Positions 1-64,000 of a stretch of 64,000 nt of DNA are shown here, in pieces (position 1 is the first letter of the stretch; each line of letters begins with the position of its first letter). Source of the DNA: an uncultured Nitrososphaeraceae archaeon (GTDB taxonomy: Archaea; Thermoproteota; Nitrososphaeria; Nitrososphaerales; Nitrososphaeraceae). Location: assembly GCA_963837175.1 (NCBI GenBank), contig CAWIMJ010000050.1, positions 32,001 through 96,000 of the forward strand. The letters run 5' to 3'. A program made the position numbers and the translations under genes. The notes beneath the pieces were generated by a model. That model was not told the origin of the DNA and did not search any database. It was given only the letters and a program-made list of their open reading frames with translations.

Positions 1-426
1 GAGAAGATTAATAACGTGCTTTACACTTACACCTTCTTTCTTTGCTAATCTGATTAACTTTAGAAAATATCCTGTGCCCTCATCTCCTAACTCTTCATAA
101 GCCAAAAAGAATTTATGCAGTCGCTTTAGCTTGCAATATTCTATATACAGCTTATTTACTTCTGGCTCTCTTAAATATAGTGTGACGGCCACTTCCACGG
201 GTGTCCTACCTTTAGAAAATAGTTCGTAGGCTTTGGAAGATATCTCTCCTTGCTGTTGATGATTTTGATATTGTAGTCTTCTGGCTTCTTCTTCCTTTAT
301 AATAGCGTTTATATCACTGGGTGATATTCTTTCTGTTTCTGCAATTTCAGCATAAGTATTGTGCTGGTTAAAATACAGAGCTATTATCCGCTTTTTTCTG
401 TCAACACTTAATTGTATTATTCTCAT
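1..426 (-). CDS. Partial HTH/coiled-coil hypothetical protein (runs off the window start)
   Basis: Hand translation from ATG at 426 is open to base 1: MRIIQLSVDRKKRIIALYFNQHNTYAEIAETERISPSDINAIIKEE...KAYELFSKGRTPVEVAVTLYLRE. Two HTH-like segments. Missing from the ORF track because there is no stop in the window. Confidence 0.75.
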   Translation of the reverse strand, partial: MRIIQLSVDRKKRIIALYFNQHNTYAEIAETERISPSDINAIIKEEEARRLQYQNHQQQGEISSKAYELFSKGRTPVEVAVTLYLREPEVNKLYIEYCKLKRLHKFFLAYEELGDEGTGYFLKLIRLAKKEGVSVKHVINLL

Positions 427-1317
427 ATAATAAAGACCAATTACTTATAAAGGGAACGTTTTTTGTAATACTATTTGCTTTCATTTATATATCCACATAT
501 TTCCTTATTACCATCTACTTTCTTCTTTATAGTAACGCTTAATAATGTACTATAGTTTGAGCATCTTTAAAAATTTATAATTATAGTATTCAAACCTAGG
601 AGGAAGAAAGGAGTAAAAGTAACAATCCTCCTATACAAAAGACAAACCTTGGAGTTTGCAAAGATCGAATACCAACTGAAGAAAATAAGATCAGATCAAA
701 CAACTTCTGACCGATGTTGAAGACACAGGCTGATTCACAGATTCTATCACTAACAAATTCTCCTCCAAAGCAACCAGAGGAAGTGCTTTGACCTCGGCCT
801 CGATGTATCCATATGACAACGATGCCATGGGCGATTTTTCACATAAGCCAGCAGAAGTGTATGTTGAAAAGCCGCCTGCGTGATACTGGAACGCGACAAG
901 CGAGGAGATCAAGCTCATTCTGAGGGATTTATATAACATGAATAACTAGCCCATGACCACCAGAAAGATTCGCGAGATGGCGTACAGCCATCTCATCAAC
1001 GCCGGCTTTCGGGGCTATAATGACTAAACCAACTTATTATCATGTTTGTTAAGATACAAACGTAAGCGAGTACACTAATAGCAGTAACAAGAATTAAAAA
1101 AGAAGATTGATTTGATTATTATTATACTAAAGACATTTTCTTCTTTTTATAGGAAGGTATCTTCCAACAAATGGACTTTTATATCTCATTGTTTTAGAAA
1201 AAAATTGAAGGACAGCTGTCATCAACAGAAGCACAATTTTCTGATTTCAAGGCAGATATAAACCCACGATCTTGGCTCTTACAATATCGCCGTAATTCAA
1301 TTGGTTACATTATAAAA

Positions 1318-1845
1318 ATGCTTTTGTTCTATCATGGAATTGGCTTTATTCTTATGCTAATAGGAACATCTGTCGTCGAAAAAGTATTTTTGGATTATGA
1401 AGAACCTACACGTCCCCTATATCTTAGTTTAGTGTTATCCGCTGGACCCATTGAGGAAACTATTTTTTTTGGTATTCCTTTTTATGTCTTTGCCAATAAT
1501 TTAGTGGTTTTGGCAGGCGGTATTATATGGGCAATGTTACATATTCTGAATACTAATACGTTTGAAATGAGTGCCCTTGCTTATGCAAACTGGTTATTCG
1601 TTATACCTTCTCTTTTTTTCAGTCTCAGAACTTGGATCAGCGGAAAAGGTTGGTTTGCAGTACTTACTCATTCTATATGGAACGGAATTTTTTTTGCTCT
1701 AAGTTGTATCTCTGGGCAAACATTTTGTATAATCAGTTGGTCTCCGGCAGATTCTCCCGGAATTATAAATAGTATATTTGTCTCTGGAGGATTGCTCTGT
1801 TTAACCTATTTGTTATATAGAAGAAAACAAAATAAAGAAAAATAA
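1318..1845 (+). CDS. CPBP/Abi (CAAX-type) intramembrane glutamic endopeptidase
   Basis: Several TM segments. GPIEETIFF (EExxF), WAMLH and THSIWN (HxxxN) motifs. Confidence 0.8.
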   Translation: MLLFYHGIGFILMLIGTSVVEKVFLDYEEPTRPLYLSLVLSAGPIEETIFFGIPFYVFANNLVVLAGGIIWAMLHILNTNTFEMSALAYANWLFVIPSLFFSLRTWISGKGWFAVLTHSIWNGIFFALSCISGQTFCIISWSPADSPGIINSIFVSGGLLCLTYLLYRRKQNKEK

Positions 1846-2949
1846 TATCTTTCTCTCTCCAACTTTTTCCAATTTTTATCCTGAACCTAAAAGGGTATCA
1901 ATGAAATATGAATTTTAACAGTTTGGGAACACAGATTTATCATTATATAAAATGATATTACTATTACTCTACAACATTTGATACATTTTCGAGAAATTCA
2001 TGATCAACAAACATCAAACGGACGCTAATGCATGTTATTAATGCTTTATTCTTTATTCATCGAATAATTTTATATTACATACCTAATACACAAGAGATAA
2101 TCTATAGTTAAAGCGTATATGCATGCTAAGTTAATTATTCGACATACAATATATTTTCTAGTAATGCATTGTCTACCCTAAAGTTATTTCAAGAGTATGT
2201 TGCCAAATACTTCGCATTTACTAATGCAAATACGTGTTAGCATTTGACTTGGACACTGACACTGACTTAAAGAATACCTTTCAAAAAGGCAGCGAAAAAA
2301 ATGAATATTAATATCTTTTACAATTTAAGCAATACGTAGTATTGAATGCATAAGAGTTAGAAAAGAAAAGTGAGAGTAAATTTATAGAATATCAATACTG
2401 CACAAGACACTTTATTATTGCTTGCGTTATTGGCCATCATCTCTTGTGTACATTTCAAAGCTAACTCAGAATTGAATGAATATTCAAATTGGATTAAAAC
2501 AGCAACCGTCAAAACACGAATATAATAATATTGGTCCTGATTCTTGTTATATGAGTTTCCATTAATTTTATACTTTCGTGCTATATATTTACGTTTTTGG
2601 GGAAGTTTTTCATTATCTTTGCTCTTAAGATCTTTAAATCTGGATTTTGATCGTGATCTTCCAACAGACTTAACTTTTTTATCTTATTTTTTTCTCTCAA
2701 GGTTGTAAAAATATACACCGTTTCTTCGAATACATCTTTATAACACTAGCTTAATTTTTATGGATTAATTAATAAAAAATAACGTGTATACGCCTTTTTA
2801 CAGCTAGACTATATTATTAATATGGAGACAAGTGATGGTATAAAAAAATGATTATTATTTGTAAAAGGATCAACGAGAATTTAATGAAAAGAGCGCAGAG
2901 AAATAAAAATACTAGACAACTTTCGCAACCAAGTAGGAATGCTGCCATA

Positions 2950-3117
2950 ATGTTCACTTATTATGTCATACTAAAAGAATGCGGTCATAGATCATATAAT
3001 ATAAAAAATGATAACATTGAGGACAAAATCATACACCATTGCTATTGTGACCAATGTCAACAAGTTAGAACAATAAAGACTTTAGGCTTCATTCTAGAGA
3101 ATAACATGTCACATTAA
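2950..3117 (+). CDS. Small putative zinc-binding protein (55 aa)
   Basis: From the in-frame ATG at 2950: LKECGH...CYCDQC, a Cys/His pattern. Confidence 0.4.
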   Translation: MFTYYVILKECGHRSYNIKNDNIEDKIIHHCYCDQCQQVRTIKTLGFILENNMSH

Positions 3118-3500
3118 CTACCTTAAATTTATTCGTCTAAACCATTAGAATGGATTTTTGAGGAAATAACATTTCATTCAAGACAACAAAAACAAATGCA
3201 AGTTTTGTTATGTAAGGTTAAGTAATGATTGCTTATTTTTTTATATTCACAAATTCTTCAACTTTTTTGCCTTTTAATCTATATTGAATTTGTAAATGAA
3301 GTTGTGAGTACCATATATCATCGTTAAAAACGCACTATTATTACAAATATTTAAACGTCACCAAAATTTCTTAAATGCCCCTGTCTTATCGATATTTACT
3401 AAACACTAAACACTAAACAATATAAGTGTCTACCACAAGTTCTAATTCGCTGGGCTTTTCCAATACATAATATAAATAGCATCATTACTAACTTTCTATA

Positions 3501-5612
3501 ATGCAAGAGCATGGCAATCGTGGTAAGGTTGAATCTAAGACAAACAGGCTTAAGAATGAAAGTAGCCCGTATCTATTGCAACATGCTAATAATCCTGTTG
3601 ACTGGTATGCATGGGGGGAAGAGCCTTTTCAAAGAGCGAAGAAAGAAGACAAACCTATATTTCTTAGCATAGGATATAGTGCATGTCACTGGTGTCATGT
3701 GATGGCCCATGAATCCTTTGAAGACGATGAAATAGCGAAAATAATGAATGAAAATTTTATTAATATAAAAGTAGATAGAGAGGAAAGACCAGATATAGAT
3801 GATATATATCAAAAAGTTAGCCAAATTGCAGTAGGAACAGGCGGCTGGCCACTATCTATATTCTTGACACCCGACCAAAAGCCTTTCTATGTGGGGACAT
3901 ATTTTCCAAAATATAGCAGGTATGGTATGCCTGGTTTTGATACGATATTAAATCAGCTAGCCGAAGCATATAAATCGAAAAAACAGGAAATCCATACTAC
4001 AACTTCTGAATTTATGCATGCCTTATCACATAGCGCAAAAGATGTAGAGGAAAAAGAAGAAAATATCGAGCGATCAATATTAGATGAGGCAGCCATAGGT
4101 TTGTTGCAGATGGGAGACCCTATATATGGTGGGTTCGGCCAAGCACCAAAATTTCCAAATGCATCTAATCTTCTCTTTCTTCTTCATTACTATGATATTT
4201 CAGGAATAAGCCGATTCAAAGATTTTGTCATGTTTTCTGCAGATAAGATGGCCGCTGGTGGTATTCACGATCATCTTGGTGGAGGATTCGCTAGGTATTC
4301 AACTGATCAAAAGTGGCTTGTTCCTCATTTTGAAAAGATGCTTTATGATAATGCTTTATTGACGCAGCTCTATGCAGAACTCTATCAAGTCAGCGGTAAT
4401 ATAAAATACTTGAAAATAGTAGAAAAAATTTTGGAATATGTGATTGCAGAAATGACCTCTTCTGAAGGTGGGTTTTACTCCGCTCAAGATGCAGATTCTG
4501 AGGGCGAAGAAGGTAAATTTTATGTCTGGTCGAAAATGGAAATTGACAGCGTATTAGAAGATACGATTATTTCTGAAATCTTTTGTGAATATTATGGAAT
4601 TACAGAGGCTGGTAATTTCGAAGGGAAAAACATACTCAATATTAGAACCTCGTTAGACTCTTTGGGACAAAAATATCATATGACAACTGAGGCAATAGAA
4701 GGAATCCTCAGTGATGCCTCAAAGAAACTTTTTGAAGTTAGAAGTAAAAGAGTAAGGCCAGGGCAAGATGATAAGATACTGACTTCTTGGAATGGACTTA
4801 TGATATCAGCTTTTGCCAAAGGCTATAAGATTACTGGAAATAAAAGATATCTTGATGCTGCAATTAATGCAGTAAACTTCATTGAGTCTAAAATTGCAAA
4901 AAATGATGGTAGATTGCAAAGAACATTTAAGGATGGAATTTCAAAATTAAATGCATATCTTGATGATTATGCATTTTACGTCAATGCATTGTTGGATGTA
5001 TTTGAGATCTATTCACAACCGAAATATCTTCAAAAAGCAATGATTTATACCGACTTTATGATCCAGCACTTTTGGGATCCCAACGAAGGCAGCTTTTTCT
5101 TTACTTCAGATGATCATGAGCAGTTGATTGTCAGAACAAAGAGCTTTTACGATCTTGCTATACCAAGCGGTAATTCTATGGCTGCGTCAAACCTCCTTAG
5201 GCTATATCATTTCAATCAAAACAGCAACTACATAGATAAGGCGGAGCATATTATGCGAGCAGGAGCAAAAACTGCAGCAGAAAATCCGTTTGGATTTGGA
5301 CAGCTATTAATAGCAATGTATCTTTATATAAAGAAACCCGTTGAGGTAACTATTATAAGAAAAACTGAAAAGAGAGCGAGTTCTGAGATGGTAAATTGGT
5401 TAAATAAGCAATATATTCCAAATGGTATTATTGCTATCATTGACAACAAATCACAATTACAAGAGCTGCAAAACTATCCATTTTTCAAGGGAAGAAATTT
5501 AGAGCAGGAGAATCAAAAGGAATCTGAGTACGCGTTCGTTTGCAGAAATTTTTCCTGTTCTCTTCCTATACACTCGATACAGGAATTGGAAAGGCATATT
5601 AGAATGCCTTAA
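3501..5612 (+). CDS. Thioredoxin-domain protein, YyaL/SSP411 (DUF255) family
   Basis: [44 protein letters not shown] and [11 protein letters not shown] signatures. Confidence 0.95.
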
Positions 5613-5708
5613 TTGCATTCAAATTTGGATTATCATTTGATTTTTTTATTTTTTTATTTATTTATTTATAGGTCCAATTCCCTCAGAGTGGCTAAAGAAC
5701 GATTTTGA

Positions 5709-6260
5709 TTATGTGAATGTACCGTCGGTCTCTAATATTTTTGCATAAACAAGTATTGCTGCAACAGTCTTAGCGTCTTGAAATTCTCCATTGATGCATT
5801 TTTTGATTGCAGAAGTATATCTCATGCGCTTAACTATAATGTTTTCATCGTCATCAAGATCTTGTGGTCTTTTCTTTATCTTTTTCAAATTTGTTGCAAC
5901 AAAAATATGCATTAATTCGGTGTCATATCCAGGTGCTAAGTACCATTTCATTACTGGAGATACCTTACCTGTGTACCCGATTTCTTCTCTCATTTCTCTT
6001 AAAGCTGCCTGCTCTGCTGTTTCATCCCTTTCTATCTTTCCTGCAGGTATTTCTAAAATGTTTTTTCCTACCGCATGTCGATACTGTGTTACAAAAAGTA
6101 TGTCTGTGTTATTAAGAACAGGAATAACCCCTATAGAGGGTAAATGTTCTACTATTTCTTTTTCAATTATCTTTGAATTTAACTTAAACTTGTCTAACCT
6201 GAGTGATATGTTCCCTGAATAAATTTTCTGACTCTTTATTAGTTTGACTTTACTCTTCAT
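5709..6260 (-). CDS. NUDIX hydrolase (ADP-ribose pyrophosphatase-like)
   Basis: Nudix box GKIERDETAEQAALREMREEIGY. QYRHAV and DAKT motifs typical of NudF. Confidence 0.92.
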   Translation of the reverse strand: MKSKVKLIKSQKIYSGNISLRLDKFKLNSKIIEKEIVEHLPSIGVIPVLNNTDILFVTQYRHAVGKNILEIPAGKIERDETAEQAALREMREEIGYTGKVSPVMKWYLAPGYDTELMHIFVATNLKKIKKRPQDLDDDENIIVKRMRYTSAIKKCINGEFQDAKTVAAILVYAKILETDGTFT

Positions 6261-6749
6261 TTATTTTTTCAAATTTTCTTCATTTTTCTGAATGCTTAAA
6301 CTTATCGATAATAATAGTTTCCATATCCCAAAGTTATGAAGAGAGAACTGCGTTGTAATCTTAATTATGCTTATGACATACATTAGGTCTTGACACTTGT
6401 TATGTCATCTGGTAGTTGATTATTCATCAATCTGTTGGTTTAGGTATATCAAACATTGAGAGGTTTCTTACAAGATGTTTTGGAATTCATTTAAAAATAT
6501 GAAAACGTGATATTTAATAATCAGAGAACAATACTTTTAGTTTATGAATCTTTCAACTTTACTGTGACTAAACATCAAGCCGTTTAATTTTCTATTTAGG
6601 CATTATTTTTGAAATATTATATACTTAAATTAAGTATATGAAATTTCTATAATAGTATATGCATTATTTATGTTCTAATATCGGTGAATATATATAAAAC
6701 AGGCTTAAAATTACCAGGATTTATAATATGATATTGCCAAGACTATGCT

Positions 6750-7007
6750 ATGAGGACACAACCTCTTCTTTTCTTTTACAGAAAAAAACATGTTAACGAT
6801 CAGGACTTTACCTTGTTACAATATTTTTGGGCTAATACCGCTTTGGCAATATTAATTACTATGCCTATGGTGGGATTAATGTTATACTTTCATCTCAACT
6901 ATAATAATTTGCTTTCTGGAACGCTCATAGGCTTTTCAATTCATATAATAGTATTAGCATTCTCAAAACGGCTTTCATCAATGTTAATAAACCTTGTTTC
7001 TATCTAA
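6750..7007 (+). CDS. Small membrane protein
   Basis: 85 aa with two hydrophobic helices. TATA-like TTTATAAT just upstream. Confidence 0.55.
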   Translation: MRTQPLLFFYRKKHVNDQDFTLLQYFWANTALAILITMPMVGLMLYFHLNYNNLLSGTLIGFSIHIIVLAFSKRLSSMLINLVSI

Positions 7008-7319
7008 CACTTTTATTTTTATTCTTGTACTAATTTCTATTTTTGGTTCTGTTGAATCATCCGTTGTTTTATTCCGTTGTTGGGATTCAGTTGGTAACTC
7101 CTTATTCTTTGGTGCAGGAACTTTCTTCGGAACTAATATTCTTTTAGAATGTAGGAATAGCTGTTGATACGCTTGATATAATTTCTTTTGCTTCATCAAT
7201 ATTGTGTCTGCATGGAATCCACATTCATAGCAAAGATATGCTTCTAACCTAGGATAATCTTCATTTATTACTTGATACATTCTGATATTACAGAAAGGAC
7301 ATCTAACTCGCACTATCAA
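6984..7319 (-). CDS. Zinc-ribbon passenger protein
   Basis: CPFC...CYECG. Overlaps the upstream ORF stop. Reads through the left IR and stops in host flank. Confidence 0.6.
   Translation of the reverse strand: MIVRVRCPFCNIRMYQVINEDYPRLEAYLCYECGFHADTILMKQKKLYQAYQQLFLHSKRILVPKKVPAPKNKELPTESQQRNKTTDDSTEPKIEISTRIKIKVLDRNKVY
7045..7097. repeat. Left end: terminal IR plus subterminal TC(A/C)GTTG repeats
   Basis: 7072-7097 (TTCCGTTGTTGGGATTCAGTTGGTAA) is the exact reverse complement of 9900-9925. Three TC(A/C)GTTG units are spaced about 14 bp apart. Confidence 0.9.
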
Positions 7320-7716
7320 GTTTCTTTACTACCTCTTTAAGTACTGTCAAAATATCTAGTAAGAGAGTGTTAGTCGAATCTAAACGTGAATGCAATTCTG
7401 AAATTTCCTTTTCTAGTTGTGATTGTGTAATTGTTTCCTCAATTACATCTGTTACCCTCATTCTGGCAAGTCGACTGAATATTCTACTCTCAGTTTCATC
7501 TAATTTGTCATCACGTAACTTACCTGAGACATACTGCTCTATATCAGAAAGCAGATTTGAACGTTCATTTATGGCGAATTCTCCTAAATCTGATTCTAAG
7601 TCAGGTAGTTTTATGAACTTTATTGACCCATCTATTAATCCTCTTACGAATCTTCTAACTTCCTCATGTCTGAACTCGCTCGTAAAGACATCAAGATTAT
7701 CTTCCTCATTTACCAT
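7303..7716 (-). CDS. Hypothetical passenger protein with C-terminal coiled coil
   Basis: Clean ORF (GTG 7725 or ATG 7716) overlapping the RHH stop. Heptad-like C-terminus. Confidence 0.7.
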   Translation of the reverse strand: MVNEEDNLDVFTSEFRHEEVRRFVRGLIDGSIKFIKLPDLESDLGEFAINERSNLLSDIEQYVSGKLRDDKLDETESRIFSRLARMRVTDVIEETITQSQLEKEISELHSRLDSTNTLLLDILTVLKEVVKKLDSAS

Positions 7717-7882
7717 TTCTGTCACTCTTCAGCTTTCTCTCTGATTCTCTTTCTAACCATGCATCTATGGCTTGAATGATTGCATCAGTCAAAGCACCAC
7801 GCCTAGCACCCATACGTCTTCCAACTTCCATACGTAGTTTCTTTTCTTTATCATCAGGTAAGATAACATCTATTCTGCCCAT
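7706..7882 (-). CDS. Ribbon-helix-helix (CopG/Arc-like) regulator, 58 aa
   Basis: Hand translation: MGRIDVILPDDKEKKLRMEVGRRMGARRGALTDAIIQAIDAWLERESERKLKSDRNGK. Alternating beta-strand followed by two helices. Below the ORF-track length cutoff. Confidence 0.8.
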   Translation of the reverse strand: MGRIDVILPDDKEKKLRMEVGRRMGARRGALTDAIIQAIDAWLERESERKLKSDRNGK

Positions 7883-7890
7883 CTTTATCT

Positions 7891-7995
7891 ATGTGTATTA
7901 TACTCTTATGGTATTAATAAACATATACACATAATACACACAACCACAACACTTTAATATGAATGTGTATAATACACATATGTGTATAACACACA
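7891..7995. promoter_or_regulatory. Divergent promoter region with palindromic ATGTGTAT-n-ATACACAT operators
   Basis: Perfect palindrome at 7963-7979, imperfect copies at 7980-7995 and 7891-7907, half-sites at 7924-7940. TATA-like boxes at 7953-7960 (+) and 7911-7921 (-). Confidence 0.65.
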
Positions 7996-9144
7996 GGACA
8001 AAGGGTATTCGGAAGCTTGGATGAAGAGAGGTATGGCTATCCTCGAAAGCAGCAGGATAACTGAACAAGAGGATGGTAGCTTTGCCGTTCCCTCTCAGAC
8101 GAGTACTAAGATAATCTATGAAGTTAAACTTATCGAAGTATATGGGTATGTTCATGTCCTGATTTCGAATATAGAGAGGTAGAATGTTGTAAGCATATTT
8201 ACTCTGTTAGATTCTGGATTGCTACTAATACCTATTTACAGAACAACAATCCCAAACCAAAAGTATTAGCTGATGATTCTATCCCGTGTGACAGATGTGG
8301 TTCTATCAGAGTTATCAAGTTTGGCCTTGATTGTGGTAAGCAAACCTACTACTGTAAAGACTGTCAACACAAGTTTAGACAACCATCATTGCTAAAGAAA
8401 GCAACGTTTAGTCCTGAATTGATAACTCTAACATTAGACCTATACTTTTCGGGATTATCACTTGGGAAAATAGCTAGGAATATTGGAGACCACTTTAACA
8501 TAGACATTAACTTCTCAACCATCTATGATTGGATCCAAAGATATATTCCAATCATATCTGAGTATGTAAACTCACTAACACCACAACTATCTGATACATG
8601 GCATGCTGACGAGATATTTGTAAAGATGCACGGTGGACTGACATACAAAGGCAAGACTAATCTAGCATTTCTATGGAATGTCATGGACAGGGATACAAGA
8701 TTTCTGTTAGCATCCAAAATATCTGAAGCTAGAGATATCAACGGTGCAGTAGCAATATTCAAAGAAGCTATAAAGAATGCTCATGGTAATGAACCTGAGA
8801 AAGTGTTAACAGATTCATGGAGAGCATACAGACAGGGAATAAGCGAGACATTCAAGAACATCAAACCTGAGCATGTAGCCAAATGCGGTATTGGTAAGCC
8901 GCATGCCAATAACAATAGAGTCGAAAGACTGAATGGAACTCTAAGAGAAAGAATCAAGGTGCAGAGAGCATGGAAGAAACACACTTCACCAATAGCAGAA
9001 GGACAGAGAATTCAGTATAATTTTGTCAAGCCTCACATGGCTTTAGAAGATGAGACACCTGCTAACAAAGCTGGAGTAGAAGTTAAAGGAAAGAATAAGT
9101 GGTTAGGCCTACTAAATTTATCTACAAAAAGGAACACAAAATAG
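7982..9144 (+). pseudogene. IS6-like DDE transposase with N-terminal SWIM finger and Zn ribbon, one frameshift near 8137
   Basis: Joining ORFs 7982-8182 and 8389-9144 across a 1-nt shift gives FAVPSQT...WVCSCPDFEYREVECCKH (SWIM), CDRC...CKDC, YFSGLSLGKIAR (HTH), WHADE, LTDSW and NNRVERLNG (DDE). Confidence 0.88.
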
Positions 9145-9314
9145 GCTAATATCCTTTATATATCGATAAAACAATAGAATAGATTGAGGATTGATATGGG
9201 ATCCTCCAAAATCAAAAATAACCCAATGGAAACAAAGCTAGCGGCTTGCAGCTTTGCTCGTGCTGTGTATATTATATAATATAATAATCCCTTCAATCCT
9301 TCTCCAAATGATTG

Positions 9315-9374
9315 CTCGTAGGTAAAAGTCGGGGAGTAAGCGGTGAACCGTCTACTACGGTGGATGGAGTCCTA
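9315..9374 (-). ncRNA. Candidate small structured RNA immediately downstream of the DUF3800-like gene
   Basis: GC-rich patch in AT-rich surroundings. Hairpin ACCGU-AGUAG-ACGGU (9347-9361) whose loop can pair with downstream UUACU (9335-9339). Folded by eye only. Confidence 0.3.
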
Positions 9375-9378
9375 ATTA

Positions 9379-9842
9379 TTATAGAAGACGTAAGCAATTC
9401 ATTTCCTTTGTGATGTTTGGATTATGAGTAATTGTAATCTCGCGATGTCTTGCAGCTTGAGATATCTTATGTGCTTCTCTAACTTCTCTACTATATTTTA
9501 GAGGCAAAAACTGAATTATAGGTTTGGTTCTATCACTGCCTAGATTAAAGACACCAAAGAGGCGCTCCATATATCTTTGAATTTCGTCAGCTCGTCTACC
9601 TTGAAAGTCTTTATCAATCTGAATGATATCATGCGCCTTCAATAAAGTATTGGATGTTTTAAAAATAGAATGGCATAGAGTTTGTCTACCCAATTCCGTG
9701 TGATATTTCTGAACTGATTTTGATAATCCTGATTTATATATACTCCAGTATGTTTTAGTTAGTTTTGTCTTCTTACAGCAACTATCCATACATCGGGGTT
9801 TCTAAGAATCTGGCCGCTGGTATCTATAGCTACTATTGCCAA
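9379..9842 (-). pseudogene. RNase H-fold (DUF3800-like) passenger gene with one stop and one frameshift
   Basis: From TTG 9842: MAIVAIDTSGQILRNPDVWIVAVRRQN*LKHTGVYINQ...WVDKLYAILF, then a shift in the A5 run at 9661-9665 into KTSNTLLKAHDIIQIDKDFQG...SREVREAHKIS. Confidence 0.55.
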
Positions 9843-9899
9843 CCAACTATTTCGGTGAGCTGGTAGAATGTCTCACTAATTAGTGTTTAAATGCACCCC

Positions 9900-9966
9900 T
9901 TACCAACTGAATCCCAACAACGGAAATTCAACAACTGATTTAAACACCTGAAGAGTCAACAGAACC
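9900..9966. repeat. Right end: subterminal repeats plus terminal IR
   Basis: Reverse complement is GGTTCTGTTGACTCTTCAGGTGTTTAAATCAGTTGTTGAATTTCCGTTGTTGGGATTCAGTTGGTAA. Four repeat units, one more than the left end. Confidence 0.9.
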
Positions 9967-10282
9967 CTATTTATTATAGAGATAATAATATTTTATTAAT
10001 AATTACACGATAATACGGATTATTTGAATAATAATTGTAATTAATCTCTACTTATAATGATAGACTTTATTCTTATTGACTCAATATGCGCTATAGCACA
10101 TAGATTTTGAGATTTGCCAAATCTGGAAACTTTGCCTGCAATCAGCTTAAACACCACCAACCCACTTAGAATCCTATATGCCATTAAAGTTTATTGTGAA
10201 ATATGCCGAAATATAAATACTAAAGTTGTGTTTGTATTTCCATCATGGGATACAGTCCCAACTTACAGATAAGAAAAGAACC

Positions 10283-11540
10283 TTAAAATCCCGCTCTAAC
10301 TGGATCATCTGGCTTCATTAGTTCTCGCAATAAAGTTGTTGCATATGATCCCTTTGGAAGTTTAAAACATACTGTAAGCGATCCTCTAAATGTGAAGTCT
10401 TTAGACCACAGAGGCGCTTGTCTAAAACCTCCTTGAGCACTTAATTCTTGCATCTCTTTTATGTAAAATTCTCTTGGTGTTATGCCTTCCATACTCATTA
10501 TTTTTTCTGTAATTGTGTCAAATCTTCCTTTGCCTGGTTGAAATGTATATCCTATTAGACGAATTGCTGGAACTGTTTGTGAATTTGAATCCGAACTCGA
10601 ATTATATTTTCTTATTCTGCCAAAAATTGATGAATTCTCTATTTCAAAGCATAGATCGCCTTCCTTGCTCTTTAGTACATTTTCACCATTTAAAACTGCA
10701 ACGCTCAAGGATCTATTAAAAATATATGCCTGATAAGCCTGAACAAATAACCTTCGGATGTTAATTGGAATGGATCGCAATGCTCGCTATCGGTCCCTTG
10801 CCCTTTTCTAATACTGACATTACTTGGTATTCTATATCCATCCGTTTAGGAAGTTCTCTAATAATTTGAGAATAGTTCTTTGGATCACGGCTTTTATTCC
10901 TTATCTCAATGCTCAGAGTGGAATCATATTCAGTGGTAAAAGTTAACAGAAGTTCTACTGCTTTTTGAAAATTGCGTTTTACAATTTCTTTTCCGACTAG
11001 ATGAGTAACCATTCTTTCACTTCCGAATCTTTGCAATCCATAAAAATTTGCTATAGTTTGTATCTCTGGTAGAAATGAGGTAATGTCTGAAAGGATAGGA
11101 TTGTTAATGGTAATTGTAAATGCATTTCCAGATAGAGAAGATTTTCCTATTGGGGCTTTAGTAAAGCCTTTCAAAGTTAAACGCGTATGCGCTGTTGTTG
11201 CTTCGTTTATTATATTTTTTGTCTGCTCTGAGCTAGCGTATTGTTTTGTTATTGCTTTCGCATCTTTTAGACCAATAACTTTCAGTTTAATACCAAGCTT
11301 CCTTTTAATCTCAAAGATTGCATGGTTTGAATCAATATTTCTTTTGTCCAAAATGTATAGTGGATATTTATGATGCTCATCTTGGATGGATGATATGTTG
11401 GCTAGGAAAGATGTATCTATTATCTCCGAAACTCTAAACTCCTCGTTACTACGCTTTATAGAACCACGGATCCCTTTATAGTCAGTACAGTAGCATTCAA
11501 TGCCAGCAAGTTTGTCAATTTTTGGAACTTGGGTATTCAT
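10283..11540 (-). CDS. truD: tRNA pseudouridine(13) synthase TruD, split by a 1-nt insertion at about 10785
   Basis: GLKDAKAITKQY, NFYGLQRFG and FKLPKGSYATTLLRE motifs. Removing C10785 fuses the two ORFs (GPIAALRSIP). Confidence 0.92.
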
Positions 11541-11869
11541 TCATTTTAACATCTCGGGTATGTTAAAGAATCCGATAAAGAGTAATCGAATTTGTGTAAC
11601 ATAGGTATATCATAATCATGAATAAAAACAAACAACAAAATATAAATTTAAATCATAGTAACAGACAGATCTACTATACCATATTTTGCTGATATCATTC
11701 TTGTAGTGATCGTCACCGTCGTAATCCTTGTCAACTTGGATTGTTGTATTGTTGTTCTGTAGTAACGTATAAGTTTGCTGACACTTAAATTAGAGGATTA
11801 GACAAATTCTATTATAGTAGTCTGAATACTAGAAGAAAGGATTTATATCAATTCAAACCACATGAATGT

Positions 11870-12262
11870 ATGGGTTTAGGACAATATATGGCTAAAGAGT
11901 TTATGAAGGAATTGGGTAATAGATCCAAAGAATTCTATGAATTTATAGTGCCAGCCATAGACATGGTCGAAGATGGCAATGACCTAATGATTTTAATTGA
12001 TCTGCCAGGTTTTGCTAAGAAGGATATAAAGCTTAGGATAGTAGGAAATTTGTTGTCGATTAATGCAAGAAGAGAAACAGAAGAGAACATGGGCACTGTC
12101 TATTATAGACAAAGACCTACTGTGATAGAAAAGAAAATAATATTACCAATTTCATTGAGTGATGATGATGATGGAAAGGTAATTGGTACAGCCAAATATG
12201 TAGACGGCGTTGTAACACTGAGAATGCCAATTCCAATGTCAAGTAATATTCCAATAATATAA
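11870..12262 (+). CDS. Small heat-shock protein (Hsp20/alpha-crystallin)
   Basis: PAIDMVE..DLPGFAKKDI..AKYVDGVVTL. Confidence 0.92.
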   Translation: MGLGQYMAKEFMKELGNRSKEFYEFIVPAIDMVEDGNDLMILIDLPGFAKKDIKLRIVGNLLSINARRETEENMGTVYYRQRPTVIEKKIILPISLSDDDDGKVIGTAKYVDGVVTLRMPIPMSSNIPII

Positions 12263-12578
12263 TAAGTAGGGTTTAACATAATAGATAGAAAATCGCCCTT
12301 GTTTGGATAAATGACCTAACTTCATTTTATCTCTCTGTGATCTCTCTCTTTTTCGCTCTTTGCTTTAGTTTATTAAAAATTTTGTATTCTTGTGTTTATG
12401 GCAGTGTCTTGAGTTGATAGCTAGGTATCAAAGACATTGTATTAGTTTCTGATCATTTAGTATAACAAAATATGATACTTGCGAGTTGGATGGTGGCAAA
12501 GTCTTGGATTTTTATGGACTGAATTAACAACGCATTTTAATAGGTGGATATCATATCACTTGATAAATAGTAATTGCA

Positions 12579-13013
12579 ATGTCAAATAAAGTGTTGGCAG
12601 GTAATAATGGTGGTTCATGTTTAGAAGTACCTCCACCTAACAAAAGGCGAATCCTGGTTGTAGATGATGAACCTGATATTGCTTCAATTTTCAAAATAAG
12701 CTTAGAATATAATGGATTTGAGGTTGACGCATACAATGATCCACTGTTGGCATTATCCAGCTTCAAAGCCGATTTCTATGGGCTTCTGCTTCTCGATATT
12801 AAAATGCCAGGAATGACTGGCTTTGAGTTGTATAAGGAAGTAATGAAGATAGACAATAAAGTCAAAGTCTGTTTTTTGACAGCATACGATCTTTCTTATG
12901 ATGAATTCAGACTACAATTACCTGCATTGAGCGTAAAATGTTTTCTAAGAAAACCAATCTTAATTCCTGATCTGGTAAAACGGATAGATTTAGAACTATC
13001 TCATAACAAATAA
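12579..13013 (+). CDS. Stand-alone response-regulator receiver protein
   Basis: ILVVDDE, LLDIKMPGMTG, FLTA and FLRKP motifs. Confidence 0.93.
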   Translation: MSNKVLAGNNGGSCLEVPPPNKRRILVVDDEPDIASIFKISLEYNGFEVDAYNDPLLALSSFKADFYGLLLLDIKMPGMTGFELYKEVMKIDNKVKVCFLTAYDLSYDEFRLQLPALSVKCFLRKPILIPDLVKRIDLELSHNK

Positions 13014-13415
13014 ATAATAAGATACACCCATTTCCATCTTTTATTGTATGGATACTGACGTCAATACATGCTGTTATGGTATGATCGCAAGTGGTAGAGC
13101 AAAATGGGCGCCTCTACGAAAGAAAACAAAGCGCTAATGAGAGAAACTAAAACTATGCTTACAGAGAATCTTCGTACCGCTATCGACAAGTCCATCAGAA
13201 GTTGAACAACTTATAAACAATATAAATGACAACCTAGATCGAGCAAAGCAGCTATTCAATGGCACATCATGTACAAAAAAGGCTTGATATGTGTTTGTAT
13301 TTAGTGGTTTTCCAGTTAATAATAATTATTGTGCGTCATTGTAATAAGGATAACAATACAAAATACTAGTTGGTTATCGAAATACAAATAAAGCCCTGTG
13401 AGTGTTTTACCCGTT

Positions 13416-14732
13416 ATGAGCGCGAGTAAAAAACCACATTTGAACTTGGTGGTTGTCGGTCATGTCGATAATGGTAAATCAACTACGGTAGGTCATTTGA
13501 TGGTCGATTTGGGTGTTATTGACCAAAGAACTATTGACTCATTTGCTAAGGAATCGGAAGCAACAGGAAAGGGAGACACCTTCAAGTATGCATGGGTTTT
13601 AGACAGTATTAAGGACGAACGTGATAGAGGCATTACTATTGATCTTGCTTTTCAAAAATTCGAAACTCCAAAATTCTTCTATACTTTGATCGATGCTCCT
13701 GGTCATAGAGATTTTATAAAAAATATGATTACGGGTGCATCTGAGGCAGATGCCGCCATTCTTGTTGTTTCAGTTAAACCAGGTGAAACAGAAGCTGCTG
13801 TAGAACCTGGTGGCCAGGCAAGAGAACATGCATTCCTTGCTAGGACTCTCGGAGTAAGTCAAATTGTAGTCGCCTTGAATAAGATGGATGATACTGGTTA
13901 TTCTGAAGCACGTTATAAAGAAGTCAAAGAGACAGTTGAAAAAATGTTGAAACTTGTTGGTTACAATATAAGTAAGGTGCAAATCATTCCTATTTCAGGA
14001 TGGAAAGGTGATAATCTAATAAAGAAGTCTGAAAATATGCCTTGGTATAAAGGTCCTACCCTTGCAGAAGCGTTGGACTCATTTGAACCACCAGAGAAAC
14101 CAGTAGGTAAGCCACTCAGAATTCCTATCCAAGATGTCTATTCTATCACAGGTGTAGGCACAGTACCTGTAGGTAGAGTAGAAACAGGTACCATTAGTGC
14201 AAATGATAAAGTAATAGTGATGCCAGCAGGTGTAACAGGAGAGGTTAAATCCATTGAAACTCATCACACACAAATGCAATCCGCAGAAGCTGGTGATAAT
14301 ATTGGCTTCAATCTGAGGGGTGTTGACAAGAAATCTATAAAGCGTGGAGATGTAATTGGTCCGGTAAATAACCCGCCTACTGTTGCAAAAGAATTAGAGG
14401 CACAAATTATAGTCATCCATCATCCAACCGCTATGGCACCAGGTTATACTCCTGTATTACATGCTCATACAGCTCAGGTGGCAGCAACTTTATCAGAATT
14501 TGTGGGAAAGATCGATCCAAAAACAGGCGGTGTTGTTGAAGAAAAACCTAAATTTTTGAAGACAGGGGATGCTGCAATAGTTCGAATAAAACCAGTAAGA
14601 CCTTTGGCCATCGAAACATTCAAAGAGTTTCCAGAGATCGGCAGATTTGCTTTAAGAGATATGGGAACGACGATCGCTGCAGGTGTTGTGAAGGCAATTA
14701 CTGAGAAATATGATCCCTCTTCTAAAAAGTAG
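13416..14732 (+). CDS. tuf: Translation elongation factor EF-1 alpha
   Basis: GHVDNGKST, RGITID, DAPGHRDF and NKMD motifs. Start is ATG 13416 or GTG 13398. Confidence 0.98.
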   Translation: MSASKKPHLNLVVVGHVDNGKSTTVGHLMVDLGVIDQRTIDSFAKESEATGKGDTFKYAWVLDSIKDERDRGITIDLAFQKFETPKFFYTLIDAPGHRDFIKNMITGASEADAAILVVSVKPGETEAAVEPGGQAREHAFLARTLGVSQIVVALNKMDDTGYSEARYKEVKETVEKMLKLVGYNISKVQIIPISGWKGDNLIKKSENMPWYKGPTLAEALDSFEPPEKPVGKPLRIPIQDVYSITGVGTVPVGRVETGTISANDKVIVMPAGVTGEVKSIETHHTQMQSAEAGDNIGFNLRGVDKKSIKRGDVIGPVNNPPTVAKELEAQIIVIHHPTAMAPGYTPVLHAHTAQVAATLSEFVGKIDPKTGGVVEEKPKFLKTGDAAIVRIKPVRPLAIETFKEFPEIGRFALRDMGTTIAAGVVKAITEKYDPSSKK

Positions 14733-14741
14733 GGAATAGAA

Positions 14742-15053
14742 ATGGCTCAAGAGGCAAGAATTAAGCTTACGAGTACTAATCTGTCTACACTTGAAGGTGT
14801 CTGCACCGAGATTAAGGGAATTGGAGAAAAGAACGGGATTAGACTCAAGGGTCCACATCCTCTTCCTACAAAAAAGATGAAAGTGGTTACTCGCAAATCG
14901 CCATGTGGACAGGGGACAAACACTTACGATAAATACGAACTTAGAATTCATAGAAGAGTCATCGATCTGGGAGCTGATGATAAGTCAATTAGACAGTTAA
15001 TGCGATTAAAAATACCTGATGACGTATACATAGAAGTATCACTTACTCAGTGA
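14742..15053 (+). CDS. rpsJ: 30S ribosomal protein S10 (uS10)
   Basis: GPHPLPTKK..TRKSPCGQG..RIHRRVID. Directly follows tuf. Confidence 0.98.
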   Translation: MAQEARIKLTSTNLSTLEGVCTEIKGIGEKNGIRLKGPHPLPTKKMKVVTRKSPCGQGTNTYDKYELRIHRRVIDLGADDKSIRQLMRLKIPDDVYIEVSLTQ

Positions 15054-15487
15054 GACCTGTATAAAATGGTGTCAAGTTTCTTTATTACTTTAATCCTTTA
15101 AGACTAGTTAATTTTCTAAATATTGTCTTTGATGGGTAATAGGACATATTATTATAGCATCGGATGTAAGATATAAAAATAAATAATAAAAAAATCAAAT
15201 AATATTCTAAAGATTGTGGGAATATGTATACAGCAACAGCTTCATTATCATATTTGCCAATATATCTCCACCCATCAGTTATCGGTTCTTCAGTAGTTCT
15301 CGCAGATTCGTGCAACATAGATCTGTGGAACTTTAGATTGCCTGCTATATGTGCAGTAAAATTGGTTGCTGTGTCAATCCTGTGTATGTATGTGTATCTC
15401 TAAGGTTAGCTTAATTTCCTTTGATAGTATCTTCTTATTCCTCATCAATTATATCAAGTTTCTTAAGACGTTGATGGCAGGGTATTC

Positions 15488-16173
15488 TCAGCTGAAGGGA
15501 AACACAAAAGGAGCATCACCATTATTTTCTGCTGATGAGGCTTTACCATTCTTTAAAGAATTACTGTTGTATGAAGTAGTGGTATCATTTACTTTTGATG
15601 TTGGTATTGGTTGTTCTTGTTGTTGTTCTTGATTCTTGTTCATCACGCCTAAGACAATTACGCTATTCCATTTTGTTAAGTTAGCAGGACTACTGAGACA
15701 AGATAATTTAGAAGTTAGTTCATTTGTTCCATTTACAATGAGATGGTAATTGTGTGTATATGTAAAATTCCATGTTGAATAATCATTTACTCCACCACTA
15801 CCAGTTGCACAGCTTTTTGAAATGGTTTTATATCATTTACATCGGCATACACTGTACAATCAGAAGTAGCATTATCTGTAGATGTACCAGAGATAGTGAG
15901 TTCTCCGACTGGAACATCTTGACCCTGTTCATGTGAAGTAATCTTTAATCCCAGTGGATTTTGTAATTGTGCATATATTGTAGTGTTAGTCAAAGTAACA
16001 GAAACAAAGATGATTATTGCTAAAGTAACGAGAGCGTAAATTGCCCTAAGAGTCTTATGAAATGAGAATGATAATAATGCCTTTTTCAAACTGTTTACAT
16101 TGCTTTTTAACAATTGGCAATATATAACCATTAGATTGCGATAATTCCGACCTCGATGGTTAAAAGATTTCAC
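15488..16173 (-). pseudogene. Secreted Ig-like-domain protein, frameshift at about 15810
   Basis: Signal/TM segment, then KITSHEQGQDVPVGELTISGTSTDNATSDC, continuing in another frame as ATGSGGVNDYSTWNFTY...TSKLSC...PFVFPFS* (TGA 15488). Confidence 0.7.
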
Positions 16174-16527
16174 TTTAGGAGTTTATTTTAGCATATACCA
16201 AAGCGTCGTTAGTCTTGTCTAATTCTTATAATAACAAATTACATATTATATTTTTCCTAAAGCTGTAAAAGCGTATCTTGTTTAATTTCACGATGATTCT
16301 TTCTGATATAGTAACTGACAATTATGTTATACACATTACTTTTTTATGCTCTGTGGTAAGAGAAAAGGACAACCAATACAGTAGCAAGAAATGAGATACG
16401 ATATGATAAGTCCCGATATCGCAATTGAGCAATATGTTAAGTTACCAATATTATACAACCCTTTCAATGAATTTTGACTATACTTCCTACAAAATTAATT
16501 TAAATAATGAGATAATCTCTTATAATA

Positions 16528-17040
16528 ATGAATTTTAGATCTGCAGTCAAAGTATCTCTAGGAAATCTTATCGTATTCATACTGACATGTGCCTTAATGG
16601 GTATATCTTTTGCTCAAAGTAATTCAGATATTGATTTGTTGTTCCACCTGATAATATAACTGTCGCGACGGGAGCTTATGTCTTACAAGGCACAAGTGAT
16701 GACGGCATCTTCAAAGTACTGGTAGATTGGAAACAAAATTATCTAGACAAAGAAAATACTTTTGATCTAACATTTATAGATTCCAATTCTGGCGTACACA
16801 TTGAAAATATAAGCTATGATATAATGTTATTTAAGGATGATCAGCATATAGCAGAATCACACCGACCTGCTCAGACAGCAGGACAACAAAAGTTTGTCTT
16901 TCCTGATCAAGGATCTTATACTCTAAGAATTGAGAAAATTAACAATACAGGAGCAGGCATTGACATACCACTCAAAGTATTACCTAATTCCCTTTAACAT
17001 ATTTGCATTAATGATAGTTATACTACTATTTTAGTAGGAT
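16528..17040 (+). pseudogene. Secreted protein with a decayed PEF-type C-terminal sorting signal
   Basis: Signal peptide MNFRSAVKVSLGNLIVFILTCALMGISFAQ, a shift near 16636, then about 115 open codons (..SDDGIFKVLVDWK..YDIMLFK..GSYTLRIEKIN..LKVLP). CCT-AA-TTC-CCT would read PEFP with one base restored, followed by a hydrophobic tail. End approximate. Confidence 0.6.
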
Positions 17041-17587
17041 AATATTTCTACAAGTCTAAATTGGCAGATTAGGAAAATAAAAAAAATAGGGAATTGAATT
17101 TTACATTTTTTAATATACACATCCAATAATAAATATTATTGGTGCCTCTATCACTATTTCTTGTGACTATTCTTTTGTAACTTCATTTTTATCTAATTAA
17201 CAGCCGATATCCTTTTGACAAAATTGAACCGCTTATCTAGATACCTTTTACAGGATATTCTAGTAGCTCTTTTATTATATTATATAATAATAATCTAATA
17301 TATTAATCAATTATTTTTATAACTACCTATTATACGATCGTTTTTATTATAAGATTTCCAAAGGAAACTGATAAAACTCAAAATATGGTCATGCATATTT
17401 GATGATTGGTGTATTGAAGCAGTTAGTTTATAAATGAAATAGCTCGATAAATGTATAATTCTTGTAACTTGTTGAATTTGGATTAGATAGTATGACATTG
17501 ACGTCATTTATCAGTCTAATGGTTTATTATGGTGTTTAATACCATTGTTTACCAATATTTATATGTCAGTAATGTTCTACATCCATT

Positions 17588-18196
17588 GTGTCAACAAAAA
17601 AAGAAGAACGTAAAGAAGAGACAACAGTAACAACATCACAATCACAATCGCCATCACAGACAAGTGAACAGCAACAACAAGCTGTTAATAGGGCATTACA
17701 AGAAACCAAAGATAATATCAGAAAAACATCAGATGAGGCAAGAAATCAAATTCCACGATATACTCAAGCCGTCAATGATTATCAAGAGCAAACTATTCAA
17801 GCGACCAGAGAAATTGCAGATAACTATATAGATTCACAAAAAGAGATTATCAACTCATTCCAGTCGGCATTGATTCCTCAGCTTGAGAATGCAAACAGAG
17901 TATTATGGTCAAATTGGGTATCTCCAAGACACTTTACTGAAACATATGCAAGAATAGTAAGCAGCTTTGCTGATAACACGATTGCAGCAACCAGACTAGC
18001 AAATAATGCTATATTTGCAAATATGGAAGCGTTCAAGACATCTATGCAACATGCAAAAGAGAATGCAAAGGAATTATCAAGAATAGGTGTTAATGCTGCG
18101 AAGACATTCGAGCAGACTACAAGAGATGCTGACAGATCAGGTAATACTGTAAGTGGCTACTCTGTAGAAACAGAAGGACGACAAAGACGCTATTAG
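17588..18196 (+). CDS. All-helical Gln/Ala/Thr-rich protein, possibly phasin-like
   Basis: Clean 202-aa ORF, amphipathic helical pattern, no Cys, no TM. Function is inference. Confidence 0.75.
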   Translation: MSTKKEERKEETTVTTSQSQSPSQTSEQQQQAVNRALQETKDNIRKTSDEARNQIPRYTQAVNDYQEQTIQATREIADNYIDSQKEIINSFQSALIPQLENANRVLWSNWVSPRHFTETYARIVSSFADNTIAATRLANNAIFANMEAFKTSMQHAKENAKELSRIGVNAAKTFEQTTRDADRSGNTVSGYSVETEGRQRRY

Positions 18197-18742
18197 GTAT
18201 CAAGAACACAGATATCTTTTTTTCTCTTTTATTTTATAATAATTTATTATCATTCTATATAAGAAAAAAGTCTACATGATATCACTACATTAAAGAGTAT
18301 ATTCCATACAGTTTTCCTTCTTAAATCATCGTTAACCGTGGCATACAAGAAAGAGAGTTTAGCAAAAGGCTATAACTAAAAATTTATTTATTCAATTAAT
18401 TTGTTTTAGAAATTAATAATAATCCATAGTCGTCTATATCTTTGTCCAGTAAAAGGTCCCACAATATTAGAGATCAATAGCTAATGATGATACTATATAC
18501 AAATTGCTACCAAATTGATACAAATTAATAATTTGAAAAAATAATATATATATGATACAAAACTGTAAGTTATCAGTAAAAATTTTACTCTTGCTTTATC
18601 TTAATTGATTACCCATAATAATTTATATTATTCATTGTTATAAATAGCAAAAAGGGAAAAAATTATGAAATATTATGTATCATTCACTCCTATCTTCGAT
18701 CCTCCCGATAAATACCAATAGATATATAACTTATTATAAGTT

Positions 18743-19264
18743 ATGATGACAACAGTGCACATTATGGATATAGAGAAGTCTGTTATTGCCAAGTCAACAG
18801 GGCAACAAGATGAGAATGACATGAAGCCTCAAGACGCAGTACTATTTACTGTCTTACTCTCAGAAAAAAAATTATCTAAAAAGGAAGCTAATTACAGGGA
18901 AAAATATAACGAAAACACGAAAAACAGTCATTCTTGCATAAAGTGTAAATTTAATTTAGCTGATGAAAAGATGTGTCATGTTGTCGAAGGTGAAGTCAAT
19001 AATGATCTTGGTATTTCAAACTATTTCTCACCGAAAGGTGATGGAATGTTGCCAGGCGATATTGTATGGGAGTTCGTCAAGAAAACAGGAAGAAAACTGA
19101 AGTATGAAGAGGGACATGTTATTGAAAAAGGTGCAGAAGAATTCCAGTGCAAACACTGCAAATACTACATGTATTCCCATAGCTGTCTATTAATAAATGG
19201 TAGCTTTGAGCCGGAGATGAGTTGTGGATTCATAGTAAAGATCGGTAATGGGACGATTGTTTAA
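18743..19264 (+). CDS. Protein with two tandem HiPIP-like Cys domains
   Basis: KLSKKEANY..CIKCKF..CHVVEGEV..GISNYF and CKHCKYY..CLLINGSFEPEMSCGF. Confidence 0.65.
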   Translation: MMTTVHIMDIEKSVIAKSTGQQDENDMKPQDAVLFTVLLSEKKLSKKEANYREKYNENTKNSHSCIKCKFNLADEKMCHVVEGEVNNDLGISNYFSPKGDGMLPGDIVWEFVKKTGRKLKYEEGHVIEKGAEEFQCKHCKYYMYSHSCLLINGSFEPEMSCGFIVKIGNGTIV

Positions 19265-19839
19265 ATCATGTCAAAAGCGATTACCACTTGATTGTTTCTA
19301 TACTGCCTAACATAATTTCGTATATCCTTTAAAACCAAGTAAAAGGATTTTTTAAGCATAGTAAAGCTTACATATTAAGAAAAATCTGTAAACGAACTTT
19401 TGTTAGTTAGTATATAAATATAAAAATATATTATTAGTAAAATGCTAGATTTGAACAATTAGAATATAAGATGATTCAAATGATACGAAGTCTTCATTCT
19501 AATCTTAATTTGACCAACAATTGCTTCTACATTTTTAAGATATCCACAATCCAGTCGATCTGTAAAAATATCATTACACAGGAAAAGCATGATATAAATG
19601 CGCTCTTTATCTTTAAAATGAAATATTTAGAACTGACAATATACATTTGCTTTTTTGACAAAGCACAAGAGATTATCTCATTTCAAGTTATTTGGATATA
19701 TTAAATGGCCATTGTATACTTTATACGCAAGAAAACATATGGAAGAAAAAGGGGGTTTTAGGAATTATCAATCAATAATACTAATGTAGTTAAAACTGAC
19801 CGTTCTGATGATGACAATAATAACAATATCGTAGATGAC

Positions 19840-20799
19840 ATGAGAAACCAAAAGGGACATGAATATGATAATATTTTCGATGTGGCTATAATAGGTGCTG
19901 GATTTGCTGGGTTGTCTGCTGCATTGCTCCTTGGAAGATATCTTCTTCCCACGATAATTTTTAATGGCGGAGATACAAGAAATTCGATGAGTAAACATAT
20001 TCATGGGTATCTAGGTTTTGAAAATTTACCGCCAAAACAATTTATTCAAAAAGCTTGGGCAGATGTACTGCAATATGATTCAATCAAGGTAATAAAGCAA
20101 AAAGTTGATAAGATTGAAAGGTATGATCAATTCTTTCTGCTGATTACTGAAGGAGGAAGAAAGTCGGTAAAAGCAAAGTATATAATAATTGCAACAGGCA
20201 TTCAAGATGTAAAGCCCAACATAAAAAATTTCGAAGAATTTGACGGAAATGGAATATGGCATTGTCCTCACTGTGATGGGTTTCAAACTACCAACAAAAA
20301 ACTATCCATAATTACATCTAAAAAGAATAATCCCTTACGCTATGCAAAAGAGTTCTTGGGTTGGACTAAAGAGATAACCTTGTTTATGCAAGATGATGAT
20401 GATAAATATCACTTAGCAGATAATGAAAGAACCGAAGCCAAGACCTTGGGTATGGAGATAGTTGAAAATGACCAAGTAACAGAAATAATTGGGAGTCAAA
20501 GTGGATTTCCTGAAGGAGTTGTTTGTAAAAGTGGAAGATTCTATGCTACACAGGTAATATTTTATCATCTTGGATATTGCATTCAAAATCATCTTGCAAA
20601 ACAAGTAGGTTGTGAACTTGATGAAGGGTATGTTAAGATAAATGCCATGCAGAAAACAACCGTACCTAATGTTTATGCAGCTGGAGATATAGACACAGAC
20701 AGACATTATGTAGTCTTGGCTGCAGCTAGTGGTGCATTAGCTGCAATATCTATTTATGAAGAAATGTTAAAAGATGCAATTAGAATGATAAAAAGTTAA
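19840..20799 (+). CDS. Thioredoxin-reductase-like FAD/NAD(P) oxidoreductase
   Basis: IIGAGFAG, IATG, CPHCDG and TTVPNVYAAGD motifs. Confidence 0.92.
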   Translation: MRNQKGHEYDNIFDVAIIGAGFAGLSAALLLGRYLLPTIIFNGGDTRNSMSKHIHGYLGFENLPPKQFIQKAWADVLQYDSIKVIKQKVDKIERYDQFFLLITEGGRKSVKAKYIIIATGIQDVKPNIKNFEEFDGNGIWHCPHCDGFQTTNKKLSIITSKKNNPLRYAKEFLGWTKEITLFMQDDDDKYHLADNERTEAKTLGMEIVENDQVTEIIGSQSGFPEGVVCKSGRFYATQVIFYHLGYCIQNHLAKQVGCELDEGYVKINAMQKTTVPNVYAAGDIDTDRHYVVLAAASGALAAISIYEEMLKDAIRMIKS

Positions 20800-21381
20800 C
20801 ATACCAATCAGAGTGTTATTTTTGGGCATCATTTGCATTGACAAATCTGTGGATTAATTGGAGCCGTGGTAGTATAAAATAAAATTGATGATAGATGATA
20901 ATACGTTTTTCTTTATTTTTTTTATCTAAAATGATGGCCAAATCATACCTACTAGAATTATACAAGAAAAGAAGACTGTCATACACTATTCTTATACTAG
21001 AGCGTAAAGAGAAAACCTTCAAAAAGACATCCGAAGATATTATTTAAGTTTCTTTTTCCATGATTCCCATTTTGATAATACATACTATTTTACATATCTC
21101 TATTCCTCAAGGATCTTTTTGCACTGTTATTTGAAGTGTTAATTATACTCTTCTAGTTCTTACTGTTCTTACTGAAGCTGATGATTTGTTTTTACTACCT
21201 TGATGAACAGAAAGAAAAGTAATTTTGAGCGTCCACGGTGTCAGAGTAAGTACATGTAATTCAAGTGACTTAAGGATATATGTATGATATTACAAATAAC
21301 AAATCAACAAGTAAAGAAAATTGACAGTTCAATTTTAGATTAATTATATGCTAGTAAATGTCTGGTATTTTGAAATTTGCC

Positions 21382-21720
21382 TTAGGTACTATTAATGAGA
21401 GTTTGTAAATTATGAAATAATGGTTTTATCTCTGAGATAGGACCTTGTATTTCAATCCTTGTAGTACCTTGTATATAGATTCTTGCTGTTCTAAAAATCA
21501 AACCCTTTTCCGTATATTCAATTCCCTGAAGCCTGTCGAGGCGCTCACTAACAATATCATCTGATTTTAGAAGGTGTCCTCTTTGTGCATATAATATTAT
21601 CCGTTTATCTGATATCAGAACTTTGTATTTTTTAGCTGCATATTGTACAAAGGTTGTGCTGTGAAATTTCACGTTTTCTAGAGGCAGCAAAAAATCCTGT
21701 AACGGCATTTGTTTTAACAT
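21382..21720 (-). CDS. PH-like domain small protein
   Basis: LISDKRIILY..G.L..IEYTEKGL pattern typical of bacterial-type PH domains. Confidence 0.6.
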   Translation of the reverse strand: MLKQMPLQDFLLPLENVKFHSTTFVQYAAKKYKVLISDKRIILYAQRGHLLKSDDIVSERLDRLQGIEYTEKGLIFRTARIYIQGTTRIEIQGPISEIKPLFHNLQTLINST

Positions 21721-22316
21721 TAGGAATTTTCAGAATACTATATTTAGCAAAAACAGTTGCAAGAATTTACCAAAATTGGTAACTAATCCAAACGATCATA
21801 TGTTACATAATATTGTTCTATGTACCGTTTAAATATATGAACACGAACAACACCAGGATCGATTAGGATTTGCCTTCGTTGTCTATTGTGTATAACAACA
21901 GGCAAGGCGATTGCTACGACGGTGTTTTATATTGATAATTTATTAAAAAGCTTAAACTGCATTGATAGATTTAGAAACAGAATCTATACTTTCTTTTTTA
22001 AATATATTTATAACTTTATTATAGAACAAGAACTTTCGATTGTTGTCTCCCTTTCATGTCATTCATTGAACAGCTTACCTATTGTGACATAAAGCAATAC
22101 ACAATGTGTGTGTATCTGTGTGTGCAAATGTATGTTCTGCAACTGCTGTTGTTGTTATTAATGGGATATGTTATCTAAACACAATAGGACTTTATTTTGA
22201 TATTACAAAATCTAGAATAAAGTGAGCAGTTAAATTAACACCCAATTTGCATTTAAAATAAAATTTTAGTTCTATATTTCATCCATTCATAGCAAATTGT
22301 AGCGGTCAGAGCCGGA

Positions 22317-22634
22317 TCAAGAAGATCGACTTAATTCATGTCTTTCTATAGGCTCAGTTCCATTCTTGTAGGTAACTTTCAATAAATCACCTACTTGATA
22401 TTTACAATTAGAAATGGTCCTAGGATGATCAGATGTATCTACCACACATATTGCATCATTTTTACTGACTACTTTTGCTTCTTGCGTTACATTTTGCCTA
22501 AATAGATCAGCAAGAGGAAAGCCAAATATAAATTGGATAAAAAGAATAGTACCTATTATCGCTAAACCAAAGATTATGAGTAACTTCTTACCAGAAATTC
22601 CTTTTTCATTGGAAGAATCAAATTCATATCCCAT
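22317..22634 (-). CDS. Membrane-anchored hypothetical protein
   Basis: N-terminal TM, then a small beta-rich domain with a Cys pair (CVVDTSD..CKYQVGD). Confidence 0.7.
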   Translation of the reverse strand: MGYEFDSSNEKGISGKKLLIIFGLAIIGTILFIQFIFGFPLADLFRQNVTQEAKVVSKNDAICVVDTSDHPRTISNCKYQVGDLLKVTYKNGTEPIERHELSRSS

Positions 22635-23185
22635 GCTATGATAAGGATATAGTATGTAAAAAAGTATATCTCATTTATGGAATATCGGCTATATATTTAA
22701 GAGTAGTAGTGTTATCTTCTCGGGACTGCGATGTTTTTGTTGAGTCTAGGGGAAAGATAGGTCAAGACCCATTTTTTTGATGGATGGTTCGAATAACCAA
22801 TAGATTTGCATAGTGATAAATTATTTTGTAACATTTTATTTACTTAGAGGAGTATATGGTATGTTAATACTATTTTAAGCGATTTTTTAAAACTAACATA
22901 AAGTCAGAAAGAATTAAAAGATGAGAATAATCTCGAAAAAATAAAAATTAAAAGAAGATAGATAAATAAAAATAAGGGTAAACAAGAAGCATAATATAGC
23001 GCTTAATTTCATCTCCTTACATACTGAGTATAATTATCACGGTTTATACAATTTAAGAGGAAGAACAACAAGAGATTTAGATAGAATGTAGTATACACGC
23101 ACACAATCTGAAAGGTTATTATTAGTTTACGATGTAATAGTTATATGAAGCATTTAATACATTCATATTCGAAATTAAATAAGCA

Positions 23186-25912
23186 TTGACTCAGCAGGAA
23201 TATTTTCAGTCAGATAAGAGAAAAAGAATAGGTGACTTACAAGAGCTACCAGAAAATACACCTTCACTTTTACTTTCAGCAATCTATTTAGGGGACGAAC
23301 AAAAGGTATATCTTAAGTTTTATGATTCTAATTCTAGTAGGATTTACTTTTGGCGTGACAGAACTAATCACAAACCGTATTGCTATACAAAGATGCAATA
23401 CAGAAATGCAGCTGAAAAAATTGCTGAAATAGAAAAAAAATATTCATTAGAACTGACAAAAAAATCTGACTTAATATCTGACAAGGAGATAGATATACTA
23501 AAAATAACTGCTCCTGACCCATTATCGATTGGAGGAACTGAAAATAGCATCAGAGAAAAAGTAACATCTTGGGAAGCAGATATAAAATATCATGAAAATT
23601 ATCTATACGATACAAGACTTATTCCTGGATCATATTATATTAGGAAAGGAGAAGAAATAAAACAATTCGAATACGAAATTTCTAATAAGGTTCAAGAGGA
23701 GCTAAAAAATCTATTATGGAATAAAATAAAAGAAGACGAAGATAAAACTAAAAACAGAGAATATCGACAATACATTACTAGCTGGGCTAACCTTCTCAAT
23801 CAGCCTATTCCTGATCTTAAAAGAGTTTCAATAGACATTGAAGTTGAATCAGAAGAAGGGAGAATGCCTACTCCACGAGAGCATGAGAGACGTATTATCG
23901 CAGTTGGATTTGTGGCAAATGATGGATTTAAAAAGGTACTCGTCCTAGAACCGGACAAATCTCATGATGATGGTTCTTCATTTATTCCAGAGGCTGAAAT
24001 TTGCAAGTCAGAAAAAGAGTTATTAGAAAAAACGTTTCAAATCATTAATTCTTATCCGATCATCGTTACCTACAATGGTGACGATTTCGATCTTCCATAC
24101 TTGTATGCTAGATCTCAAGATCCAAGAATTGATCCTATTGGCAAGGAGATAATACCAAAGGATGATATTCCAATAGTAATTAAAAGAGAGACTTTTGTAA
24201 AGCGTGGTATACAGGCAGAGCCTGTTCAAACAAAGCATGGATTGCATCTCGATTTATTTAGAACATTCCAGAATAGATCGGTACAAATCTATGCTTTTAG
24301 TCGCAAATACACAGAATATACACTTAACGCAATTTGTGAAGCTCTGTTAAATGACAGCAAAGTTGAATTCGATGGTGATATTAGCGAACTCCCCATTCAA
24401 AAGCTGGCAGAGTATTGTCTTAAGGATGCTGACCTGACTTTTAGATTGACGAGTTTTAATGATAATTTATTAATGAAACTTTTAGTGGTTATCTCCCGGA
24501 TAGGTAGATTATCGATCGATGATGTTGCTCGCTTTGGTGTTAACCAATGGATAAGAGGAATGTTATATTATGAACATCGTCAGAGAAATGCGCTTATCCC
24601 ACGACGAGATGAACTTCAAGCGAAAGGAAGCTCATCGACTACCGCAATTATAAAAGAAAAAAAATATCGCGGTGGTTTGGTAGTGGAACCTGCGCTAGGT
24701 ATCCATTTCAATGTGGTTGTTGTGGACTTTGCAAGTCTATATCCAAGTATCATCAAAGTACATAATCTTTCGTATGAAACAGTAAATTGTCCACATCAAA
24801 GTTGCATGAATGACTCAGGCCAGCGTATACCAGGAACTACACATTGGATATGCAAAGAAAAGAGAGGTTTGACTTCTCTTTTGATCGGCTCACTACGAGA
24901 TTTACGAGTGAATTATTACAAATATCTTTCTAAAGATAAGACTATACCTGTAGAAGAGCAGCAATTATACAACGTCGTAAGCCAAGCTATCAAAGTAATT
25001 CTTAATGCCAGTTATGGAGTAATGGGTGCCGAAATCTTCCCGCTCTATTGTTTGCCTGTAGCTGATGCAACTGCCGCAATCGGAAGAACAACGACAACAA
25101 AAACGATCGAAAAATGTAAAGAGATAGGAATTGATGTAATATATGGTGATACAGACTCACTTTTTTTAAAAAACCCTTCTTCAAAGAGTGTTGATGAAAT
25201 ATCTGTATGGGCTAGAAATAATCTTGGTATAGATCTTGAAATTGACAAGCAATATAGATATGTCGTATTTAGTGATCTAAAGAAAAATTATTTAGGGGTT
25301 CTAGCAGATGGTACAGTAGACGTCAAAGGTCTAACAGGAAAGAAATCTCACACTCCTCCATTTATACGGAATGCATTTTACAAAATATTGGACATTTTAG
25401 GAGGTGTAAATTCAACGAATGATTTTGAATTTGCTAAAGAACAGATTAAAAAGATTCTTCAAGAAAATGCTAAAAACCTGGAACGCGGAAAGATACCTCT
25501 AGCAGATTTAAGTTTTAATGTCATGGTAAATAAATCCCCAAATAAATATGGTAAAAAGACTACATCATCTGCTAATAGTAGACCATCTTCGCTCGACGGT
25601 AATAGAAATGACCACCACGAAGTTGAAACATATAAAGGGTTACCTCAGCATATCAAAGCTGCAAAATTACTGCTAGATAGTGGAAAGGAAGTAAAAGCTG
25701 GAGATATAATTTCCTATGTAAAAACAAAAACTGGAGACGGAGTTAGACCCGTTGATCTTTTAATAAGGACAGACGATATAGACACTGAAAAGTATCTTGA
25801 TACAATGGAAGCAACTTTCGATCAGCTTCTCTCATCCTTAAACTTCGATTTCAAATCTATATTGGGCAAGCCACGACAATCTAATTTAGACGAGTTGTTT
25901 TGGAGTAGATAG
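23186..25912 (+). CDS. polB: Family B DNA polymerase (archaeal PolB1 type)
   Basis: Exonuclease motifs DIE and YNGDDFD. Polymerase motifs DFASLYPS, KVILNASYG, YGDTDS, KKNY and VKG. Confidence 0.97.
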   Translation: MTQQEYFQSDKRKRIGDLQELPENTPSLLLSAIYLGDEQKVYLKFYDSNSSRIYFWRDRTNHKPYCYTKMQYRNAAEKIAEIEKKYSLELTKKSDLISDKEIDILKITAPDPLSIGGTENSIREKVTSWEADIKYHENYLYDTRLIPGSYYIRKGEEIKQFEYEISNKVQEELKNLLWNKIKEDEDKTKNREYRQYITSWANLLNQPIPDLKRVSIDIEVESEEGRMPTPREHERRIIAVGFVANDGFKKVLVLEPDKSHDDGSSFIPEAEICKSEKELLEKTFQIINSYPIIVTYNGDDFDLPYLYARSQDPRIDPIGKEIIPKDDIPIVIKRETFVKRGIQAEPVQTKHGLHLDLFRTFQNRSVQIYAFSRKYTEYTLNAICEALLNDSKVEFDGDISELPIQKLAEYCLKDADLTFRLTSFNDNLLMKLLVVISRIGRLSIDDVARFGVNQWIRGMLYYEHRQRNALIPRRDELQAKGSSSTTAIIKEKKYRGGLVVEPALGIHFNVVVVDFASLYPSIIKVHNLSYETVNCPHQSCMNDSGQRIPGTTHWICKEKRGLTSLLIGSLRDLRVNYYKYLSKDKTIPVEEQQLYNVVSQAIKVILNASYGVMGAEIFPLYCLPVADATAAIGRTTTTKTIEKCKEIGIDVIYGDTDSLFLKNPSSKSVDEISVWARNNLGIDLEIDKQYRYVVFSDLKKNYLGVLADGTVDVKGLTGKKSHTPPFIRNAFYKILDILGGVNSTNDFEFAKEQIKKILQENAKNLERGKIPLADLSFNVMVNKSPNKYGKKTTSSANSRPSSLDGNRNDHHEVETYKGLPQHIKAAKLLLDSGKEVKAGDIISYVKTKTGDGVRPVDLLIRTDDIDTEKYLDTMEATFDQLLSSLNFDFKSILGKPRQSNLDELFWSR

Positions 25913-26293
25913 CGTTATGGTTGTTCAAAAAGCAGGTGTGATATATATCTATCTATCTACCTATCTATCTCTCTATATTTATTTATTATATCATTATGTG
26001 TCTAAAAATACTACCATACAAGCATTCTTCAATGATTTTATTAGGATTCTATTATTTGAAGAAAAGAGTATTTGGTGATGATTCTATTAAATTCAAATAA
26101 AAAATAAATTTGTTGATCTAGATATGAGATAGAAACACACAAAAAAAGCAAATGGCAAAAGAACTAAGATTTCTTATTTAAAAGACTTTATTTATAAAAT
26201 TCATCCATTCTTTCACTGTGCGAAGAGAAGAATGTATCAATGGATATTTGTGCTTTTGAATTGATAATGCCATCTGACAGATTGAATGAAAGG

Positions 26294-26324
26294 AAAGGGA
26301 TTTGTTGATCCAACAAATCCCTTT
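26294..26324. repeat. Perfect 14-bp hairpin/palindrome
   Basis: AAAGGGATTTGTTG-ATC-CAACAAATCCCTTT. Confidence 0.85.
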
Positions 26325-26653
26325 ATACTTATGGTGGGATGGGTGTATTTCTTACTCTAAAAACATTCAACCTATTATTAATTATAATTTGAAAGGTTTG
26401 ATCCTATTTCCTATGTGATATGAATTTAAATCAGAAAATAGAAAAAAAGTCTATTATTATTATATTTTATCGTTAAACTGAATTATCAAGCTACAGATTT
26501 ATTACTAGTGGGAGCACGTTAATAGCTTTAAAATAAAGTAAGAATTAATTTCCTTTATAATCTGAATTAGCCGAGAATTAATACATAACTTAGTGTGGAT
26601 ACATACTAGACAATCCAATTTTAATCGAAGAAAAGCATTTAAATCTTTTTAAT

Positions 26654-27637
26654 TTGTGGTTATCATTGAAGACTACTTTAAATTTTCTTGAGCCTCTATT
26701 TATCATTCCTGAAAAAACAAATGCTGGATATAGTTTTGCAGATACTCCTTTCAGGATAACATTCGATGAGTCAACTGTTGTGTTGTATGGTGTGCCCTTA
26801 GATATTACAACTACTTTTGGCAAAGGAGCTGCAAGAGGGCCGGAGGCCATTAGGCTGACTTCTGCTCTTCAAATTGAAACGTTTCTTTTAGATGAAAAAG
26901 TCGATATCTATGAAAGAGCCAAAATTTTTGATCTAGGAGATTTAAGAATTCCTCTACCAAAAAATAAAAAAGTAAATGAAAGTTCTATTATTCACTCTCT
27001 CAAATACCTAGATAAGACAATTCCTGAAATTACTGACAGATTAGTCAGATCAAATAAATTACCTGTAATCATGGGTGGAGAACACACCGTGACATACTAT
27101 TCTCTCAGACCATTAGCAAAGATAAAACCAATTGTTATTCACTTTGATGCACACAGGGATATGAAACCTGAATACAATGGTATGAAGATCTGTCACACTA
27201 CTCCTTTTTATCATTTAATGAGAGAAGGATATATTCCAGGCTCCAATATTATCCAAATTGGAATAAGGCAAACTGATAAGCAAGAAAATAAGATAGCAGA
27301 AGAAAATGGGGTTGTGACATTTGATGCTTGGGAAATACATCGAGATATTGATAATGTATTAAATTATCTTAAATCTGCAACTTTTAACAAGAAGGTATAC
27401 ATATCATTCGATATAGATGTGTATGATATTCCATATGTGCCATGTACTGGTACCCCAGAACCATTTGGGTTGAATCCCTTTGAAATTTTAGAAATAATAA
27501 AAAGTTTAGATAAATCCTCAAAACTTGTAGGCATAGATATTGTCGAAGTCGGTCTAAGAAACAGCGATTATAGAGAGGGAACACTTGCGACACAAACGTT
27601 ATTTAGATTACTCTCACATTCTTGTATTACCCATTAA
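26654..27637 (+). CDS. speB: Agmatinase (ureohydrolase family)
   Basis: GAARGPEAIR, GGEHT, HFDAHRD, SFDIDVYD and TGTPEPFG motifs. Confidence 0.88.
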   Translation: MWLSLKTTLNFLEPLFIIPEKTNAGYSFADTPFRITFDESTVVLYGVPLDITTTFGKGAARGPEAIRLTSALQIETFLLDEKVDIYERAKIFDLGDLRIPLPKNKKVNESSIIHSLKYLDKTIPEITDRLVRSNKLPVIMGGEHTVTYYSLRPLAKIKPIVIHFDAHRDMKPEYNGMKICHTTPFYHLMREGYIPGSNIIQIGIRQTDKQENKIAEENGVVTFDAWEIHRDIDNVLNYLKSATFNKKVYISFDIDVYDIPYVPCTGTPEPFGLNPFEILEIIKSLDKSSKLVGIDIVEVGLRNSDYREGTLATQTLFRLLSHSCITH

Positions 27638-27805
27638 TAGATAATTTGTAACTCTAGGATCATCTTATTACATTCTAAATTTCTTTAAAATAGTCAGTCT
27701 TTCTAGTACCCACGGTAGAATATAGTATATAATATACTAAAATAATTAGGAAAAAATGAAATAGCAAATATGAGGGGTAAATGATATGAAAATCAAAAGC
27801 AACAA

Positions 27806-29341
27806 TTATTGCCCATCGATAACTGATCTAAAGTATATATCGCCGTTTCCTGTTGTAGTATCGCTCCATACTATATATCCGTTATCTTGAGACGTTGCTA
27901 TGCGCGGTAAGATAGAGTTTCCTTGATTATTACTTAAATTAACGGCTTGACTGAAATTTTTACCCTCATCATTACTAACGGTAAAAAAGATGTCAAATAT
28001 TCCTGGATATGTGCGTATGTAGAGGCCACTCCATACTACATACAATTTAGTTTCTGATGCAGCAATTTGCTGATAGTCTGCCACTTCGCTAGTATTTTCA
28101 CTTAAAATTTTTGTATCTGTTGTATTTGCTCCATTATATAAGATTCCTCTAAATCTCACTTCCCAATTTAAAGAAGTGCCCTCTCCTGCAGTATTATCTT
28201 CCCAAACAGCATACATATTCTCTCCAGATATGGCTGTCTGTGGATCAAATGAATCACCTGGATTTTTTGTTAAAACCTTTGTATTTGTAAAGTTAGAGCC
28301 TCCATTAGTACTCACCCTAAATAGTAGATCAAAATTCTTAGAAGAGTTACTATTTCCAGAACGGGAGTTATCTTCCCAAACGATATAAACTGTATTCCCA
28401 GAAGCAGCGAGTTGCGGAGAATTTGCGTTCACATCATTCTTTTGACTCAGCACTCTAGTAATATTAAAATTATTGCCATTATCATTACTAGCCCTAAATC
28501 TTATTCCTCCTCTATCAGCGGTTTCATCTCGCCATACTACGTATATATTATTCCCTGTAGCCTCAACCTGCGGAAAATGCGCCGATCCATTGAGATTTCT
28601 ACTCAAATTTTTGAGCGAAGCAAATGAAGTACCATTATCTGCACTCGATTTAAAATATATATCGCCGTTTCCTGTTGTAGTATCGCTCCATACTATGTAA
28701 ACGCTATTTCCCATGGCCGTTATTTGAGGATGCGTTGAGCTACCGTTATTATTGCTCAAGTCCTCAGTAGGATAAAATAAATTACCTTTATCAGAACTTC
28801 TCTTAAAATAAATTTGATCCCTTCCTGAACTATTGTCAGTCCATACAACATAGACGTTATCTCCTTCTGCTGCTATCTGTGGATTGTCAGATCGTCCAAC
28901 GTTATTACTCAAGTTTTTGATGCTGTTAAATGAAGTACCATTATCTGCACTTGCTGAAAAGTAAATGTCATCGTTTCCTGAACTATTATCACGCCATACA
29001 ACATAGACATCACTTTCAAAAGTCGTAATTTGAGGATTAAATGAAAAGCCAGTATTGTTGCTTAAATTAGTAAGATTACCCAAGAGCTGAGCATGAGCGG
29101 GTTGAAATAACAATAATAATGGTAACGTATTAGTAGAATTAACAAATACTAAAAAAATTGTTAGTGTTGCTAATATAATACCTAGAGTATAGATATTTAA
29201 TTTATCTGTAAAAAATATAGGCAGGACAATAGTCTCTTTCATGATAGGATCTTCTTTGTCATAGTTAAGGGAAACGACCTTTTTAAGTTTCTTAACCGAA
29301 CGAAAGTATTGAATGTAATACTTGAAACATTTAAAGCACAT
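27806..29341 (-). CDS. Secreted BNR/Asp-box (sialidase-like) repeat beta-propeller
   Basis: Repeated NLSNN.G.S..PQI....N.VYVVW.D...G..DIYF..S.DNG.SF units after a signal peptide ending AHA. True start probably a downstream ATG. Confidence 0.88.
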   Translation of the reverse strand: MCFKCFKYYIQYFRSVKKLKKVVSLNYDKEDPIMKETIVLPIFFTDKLNIYTLGIILATLTIFLVFVNSTNTLPLLLLFQPAHAQLLGNLTNLSNNTGFSFNPQITTFESDVYVVWRDNSSGNDDIYFSASADNGTSFNSIKNLSNNVGRSDNPQIAAEGDNVYVVWTDNSSGRDQIYFKRSSDKGNLFYPTEDLSNNNGSSTHPQITAMGNSVYIVWSDTTTGNGDIYFKSSADNGTSFASLKNLSRNLNGSAHFPQVEATGNNIYVVWRDETADRGGIRFRASNDNGNNFNITRVLSQKNDVNANSPQLAASGNTVYIVWEDNSRSGNSNSSKNFDLLFRVSTNGGSNFTNTKVLTKNPGDSFDPQTAISGENMYAVWEDNTAGEGTSLNWEVRFRGILYNGANTTDTKILSENTSEVADYQQIAASETKLYVVWSGLYIRTYPGIFDIFFTVSNDEGKNFSQAVNLSNNQGNSILPRIATSQDNGYIVWSDTTTGNGDIYFRSVIDGQ

Positions 29342-29825
29342 TTAGAGCAATAAAATTATGGTCACTTAAAATTCATTTAGATATACGTATAATGTTGTTA
29401 TTGTTAGTTGCTATCGCAAATAATATAGCATACTCTTAAGTTGTTGGAATTAATTTAATTATTGTGTCTTGCTCAGTAAAAAGAGAAAGAATACAAAGAT
29501 CATGTTTTATGAAATTATACCATTTTCACAATTTTCTCTACATTAAATAATCTTGTTTTGACACGATTGTTTTATCGAGACGCTATACCAATTTTTATTT
29601 TCTAATTTCTATATTGAATGATGCCTGCATCAAGTTTTATACTGTACACGTTATGTTACTATTTATTCTAATTATTAATTTTATATGTAATATTTTTTTT
29701 CTTAGACTATGATAACCCATATATAAATATTATTTCAATATATCTATTTCCGCAAAAAAATTGTTATTTTTTATCTACTAGTTTAATCAATTGGAGAAGA
29801 TATAGATATTGTAAGAGCAGTGGCA

Positions 29826-31379
29826 CTAGTAATTGCTTCTAATTTCAATTTCTTTTGCTGCTCCGGGGTTTTGCCGCATACTTGCAAAAGGATATATTTT
29901 AAAATTAAACTTAGTTTTGTCATCTGGAACAAGTATGTCTAGTGTTTGTGAATTATCATAGAGAGATTTCATTACAGTCGAGGAACGTCTTTCAGTATTT
30001 GACATGAGTTTCTTAAACTGTTGGTCGGCAATGAGAATATATCTTTCAGTTTCGAGCGGCTTTCCACTGAACATGCTTCTGTCATAAAAGGCCTTGTCAA
30101 AGCCGTGTCTGGGCATCGTAAAATAAATTGGAGATGCTACCAATGATACTGCAGTAGTACTATTAGTATCATCTTTATTTGGTAACTTTTGAACAATTAC
30201 AGCCAATGCTTTATACACAGATGAATTTACATTTGTCGTAATTAACATGGTAGTAGATACCAATCCAAAAATTATAATTCCTGAAATTATAGCAAATGGC
30301 AATGTTTGCTGAAGATTATATTTCTTGATAATTTTTATTTTACTTGGTAGCTCTACAAGAAACCTAGATGCTGCAATACAGAATGCAGGAATTAGCGGCA
30401 TCACGTGAAATGCCGATACATAGCCTATAAAATAAAGAAATATGAGAAATGGAACAACCCACAATAAAAGAAAGAAATCTCTTTTTACCGCTGCATAAAT
30501 CAAGCCAGCCGTACCAAGCACAAGCAAAATGGGATCATTTTGAAAAAAGGTTTTTATTGTTCCACTTAATGGACTACTTGGTCGTCCCGTCGTTTGCCAT
30601 AAGACACCATGTATCCATTGATCAAATTCTCCAATTATCATGGCATGAGCAGGCCAAATTAATGGAATTAAAATAACAGGGATAAACCATAGTCCAAGAT
30701 TTCTTAGCTTATGGCCATTAGTATTATTAGTATAAATTAGAAAACCTACTAGCGGAATCATTGTAAAGACAGGAACTTTTGTAAAGATTGACAATCCTAA
30801 AAATGCGCCAGAAAGTAAAATCATAGAAATTGCTTTATATCTGGCAGCGTTATTGTTATTTTCTATCTTCAAGTCTTTTACATAAATTGCCAAAAGTATT
30901 GAGGTTAGAAGGAAAGGCACTTGAATTGTCTCCAAGAATATCCTTCTAAAGAGCCAGCCATAAGGTATTACAGCAAAGAGAATAGCTGCAACTAGAGCAA
31001 CATTTCTGTTATGATAGCGACGCTCGGTTATCTTGTAAATAAGAAAAGTATCAGCTACTGCAAGTAATCCCATCAACACTCTTGGAACAAGATAAAGCAT
31101 CTCTACTGAGTGCAGTACACCATTACCAGTATCAGAAAGGTTCAATGAATCTGGATAACCAACAATTCCTAATACACCTGCCAAGAAAATTTGTCCAAAA
31201 TATGGAGCTGCATAGCGGTGTAGCGGGTCTATCCCTGTACCATCCAAAATAGACATTGCCTTTCGCATATAGTGACCTTCATCAATATGTGCAGAGGGAA
31301 ATCCTAAAGGATTCCAAAGATGAGTAAATGCTGATAAAGCTAGTGGTATTGCCAGTAGCAAAATGTTTCTTTGCCGCAC
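29826..31379 (-). CDS. GT-C glycosyltransferase (ArnT/PMT-like)
   Basis: HIDEGHY luminal motif and many TM helices. Confidence 0.85.
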   Translation of the reverse strand: MRQRNILLLAIPLALSAFTHLWNPLGFPSAHIDEGHYMRKAMSILDGTGIDPLHRYAAPYFGQIFLAGVLGIVGYPDSLNLSDTGNGVLHSVEMLYLVPRVLMGLLAVADTFLIYKITERRYHNRNVALVAAILFAVIPYGWLFRRIFLETIQVPFLLTSILLAIYVKDLKIENNNNAARYKAISMILLSGAFLGLSIFTKVPVFTMIPLVGFLIYTNNTNGHKLRNLGLWFIPVILIPLIWPAHAMIIGEFDQWIHGVLWQTTGRPSSPLSGTIKTFFQNDPILLVLGTAGLIYAAVKRDFFLLLWVVPFLIFLYFIGYVSAFHVMPLIPAFCIAASRFLVELPSKIKIIKKYNLQQTLPFAIISGIIIFGLVSTTMLITTNVNSSVYKALAVIVQKLPNKDDTNSTTAVSLVASPIYFTMPRHGFDKAFYDRSMFSGKPLETERYILIADQQFKKLMSNTERRSSTVMKSLYDNSQTLDILVPDDKTKFNFKIYPFASMRQNPGAAKEIEIRSNY

Positions 31380-31849
31380 GTTAACTCTAATATATTGACT
31401 TAGGTACAGAGTTTATACTTACTTTATTGTCCTTTTTATATCTTACATTCTTCGACATCTTAAAAGCAAAGTATATTTTTCCCAGTATGACTTAAATCAA
31501 AACTAGCGGGGAATATTCAGATCAAAAAAATGATAAGGTGAAATGTCCCTCATCAATTTCTTTTATTTTTGCTTTCTATATGTGACACTTTCTTTACAAC
31601 GAGAGCTTCTACTCGTTATTAATCTATAAGAAGAATAGCCTCTGAGAAAATAGATGATTTCACAGATTAAAATTGAAAAAGATTATTTCTCGATTTGGAT
31701 TTTTATAGAATTTTCTAATGGTACAACATTCTTGGTGATTCTATTTCTTTGTAAAGAAACACAATTTTTGTAATAGCAAAACAATTCCTGAAAAATGGCT
31801 ATGATAGTCTTATATTTGAAATCTGAATTCAGAATTAAGACAGCTTATT

Positions 31850-32301
31850 AACTTGATGCTATCTCCTATCGCAGCAGAAGAGTATAAACAAATTAATGCG
31901 GCTAAGTTTTGATATAGCTATATACAAAAGCAACCAAATAGTTGGCCATACATGATGCATAATTTCTCAGTTCAAAATGTTTGTAAACATTATTTTTAAT
32001 CACATAATTGACTAATGATTAGTAATAGTCGAATATGCCATTTGTCGATTGTTATCTATCCCCTTCTGAAAGACTAAGAATAGCATAAAATTTCCTTCAG
32101 CTCTTGTGGACCATTTCTTGCAATTGACAAGGATTATCTGGCTTGTTTCTCTAATGCAGCTTCTGGTTTTAGATAATCGAGAAATATTCTGAATCGACTA
32201 GGATATTGTCTTCTTGACTTTGCTGCTGCTTTTAGAGCATACATAAATAATGTGATGGGGTCTCGCTCGTCTTCTCCAATAGACAACATAATTATTTTCA
32301 T
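31850..32301 (-). pseudogene. Decayed tyrosine-integrase N-terminal remnant
   Basis: MKIIMLSIGEDERDPITLFMYALKAAAKSRRQYPSRFRIFLDYLKPEAALEKQAR* resembles the N-terminus of Nitrososphaeraceae integrases as I recall them. Frame broken downstream. Left limit approximate. Confidence 0.5.
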
Positions 32302-32507
32302 GTATTATTATGACCTGGTGCTAGTTGAAATGTCAAGATTATTTTTGGGTTGAAAACGATCAGAATCAATATGTCATGATAAATTAGACTTTGCATTTAT
32401 ATGTTTTATCAAACCTGAAGCTAAATACTATAGATGGAAGGAAAGTTTCGATTGTTATTATGTTTCTTAGATAGACAAAATCTACACTGGCTCTGTTGGT
32501 ATCTATT

Positions 32508-34002
32508 CTATAGAGAAGCCGATATTTTATAAATTGATCCAGAATAGGTAAGAACATACAGATTACCATCATACGGGCTAACTTTTATATCAGTAATTAC
32601 ACCAAATCCTTTTCCAAATATTGTTTCCTGCATTTCATCTGGAGTATCTGCAATTTTATCTGCAAGCGGACTACCAGCAGCAAACAACAATCCTGTTCTT
32701 TCAGGATTTAATTTAAAATTATAGAGCCAGCCAAGATTAGTATCACCTATGAACATAGTATTTTGGTATTGTTTTCCTAACTTGTCGGAGTTGAGGAATT
32801 TAAGTGCAGTTACACCAAGTGGTGCAGTCCAAACAAACTCTGGATCGCTATATTGGCTATTTGCACCAAAATTAACTAAATCAGTAGCAGGATTTATTGT
32901 TGCTGTTGAATCTGTTGCTGCTGTTGTCTCTGATGAAGAATCTTCTGAATCACCTTCTGATCCTTCTGTACTTGCATCTTTTACAAACCCGTGAATCTTT
33001 GAATGTCCGCTATTAAATCCTGGTTCAACTAGGTTAATTTCATCTGCTGATGTAGGACCATTCTCTGTATCCCATAATTTTCCAGTCATAGGATCAAAGT
33101 CCATTCCAAAAGTATTACGTATACCATAGGCATAGTAGTAAGGACTCATTGGCTGTGTGGATCCTAATGGAGGATTTGGTTGTACTTGACCATCCTGTGT
33201 CACTCTAAGTATGCCGCTAGTTCCATCAAGTGGTGCTCCATCAAGAACATTCTGAGCTTGACCCTTGTGAACTACAACATTACCAATACCAACATATACA
33301 TAATTATCAGTAGGGTCAATCAATACTTTACCACCATAATGGTCTCTTGAAGCAGCTTCTCTACCTGGTGGTGGATGAGCTGGAAGATCCAAAAGTAATT
33401 TTGGATTTACTAACTGATTGTCTACTAACTCATATCTATAAAGACGATTGCCTAATACATTTTCTTCTGAATCAGCGTCAACACCATCTGTTGCGCCGCT
33501 AGATTCAGTATAGTATAAGAAAACATAGGTAGGGCTTATAGTGTTGCTCGCTGCATTTGTGTTGCTATTATTGTTTACCCTTGCAGCAATTCCTAACATT
33601 CCTCTCTCCTTTAGATTAGCAACGCTCACATCAAGAAGTGCTTCTGGATTCAATTGGCCATTTATGATTCTCTTTACCATACCTGTATTTTTTTCTGTCA
33701 CCAAAATGTCATTTGGACCCACAAATGCCATACCAGTAGGGTAGTCAAGTCCAGTAAAGATTTGTTCTAATTTTAGATTAGGATCATTAAGTGTAGGTCC
33801 TTCTGGGAGAGGTTTAGACTTGGTATTATGAATTGTAGTAGGGATATCATCTGTAGAACTAGTAGTGGGAGAATCAGAAGAGCTAGAAGCTTGTGCTAGA
33901 TTTGCTATTGGTAGATAGCTTAGTGTTAAAAGTAAAATTAATGATAGAAGAAAACCTGTAAGAAGCTGAGCTTTTATATTCCTCGTAGAAAAATGATGGC
34001 AT
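32508..34002 (-). CDS. PQQ-dependent sugar dehydrogenase (GSDH) with a frameshift just after the start
   Basis: ERGMLG, HYGG, YAYGIRNTFG, WDTENG and DEIN motifs. Frame is open upstream of 33731 through a signal peptide. ATG 34002 joins if one A is removed from the A5 run at 33989-33993. Confidence 0.88.
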
Positions 34003-34987
34003 CTTGTATAATATAAATATATACTTTGTTACATGATTACCTAAACTGCAAGACTATGCTCTGTAATTACTCATGTAATCTTACTAATAATGTCATACAA
34101 AGCTGCTTTAGAAAGGCTGTATGTACTCTAACACATGAAGTTCTTATTTCCTTTCCTGATAGTTTTAGAATGGGAATAGATCTGCTTAGAAGCCTAAGAC
34201 AATAGATTAAGTATAAACCACTTTATTCAAGTAAATGATCAAGAATGATTATTATTATTATTTTTATTATTTACATTATTTACCTATTGTGACTGTTTAG
34301 TTACACATTATCAGCTTTAAACATATTTGCTTCGCAACTATTATTATATTAAGATAGACTTTAGTCACAAAATATTTTTATTATTATAAAAATTATACCA
34401 TCAGTAGCAACAAAGAGATCAGAGAACAAGAGCAGACCTTGTATATATGTGAAAAACTAATTGGCATTATTCTTTTATCATATAATTACACAACTTTGTA
34501 TTAGAGTTGACCTGAAAATGATATTTAATTTATTATCATCATTGCTCTTAAATGTTCCATCAATCGTATTAATCATAATTAATGAGATAAAAATAATATA
34601 GTTAAACTTTGGATCTGTATGCAGCAAAATACAAATTTTGTGTGTTGCAAACTATTAGATGTCTACGTACTTCACATCTCTTTATTTGTGCTTGCATCTC
34701 CAATACGTCTCCTAATCTTACCTATATCACGTAAGGAATTTCCTGCACAAATTCTTGATTGCTGGAATCGTTGTAATTACTGTTAAAGAGGAAGACATAG
34801 AAGAGCTATAATAACACCAAGTAGAAGATAAGGAGAAATAAGATGATGAATAATAAATAATGGCTCCACTACTTTTATTGTACTTGACATGGAAAGCATT
34901 TCACTATCCTTATTGTTTTTTTCTCTAATTCTTTTTTATTGTTAACATTCACTCTCAATACTGTATTATCGATATAAATTAATCTTC

Positions 34988-36774
34988 TTACTGTATTATT
35001 GATCCCCCATCACTAATAGTGCCATTATCTATAGGAAGTAATCTGTATATTTCTCCATGGCCATACGAAACAACATACAAATAACCATCAGGTCCTACTT
35101 GTAGATCAGTAATTATACCGAAGTTGCTTCCAAATGTTACATCTTGTAATTCCTCATCAGTATCTGCCATCTTATCATCTAGCGGACTATCAAGAACTAA
35201 TTCCGTTCTGTTATCGTTTAAGTTAAAGTTAAATATTCTTCCTCCCTTAACATTTCCTACAAACATATCATTTTCATATTGTGTTCCTAATTTATCTGAA
35301 TCAAGGAATGTGATTGCAGTAGGAGCAACTGTATCATACCAATCAAATTTAGGATCGCTGTATTTTCCTTTTCCTCCAAAGTCCACTAGATCTCTGTTGG
35401 GATCAAATCCGGTGTCATTGGCTGCCAATCCCCTTATCTGTCTCCATCCGCCATTAGATCCTGCTTGAAAAAGATTAATTTCATCATGATGATTTGGTCC
35501 ATTTTCTGTCTCCCATAGGTTTCCAGTTACAGGATCAAAACCAATTCCGAAACTATTTCGTATTCCATATGCATAATATTTGTTTAGAGGATGTTCATTT
35601 CCAAATATACCTACACCTCCTACCACTTCGCCATTCTGAGTAACCCGAAGTATCCCCCCTCTTCCGTCAGGAGCTAACCCACTCGCATTATTTTGGGCAA
35701 GTGTATACGCACTTGGTATCCTAGCAAAGTTAAGGTCACCAGCTACAACATATACATTATTATCAGGACCTATTCTGACAACACCACCATCGTGGGAAGG
35801 TCCTGGTGTCGTCGGCAAGTCTAGAAGCAGTTTAGGATTTATAAGTTTATTATTTACTAATTCATACCTGTAAAGACGATTTCCCACAAGATTGCCACCG
35901 TCTTTTTCTAAGGTTTCACTGTAAAACAAGAAAACATATGCAGGTTGATCAGTTCCACTAGTTAGATTCTTTGATATAGCTATTCCAAGCAAACCTCTTT
36001 CACTTTCATTAGCAACATTGACATCAAGTAGTGGTTCTGGCAACATCTTACCATCTATAATCCTCTGTACTGTACCCTTGTCCTTCTCTATAACTAAAAT
36101 ATCATTAGGACCTAAGAATGCCATGCCAGTTGGAGCTTTTAGTCCACTAACAACCACTTCTGCCTTTAGATTGGGATCCTTAATTATCGGTACTTCTTTA
36201 GATTTCTGAGTAATGGGTTCGGGAGCAGCATTTATAGAGACATTAGCATTTGCCGTAGACGGAGGGGAAGTAGAAGTAGAAGGACTTATATTTTCACAGG
36301 TGGCCGTTGCACTGTCATTGTCAGCTGTACTAGCATCTGTAACTTTATCAATTCCTTCTCCACAGTTAAAAGTATCTTTGCCAGGTCCTCCTGTAAGAGT
36401 ATCATCTCCACGGCCTGCAATGAGTACGTCATTACCATCGTCACCAAATATCATATCATTTCCACTACCACCTCTAATTCTGTCATTTCCTTTGTCACCA
36501 TGGATGGTATCATCTCCATTACCACCTCTGATTTGATCACCTGCATCAAGACCAGATATCATATCATCTCCTCCATATCCATATATGTAATCTTTATCCG
36601 CAGTACCAGTTAGTGTATCAGGTCCTTCCGTTCCTGTTACATTAAGTGCCCATACATTTGCTACAGGTGATGGTAGCGATAATATTACACCAAATAGTGA
36701 TATTGCAGTTGTTGATAAAAATATGGTAATTATTGTTATCCCAATAATTGTCAATATTAAAACTCCTTTGACAT
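34988..36774 (-). CDS. RTX calcium-binding repeats fused to a PQQ-dependent sugar dehydrogenase
   Basis: GGxGxDxI nonapeptides, then GSDH motifs (ERGLLG, HDGG, YGIRNSFG, ENGP). The paralog at 63101 indicates the true start is ATG 36774 with one base lost from a homopolymer. Confidence 0.9.
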
Positions 36775-36818
36775 TTAGATTATAGAAGAAAAAGGCTAGA
36801 TATTATATAGCTTTGCAA
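36260..36818 (-). repeat. Inverted duplication copy A1 (promoter, signal peptide and RTX domain)
   Basis: Near-identical in reverse complement to 63057-63620. Confidence 0.9.
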
Positions 36819-37395
36819 AAATAAGCTATTTAATAAATAAAAATAAGAGCAGTTAGATGATTCAGAATTTGAAAGTATATGTAAAAAGAAATTCAATAGA
36901 GTAAATAGATTGAAAATAATCAATCAATCAAAGTACTTTCTTCCAATACTAAATATATCTATAAAGCTTATTGATAACCTGTTTCAATACCTAATGTCTT
37001 TTATTATCCTTTTTATGCTTTATTATATGAGAAGATTAATAGATTATGATTCTATCGATAGCTAGATATTGCCTTTAGAGTTGATTCATTATAAATATCG
37101 TATTGCATTATGTATCTTCTGAAATCGATGGCGTTTATATATATCATAATTGGAGCTTATAGAAAATTCATCCCACAGTGGAATCTATAATACAACATCT
37201 GAGATTTCAGACACCACAACAATTATTTTATCTTCACTTAAAATTAGTGTAAGAATAATACTATAAGACAATACTGAGAGGATATTAAGAATTACATTCT
37301 ATATTTATCAACAGAAGTATTATCCTTGTTATTATTATTACTATCCATAGTTCTGCAATATTTATAAATTCATTTAAACTTCTATTCCATTGCTA

Positions 37396-38513
37396 ATGAG
37401 AAATAACAAATCAGTCATAAATGTATTATCAATAGTAATTGTAGCATCTATCATGCTAGCAGCTAACTTTGTTTCACCTACCTTTGCTCAAAATAAGGCT
37501 AGTAATGATGATGGAAATAATGATGGAAGCTCTACTGATGGAAATAATGATGGAACTCTACTGATGGAAATAATGATGGAAGCGTTAGTGATGGAAGCTC
37601 TACTGATGGTAATGATCTTGGAAACTTTAAGTATGTCAAAAAGTTTGATAGCGATGGCAACTATATTGCTGGCTGGGGATCTAAAGGTACTGGGGACGGA
37701 CAATTTCTTCATGCCCATGGTATAGGTATTGATCGTTCTTCTGGTGATGTCTATGTAAGCGATGCAGAAAATTATAATATACAAAAATTTGATAGCAATG
37801 GCAAATTCATTACTAGCTGGGGTTCTGAAGGTACTGGTGACGGACAATTTTCAGTACCAGAAAGTATTGCCGTGGACTCTTCTGGAAATGTCTATGTAGC
37901 TGATCAAGGAAATAGCAATATACAAAAATTTGATAGCAATGGCAAATTCATTACTAGCTGGGGATCTAAAGGTACTGGCGAAGGACAATTCCATTTACTA
38001 TGGGGTGTAGGTGTTGATCCTTCTAGTAATGTGTACGCCACTGCTCAACAAGTTTTTGCAGTTCAAAAATTTGATAGCAATGGCAAATTCATTACTAGCT
38101 GGGGTTCTGAAGGTACTGGCGAAGGACAATTTGTCCATCTCCATGATGTAACAACCGATTCTCATGGTAATGTGTACGTTACTGATGGAAGAGAAAATTC
38201 ACGAGTTTCAAAATTTGATAGCAATGGCAAATTCATTACTAGCTGGGGTTCTGAAGGTTCTGGTAAAGGACAATTTATTGAAGATCATGGTATTGCCGTA
38301 AGTCCTTCTGGTAATGTCTATGTAGTGGATACACGAAATAATCGTATACAGGAATTTTCTTCTGATGGGACATTTATTCGTCAATGGGGTTCTGATGGCT
38401 GCGGTCCAGATCAATTTCTGATTCCACACGATATTGCTGTTGACTCTTCAAATAATGTATATGTAACTGACAGCGGGAACGTGCATTTCAAGGCGGATGT
38501 AACGTGTTCATAA
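37396..38513 (+). CDS. Secreted NHL-repeat six-bladed beta-propeller, frameshift at about 37556
   Basis: KFDSNGKFITSWGS.G.G.GQF..P..IAVD repeats. The second copy of a 27-bp tandem repeat (DGNNDGSST) lacks one G, which splits the ORF. Confidence 0.88.
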
Positions 38514-38577
38514 ACGTAAAAAACCTCATCAAAATGCAAGGAAGATAAAGCGAATTACGATCTTACTTTTAGATCCA

Positions 38578-38712
38578 CATTTCCCAACATTTCCCAACAA
38601 CATTTCCCAACAACATTTCCCAACAACATTTCCCAACATTTCCCAACAACATTTCCCAACATTTCCCAACATTTCCCAACAACATTTCCCAACATTTCCC
38701 AACAACATTTCC
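38578..38712. repeat. Tandem array of CATTTCCCAA / CATTTCCCAACAA units
   Basis: 11 full units of length 10,13,13,13,10,13,10,10,13,10,13 plus a partial unit. No substitutions. Confidence 0.95.
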
Positions 38713-39152
38713 ATATCATAGATTATATTTCCAAAAATCCTCAATTAAAGATCAAAGTTGCACACATTGAAGAATTAACTCGCGACGATCCCTCATATAA
38801 TAACACTAAGATGGATGGAAATGGATATCTAACTCATAAACCTAAGAAATATCTAAGAAATATCCTTCAACATCTAATTCTGTGGCGTTTATGGAGTCAT
38901 ATAACAGAAGACATACCTCCTAAATAGAAGTTTGATTGACAGCGGACTAGCCAACTGATAGCACCTGAACGGCACACAGGTCTACTTGATTTGTTGTATT
39001 ATTTTTTGTGATCTGGTAGTATATATATATGCAACCTAACTATTGCAGAAAAAAAGATAAAACCGACAATTTTTGTCAGTCTACTAGTATACAGAAATTG
39101 CAAGCGCTGGGTGCAGCTTTATTTATCTGTCTTTTTTCTTCAAGATATTGTT

Positions 39153-40925
39153 TTACGGCAGTCCAAATGCAACTATAGATCCTCCTATTTTTTCTCCTTT
39201 TGGCAGACCTTGAATATCATCTTTCATTTTACCTTTACCAGTTGGTACAAAAAGCATTCCATCACCTATAGATGGCCCGACTTGTCCTATTGGAGCATTT
39301 ACATCAAACTCCCATAGCTTATTACCTGTTCGCTTATCCAATGCCAAGATTATTCCAGATTTTGTTTTTTCCGTATAGGGGATATAAGCAGCAAATACAA
39401 CGTCATCAGTAACTAATGGAGAAACTCTTGTGGGAAACTGTGTCTGGTATTGCCATTTAATTTTTCCTGTCATCAAATCTAATGCCATTATGGTTCCATT
39501 ATACGATCCTAGTCCAAAAGTATTAGGGCCTGCTACTACACGACCACCTATTCCATCTGTAAGATAGTTTAAACTTCTGTTTGTAGCTGTAATATAAAGA
39601 GTGTCATTGTCTACTGCATGATAACTGAAAACACCATAAGACCATATTATCCCACTCCCATTAGGCAATGGAATTACATCCGTGCGAAATTGCTTTCCTA
39701 CAGTTTTCCACCATATCTCTTTTCCTGTAGTGGCATCCATTGCCATGACATTTCCCATCTTGTCATGGCCTATCACAACTTTCTTTTGCGTACCATTATT
39801 CAATGTGACTTTAGTAATACTACTTCCCCATGAGGTATCCCAATCATGAGTGTCTGGTACTTTCACATCTAAAACGGTACCATGCGCTACGAATGGAGTA
39901 GCCCACACAATTTTTCCATTAGTGATATTTAATGCTACCATGTGATTTGAGTAAAGATTGGGTGTTTGTCTTGTAGTTGCATTGTAGTTTGGTGCTGCGC
40001 TTCCTAACGGTATATATACAATCCCTGTCTCTGGATCTAACGAACCACCAGACCAAGCCGTTGCCCCACCATTAGGTGGAGTCTTTCCTGGCTTAACCCA
40101 TTCTCCCGTCGTAGTCTCAAAATTCCATATTATTTTGCCATTAGTACCATTGAGAGCTGTTACATTTCCTCTTACCATCTCAGAACCCCCACCCGAACCT
40201 GCTATTATATAATCATTCCATACTATAGGAAAAGGATCAATTTTATAACCTAATTTAGGATCACCAAGGACTTGCGATTCCCATATTGTTTTACCATCCG
40301 TAGCATTAATTGCCATAATGGTGGCCTTAGATCCTGTACTTGCAAATAATATCGCATCATCATAAGCCAAACCCATTGTTGGTCCAATTCCTGCACTAAC
40401 CTTCCATATTACATGTCCAGTTCTAGTATCAAAAGCTAAAACATTACCACCATAATCTTGAACATAACCCCTATTGCCTATAATTATGGGTGGATCTTGT
40501 ATCTCAACATTGTTGATCAGTCTCCATTTAACTTGGAGTTTGTCTAAATTATGCTTTCCAATTATTGTCTGATTGCTACTTCTAGTCCCGTACATATCAT
40601 GATTAACCATAATCCAGTTATTCTCGTTTTTTTGTTCAACACCAATTTCCGTCTGTGTAGCAGACGTTAATTTTATCTTTTGAGAATTAAATAATTCTTG
40701 TCGAATACTATCTTTTGTATATTTCAATGAAGTTGCTTCTTTTTCCACTTCTGCTTTTGATTCTTGTTTTTTATTTTCAAGAAAAGATTGTTCTTGAAGA
40801 GAATTGGTTTTTAAAGTAATATCACTAACAATCATTGATAACTCAATTATCAACAAAATAAAAAGAAAAATAATTTCCAATCGAAAGGCTATTCTTGAAT
40901 GGATAATATTACCAAGTCCTTTCAA
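39153..40925 (-). CDS. Membrane-anchored PQQ-binding beta-propeller (quinoprotein dehydrogenase-like)
   Basis: Repeated A.D..TG...W motifs. W.GGS.DPETG.VY..G and HDWD motifs. Confidence 0.88.
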   Translation of the reverse strand: MKGLGNIIHSRIAFRLEIIFLFILLIIELSMIVSDITLKTNSLQEQSFLENKKQESKAEVEKEATSLKYTKDSIRQELFNSQKIKLTSATQTEIGVEQKNENNWIMVNHDMYGTRSSNQTIIGKHNLDKLQVKWRLINNVEIQDPPIIIGNRGYVQDYGGNVLAFDTRTGHVIWKVSAGIGPTMGLAYDDAILFASTGSKATIMAINATDGKTIWESQVLGDPKLGYKIDPFPIVWNDYIIAGSGGGSEMVRGNVTALNGTNGKIIWNFETTTGEWVKPGKTPPNGGATAWSGGSLDPETGIVYIPLGSAAPNYNATTRQTPNLYSNHMVALNITNGKIVWATPFVAHGTVLDVKVPDTHDWDTSWGSSITKVTLNNGTQKKVVIGHDKMGNVMAMDATTGKEIWWKTVGKQFRTDVIPLPNGSGIIWSYGVFSYHAVDNDTLYITATNRSLNYLTDGIGGRVVAGPNTFGLGSYNGTIMALDLMTGKIKWQYQTQFPTRVSPLVTDDVVFAAYIPYTEKTKSGIILALDKRTGNKLWEFDVNAPIGQVGPSIGDGMLFVPTGKGKMKDDIQGLPKGEKIGGSIVAFGLP

Positions 40926-41362
40926 TTAAAAACAACTTATTATAGCCAGATAAAAGTCTGTCGCTATAAATAGCTCTTGTAATTTCCTCCTTAAATATAT
41001 ACAAATAAAAGAATTATCACAAGATTGGAAATTGTGGTGGATATTATTTCACAAACATAGTCAGAATAGAGTATCGAGACATAGTTCCAATATCTTTTCC
41101 AACTTTGGATTTGAGATATCGACTATGGTTAAAGAAGAAGCAACTAGACCAGGACTCTCGGAATTCTTCCTAAAATTTATGGTATAACCAGATCTAATAT
41201 CTATGATTATCCAAGTTATATTTTTTATTGTAGATATCTATCGGTCCCATTTTTCAATATTCAATACATATAAGTCCTCGTATGCAGTCCCTTACGTATC
41301 AAGGCTTGTTGAATACAAAGTCTTTTGTTGTTGTGTAGTCGTCGGAATGATATTTATACTCG

Positions 41363-42760
41363 CTATGATGATGTACCATTTTGTATTTGTGGTTTAAGAT
41401 CTGCAGGAACTATTCTGTATATAGTTCCATCACCAAATGAGAGGACATATAGATAACCTTCAGGACTCACTTGCAGATCAGTAATTGAGTCAAATCCCTG
41501 ACCAAACAATATCGGTCTTAGTTCTTCAGCTGAAGCTTCTATTTTATCCGCCAGTGACCCATTTAAAATGAGACCTGTTCTGGTTTGGTTTAATTTAATA
41601 TTATAAATATTTCCAGCATTGAAATCTCCTACGAACATATCATTTTCATATTGTTTTCCCAATTTGTCAGAATGAAGAAACGTCATTCCAGTAGGAGCAC
41701 TGTTGTTAAACCATACAAAGGCGGGATCACTATATTTGCCTTTCCCACCAAAATTTTCAAGCTCAAGCATATTTGGATCGGCTCTTTTTGCAAAAGCACT
41801 AGAATTCAAAATAACTTTTCCTCCAATTGTTGTATCTTCAGTGCTCCAAAATCCCTGTATTTTTCTCCATCCACTATTAAAGCCAGGCTCGACTAGGTTA
41901 ATCTCGTCTCCAAATGCTGCTCCATTCTCTGTATCCCATAATTTGCCTGTTACATGATCAAAAGCAATTCCAAAGCTATTTCTCAGCCCATACGCATAGT
42001 ACTTCTTCAGAATAGGAGGGTCTGCATCACTTCCTAAAGGATTATCAGGTAGAGGTTGACCATCCTGGGTAATTCTGTATATAGCACTAGTTCCATTAAA
42101 ATCAGGTTTATTAGGAAAGTTCTGAGTTTTTGATCTGTAACCTAGATCACCAATAGTAAGATATACATTATTATCAGGTCCAATCACTACCTTTCCGCCA
42201 TTATGGGCTGGACCCGGAACGGCTGGAAGGTCTAAAAGCAGTACGGGGTTTACTAATTTATCTCCCACCAGTTCATACCTGTAAAGACGATTACCGTTAG
42301 GTTGTGGAGAAGCTGGATCACACTTATTTGGCTTAGGACAAATATCACTGCCTTCTACATTTGCTTCCGTATAATATAAGAAAACATAGGTAGTGCCATT
42401 TTCATGTTTTGATACAGCAATTCCTAACATTCCCCTCTCACTTTTATTCGCAACATTAACATCTAAAACAGGCTGTGGCTGGATGGTTCCATTTACAATC
42501 CTTTTTACTGTACCATTGTCTTTCTCTAGAACCAAAATATCGTTTGGAGCTAAAAATGCCATACTAGTAGGTTTTTCAAGATCTTCTGCAACTACTTCTA
42601 TTTTGATATTGGTATCACGTAAGATTGGACTTCCTCCATATCCTTCTAATCTTGCATTGGCTGGCTCAAAATAATTATTATAGTTATTGCCTACATTTAC
42701 AAGCAATATTGTTACCAAAAGTATAATCAAGACTGCCTTAGTGGAATATAACATAGACAC
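41363..42760 (-). CDS. PQQ-dependent sugar dehydrogenase (GSDH)
   Basis: Signal peptide. ERGMLG, HNGG, YGLRNSFG, WDTENG and DEIN motifs. Confidence 0.92.
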   Translation of the reverse strand: MSMLYSTKAVLIILLVTILLVNVGNNYNNYFEPANARLEGYGGSPILRDTNIKIEVVAEDLEKPTSMAFLAPNDILVLEKDNGTVKRIVNGTIQPQPVLDVNVANKSERGMLGIAVSKHENGTTYVFLYYTEANVEGSDICPKPNKCDPASPQPNGNRLYRYELVGDKLVNPVLLLDLPAVPGPAHNGGKVVIGPDNNVYLTIGDLGYRSKTQNFPNKPDFNGTSAIYRITQDGQPLPDNPLGSDADPPILKKYYAYGLRNSFGIAFDHVTGKLWDTENGAAFGDEINLVEPGFNSGWRKIQGFWSTEDTTIGGKVILNSSAFAKRADPNMLELENFGGKGKYSDPAFVWFNNSAPTGMTFLHSDKLGKQYENDMFVGDFNAGNIYNIKLNQTRTGLILNGSLADKIEASAEELRPILFGQGFDSITDLQVSPEGYLYVLSFGDGTIYRIVPADLKPQIQNGTSS

Positions 42761-42946
42761 TAAGACAGCATTGATTATCCTCTCTATTAATAGTTTATCG
42801 AATTATCGGATTAATTTAATATATATTATATAATATATGGCACGAGATTTTAAGATGATTTATGTCAAGCTCCAAAGGATAATTAAATACAAGATATATG
42901 CTCTTGAAATTGTGACCCACGTATATTTATAGTTGTTAGTATATTT

Positions 42947-43438
42947 ATGAGCATCTACAAGATAAAGAAGGTTCAATATTGGTTGGCCGGTGGCGCGACT
43001 ATAATGGTAATATTTGGTGTGTTATATTTACATGTATTGACACATAAGCAACTTCCATATTTTCTTGGCTCAGTTAGCTCTCGGGTTAATATGTACGATG
43101 AGACATTCGCTTCAGCGGTAAGCAATATCTCGAATTTTGTACCCAAAAATGAAACCTTAGTAATTACATCAAGCAGTGGCGTCATAAAATATTTTACTGG
43201 CCACCTTGTTAAGATTCCCTGGAAAGTAAACTCTCAGGATAAACTTGTACAATATATGATAGATAATAATTTTACATATCTCGTAGTGCCTGAAATTAGA
43301 GGAAATGGAAGTTCAGTTGAAACATTAAAACCATTATTTACAGATGAAGGATTAAGACGCTTAACTTTTGATTTTCAAAAGTTAGCAGAATTTGAGACAG
43401 AATTTAGTAGAATTCATCTATACAAAAAACTCCCCTAG
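42947..43438 (+). CDS. Membrane-anchored protein resembling a GT-C soluble C-terminal domain
   Basis: One TM, then VPKNETLVI..YFTGH..NFTYLVV..IHLYK. Lies 2 bp from the next gene. Confidence 0.7.
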   Translation: MSIYKIKKVQYWLAGGATIMVIFGVLYLHVLTHKQLPYFLGSVSSRVNMYDETFASAVSNISNFVPKNETLVITSSSGVIKYFTGHLVKIPWKVNSQDKLVQYMIDNNFTYLVVPEIRGNGSSVETLKPLFTDEGLRRLTFDFQKLAEFETEFSRIHLYKKLP

Positions 43439-43440
43439 AT

Positions 43441-44532
43441 ATGGCACTAGAAAATTACAATAATGCAAGAAAGAACAAAAATATTCTAGTCATTTTAAGC
43501 AATCATAAAATTGATATTATTTTTGCAATATTTTGTTTATTTCTTATTTACGGATATAACCATTATATTTCTCTTATGAAAGTGCCCATTCACGATGGTG
43601 CATATTATCTTCTTAATGCTCATGATTGGTTGACAAATAAGCCTCTGGATGAATTCTATAGGCCACCATTGCTTTCTTGGATTATTGCTGGAATTTGGTC
43701 AATAACTGGTGAAAGCTGGGTTGTTGTAAAGGGTTTACAAGCATTTTTTACTATTAGTGCAGGCATCATATTATACATTCTTTTAAGAAGACACAAAGGT
43801 GCCATGTTTGCATTTAGTGTCACAGCCCTTACTATGATAAGTGGACCCCTGTTCTTTTTTAGTACTCAAATTGGGACTGAAGGGTTATCATTATTCTTTC
43901 TTGTTCTTACCTTATATTTTCTTAAAATCCAGAAAGAAAGGTATTGGTTTTTGGCAGGTATAACTATTGGGTTGACCTTTGCTTCGCGCTATCCTATCAT
44001 TCTGCAGGCTCTTGTGATTTTTATAGTAGAGAGCCTAATTATCAAAAAACCTAGGCTTATCATTCGAACAATTTCAGGCATGCTGCCTGTTATTGTAATA
44101 GTTGTACTAGTAGTATTTTTCAAAGCTGGCGCATTCCAAACAGCGCTTGCCAAAGATACTTCTTTTACAGTGTTATTCACATCCTTCTATTTAAGAAACT
44201 CAATTGATATATGGGGTTTAGCATTCCTGCTTGTTCCTATTGCTTTATTACATGAAAGAACATATAGTGATAAATTTAATTACGCATTCATTGGATGGTT
44301 TATTGTCTCTCTTCTATTTTGGAGTGCAAGTAGTTCCAACTTTCAGTTTAGGTTTACTATCCAATACACTCCTGCCGTTTATTTCTTATCTATACTTGCA
44401 ATTGAAAATATCATAAAAAATGGCATAACAATTAATAATACAATTATTTTCTATAAGAAAAGCATATTTTCATATATCAAATATTTTAAACACAAGATTA
44501 AGTATAATATATTAGGACGCTGGGGAGAATAA
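43441..44532 (+). CDS. GT-C glycosyltransferase membrane core (ArnT/PMT-like)
   Basis: HDGAYY, YRPPL, TE and ASRY motifs. About 10 TM helices. Confidence 0.85.
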   Translation: MALENYNNARKNKNILVILSNHKIDIIFAIFCLFLIYGYNHYISLMKVPIHDGAYYLLNAHDWLTNKPLDEFYRPPLLSWIIAGIWSITGESWVVVKGLQAFFTISAGIILYILLRRHKGAMFAFSVTALTMISGPLFFFSTQIGTEGLSLFFLVLTLYFLKIQKERYWFLAGITIGLTFASRYPIILQALVIFIVESLIIKKPRLIIRTISGMLPVIVIVVLVVFFKAGAFQTALAKDTSFTVLFTSFYLRNSIDIWGLAFLLVPIALLHERTYSDKFNYAFIGWFIVSLLFWSASSSNFQFRFTIQYTPAVYFLSILAIENIIKNGITINNTIIFYKKSIFSYIKYFKHKIKYNILGRWGE

Positions 44533-45650
44533 TTTATTATTCAATAATAAAGAGCAATGTACTAATTAAGAAATAAACATACCAAACGCTTTAAAAAGTA
44601 ACTTCCTCCGCACGTTTACCATTATTATAATTCTCATTATTAAATAGCCTTAGATACAGCCCATTAAATCAATATGTATAAAATAATCCAACAGATGAAA
44701 TATGTTAGAATTATTAGGATACCTCATTTTTTCCTGTTATCATTGAAGGTTTTAGAATCTGTTTTGTGATAACATATTTTTATGTCTATACAATGCTTTT
44801 TACTGTGTTAGGTCAGGCAGTTATATATATTGTCTCTTTGCCTTGACTAATCTCTAACTTAACTAGTTTTGTTAAATGAGTTCTGTAAATTTATTCTGCT
44901 TGTTTATCTATGTAGATATAAAATAACATCGTAAACCAATTCATTATATATTTCATCTTTATCATAATCTCCTTTCTGCAGAGAAAATGATCATCAAAAC
45001 ATTCTATTTTGTGATCTGTTAAAAACCCTCCATCTGGTTCTTCATTTCAATTTCATAGACACATTGCATTAACCTTAACCATTTACAAATATCACCTTGT
45101 CAAATAGTATCATCAGTGAATATGGGATTCTTTAATATTTACTCCTGAGCTGCTTAAGGAATTGATAACATACAAAAATTGGTTCTTTCTTTTGACAGAT
45201 TATTCATCCAGCATAATTAGTGTTTGGCTATTGCGCTCTTTATAAGTAATAACCCCTGACCATTAGCAGTAACGTTTCAGGTCCAAGTATTTCTTTGACT
45301 AAATGTCTCTTACTTCAAAAGTCTATCTGCCGGTTTTGAATACTTCTGTACCGATTTCCATATGGATACATATGTCTCTCATTTTAATATTGTTCAAGTG
45401 ACTTGGATGCAAATCCATAAGGTCTGGAACTAAAATATTGGTAGAGATCCTAAGCAATTACAGGCAAGTCTGTCCCACTGACATATTTCATTATGTCTAT
45501 GTAATTATTAGGATCCATCCACATCTAGATTATATTATATATAATAAGTAAACAGAACCTTTATATTATTATTATTATAGGATAAATAATACTTATACTT
45601 ATATACCCATTTCTTCTTTAAGTTCTAGGATTTAATAGAGGTATAAATTT

Positions 45651-47084
45651 GTGAATAGGAAGGGCTGGTTCGTAAGATTTCTTATACTTGGAGCACTGGC
45701 AACAATTCTTATAATCAAAGCGTATTTATTACTCTACGTTCTGTTCTTCGTTGGAATTTACAGCTTCCTTACAACATTCATATTGTTCAGCATCTTTGTG
45801 TTGAGTTATTTTAAATATAGAGATCCATTTAACAATGCCAAAGATGTCATATTATCTTCAATTCATGTTCCACTCGTATCAATTGTGGTAGCTGCAAAAA
45901 ATGAGGAAGAAAATATCCGAAACTGTGTCCAATCTTGTATTAATAGCACCTACCAAAATAAAGAAATTATAATTGTTAATGATGGAAGTACCGATGGAAC
46001 AACCGAAATTTTAGAACAAATGCAAATAGAAAATAGATCAAAAATACGCGTAATTCATCTACCTAAAAGTGTAGGAAAAAAACAAGCCATTGAACATGCA
46101 TCTAACGTCGCTAAAGGAGAAATTTATGCATTTATGGATAGCGATTGTGATATGGCTAATAATTCGGTAGAAAATGCAGTGAAGATTTTTTCATTCGATG
46201 GAAATGTTGGTGCCCTTGCTACTTATGCAAGAGTAAGGGATGTAAACAAAGGTACCCTATTAGAGAAAATGCAAGATGTGTGGGCTGATGGACAATTTAG
46301 ACTACTTAAAGGAATGGAAAGTTCTTATAATTCTGTAACCTGCTGTTCAGGTTCATTGTCATTTTTTAGAAGAGAGGCAATTCAAGAATTTATGCATGAA
46401 TGGGCTCATGATAGATTTTTGGGTTTAGAGAATTTCAAATACGCAACAGACAGACGTTTAACTGCGAATGTTCTTGGAAACGAGGTCACCTCTAATGTGA
46501 ATATCTATTTGCAAACTAATGCTTATAACAAGAATAGTGTACAAATTCTAGAGAATATAAAAACTTCTACCAAAAACAACGGGGAATTTGGGTCTTTAGG
46601 TAATTATGTAAATGGTTCTAGCAAAGTTGAAAGACGAAATTATTGGAAGGTAGTATATAGCCCTAGTGTAAGAGTGAATATGGGAGTCCCTAAAACTTTT
46701 CGTGCACTTATATTACAACAAGTTCGATGGAGAAAGAGCTTTATCAGAAGCATCTTTGCAACAGGAAAAATATATTGGAAACGTCCGTTAGTTGCAGCAC
46801 TATTATATTATTTATCAATTGGAATGAAGCTCATAAGACCATTTATCGTAATATCCTCACTATTTATTATGCCATTTCTAGGAGATTATCTTACACCTGT
46901 ATTTTATTTTACCGGAATATTTTTTATAGGAATGATTTATGCTGTTGACTTTAAATTGTGTAATCCCAATAACGATATGTGGATATACCGCCCATTGATG
47001 ACATTACTTTCTACATTCGTATATGTTTGGTTGATATTTTATGCACTGATAACAATTAGAAAAACAACAAAATGGAGAGATTAG
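45651..47084 (+). CDS. Processive GT2 polysaccharide synthase (HasA/NodC-like)
   Basis: NDGSTD, GKK, DSD, CCSGSL, TDRRLT and QQVRW motifs. TM helices at both ends. Confidence 0.88.
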   Translation: MNRKGWFVRFLILGALATILIIKAYLLLYVLFFVGIYSFLTTFILFSIFVLSYFKYRDPFNNAKDVILSSIHVPLVSIVVAAKNEEENIRNCVQSCINSTYQNKEIIIVNDGSTDGTTEILEQMQIENRSKIRVIHLPKSVGKKQAIEHASNVAKGEIYAFMDSDCDMANNSVENAVKIFSFDGNVGALATYARVRDVNKGTLLEKMQDVWADGQFRLLKGMESSYNSVTCCSGSLSFFRREAIQEFMHEWAHDRFLGLENFKYATDRRLTANVLGNEVTSNVNIYLQTNAYNKNSVQILENIKTSTKNNGEFGSLGNYVNGSSKVERRNYWKVVYSPSVRVNMGVPKTFRALILQQVRWRKSFIRSIFATGKIYWKRPLVAALLYYLSIGMKLIRPFIVISSLFIMPFLGDYLTPVFYFTGIFFIGMIYAVDFKLCNPNNDMWIYRPLMTLLSTFVYVWLIFYALITIRKTTKWRD

Positions 47085-47780
47085 CGCAACTGAAAAAAGC
47101 AGTGTTAAAATAAACAATAAAGAAGTAGTAGATCAAGAATTTGATATTATTATTAAAGACCGAAATAAGACAGAACACAATATTATGATGTAGATTAATA
47201 AAGACACCATAAAAACATCAACATGACCATCTTCACAATTAGGAAGAGCCGCTAAACAAAAAGAAGAGTAGAATAAAAACATCAAAAAATGAAAAATGAA
47301 AAGCAGAACTTACATAGGTATTATTGTATACCTAAACAAAACGATATTATATCAAATGCAAAGGACGTGAACATTGGAACAAAAACAACATGTTATCTAA
47401 ATATTATATGTGAAGCTGTTAGAATAAGTATATATAAGATCCTGTGTATTGCTATGTAAACATCATATAATATAGATTAGAAATAAAAAGAACATTTTTG
47501 AGAATTTTTAAGGTAGATTCAAAATGACAAAACGACAGTAATATCTTTGCTTAATGTTTTGGATAGTTGTTGCATTATTCTAATACTAATCCACTTGTGT
47601 AATATAAAATAAAATAGTTTTATTTATTTATGCTAGACCATATCATAACTATCCTTTTCAATTATGTGTTAGATTTAGAAAGAATAATAAGGAATTGTTA
47701 AAAAGTTAAAAGATATGCAGGAAGATAAATTTTTTATAAGACTCTTATGTCTTTTTAATTATCAGTTGAGGCAAACATAG

Positions 47781-48797
47781 TTGAAAGCTTCAGATTCTAA
47801 AGAAAACAAAATATCAAGGCGAGAATTTCTTAAGTTAGTGGGAGCAAGTATAGCTACTAGCTATTTTGCATACCAAATTGGCATTTTAAATAGTATATTA
47901 GGAAAACCTACCAGAAAAAAAGAGGCATACGCAGCGGCATTAACAACAGGGATGTTAGATGAAGACGGTATTCTTATGATGGGAACACCTATACCTGGTG
48001 GATATTCGTATAGATTCGATGTAAATAACGACCCGACATTTGATAAAAGATTGGAAATTGCAACTGGGGCATTTGAATTTATGCAGGAAGGAGGTATTAA
48101 GTTTATTAGATTTACGGGTGGCAACCCAGGCAACACAGGACAGGGAAGATATTCAGTACGTTTCCACATCTTCACTGAAGATGCAGCAGATGAAAACAAA
48201 CAGAAATATAATTGGACGAATGGGGCGTCGCAATATGGTTGGTTGACGAACCCCAACGATCTCTCCAACGGAGAATGGACCTATATTTGCCGACCAAATG
48301 GAATCATGAAACCGGAAGACTCGATAGTTGCAAAACTTGGAGGCGGTAGGCACTCCGTTCAAGCTGATAAATTTCATGACGCTTCATGCTGGAATGTGCA
48401 TTGGGCATACAATGCTTCAATAATAGATGCAGTATCTTTTGAGTATGACCATCCTCATTATGAACATGGTCATACTGTCAAGCAATTCAACAAATACCAA
48501 CCATTGGGTGACAAATGGTTTGGATGCAAGGTTGTAAGTATAGTAAATTCTGACAAAAGTGCACGACATATTGTAACTTACTTTAACGAAGACCCTATAG
48601 ATATTAACACAGGTAAACCAAAAAATGAAGGGTGGAAAAAGTATTTTGAATTTATACACACGGGTCAAGGAGATAAATATAATATCCCACATACATGGGG
48701 TGGAGCAAAGAACACTTGGCGTAATGATTGGTTAACAAGTATGGATATCGCATATATGAACCATAGAGCAATAAGCGCTTTTAGTAACCCTATCTAA
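47781..48797 (+). CDS. Tat-exported beta-rich protein, possibly carbohydrate-active
   Basis: SRREFLK twin-arginine signal with AYA cleavage motif. Trp/His-rich beta-sandwich-like body. Confidence 0.75.
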   Translation: MKASDSKENKISRREFLKLVGASIATSYFAYQIGILNSILGKPTRKKEAYAAALTTGMLDEDGILMMGTPIPGGYSYRFDVNNDPTFDKRLEIATGAFEFMQEGGIKFIRFTGGNPGNTGQGRYSVRFHIFTEDAADENKQKYNWTNGASQYGWLTNPNDLSNGEWTYICRPNGIMKPEDSIVAKLGGGRHSVQADKFHDASCWNVHWAYNASIIDAVSFEYDHPHYEHGHTVKQFNKYQPLGDKWFGCKVVSIVNSDKSARHIVTYFNEDPIDINTGKPKNEGWKKYFEFIHTGQGDKYNIPHTWGGAKNTWRNDWLTSMDIAYMNHRAISAFSNPI

Positions 48798-49176
48798 AAT
48801 TAATACTAATTGGTATCAGTCCTGCGGTCATTTTAGATATTAAGTATACTACCTAAAAAGAATATGACTACTCCCTAGTAGAATTATTTGATGAGATAGA
48901 TTTAATTCATTTACATAGTTATGTTCTACCATTAAACACATCTATTTCTTTGAATTGACATAAAGATTATACTACTTTTGTTAGAACAATATAGGCTAGC
49001 CAAAAAAGCCGATATAAGTGAAATAGCCACGTCCGACCGGCTTCTAGTATTATTGTTTCTTCGCATAATTGTTATCATAATTTCTTGGAACACTATGGTT
49101 AGACATCGGATACGTTCAACACAATTGTGAAACACGAATATTATGGCTGGTATATAACTTTTAATTGTGACCAATT

Positions 49177-49862
49177 GGCTCTGTTCATTTAACCGGTGTA
49201 GTATTCATTACTTCCTTATTGTGTATATCTATAAACAGTTTCAACCAATTCTTTATGTGATTTAATTTGTAATTATCTTTTCTACAAGGAAAGTAATCAT
49301 CAAACGCTTCAGTTCTATCGTTGATGTATTGGATTGTTCTCTCAATAATGCTTTTCTCATATGTTGAATGAATATGATGTTCTATCTTCAGGAGTTTACA
49401 AGCGTATGAATACCATGTTCCTCCATCATCTGTTGAAAGTGAATGCTTTCCATAATCTTTTATTAATGAATTCAGGAATCGTTCTGCCACAAGAATTGTT
49501 CTTTCAAAAGAAATGTGTATTCCAAGAATGAATTTATTGATTGAATCGATAGCAATCCACAGCCAAGCAAATTGATTGCCAACTTTAATCAGAGTTTCAT
49601 CTATTATTATGAATGCTTGTATTTTCTTTTTCTTTTGCAGTATCTTCTTGGTTGGCTTGTACTTTTGTATCCAATTCCAGACGGTAACATGATTTCTCTT
49701 AATAAATGGCAAAAGTCTTTCAGATGTCTTTTTTAAAGATAGACCAGAAGAATATAAGTGCAATGCATATAGAGAATATATTTTGATGCTGTTTTGTTAC
49801 TTCTATACATTAAGAGAATAACAATGTATTAAGCTATACACTTTTCCTAAGTGAACAGAACC
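49177..49862 (-). mobile_element. Canonical short IS6-family element (686 bp)
   Basis: IRs GGCTCTGTTCATTTA and GGTTCTGTTCACTTA (13/15). Flanks GACCAATT and GACTAATT (7/8 TSD). Confidence 0.92.
49185..49810 (-). pseudogene. IS6 transposase, frameshifted near the start
   Basis: MYRSNKTASKYILY / ALHLYSSGLSLKKTS..HVTVWNWIQ..IDETLIK..STDDGG..IIERTIQ. Confidence 0.85.
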
Positions 49863-49956
49863 GACTAATTCCAAATACTCTTATATTATAGCCACATATA
49901 GTTCACATACATTTACTTCCAACAAGGCGTTTTTTATTTTGGTCACTGGTGAACGG

Positions 49957-50087
49957 GTATTTCTTGAACACTTAGATTGTTCGGACTATAAAATACAGCT
50001 GCATTCATCTTCTGTTTTAACGATAACAATTAGATACTACTATAGAAGAGTTGTAGGTCAATAATATAATTTAATATTTAATACAAT
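49957..50087 (-). repeat. Inverted duplication copy B1 (131 bp)
   Basis: 130/131 identical to the reverse complement of 58128-58258 by hand alignment. Confidence 0.95.
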
Positions 50088-50155
50088 AATTAATTTCTAT
50101 TGAAGTTATACAATGTAAAAGGATAATATTTTAGATAATAATAATAGAGTCCTAC

Positions 50156-51071
50156 ATGACACGAATATTTGATCCACATATCCATATGTATTCTCGTACT
50201 ACTGATGACTATGAGGCAATGTCTATAGCTGGAATTGAAGTTATAGTCCAGCCTTCTTTTTGGCTTGGTGGACCAAGAAGATTTGTAGGAACATTCGAAG
50301 ATTATTGGGAACATATGATTTCATTTGAAACCCAAAGAGCTAAAGAATTCGGAATAGAACATTTTGTTTGTATTTCAGTAAATCCAAAAGAAGCTATAGA
50401 AAGACCATTAGCTCTGGATGCTATTGATGCAATGGTTAAGAATGGATATCTTGATAGGGAAAGAGTTGTCGCTGTTGGAGAACTAGGTTATAATCTGATT
50501 AACGATTTAGAAGAAGAGGTATTTGTAAAGCAGATGGATATTGCTGCAGAGAAGAATATGCTTATGACAGTTCATCTGCCACATAATAATAAGCTAGAAG
50601 GAATGAAAAGAATTGAAAGGATTCTCCTAAATAATAATGATAATGATAATGATGGTGATGGTGATGATGAGAAGGAGAATAAAGGAGGTAGTAGTGGTGG
50701 TACTATTGGTAGTAGTAGTGGTAATAGTAGTCATAGTAGGTACAACAGAGAAAAAATACTTGTCGATCATAACGTAGAAGAAACTATTGAGAAAACATTG
50801 GAACTAGGAATGTGGGCTGGTCTGTCTGTTTATCCTGTTACAAAACTATCTCCTAAGAGAGCAATGAAAATAATAAAAAAGTATGGTACAGAACGTATAA
50901 TGATACATAGTGCTCGCTGACTGGGGTATATCAGATCCATTAAGTGTTCCTCTAGTTGCTAGAGAGATGAGAAAGTCTGGTGAATTTACTATAAACGATA
51001 TTGAAAAAGTTACCTTTTATAATGCGTACGAATATTATAAACAGTCAGATAGGTTTAATTGGAAACCTTAG
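50156..51071 (+). CDS. TatD-like amidohydrolase (EboB-type), 1-nt insertion at about 50915
   Basis: FDPHIHMYSRTTDDY, VGELG, VHLPH and VDHN motifs. Removing C50915 gives SAADWGISDPLSVP...WKP* (TAG 51071). Confidence 0.88.
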
Positions 51072-51349
51072 ATGTGTCTGTTTTGTTATTAGTTTGTTCT
51101 ATATTGATATTATGATTGATGTGAGGACGAAGGGGTAATATATTGTCTTTTGTGATATTGTAATTTTTAGTCTCATTACTTTCGTTGTCTCCTTTTTATT
51201 CAACTATGAGACAATTGGCTTGCCACGATCTACTCCAATTCCATGAATCTTTTCTAACTCCAGAATTCGCCTAAGCTTTCAGTTGTTTATATATTATTTT
51301 TTAGGATTACCTAGATAATACCTGAGTTATTCATATCCATTACGTGCTT

Positions 51350-51960
51350 AGTTAAAATTGTCTACACGAATGAGATAGGGTGCCTGTGAGATCTTCAATG
51401 TTCTTAACCTGTATTACTATTTGTCTTGGAGCTATTTTGAAATCCATTATGGTAAAATCTAAAGACCCATACATTTAAAACTTGGTCTGTCAAATTGGTC
51501 ATCCAGGCAGTCAAATCCGTCGTCAAGTTGAGCAAAGCATAGAATAACCTACTGATTAGAGTACAATACATACTCAATTTTAATATTATCTACTTCTCTC
51601 CTTAATTCCTGCTTTGTCGTGTCTCTATTTCCTGACCCTTGTCCAATCCACAATTATATTTTGGTTAAACGAGGTTACTCATCAACATAGGCTGGACGAA
51701 TGCTGTATCCCATAGTTTTCCTGGTATAGGATCAAATCCAATTCCAAAGCTATTCCGTATTTCATAGTCATAATAGCATTTACTTAGGGCGGCTGAGTCG
51801 CCAAGAATGATATTACTATGCTAATATTACTTGTTAATGCCCCTTCGCTATTTTAAATAATTCTATGTAGATCAGCCCTTCCATCAGCATCTGTTCCATC
51901 TACGTGATTTTGGATGTTGTCATTTAACCACTCTTTAGAGCTTTATATGCATAACCAGAC
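51350..51960 (-). pseudogene. Decayed GSDH remnant
   Basis: YYDYEIRNSFGIGFDPIPGKLWDT is readable at about 51705-51776. Many stops elsewhere. Limits approximate. Confidence 0.7.
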
Positions 51961-52120
51961 TATCCATATCCCATACTTGATTTTTTATTTATTCTATTTG
52001 GTATCAATATAATGCATGCTAAAATTGCTTGTACAATAATTATTAAATATAAGTTCTTTTACTATTATTTTTATGATCTGATTAAGGAACAATATTTTTA
52101 ATACAAATTTGTTCACAATA

Positions 52121-53488
52121 TTATTTTTTTATAACATAGAAATCATGGATTTTTTTCGTTTTTTTCATTTTATCTAGGATATAATACTCTAGCATTGCCC
52201 AGAATGCAGGAAATGTCTCAATGAGTCCGATCACGAAGGATAACAATAGAGTTTGAAGATGCAATACAATTCTCTTAATTACACTGACCTTTGAATATCT
52301 CGTATTAAGGAATAATCCCAACTGATATGAAAAGAGCCACATAATATAGGGAAATAGTAAGACCAAGCCAACGATCGGATCAAGAGTATTACCGTTGATT
52401 GAGGCATTAACTGTTGATTCAGAAAAAAATGTTTTCATTAGTATATCGAACCATGATGTTATGTCTAAATTAATACCATGCATTGGTAACAATGACAGGA
52501 GTTTTGGAATATAAGCGTGGAAATAAAGAATTGTAGAAAGGACACCTGAGACAAATCCCATAAAATACGTGGTTAACTTAAACATTAGTTTAAACTTATG
52601 TATTAATGGAAATCTCTGCATATTTTGCAAACTTCCGATAACCCACCTACGTCGCTGCATAAAATGATCTTTTAGGTTGAGTGGCGGTTGTTCAAGCAAT
52701 ATTCCTCCATGCCAGCCCATTGACTTTGAACCATACTTCTCATAAATTTTATAGCCGAAAATTTGATCCTCTGCAAGCGTTTGTCCGAAATTCCAACCTA
52801 TTGAATCCTCAATATCTGATCTGACTAGTAAATTGCTCCCATGCATATGCAATGGAGGAGGATTTGTCATTTGCGAAACACAATCATAGCATGTAAACGG
52901 CCTTATAGATTCTGCAATAGCTGTTAAAGGATTTGCAGACTCGAACTTTAATGGATAAAAGATTGGACCCTCTGATGCAATTGCATTCCCCTCTCTAATG
53001 AATTTTAGCAAAGAAATAATAGTCTGATTTGTCACATAACTTTCGTCATCCATATGAAATATCCAATATGAGGCGATATTTTTGCCAGCTTTACGACGGT
53101 GCTCAACGGCATATTGTAGAGCTCGCCCTTTTTTGATTGCAAACGCTTTAAATTTCTTTTCAACTACGATCACTTCACATTTGATACCATTTAATGTAGT
53201 TCTATCCTTGGGATCATCTGTGATTATGGAAATTTGATAGTTGTTATAGTTAATTTTTAAAGAAGAATTTATTATCGAATCAATTCCCCTTTTTACAACA
53301 GGTGTTTTTGTAGCTGAACGAGTAGTTATCTGAAAAATTATATTTGGATCATTATAAATTCGTCGAAGATCATGCTCTACAAAAGTATTTCTATTCTTTA
53401 AGAATCTTCCTAGGGTCAGAAAGGCAACAGGTATGGTGGAGAACCAGAAAGAGGCGAGTATGATCATCACAACATTCTCTAACAACAC
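52121..53488 (-). CDS. GT2 glycosyltransferase, Egghead/beta-1,4-mannosyltransferase-like
   Basis: KGRALQY, WIFHMDDES, HGSNLLVR, AED and QRRRW motifs with TM helices. Confidence 0.82.
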   Translation of the reverse strand: MLLENVVMIILASFWFSTIPVAFLTLGRFLKNRNTFVEHDLRRIYNDPNIIFQITTRSATKTPVVKRGIDSIINSSLKINYNNYQISIITDDPKDRTTLNGIKCEVIVVEKKFKAFAIKKGRALQYAVEHRRKAGKNIASYWIFHMDDESYVTNQTIISLLKFIREGNAIASEGPIFYPLKFESANPLTAIAESIRPFTCYDCVSQMTNPPPLHMHGSNLLVRSDIEDSIGWNFGQTLAEDQIFGYKIYEKYGSKSMGWHGGILLEQPPLNLKDHFMQRRRWVIGSLQNMQRFPLIHKFKLMFKLTTYFMGFVSGVLSTILYFHAYIPKLLSLLPMHGINLDITSWFDILMKTFFSESTVNASINGNTLDPIVGLVLLFPYIMWLFSYQLGLFLNTRYSKVSVIKRIVLHLQTLLLSFVIGLIETFPAFWAMLEYYILDKMKKTKKIHDFYVIKK

Positions 53489-55056
53489 CTTACTGGCTAA
53501 TCTCTTCTTTTATAAAAGATTGCTTTTTAAAGCCAGTTTTTAAAGAAATATTGCACAATTCGCTTTGAAAGGAAGCGATGGAGAAAGAAGTTAGTATGGA
53601 AATAAAGGAACTATCTCCATCTCGGTGGATATGATAAATAAATCTCGGCGTGTAAAATTAGGAAAGGTAAAAGTTTCCAACTAGCTGGTCAGAGTGTAGG
53701 AAAAGGTAAGTAAATGACATTATATTAAAAGGGTCCGAAGATATACTGGTTAGCCTATAGCAAGATTTTATACAAGTTTAATTTGGTTATTAGAGTTATT
53801 GTTCAACGAAATATACTTTTTTTCTGAAATTGTTAGTTATAATGTATAAATACAACCATCATTTAAAAAACCTGCTATCAAACATATTAAAAAGCTAGGT
53901 TTCAATTATAGATACTTCAAAAATTATCTCATTATGCATGTATAGACAAACAGTTCATCAAATATATGAAATGATTACTACATTGAATTCGCGTGCTTTT
54001 AATAATATTATGAGGATCTTATTTGGAACTGGAAATTTTTGAATAAAGTAGATATGGAAATGTAATTTCTATAACGCAATTAATCTCATATGGTTAAGCC
54101 ATTTTAAAGACTAATACTTATTCGCCTCCAGGGTTTCAGGGTGCAAGCCGCTCAACTTCTTCATTTACTTCAAAAGTTTATCATTATCATGATAGCAGCC
54201 AATTCATATACCATCTTGATTGCCGTGTTTTCAACGATATACACCGGGTATCTTGACTATGACATATATCCCACTAATATTATCAATTATTACTATGGTA
54301 TTGTCATATACGTTATGACTAACAGAATAATATATTCTGATAGAAGATCTTTTCATCATTTTATCCATTGTCCATATATTTCTACTTTTTAGTTACTTTG
54401 ATTTTGCTTTGCATCCAAATATGTGTGGCAAATTTCGTTGACAAAAAGCATCTGCGTTATAATATAATCTATTTCTTCGACATCAAAATTACCGATGGCA
54501 AATATTCCAGTTGTTTGTAGAATACTTGTTATCTCAAATTCTATATCTTTTATTGTGATCTTGACGATAAGCTACGGAAACTCAAGGTATTCAGTGAATT
54601 ATTATATTATTTGTATAGGATACACATTTTCTTATTTTAAATCTGAGCCATAGTGATTAAGGGCTTGTTCTGTTCATTTGGTATTACTTTTAAAACCAAC
54701 AATTTTTTTCCTTGGCTTGGTGTTGTTCCCTTCATGGTGACGTTTGCGTCTATCCTACTAGAGTAATAGCTTAATGTGTGTATTAATAACATTTGTGCAT
54801 TAAATTAGAGTGGTATAAAATCTCGTGTAATTTTTTAAAATCGTGTAAAGTCGTGTAATTACGGGCTACACTACAGCATGCCGGAATATATAATTTTTCT
54901 TATAGTTGCAGTTTCTCATCATTTTGCCTATGCTATCGAGTTAAAAAATAGATAATTAAATATCACATACAATTCACTACAATATTTGTACGATATTATA
55001 ATATATAATAAAATATCAATCTCCTTAACAATAAACTGTGGTAGGTTAGTGCATTG

Positions 55057-55692
55057 ATGACAAAATCAATGTTAGTCATTTTTACAATTATAACAGCGTT
55101 AGTACTTACACTAACAAAGCGTAATTGGTAGCTTTCTATTACCCACCCAACATTTGCTGAAATGATGAAGAATCGCCAGCAGCAGATAAAGAAGACAAAG
55201 TCATGACATATATCCAAGATAATAACAATAATGAAGCTCTATCATTTAGCACGACTGTGAACTAAGGAGACAATAGTGATAAAGGTGATGATGTGGATAA
55301 TACATATATAACATCCTCTACGAACGATGGAGAAGGTGACCAAGAACGCAAAACACGAAACCTTCTAAAAAATGTATATGATCCAGGGGATTGAGTATTC
55401 TCTCTTCATGCAAAGAAGTAGTCGGTATAGTACGTGATTCTGAACGTGTAAATGATGGAGACGTCAGGTTCTATTTAGATGTTGAAGATGAGTACGAAAT
55501 TGCTAAATGAAGAAAACTACGATAGATGTAATGGACTGCTAATAGTAGGAATTATTCCAAAAGAACAGGGTTCTAGCATGATTGAAATTCCGGAAGTTGG
55601 TAAGAGAGTTAAAGTTGTTGGAGTATGGGTAAGGGATGGAGGATGGAATGAGATACATCCATCCAGCATGGAAAGTGGAGGTTTTAAACTAG
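55057..55692 (+). pseudogene. Secreted OB-fold-like protein, multiple frameshifts
   Basis: Fragments NVYDP/LSILSSCKEVVGIV..DGDVRFYLDV/KLLNEENY..VKVVGVWVRDGGWNEIHP/AWKVEVLN*. Confidence 0.6.
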
Positions 55693-56382
55693 AATATACT
55701 TTTCCTACTATTGCAAAATGAATAAAATGTGATCGCCAAGTGTCATAAAATCTGATATATTACCCATAGATTTATCATTTAATGAGTCGAAGATATCGCC
55801 AAATATTCGCAGAATAAATAATGGTGGAATATGCCATTTTTTACGCCGTATTCAAAGGGCAAAAGCTGATAGTGAAGATAATAGGATCTAACAATATCGT
55901 GATGATCTACATTGGATTATCCCTACTATTGTATTAAAAGTTCACTTGGAGAGTAGTTTTAAATGGTCCCAACCTCTTAGATGCCAATGGTATCAGGCTT
56001 GTAAAGACATTTTTGAAATTCCTGCATCCTCGGAGTTAGTAGGATATAATCAAGTTTTTATCATTAAAAGGTATCAACCCGAATGTATTAGCATTTCCTC
56101 AAAAATGGATATTTTTCAATAAATTTTTTGCTCTCCAACTCATAAACTCCTATTCTTATATCTGTACTAGGCAAACTTAATAATAATAAATCGAAAATCC
56201 TATATATTATTATACGAGAATCACATATGGCAATGAATAGATACAGAACTGTCAATCGTTATTATGGTGCTAGCTCCAAAATTGCAATGCCTATTGACAG
56301 CAATAATGGAATAATCACGACTTCGAAAGCAGCGGCTGCAAGAGAAAGATGCTAGACTACACCAAATGGATAAGAGGGGTTT

Positions 56383-57609
56383 GTGGTGCAAGATCTTATT
56401 AGCGAAAAGCGTTTTTTGTCTATTATAATTCCAACATACAACGAAGCTGAAAATATTTTGAAACTATTAGATGCAATAAGATATCATTTACCTACTGATG
56501 TTTCCGCAGAGATAATAATAGTAGACGATAATTCGTCTGATGGTACAGGAACACTGGTTGAAAGATATATACAAAGTATAACAAATGAAATGCTTGATAG
56601 CACTCAAACAAACAATCGTAAAAATATTTATAGAAAATGCCGAGTTAAAATTATTCGTAGGCAGACGAGGAATAGTTTAATTACTGCTATATTGCATGGC
56701 GTAAGATTTTCTAACGGACAGAATGTTCTAATTATGAAGGGAGATTTTTCACATCCTCCTGAGATCATACCACGCCTAATAAATGAATTGAATCAAGATC
56801 CAAATTGCATAGTTATTGCCTCGCGATATATTAAAGGAGCATCAATAGTAGGCTGGCCTTTTAAAAGATTGATGTTTAGTATGAGTGCTGTAAGAATAGC
56901 AAGACATAGTTTGAAACTAAGAAATGTTAAAGACCCTATGTCTGATTTCTTTGCTCTTCCACATCATGCATTAAAAAATATTGAATTTGATATACAAGAT
57001 TTTAAAATTTTATTAGAGATTCTTGTTAAAGATAAGAACCTAAAAGTAAGAGAAATACCATTTACTTTTAATGATCCACACTTTGGAAAAAGTACACTAA
57101 ATTCCAGAGTTATATTTAATTATACTAAGGCAATATGGCAATTGTATAGGTACGGACGAAATTCTAGTAAAGCGATACAGAATAAGCAAGAACGTAGAGG
57201 GTTAATACTATTTCTATCGAAAGCTGCGAGATTTTTCACAGTTGGTGCTAGTGGATTATTAATAAATTATATAATATCGTCACTTCTAACTGGCGGTACC
57301 GTATCCAACTTATGGTATATACATGGTACCTTGGTAGGGATTTTAGTTTCAATAACTACGAACTTTTTATTAAACAAGTTATGGACATTTGAAGATAAAA
57401 ATTTCTCACTTTACCATACATTGAAGCAGTATGGCTTATTTGTAGCTTTTAGTTCCTTAGGAGCATCAATCCAATTATTGCTAGTTTATCTTCTAGTAGA
57501 ATCAGGACTTAGCTATAGTCCTTCGTTAATAATAGCAGTTGCTACTGCGGCAATCAGTAATTTTATTCTCAACAAAAAATGGACCTTTCATGAGAAAATC
57601 TGGAAATAG
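56383..57609 (+). CDS. Dolichol-phosphate mannosyltransferase-like GT2 fused to a GtrA domain
   Basis: SIIIPTYNE, VDDNSSDGT, FSHPP and ASRY motifs. C-terminal GtrA (RFFTVG..NFLLNKLWTF..NKKWTF). Confidence 0.88.
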   Translation: MVQDLISEKRFLSIIIPTYNEAENILKLLDAIRYHLPTDVSAEIIIVDDNSSDGTGTLVERYIQSITNEMLDSTQTNNRKNIYRKCRVKIIRRQTRNSLITAILHGVRFSNGQNVLIMKGDFSHPPEIIPRLINELNQDPNCIVIASRYIKGASIVGWPFKRLMFSMSAVRIARHSLKLRNVKDPMSDFFALPHHALKNIEFDIQDFKILLEILVKDKNLKVREIPFTFNDPHFGKSTLNSRVIFNYTKAIWQLYRYGRNSSKAIQNKQERRGLILFLSKAARFFTVGASGLLINYIISSLLTGGTVSNLWYIHGTLVGILVSITTNFLLNKLWTFEDKNFSLYHTLKQYGLFVAFSSLGASIQLLLVYLLVESGLSYSPSLIIAVATAAISNFILNKKWTFHEKIWK

Positions 57610-58127
57610 CGTGTTATCTGGTATGACATTTTTTGGATCAAGATGACATTTTGTGATTATGGAAAAAAGCAAAAAAGCACAGGCATAGTAAAAGCATAGC
57701 AAATCGTGTGGTGTTGATAAAGCTTTTATTTATTGGCATTCTCCAAACTCAAGGACGTATAGGTATGTTAAGTTGGTGTTGCTATATCATACCCTTTTAA
57801 ATTGAGTATGGATTCTCTTTTAATGAAGATGCCATGAGCTTAATTATTATAATCTTCTATTGACAGTTTTGTTGAAAATACCTGCTACACCTTCTTATTG
57901 TTCTTTTAATTTGGATCCATTTTACAAGTACATAATATATTAAAAGCTTCTGAATAATTGTGCAGACTTATCTAGACATGATATGTACATGTCTTGACTA
58001 TAAGATTGTTTCTTATCATGGTGACCCAGGCCTACAAAACGAGATAATAATATTACATGATAATTATCTAATGAATGAACCTAGATCCGAACAGATTAGG
58101 AAGGAGCATATAGATGAATTATTTGAA

Positions 58128-58258
58128 ATTGTATTAAATATTAAATTATATTATTGACCTACAACTCTTCTATAGTAGTATCTAATTGTTATCGTTAAAA
58201 CAGAAGATGAATGCAGCAGTATTTTATAGTCCGAACAATCTAAGTGTTCAAGAAATAC
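58128..58258 (+). repeat. Inverted duplication copy B2
   Basis: Partner of 49957-50087. Confidence 0.95.
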
Positions 58259-59436
58259 AGTTTCCTACAGACCTAGACGAAAAAGGTAGTATCATGTTAA
58301 AAGTAAATGCATGTGCTGTATGTGGATACGATGTAAGAGTATTTAGAAATGGACATTCAAAAGTAACACCACCTATAATATTAGGACATGAGTTTTGTGG
58401 AGAAATACTAAAAGCCGCAACTCCAATAAATGTTAGTACTACTACTACTACTACAACTAGTAATGATAATATAATAATAAAAGAAGGATCAAGGGTTGCC
58501 GTTTGTCCTGTAATACCTTGTTTAAACTGTAGATATTGCTATAACAAACAGTATAATCTATGCATTAATCTAAAAGAGATAGGATCGACTGTCAATGGTG
58601 GGTTTGCTGAATATGTCAAAATACCTAAAAATGTTATCCAAATAGGAGGTCTTGTTTCAGTTCCTGATAACCTAAGTAATGAGGAAGCTGCCTTACTTGA
58701 ACCATTAGCCTGTTGTCTAAACGCTTTTTCTCATATAGGACAGATTATTACTACTACTACTACAACAAACAAAAATAAAAAAGATAAAGAAAGAGAAGGA
58801 AGGGAAAGAAGGGAAAGATCTCAATCAGTTGTCGTCATAATAGGAGATGGGCCAATAGGTTTGCTTCATCTCCAATTATCAAAATTATATGGAGCAAAAA
58901 CTATTGTAGTTGGAAAAATATCTGCCAGAATACAAAAAGCAAAATCTATGGGTGCAGATGAGGTGATATTTGCAGATGATGACTCTCAGAGTAGTAGCCG
59001 TAAAGAAACATCAGATAATATATTAGATTTTACAGATGGGATAGGTGCTAATGTAGTTATAGTTGCCACAAGTAATCCTGCAGCTTTAGATTTAGCTATA
59101 AAAATTGCAGCCAAGAATTCGATAATAAACATATTTGCAGGCATGCCAAAGGAAAATAGTAATAGTAAAAAATAATAATAAAAAAATAATAATAAAAATA
59201 GTAAGAATAATACTGTTCTAATAGATCCTAACTGGCTTCATTATAATCAAATTTCTATTACTGGTAGTTTCAGCTCTACGCCATCTATGCTTTATGAAGC
59301 TGCTAGACTTGCTTCTACTAAGAAAGTTGACTTAACAAAAATAGTTACCCATAGATATTCACTTAGCAATATTGAAGAAGCAATATTAGCTACTGAAAAC
59401 TATTATGGATTGCGTGCTGTAATAAATAGATTTTAA
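58186..59436 (+). CDS. Zn-dependent (sorbitol/threonine-type) dehydrogenase, interrupted at 59173-59181
   Basis: CGYD, GHEFCG, CLNCRYC..C and GDGPIG motifs. The same frame resumes after TAA TAA TAA as ..IDPNWLHYNQISITGSF..VTHRYSL..RAVINRF*. Confidence 0.88.
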
Positions 59437-59855
59437 GACTTCTAGCAAACAATATAATAATATGATTATTATCATTATAATAATAATCAAAAGCAATCAA
59501 TCAAATAGGCGACCCAGATGCTTTTCCGTAATATTCTTGTTCAAGCGATAAGAAATATTATCTCATTTGTAAAACTCCGGATTCATATCTAGTGACATAT
59601 ATAAAGGAATCAGAATAATTATTATAATAATAATGTTAGTGACAATAGTTTGTGCGCCGTACCACCTGGGACAGAGTTTTCTCAGCCAGTGAGCCATTAT
59701 CTTCATCTAAATTCAAACTATTTGCCACAAAATTCTTTGCTGAAGTTGTCAGAACATTTATGATAGTATCATATGTTGTAGAAGAAGAGGAAGAAGAAGG
59801 AATTGTATCTTCGAGCTAGCCTGTGTTAACCTCCATGATTACATCTATGCCATCT

Positions 59856-60016
59856 CCACAGTCAAAATAATCTTGACTCTTATTTTGAAGAAACCCTGAG
59901 TAAATTTGCTGAAGGATCATCAGGAATTTTAATATGGCTGTCGTATTGGTATTTATAGGAATTATATCATAATTGGATTTATTGATTATAAGAAGAGTAA
60001 GCCGTCATTTACAAAC
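59856..60016 (+). repeat. Inverted duplication copy C1 (161 bp)
   Basis: Reverse complement of 62812-62973 with two substitutions and one indel. Confidence 0.92.
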
Positions 60017-60413
60017 AAAGAATAATTAAAAATATATACTTCTCAAATTAATTGGATAGACGACTACAGCTATACTTTGTAATTTTTGGTAGCCTAATTT
60101 TTTACATATAAAATAGGCAAAATCCCTAGAATAGAATAATATCAAAAATACTAAATTATTAATTCTATGAGACGGTTCTTTGCTGACAGAAATTTTTGGA
60201 TCTTGCTTGGTAACTATAATCAATAATAAAATTCCACAATCATTTCTGTTTAAGAATCATTGAAGAAATTTTTCAAGTCAATAATTACGATATTGTGTAT
60301 CCCACGGGTTGTTGCTATCAAAATTCTCTTTAAAATCCTCTTCATTTTACTATCGTTGATAAGTAATTATCAATTTAGATATTTTTTATAATGAAACACG
60401 GTAGAAAAAATAA

Positions 60414-61422
60414 TTACTTTACAATAGTGAATTGGTCTATTATCTTTCCATCATTATTTGCATAAAACTTACCTGTTAGTGCTCTTCCATTATTTGTAAT
60501 ATCCACATTTAGTATACCAAATCCTATATAGTCTTTAACATAGTAGTTGTTTCCTTTTTTACTGTCTTTTTGATCTTTAAAAGGGTAAAGATCCTCCCCT
60601 CCTGTGCCTACTGTAATAAATATCTGTCCCCCTCCATCAGGATCTGTATAGTTGGTTGTATTTGTACTGGTTTCTATTGGATGGCTCTGGATTAACACTA
60701 TCAAATTTGATAGGATATGTTCTCTGATAGTTGTGATTATGTCCTTGAAGTACAAGGTCTACTCCATACTGTTCAAACAGAGGATGATAGATACTTCTTA
60801 AGGAAGTAATAGCAGGATGCGTACTTGGTAAGGTATACATTGGTCTATGGTAATATGCTATAATCCAATCTATGTTTGGATTTGATGCTGCCTTTGAAAG
60901 ATCATCCTTGACAAATTTATATTGTGCAGAAGTCACATTGAATGGAATTTCTGTTGAAAGTGCAAGAAAGTGAATATTTTGGAGATCAAATGAATAATAT
61001 TGTTCTCTGAGTCCAAAGTGATTCATATATCTGTATAGCTGTCCAATCCCTCGGTGATCATGATTTCCTATTGCAATTTTCATTTTTTCATCTATAGGAT
61101 CCACTATCTTGAACCAGCAATCATCACTCGTCCTATTATATGAGTAGTCCCCCAACGCAATTACTAATTCTGGTTTTTTGTCTAACATGTTATTTACAGT
61201 CATATTTGTATTAGAGGTACATCCCCAATCTCCTGCAGCTGCAAAGTTAAAATCTGAAACAGGTAAAGATGATGTCATATTACTAGTACTAGCCGAACTA
61301 TTCAAAATACTACTATACGCAGCATATTTTTCATTTGTTATATCAAAAGTAATGCTAAGAACCATTATTAGGACAATGAGATGTAAAATAGAAGAACTGA
61401 ATTTCTTTTGAATAAACATCAT
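60414..61422 (-). CDS. Secreted metallophosphoesterase (purple acid phosphatase-like), frameshift at about 60690
   Basis: GDWG, GDYSY, GNHD, YHRP and GHNHNYQR motifs. C-terminal ITVGTGG..FGILNV..DQFTI lies in the second ORF. Confidence 0.88.
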
Positions 61423-61766
61423 TTAGTATATTATCACCAACCATCTTAATAATCTCTGCATTCTACATTGGATCTTTAATTTCACATTGGAAAATTAACA
61501 AGAATTTTAGATGTATCTTCTTCATATATTAACTAATCACTGTCATTTTATTTTTCAGTTTTTAGAGGGTTCATTTAAACCATCATTTGATACTCCATAA
61601 AATGATATAATATTACCTTCAATGACATTTGCTATCGTAGTATTATTCTTTTTATCACAATCAGAAACAAAGAGTTAAAAGTGTCAGAGGTTAGAAACAT
61701 TTCAGCTAGTCGTTATGCGCTTATACCAATAGTATATAATACCCACTTTCTCTAAGAAAAGAACAG

Positions 61767-62801
61767 TTGATCTTTCGCTCTATTGTTGATTATCATTTTG
61801 ATTTGTTTCAATATCCTACTATTACTTTTTTCTTTATAATAGCATTAGTTGGGATGTTCTTTCTATTAGCTAACATCAATATTTTTTCAGATGTGTCTGC
61901 TTATGAAAACGCTACTGAATACAAATTTGTAAAAAAATGGGGTTCTAAGGGAATTGGTCCTGGACAATTTCAACGTCCACATGACTTGGATTTTAGTAAT
62001 GATGAAAAGATTCTTTATGCTGTAGATCGAGATGGTAACAGAATTCAGGCTTTTGATAAAAACGGTACCTTTCTCTTTTCGTGGGGTCAATTAGGTAAGG
62101 GAGATGGACAATTTCATGTTCCATATGGAATAGACGTGGATGCTAATGGTAATGTATGGGTTGCTGATAGAGCAAATCACAGAGTCGAAAAATTTGATAG
62201 TCGAGGCAATTTTATTACAAAATGGGGATCCTATGGTAAGGGAGATGGACAATTTGATAATCCAAGACATATTGCGGTAGATAAAAATTTAAAATATGTT
62301 TATGTAGTAGATTCCAAAAATAATCGTATCCAGAAATTTGATATAAATGGGAAGTTTATTCAAGCAATAGGTAAATTAGGTAATAAAAGTGGTGAATTCA
62401 ATCTTCCTACGACAATTGAAATAGATTCAAAGGGTAATTTTATAGTAAATGAAAGAGGAAATGAACGTATCCAGAAATTCGATAGTAATTGGAAACCTGT
62501 ATTAATGTGGGGTTCTAATGGCACAGGAGACTACCAATTTTGTCATATGGAGCATATTGCTATTGATAAATCTGATAACATATATGTAACAGATCCACAA
62601 TCTGACCCTGGCTGTAGTAATCAGCCTAGAGTTTTAAAATTTAACAGTGAAGGCAATTTTATTACAAAATGGGGATCCTATGGTAAGGGAGATGGACAAT
62701 TTGTAGATCCAGAACATCTTGCTGTAGATTCAAATGGATATGTTTATGTATCTGATAGAAAGAACGAGAGAATACAAGTATTTGAACCAGTTGTAAAATA
62801 A
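61767..62801 (+). CDS. Secreted NHL-repeat six-bladed beta-propeller
   Basis: WGS.G.G.GQF..P..I.VD..GN.YV.D..N.RIQ.F repeats after a signal/TM segment. Confidence 0.92.
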   Translation: MIFRSIVDYHFDLFQYPTITFFFIIALVGMFFLLANINIFSDVSAYENATEYKFVKKWGSKGIGPGQFQRPHDLDFSNDEKILYAVDRDGNRIQAFDKNGTFLFSWGQLGKGDGQFHVPYGIDVDANGNVWVADRANHRVEKFDSRGNFITKWGSYGKGDGQFDNPRHIAVDKNLKYVYVVDSKNNRIQKFDINGKFIQAIGKLGNKSGEFNLPTTIEIDSKGNFIVNERGNERIQKFDSNWKPVLMWGSNGTGDYQFCHMEHIAIDKSDNIYVTDPQSDPGCSNQPRVLKFNSEGNFITKWGSYGKGDGQFVDPEHLAVDSNGYVYVSDRKNERIQVFEPVVK

Positions 62802-62811
62802 TATAAATAAG

Positions 62812-62973
62812 GTTTGTAAATGATGGCTTACTCTTCTTATAATCAATAAATCCAATTATGGATATAATTCCTATAAATACCAATACAACAGCCATATTAA
62901 AATTCCTGATGATCCTTCAGCAAATTTACTCAGGGTTTCTTCAAAATAAGAGTCAAGATTATTTTGACTGTGG
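62812..62973 (-). repeat. Inverted duplication copy C2
   Basis: Partner of 59856-60016. Confidence 0.92.
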
Positions 62974-63056
62974 TGGCGGCACTGTTAAGAAATAATTCAA
63001 CTTCAAACCTTGTAGTCAATAAGTAACAGCTTCTGATTTATTAAATTAGTATACTA

Positions 63057-63620
63057 TTGCAAAACTATATAATATCTAGCCTTTTTCTTCTATAATTAAA
63101 ATGTCAAAAGGAGTTTTAATATTGACAATTATTGGGATAACAATAATTACCGCAATACTATCAACAACTGCAATATCACTATTTGGTGGAATATTATCGC
63201 TACCATCACCTGTAGCAAATGTATGGGCACTTAATGTAACAGGAACGGAAGGACCTGATACACTAACTGGTACAGCGGAAAAAGATTCCATATATGGCTA
63301 TGGAGGAGATGATATGATATCTGGTCTTGATGCAGGTGATCAAATCAGAGGTGGTAAGGGAGTTGATACCATCCATGGTGACAAAGGAAATGACAGAATT
63401 AGAGGTGGTAGTGGAAATGATATGATATTTGGTGACGATGGTAATGACGTACTCATTGCAGGCCGTGGAGATGATACTCTTACAGGAGGACCTGGCAAAG
63501 ATACTTTTAACTGTGGAGAAGGAATTGATAAAGTTACAGATGCTAGTACAGCTGACAATGACAATGTGACAGCCACCTGTGAAAATACAAGCCCTTCTTC
63601 TACTTCAACTTCTCCTCCTC
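63057..63620 (+). repeat. Inverted duplication copy A2
   Basis: Partner of 36260-36818. Confidence 0.9.
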
Positions 63621-63724
63621 CTTCTACAACAGAAGACATTACTAAAAGTCCTTTCAATCTTCCATCAGATCAAGGAAATGGAGAAGAAGCCGATGATGGC
63701 ATCAAAGAAGAAACCGGTGAGTAG
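63101..63724 (+). CDS. Secreted RTX calcium-binding repeat protein
   Basis: Signal peptide, GGxGxD repeats, DTFNCGEGID and a short acidic tail. No enzyme domain. Confidence 0.88.
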   Translation: MSKGVLILTIIGITIITAILSTTAISLFGGILSLPSPVANVWALNVTGTEGPDTLTGTAEKDSIYGYGGDDMISGLDAGDQIRGGKGVDTIHGDKGNDRIRGGSGNDMIFGDDGNDVLIAGRGDDTLTGGPGKDTFNCGEGIDKVTDASTADNDNVTATCENTSPSSTSTSPPPSTTEDITKSPFNLPSDQGNGEEADDGIKEETGE

Positions 63725-64000
63725 TAGAATAATATAAATTTACGGTCCTATCGTTAGAAACAACATATTAGCAATAAGCAATAAAAGAAAAAGCTAAGCA
63801 AGGTTTCTAGACCAAAGAAAGTATTGTTCATACGATTAAGCATACTGGCAATTGGAATTGTAGTTCTGGCCGTAAGCCTTGCACAATCACCTACATTCCA
63901 ATGTACATATAAGCTTGGTCTCAACAATTCGAGTCTAACTAATATCAAATAACTGAACATTGTATTAATCGAGCGATAGAGAAATAGAACGTAGAGAATC

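Follow-up and report, generated by a model that had tools for sequence, protein, structure and literature searches.

A likely family of cargo-carrying, IS6-related unit transposons in soil ammonia-oxidising archaea

Introduction

Insertion sequences of the IS6 type are minimal elements with one gene, and for them transport of other genes requires a structure made of two copies. In unit transposons of the Tn3 family, tnpR is divergent from tnpA, sites lie in the shared intergenic region and passengers are carried inside the ends; an IS1-family subgroup, 'ISMhu11', also has large members with passenger genes. Ammonia-oxidising archaea are key organisms in soil nitrogen cycling, and few mobile elements have been described in them.

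The 2021 IS6 review gives a GG start and a cTGTt motif as tip motifs of the family and describes cargo as moving in two-copy pseudo-compound transposons; in its available text, ISDsp3 is the only passenger-carrying member in ISfinder, Zn-finger clades come only from Clostridia and Thaumarchaeota are absent (PMC7986276). Long IS6 members span 1226–1761 bp in the accessible part of Harmer and Hall. The 2019 paper on the thaumarchaeal mobilome, as far as its accessible part goes, reports insertion sequences of one or two genes and counts passenger-gene transposons among the classes undetected in archaea. A transposon-encoded ribbon-helix-helix (RHH) protein, 'Arc', is described in the available text of a preprint as binding and repressing IS605-family promoters (bioRxiv 10.64898/2026.09.24.754181).

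Here we analyse an insertion in a 64,000-nucleotide stretch (the window) of contig CAWIMJ010000050.1 from an uncultured Nitrososphaeraceae archaeon. We consider it likely that the insertion is one copy of an archaeal family of IS6-related unit transposons with regulator and cargo slots, and that this copy would be repressed by its own RHH protein.

Results

Boundaries, empty sites and ends of the insertion

The insertion occupies positions 7045–9966 of the window (2922 bp) in the genome of a soil ammonia-oxidising archaeon, which holds this one copy only, and has IS6-type tips (GGTTCTGTTGA) at both ends. The flanking 8-bp target duplication matches at 7/8 positions (ctattttt, 7037–7044; ctatttat, 9967–9974). 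In two genomes of the same genus (G003 and G004) the flanks are adjacent, the 2922 bp are absent and the target occurs once. An empty allele was also found in soil-metagenome data: near-identical contigs from three of four runs (X1, X2 and X4; two studies) run straight from 7036 to 9967 and skip 2930 bases (2922 + 8). These three runs also contain element-internal or junction contigs; the insertion is still polymorphic in soil populations. The first-pass annotation had described IS6-like inverted repeats and a 7/8 duplication around 2922 bp, with passengers inside the ends and an empty site to be expected in related strains. The ends at 7045 and 9966 agree with this description, as do the single target copy in the congeners, the precise empty site in the metagenome contigs and the position of the passenger genes, which were found inside the ends. 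Empty sites without the whole 2922 bp, together with cargo lying within the inverted repeats of relatives whose duplications are perfect, place the insertion with the passenger-carrying IS ('tIS') or unit transposons, in which non-transposition genes move along with one pair of inverted repeats.

Beyond the tips, longer inverted repeats form arms of 49 nt (7045–7093 and 9918–9966, 78% matching) and a perfect subterminal pair of 26 nt (7072–7097 and 9900–9925). The left complex end (7045–7097, plus strand) consists of the tip and inner GTTGTT/GTTGGT repeats, and the right one (9900–9966, minus strand), likewise a tip with inner repeats, is 14 nt longer; the complex ends measure about 52–67 bp. 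In the left end GTTGTT is found at positions 19 and 32, in the right end at positions 32 and 46. Because the same two boxes are repeated inward of the IS6-type tip in each end, each end would probably offer two putative transposase-binding units.

The transposase

The transposase gene (8021–9144, plus strand; alternative start GTG at 7982) has a 1-nt deletion near 8134–8140 and is read in two frames, A (8021–8179) and B (8128–9141), separated by the 1-nt frameshift; intact relatives are 378–395 aa long. The DDE_Tnp_IS240 domain (PF13610) scored 51.6 bits in the window copy and about 59–60.3 bits in intact relatives (cut-off 27), and D209, D277 and E313 were invariant across five intact transposase relatives. 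The SWIM domain (PF04434) reached 21.8 bits in the intact relative L034:3335-4483 (cut-off 19.6) and stayed below the cut-off in the window copy (16.9 bits), in which it is cut by the frameshift, and in L039 (15.9 bits); the residues C57, C59, C70 and H72 of its CxCx(n)CxH module were invariant across five relatives. An IS1/IS1595 Zn-binding domain was matched in two of five transposases (31.8–31.9 bits, cut-off 28). IS6 was the best NCBIfam family match of the five transposases tested (101–119 bits), aligned from position 1–2 on with the HTH part included, at scores that did not reach the equivalog cut-off of 125 bits (101.4, 109.1, 108.3, 118.9 and 104.8). The second-best NCBIfam match was the IS1 model (45–63 bits, under its cut-off of 100). 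The ISH6 family was rejected: one of the five transposases scored 15.4 bits, where the cut-off is 240, and the other four had no match. The SWIM, Zn-ribbon, HTH and DDE domains previously assigned to this transposase were thus recovered, in a reading frame that is split by the 1-nt frameshift.

A neighbouring housekeeping gene (10283–11540) is also split in the assembly and is intact in congeners (422 aa). Since this neighbour is split, the two frameshifts in the element, in the transposase and in the cargo gene, may have arisen in assembly; none of the soil-metagenome contigs from the four runs spans the site of the transposase frameshift. The window copy is probably dead or defective, given the transposase frameshift and the nonsense codon and frameshift in its cargo.

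A divergent operon and its control region

An operon of three genes on the minus strand diverges from the transposase gene. The first-pass annotation had named an RHH, a coiled-coil and a Zn-ribbon protein, and the three genes agree with this, the RHH assignment of the first being a prediction; the third ORF extends through the left end into the flank. Gene 1 (7706–7882) encodes a 58-aa RHH-like protein. In an alignment with six element-borne relatives, a strand and a helix are followed by a G-x-[RK]-[RK]-G loop and one more helix, and the protein matched a purpose-built family RHH HMM at E 7e-21, being itself among the HMM seeds. No Pfam or NCBIfam match was found for it, and a PDB sequence search returned only 2k6l (E=1). 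Gene 2 (7303–7725) encodes a 140-aa helical protein ending in a 39-residue C-terminal helix. It has only four homologues among 5.8 billion clusters, with homologues also in the elements L170 and L075, and its AF2 model (pLDDT 81; helices 15–31, 44–66, 71–91 and 100–138) gave no clear fold match. Gene 3 (6984–7319) encodes a 111-aa Zn-ribbon protein (CPFC...CYEC) with zero matches in Pfam, NCBIfam and PADLOC; its homologues in L170 (58% identity) and L075 (46%) are placed alike.

The divergent control region (7883–8020) contains three 13-bp GTGTATWATACAC palindromes (7893–7905, 7965–7977 and 7982–7994). Strand-matches to this motif numbered 11 across the window, where 2.36 were expected and 0 of 100 shuffles reached 11, and all four strand-matches with at most one mismatch fall within the control region. 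The palindromes would fit repression by the RHH protein. The motif TTAGGTRCCTAA is common to the AbrB-type elements of three loci.

The cargo gene

Convergent to the transposase gene lies the remnant of a gene for a 154-aa RNase H-like-fold protein (9379–9842, minus strand), a pseudogene with a TAA codon at 9759–9761 and a frameshift; the remaining ORF covers 9379–9789. In the sister element L118 an intact version of the gene occupies the corresponding place. The AF2 model of an intact homologue, P0007 (pLDDT 95.4, pTM 0.91), best matched RNase HII (1io2_A; Z 10.2, rmsd 2.7, 121 residues aligned), followed by RNase HIII (2d0a_A, Z 9.8), and the ranked matches were nearly all RNase H-like, the handful of exceptions ranking low. 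Within the family of 27 sequences D7 is invariant and D77 nearly so; sequence models were weak, with one member of the 27 matching PF04308 at E 0.018. By this structural model the cargo family has an RNase H-like fold. The convergent RNase H-fold gene claimed earlier is therefore upheld in its fold, as modelled on the intact homologue; the window copy itself is a pseudogene.

A family of relatives with two variable slots

The transposase family comprises 1005 protein clusters (E≤1e-10) from Nitrososphaeria, Bathyarchaeia, Methanosarcinales and Thermoplasmatales. A transposase match was present in 19 of 41 related genomes, and relatives are encoded in 66/175 genome stretches and 211/244 metagenome stretches. 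Ends of the GG(T/C)TCTGT type with perfect 8-bp duplications, as anticipated for SWIM-DDE homologues, were found at 12/38 genome loci and 23/80 metagenome loci, with about one false end pair expected over 80 loci by a rough estimate; L076 was delimited later, by a relaxed search. We delimited 34 non-redundant complete elements of 1937–6602 bp (median about 2860), 31 of them with 8/8 duplications, on which the delimitations with weak tips (10–11 of 16 matches) mainly lean. L083 and L084 are two copies on one contig with differing duplications. A 6-mer occurs at least twice in each end in 24/34 elements, compared with 1/680 element-internal control pairs.

In 33/34 complete elements, 300 bp or more separate the transposase gene from the left end. 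In 28 of the 34 this upstream slot holds a small RHH- or AbrB-type gene, in line with the divergent RHH gene foreseen in the first-pass annotation, and four more have another small gene (a small Zn-ribbon gene in three, a DUF2080 gene in one). HMM counts were 22 RHH-type and 6 AbrB-type; the RHH seeds were hand-picked by position and appearance, so that the count of 22/34 depends partly on that choice, and 7 of the 22 genes were non-seeds. Pfam backs some of the regulators (RHH_1 in L081, 22.5 bits against a cut-off of 20.5; MazE_antitoxin, 30 against 24.7; an ArsR-type HTH), and L170 gave RHH_6 at E 0.007. Judged from these sequence matches, unrelated folds fill the regulator slot in different elements. 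On the transposase tree, regulator type changes 10 times, against a shuffled mean of 10.5, and the sister element L118 is 85.6% identical in DNA over the transposase and cargo half only, with a different left module. This independence of regulator type from the transposase tree indicates that modules have been exchanged.

Downstream of the transposase gene, the second slot is at least 300 bp long in 27/34 elements and less than 150 bp in 7/34. Cargo of relatives, in part antiviral defence genes, includes restriction-modification, dCTP deaminase, NYN nuclease and protease genes, and PADLOC matched 7 of 26 proteins tested (among them dCTPase, 509 bits, and MTase_II with REase_II). Cargo content thus differs among complete elements, as the proposal of variable cargo slots had it.

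Comparison with described elements

The window also contains an ordinary IS6 (49177–49862, 686 bp) that encodes a 192-aa DDE_Tnp_IS240 protein and has a 7/8 duplication (gaccaatt/gactaatt); it serves as the internal comparison for which it had been singled out. Classical IS6/IS26 elements, this copy included, share GG and CTGTT tips, an 8-bp duplication and the DDE_Tnp_IS240 core with the 2922-bp insertion, in which GGTTCTGTTGA carries the GG start and cTGTt motif at both ends, the 8-bp duplication matches at 7/8 and the IS240-type DDE core has an upstream HTH; relatives have tips of the same type. However, the two transposases of the window are 26% identical over 130 residues only, and short IS6 elements have short inverted repeats and one gene, whereas the window family holds cargo within a single unit. 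The compact transposase-only IS6 format (0.7–0.9 kb; long clades to 1.76 kb) was rejected for the insertion, which has 2922 bp and four further genes.

The ISCpe7 clade of Clostridia ('clade h/VII') has the same Zn-finger, HTH and DDE_Tnp_IS240-type transposase and ranked first among annotated tblastn matches from the plasmid collection (28% identity over residues 95–371). In the available descriptions, the ISTet2 clade ('i/VIII') too is extended at its N-terminus, by about 100 aa, and the long clostridial elements of both clades have 8-bp duplications and GG-type tips, as here; they are bacterial, 1226–1761 bp long and encode a transposase only. The archaeal family, unlike them, has an N-terminal SWIM module, ends of ~52–67 bp that contain inner repeats, a gene slot upstream that is obligatory, a cargo slot that is optional and sizes of 1.9–6.6 kb. 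With Tn3-like elements it shares the unit-transposon format, a gene for a small DNA-binding, putative regulator protein that faces away from the transposase gene, predicted binding sites in the intergenic region between the two, and passengers inside the ends. Unlike Tn3, it has no resolvase or recombinase, its transposase is of another superfamily branch and size, and its duplication is 8 bp, not 5 bp. ISDsp3 is similarly an IS6-type element with a non-transposase gene inside its ends; in the available text (PMC7986276) it is a single bacterial element of 1449–1456 bp with one hypothetical gene, whereas here a regulator slot and cargo of many kinds are found across a whole family. The Arc/IS605 system, as far as the preprint's available text describes it, likewise places a transposon-encoded RHH protein beside a mobility-gene promoter. 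It is, however, a bacterial HUH/TnpB system with other chemistry, and in the window family repression is a prediction and AbrB-, ArsR-type or Zn-ribbon proteins can occupy the slot too.

Discussion

We propose that the ~385-aa transposase (SWIM, Zn-ribbon, HTH, DDE_Tnp_IS240) would join the ends to the target with an 8-bp stagger, probably by copy-in through a cointegrate resolved by host recombination, by analogy with IS6/IS26. The obligatory slot of ~1 kb beside and divergent from the transposase gene would be opened by a small DNA-binding protein, here RHH, that may bind the three GTGTATWATACAC palindromes of the 138-bp control region and repress both the transposase and its own operon. The 140-aa helical and 111-aa Zn-ribbon proteins would be co-transcribed partners of the RHH protein, and the optional second slot downstream of the transposase holds cargo, in the window lineage a small protein of predicted RNase H-like fold.

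RHH and AbrB/MazE are typical antitoxin folds too, so that the RHH-led operon and the AbrB-led modules of relatives could instead be toxin-antitoxin-like addiction or defence cargo without transposase regulation, the palindromes serving operon autoregulation only. We regard this as unlikely while giving it real weight: MazE_antitoxin matches (30 and 22.3 bits), gene overlaps in toxin-antitoxin style (7706–7725 and 7303–7319), swapping of the modules across transposase lineages, and partner genes in relatives for proteases, Ntn/proteasome-like hydrolases and the PADLOC candidates PDC-S45 and PDC-M08B all speak for it. However, free cargo would be expected at any location, as with the downstream slot, whereas in at least 28/34 elements a small DNA-binding gene retains its position and its head-to-head orientation relative to the transposase gene while its partners vary or are missing. 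Two of the three palindromes, moreover, adjoin the transposase start (7965–7994; ATG 8021 or GTG 7982), and the operon partners had zero matches to known toxin families. Control of the transposase by the RHH protein is the reading that we prefer. To a programmed −1 ribosomal frameshift as in IS1/IS3, which would produce both a short regulator lacking SWIM and a fusion protein of full length, we give hardly any credence. The shift is indeed −1 and separates an N-terminal segment from the remainder, but a slippery heptamer is absent at ATCGAAGTATATGG, the shift falls inside the SWIM module just ahead of CxC, most full-length relatives have single open frames of 380–399 aa (7 of the 10 best matches lack an internal stop) and a housekeeping neighbour is split likewise.

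That ISfinder already lists the group of this element, among the long IS6 clades or as an IS1-family subgroup, and that it is just one more member seems improbable to us. The order Zn-ribbon, HTH and DDE is common to the ISCpe7 clade (28% identity over residues 95–371), IS1 ranks second among the NCBIfam matches, the Zn domain of IS1/IS1595 exceeds its cut-off, some family members are publicly annotated 'IS6 family transposase', and Pfam describes DUF2080 as a 'putative transposon-encoded protein'. Against this, in the accessible parts of the sources, only ISDsp3 carries a passenger and Thaumarchaeota are missing from the 2021 review (PMC7986276), the long members of Harmer and Hall stop at 1761 bp, and the 2019 mobilome paper counts passenger-gene transposons as undetected in archaea. 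Our literature searches, which covered the accessible text of papers, found no description of the family, no paper joining SWIM zinc finger, transposase, archaeal and IS6, and none naming ISMhu11. Judged by literature descriptions, without ISfinder, a cargo-carrying IS6-like family of archaea is apparently undescribed so far. The distinct archaeal transposon class with variable cargo that the first-pass annotation had suggested finds support in the homologues' ends, duplications, divergent gene and cargo.

Beyond the IS6-related unit-transposon family itself, we tentatively put forward a broader reading, judging it slightly more apt to fail than to hold, in which a large undescribed archaeal family arose from an IS6-like core through three linked innovations. 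A SWIM and Zn-ribbon N-terminus would go together with a doubling of the binding units at both ends, so that each element has four sites. A regulator cassette, in which a small RHH, AbrB or Zn-ribbon protein is encoded divergently from the transposase and brings its own operators, would be obligatory and freely exchangeable. The third innovation would be an open bay for cargo. The family would then be a main single-unit vehicle of genes for defence and conflict (restriction-modification, dCTP deaminase, NYN and RNase H-like nucleases) in ammonia-oxidising and other soil archaea.

In contrast to the IS6 norm, the elements described here are one unit with its own regulator and passengers, and they are common in ammonia-oxidising archaea. 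If confirmed, the family would bear on whether the archaeal and the long 'IS6' groups are separate families, and it would offer natural swappable regulator-and-operator cassettes for the study of transposon self-restraint. A compact archaeal transposon with defined ends might also become a genetic tool for Nitrososphaeria, for which, to our knowledge, such tools are lacking. For the ammonia-oxidising archaea themselves, a confirmed family would be a route of defence-gene traffic.

Insertion into a site that is empty in relatives

The 2922-bp element is bounded by inverted repeats of the family's GGTTCTGT type, with GGTTCTGTTGA beginning at 7045 and its complement terminating at 9966, and is flanked by the 8-mers ctattttt and ctatttat. 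These tips and flanking 8-mers are as the first-pass annotation described them; the repeats proved longer than it gave, the arms (7045–7093 and 9918–9966) matching at 78% over 49 nt, with a perfect 26-nt pair (7072–7097 and 9900–9925) directly inside them that is out of register owing to 14 inserted nt in the right end. The insertion site is flanked by a small membrane-protein ORF (6750–7007) and a TruD-like pseudouridine synthase gene, both of which face it with their 3′ ends. In two genomes of the same genus (G003 and G004) the flanks are adjacent and ~82–84% identical to the window; the G003 match stops at window 7044, the G004 match restarts at 9968, and G003 has a single GTATTTTG vs two copies in the window. 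Contigs from three of four soil-metagenome runs (X1, X2 and X4; two studies) join 7036 straight to 9967 with 0–2 other letters, omitting 2930 bases (2922 + 8). The empty site with a single target copy, proposed earlier as something to look for in related strains, is thus found in these two congeners and in metagenome contigs. Because empty sites exist, we conclude that this is a true insertion, and a chance inverted repeat is ruled out. Element-internal contigs also occurred in X1, X2 and X4, and the filled right junction in X4. Since empty-site and element contigs occur in the same runs, the insertion is polymorphic in nature.

Condition of the window transposase and cargo gene

The N-terminus of the transposase is read in one frame (8021–8179) as far as YEVKLI, and the remainder, from WVCSCPDFEY on, in the −1 frame (8128–9141); alignment with intact relatives, in which the DDE triad is conserved, placed one missing base near 8134–8140. 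The long frame matched DDE_Tnp_IS240 at 51.6 bits (cut-off 27), and its SWIM, Zn-ribbon and HTH matches were sub-threshold. The SWIM match reached 21.8 bits (cut-off 19.6) in one intact relative, and the IS1/IS1595 Zn-binding domain was above cut-off in 2 of 5 transposases. The top NCBIfam family for the transposases was IS6 (101–119 bits, under the 125-bit cut-off), followed by IS1 (45–63 bits), a family that has a subgroup with large members; ISH6 was negligible. Membership of ISH6 or IS1 was rejected on NCBIfam scores far under the cut-offs, and a Tn3-like element was ruled out by the lack of a resolvase. Programmed frameshifting was rejected as well, the slippery site being absent and the relatives being single frames.

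The convergent ORF at 9379–9789, read earlier as an RNase H-fold gene, is a remnant in the window. Intact homologues (P0007 and P0008) have 152–154 aa, and the counterpart of their N-terminal third, with its AIDTSGQ motif, lies in another frame behind an in-frame TAA (9759–9761), so the cargo gene spans 9379–9842 and is disrupted by a single nonsense codon and a single frameshift. An X4 contig crossing the TAA is identical there. The fold itself stands for the intact homologue: the AF2 model of P0007 (pLDDT 95.4, pTM 0.91) matched RNase HII (1io2_A, Z 10.2, rmsd 2.7 over 121 residues), PIWI domains and, at Z 9.8, RNase HIII. Residue D7 is invariant and D77 nearly so in this small family (44 representatives in 1.84 billion proteins). 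Searches of PDB sequences gave no match for the cargo pair and, for the cargo family, a best E of 0.54 to an unrelated chain. The window's own proteins had no PADLOC matches.

The neighbouring TruD-like gene (minus strand) is also split, at 10283–10780 and 10761–11540 (overlapping ORFs of 259 and 165 aa); its counterpart in G003 and G004 is one 422-aa frame. This split is either a genuine frameshift or an assembly indel, and bears on the trust to be placed in this assembly's frameshifts; those within the element could likewise be assembly errors, because the neighbouring gene is split here and intact in congeners. The metagenome contigs leave 8077–8290 and most of 8933–9681 uncovered, and both frameshift sites fall outside their coverage. 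The window copy is probably a defective family member. Elsewhere in the window's own genome, two short decayed transposase-gene fragments were seen (C30:7682–8035 and C36:29224–29475; 69–70% DNA identity), one with an internal TGA.

Spread of the family and delimitation of complete elements

Close transposase relatives (62–77% identity) were found in other genera of the same archaeal family, and among congeners in just one of six, as a weak match. A scan detected relatives in 66 of 175 genome stretches, with record titles naming Nitrosocosmicus, Nitrososphaera, Nitrosotalea, Nitrosopumilales, Nitrosomirales, Bathyarchaeia, Methanosarcinales and Thermoplasmatales, and relatives are encoded in 211 of 244 metagenome stretches. 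There were 1005 protein clusters at E ≤ 1e-10, called, where named, 'IS6 family transposase', 'DDE-type integrase/transposase/recombinase' or 'transposase-like protein'.

Elements were delimited by searching for GG...CC inverted tips together with a duplication. This yielded elements at 12 of 38 genome loci, plus L076 by a relaxed search, two more in loci examined earlier, and 23 of 80 metagenome loci (five being the same insertions twice). Neither search gave a complete end pair at 25 of the 38 genome loci, some of them contig-cut or tip-degenerate; 55 of the 80 metagenome loci, where many contigs are <3 kb, had no end pair, and 2 more had a doubtful 6/8 pair. Locus L067 (5186–8400), in which the transposase gene lies between 100-bp and 90-bp inverted repeats of 84% identity unlike the family tips, was excluded. 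After L084, a second copy, and L041, a pseudogenised element, had likewise been left out, the non-redundant set comprised 34 complete elements. The inverted ends and 8-bp duplications proposed for homologues are shared, with perfect 8/8 duplications in 31 of the 34; the window copy has 7/8, L058 6/8 and L073 5/8 as scored.

Element size was 1937–6602 bp (median about 2860, n = 34). Between the left end and the transposase start lie ≥300 bp in 33 of 34 elements (median about 1.1 kb); between the transposase stop and the right end the spacing is ≥300 bp in 27 and <150 bp in 7. In 24 of the 34 elements both 75-nt ends contain two or more copies of a given 6-mer, vs 1 of 680 control pairs from element interiors; the repeated 6-mers mostly lie about 27 nt apart, beside a second tip-like box.

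Two 2748-bp copies on one Bathyarchaeia contig (L083 and L084, 4881–7628 in each locus) have perfect and different duplications, ttacgtaa vs atcccgag, a sign of recent transposition. At L039 a complete 3200-bp element (6740–9939) is followed, 8 bp on, by a second element's left end (GGTTCTGTCTAC..., from 9948); these are two family members inserted back to back. The transposase gene of L086 (455–2748) is interrupted by another IS with a 300-aa rve-type transposase; minus the insert this element would be about 1.3 kb and would have no upstream slot, the sole such case in the set.

The divergent operon and its control region

The three-gene operon divergent from the transposase gene is present as described earlier, as three overlapping minus-strand ORFs. 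The 58-aa protein (7706–7882) aligned with element-borne relatives in a pattern of strand, helix, G-x-[RK]-[RK]-G loop and helix; Pfam gave no match for this ribbon-helix-helix (RHH)-like protein, and its best PDB sequence hit had E = 1. The 140-aa protein (7303–7725) has just four homologues among 5.8 billion clusters, and a metagenome scan with its alignment returned zero loci. Its model is helical (pLDDT 81), with a 39-residue C-terminal helix; a VIA-align search of PDB representatives gave no convincing fold, the best match being Z 7.2 over 75 residues, and the others involve a single long helix, under what counts for helical proteins. The frame of the 111-aa Zn-ribbon protein (6984–7319; CPFC...CYEC) crosses the left end into the flank. 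The last upstream-module gene often does so (6984–7105 in the window; also L053, L120, L035 and others). In such read-through the tip codes for ...(D/E)(D/E)STEP; the stop codon sits in the flank, and the C-terminal tail therefore differs per insertion.

The control region, 138 bp from one start codon to the other, contains three copies of the palindrome GTGTATWATACAC (7893–7905, 7965–7977 and 7982–7994), one adjoining the operon start and two abutting the transposase start (ATG 8021 or GTG 7982). Throughout the window, GTGTATWATACAC had 11 strand-matches with ≤2 mismatches against 2.36 expected, a number reached by no shuffle, and those with ≤1 mismatch all fall at these three sites. In relatives the corresponding region contains palindromes of its own, and TTAGGTRCCTAA is common to three AbrB-type elements at different loci. 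An Rfam search of 6800–10200 (E ≤ 0.1) found nothing, and a scan for sigma-70 promoters and terminators, a bacterial promoter type wrong for an archaeon, gave 11 vs 14.6 expected. A look-up of sequencing runs containing the stretch returned no RNA data set.

A constant regulator slot and variable cargo

HMMs built from our own seed sets detected an RHH-type gene in 22 of the 34 elements (7 of them non-seeds), in agreement with the divergent RHH gene expected in homologues, and an AbrB-type gene in 6. Three further elements carry a small Zn-ribbon gene with CPKCKSPYWDKPR and one carries DUF2080 ('putative transposon-encoded protein'); of the remaining two elements, one is interrupted by another IS and the other has a deletion. 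Pfam matches to the regulators included RHH_1 (22.5 vs 20.5), MazE_antitoxin (30 vs 24.7) and, in L041, an ArsR-type HTH.

In tblastn, none of the accessory proteins from the first 15 related elements significantly matched the window accessory genes; homologues of these were found in the later loci L170, L075 and L118. The complete three-gene module recurs in L170 (intact, 3074 bp, duplication aaaatgat) and L075. The sister element L118 is 85.6% identical to the window in DNA across transposase and cargo, with the cargo gene intact and a different left module. In a tree built from 31 intact transposases (the window copy, L078 and L086 were omitted as broken), regulator type required 10 changes vs a shuffled mean of 10.5. 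Modules have been exchanged between transposase lineages.

Cargo differs between homologous elements, as had been anticipated. A 6.6-kb element in a Methanosarcinales record (L087, 3397–9998) carries a type II restriction-modification pair, an N6_N4 methyltransferase and a MjaI-type endonuclease, along with a DUF2080 gene. A 4-kb element (L190, 3814–7830) encodes a 505-aa dCTP deaminase that scored 509 bits with the PADLOC dCTPase defence model. Further cargo includes NYN nucleases, proteasome/Ntn-like hydrolases, aspartyl and trypsin-like proteases and a phosphoribosyltransferase, and 7 of 26 proteins tested had PADLOC matches.

Proposed mechanism

The boundaries, 8-bp duplications, empty sites, constant regulator slot and variable cargo were observed directly, and the mechanism that we propose starts from them. 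The transposase would bind two units per end, the extra SWIM and Zn-ribbon domains perhaps serving the inner boxes, and insertion would follow the IS6-type copy-in route, with a stagger of 8 bp. The small DNA-binding protein may occupy the palindromes and keep both divergent promoters down. An RHH 'Arc' protein represses IS605-family promoters according to the available text of a preprint (bioRxiv 10.64898/2026.09.24.754181); repression was demonstrated there, whereas for the present family we infer it. The main rival reading, in which the operon serves as a toxin-antitoxin-like module, appears rather unlikely to us as a replacement for this one: the regulator keeps its position head-to-head with the transposase while its partners change, which speaks for a function tied to the transposase. 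The two readings are compatible, and transposase regulation can coexist with a toxin-antitoxin-like role.

Relation to known elements

The ordinary IS6-type element of the window (49177–49862, minus strand, 686 bp) encodes a 192-aa DDE_Tnp_IS240 protein and has tips GGCTCTGTTCA / GGTTCTGTTCA and flanking 8-mers gaccaatt and gactaatt (7/8); it has short inverted repeats only, in contrast to the complex ends of the present family. The closest annotated relatives, at 28% identity to the present transposase, are clostridial 'long IS6' elements of the ISCpe7 type. As far as the available descriptions go, these are single-gene ISs of 1.2–1.35 kb, whereas the present family carries further genes. The accessible part of a 2021 IS6 review (PMC7986276) names one passenger-carrying member and none from Thaumarchaeota, and that of Harmer and Hall casts doubt on placing the archaeal and long groups in the IS6 family. 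The thaumarchaeal mobilome paper, in its available portion, describes ISs of 1–2 genes and places passenger-gene transposons among the classes undetected in archaea. Our literature search found no description joining SWIM zinc finger, transposase, archaeal and IS6. The first-pass annotation is largely borne out, and the finding is real: this is a family of IS6-related, passenger-carrying unit transposons marked by complex ends and an obligatory regulator cassette, apparently undescribed in the literature searched.
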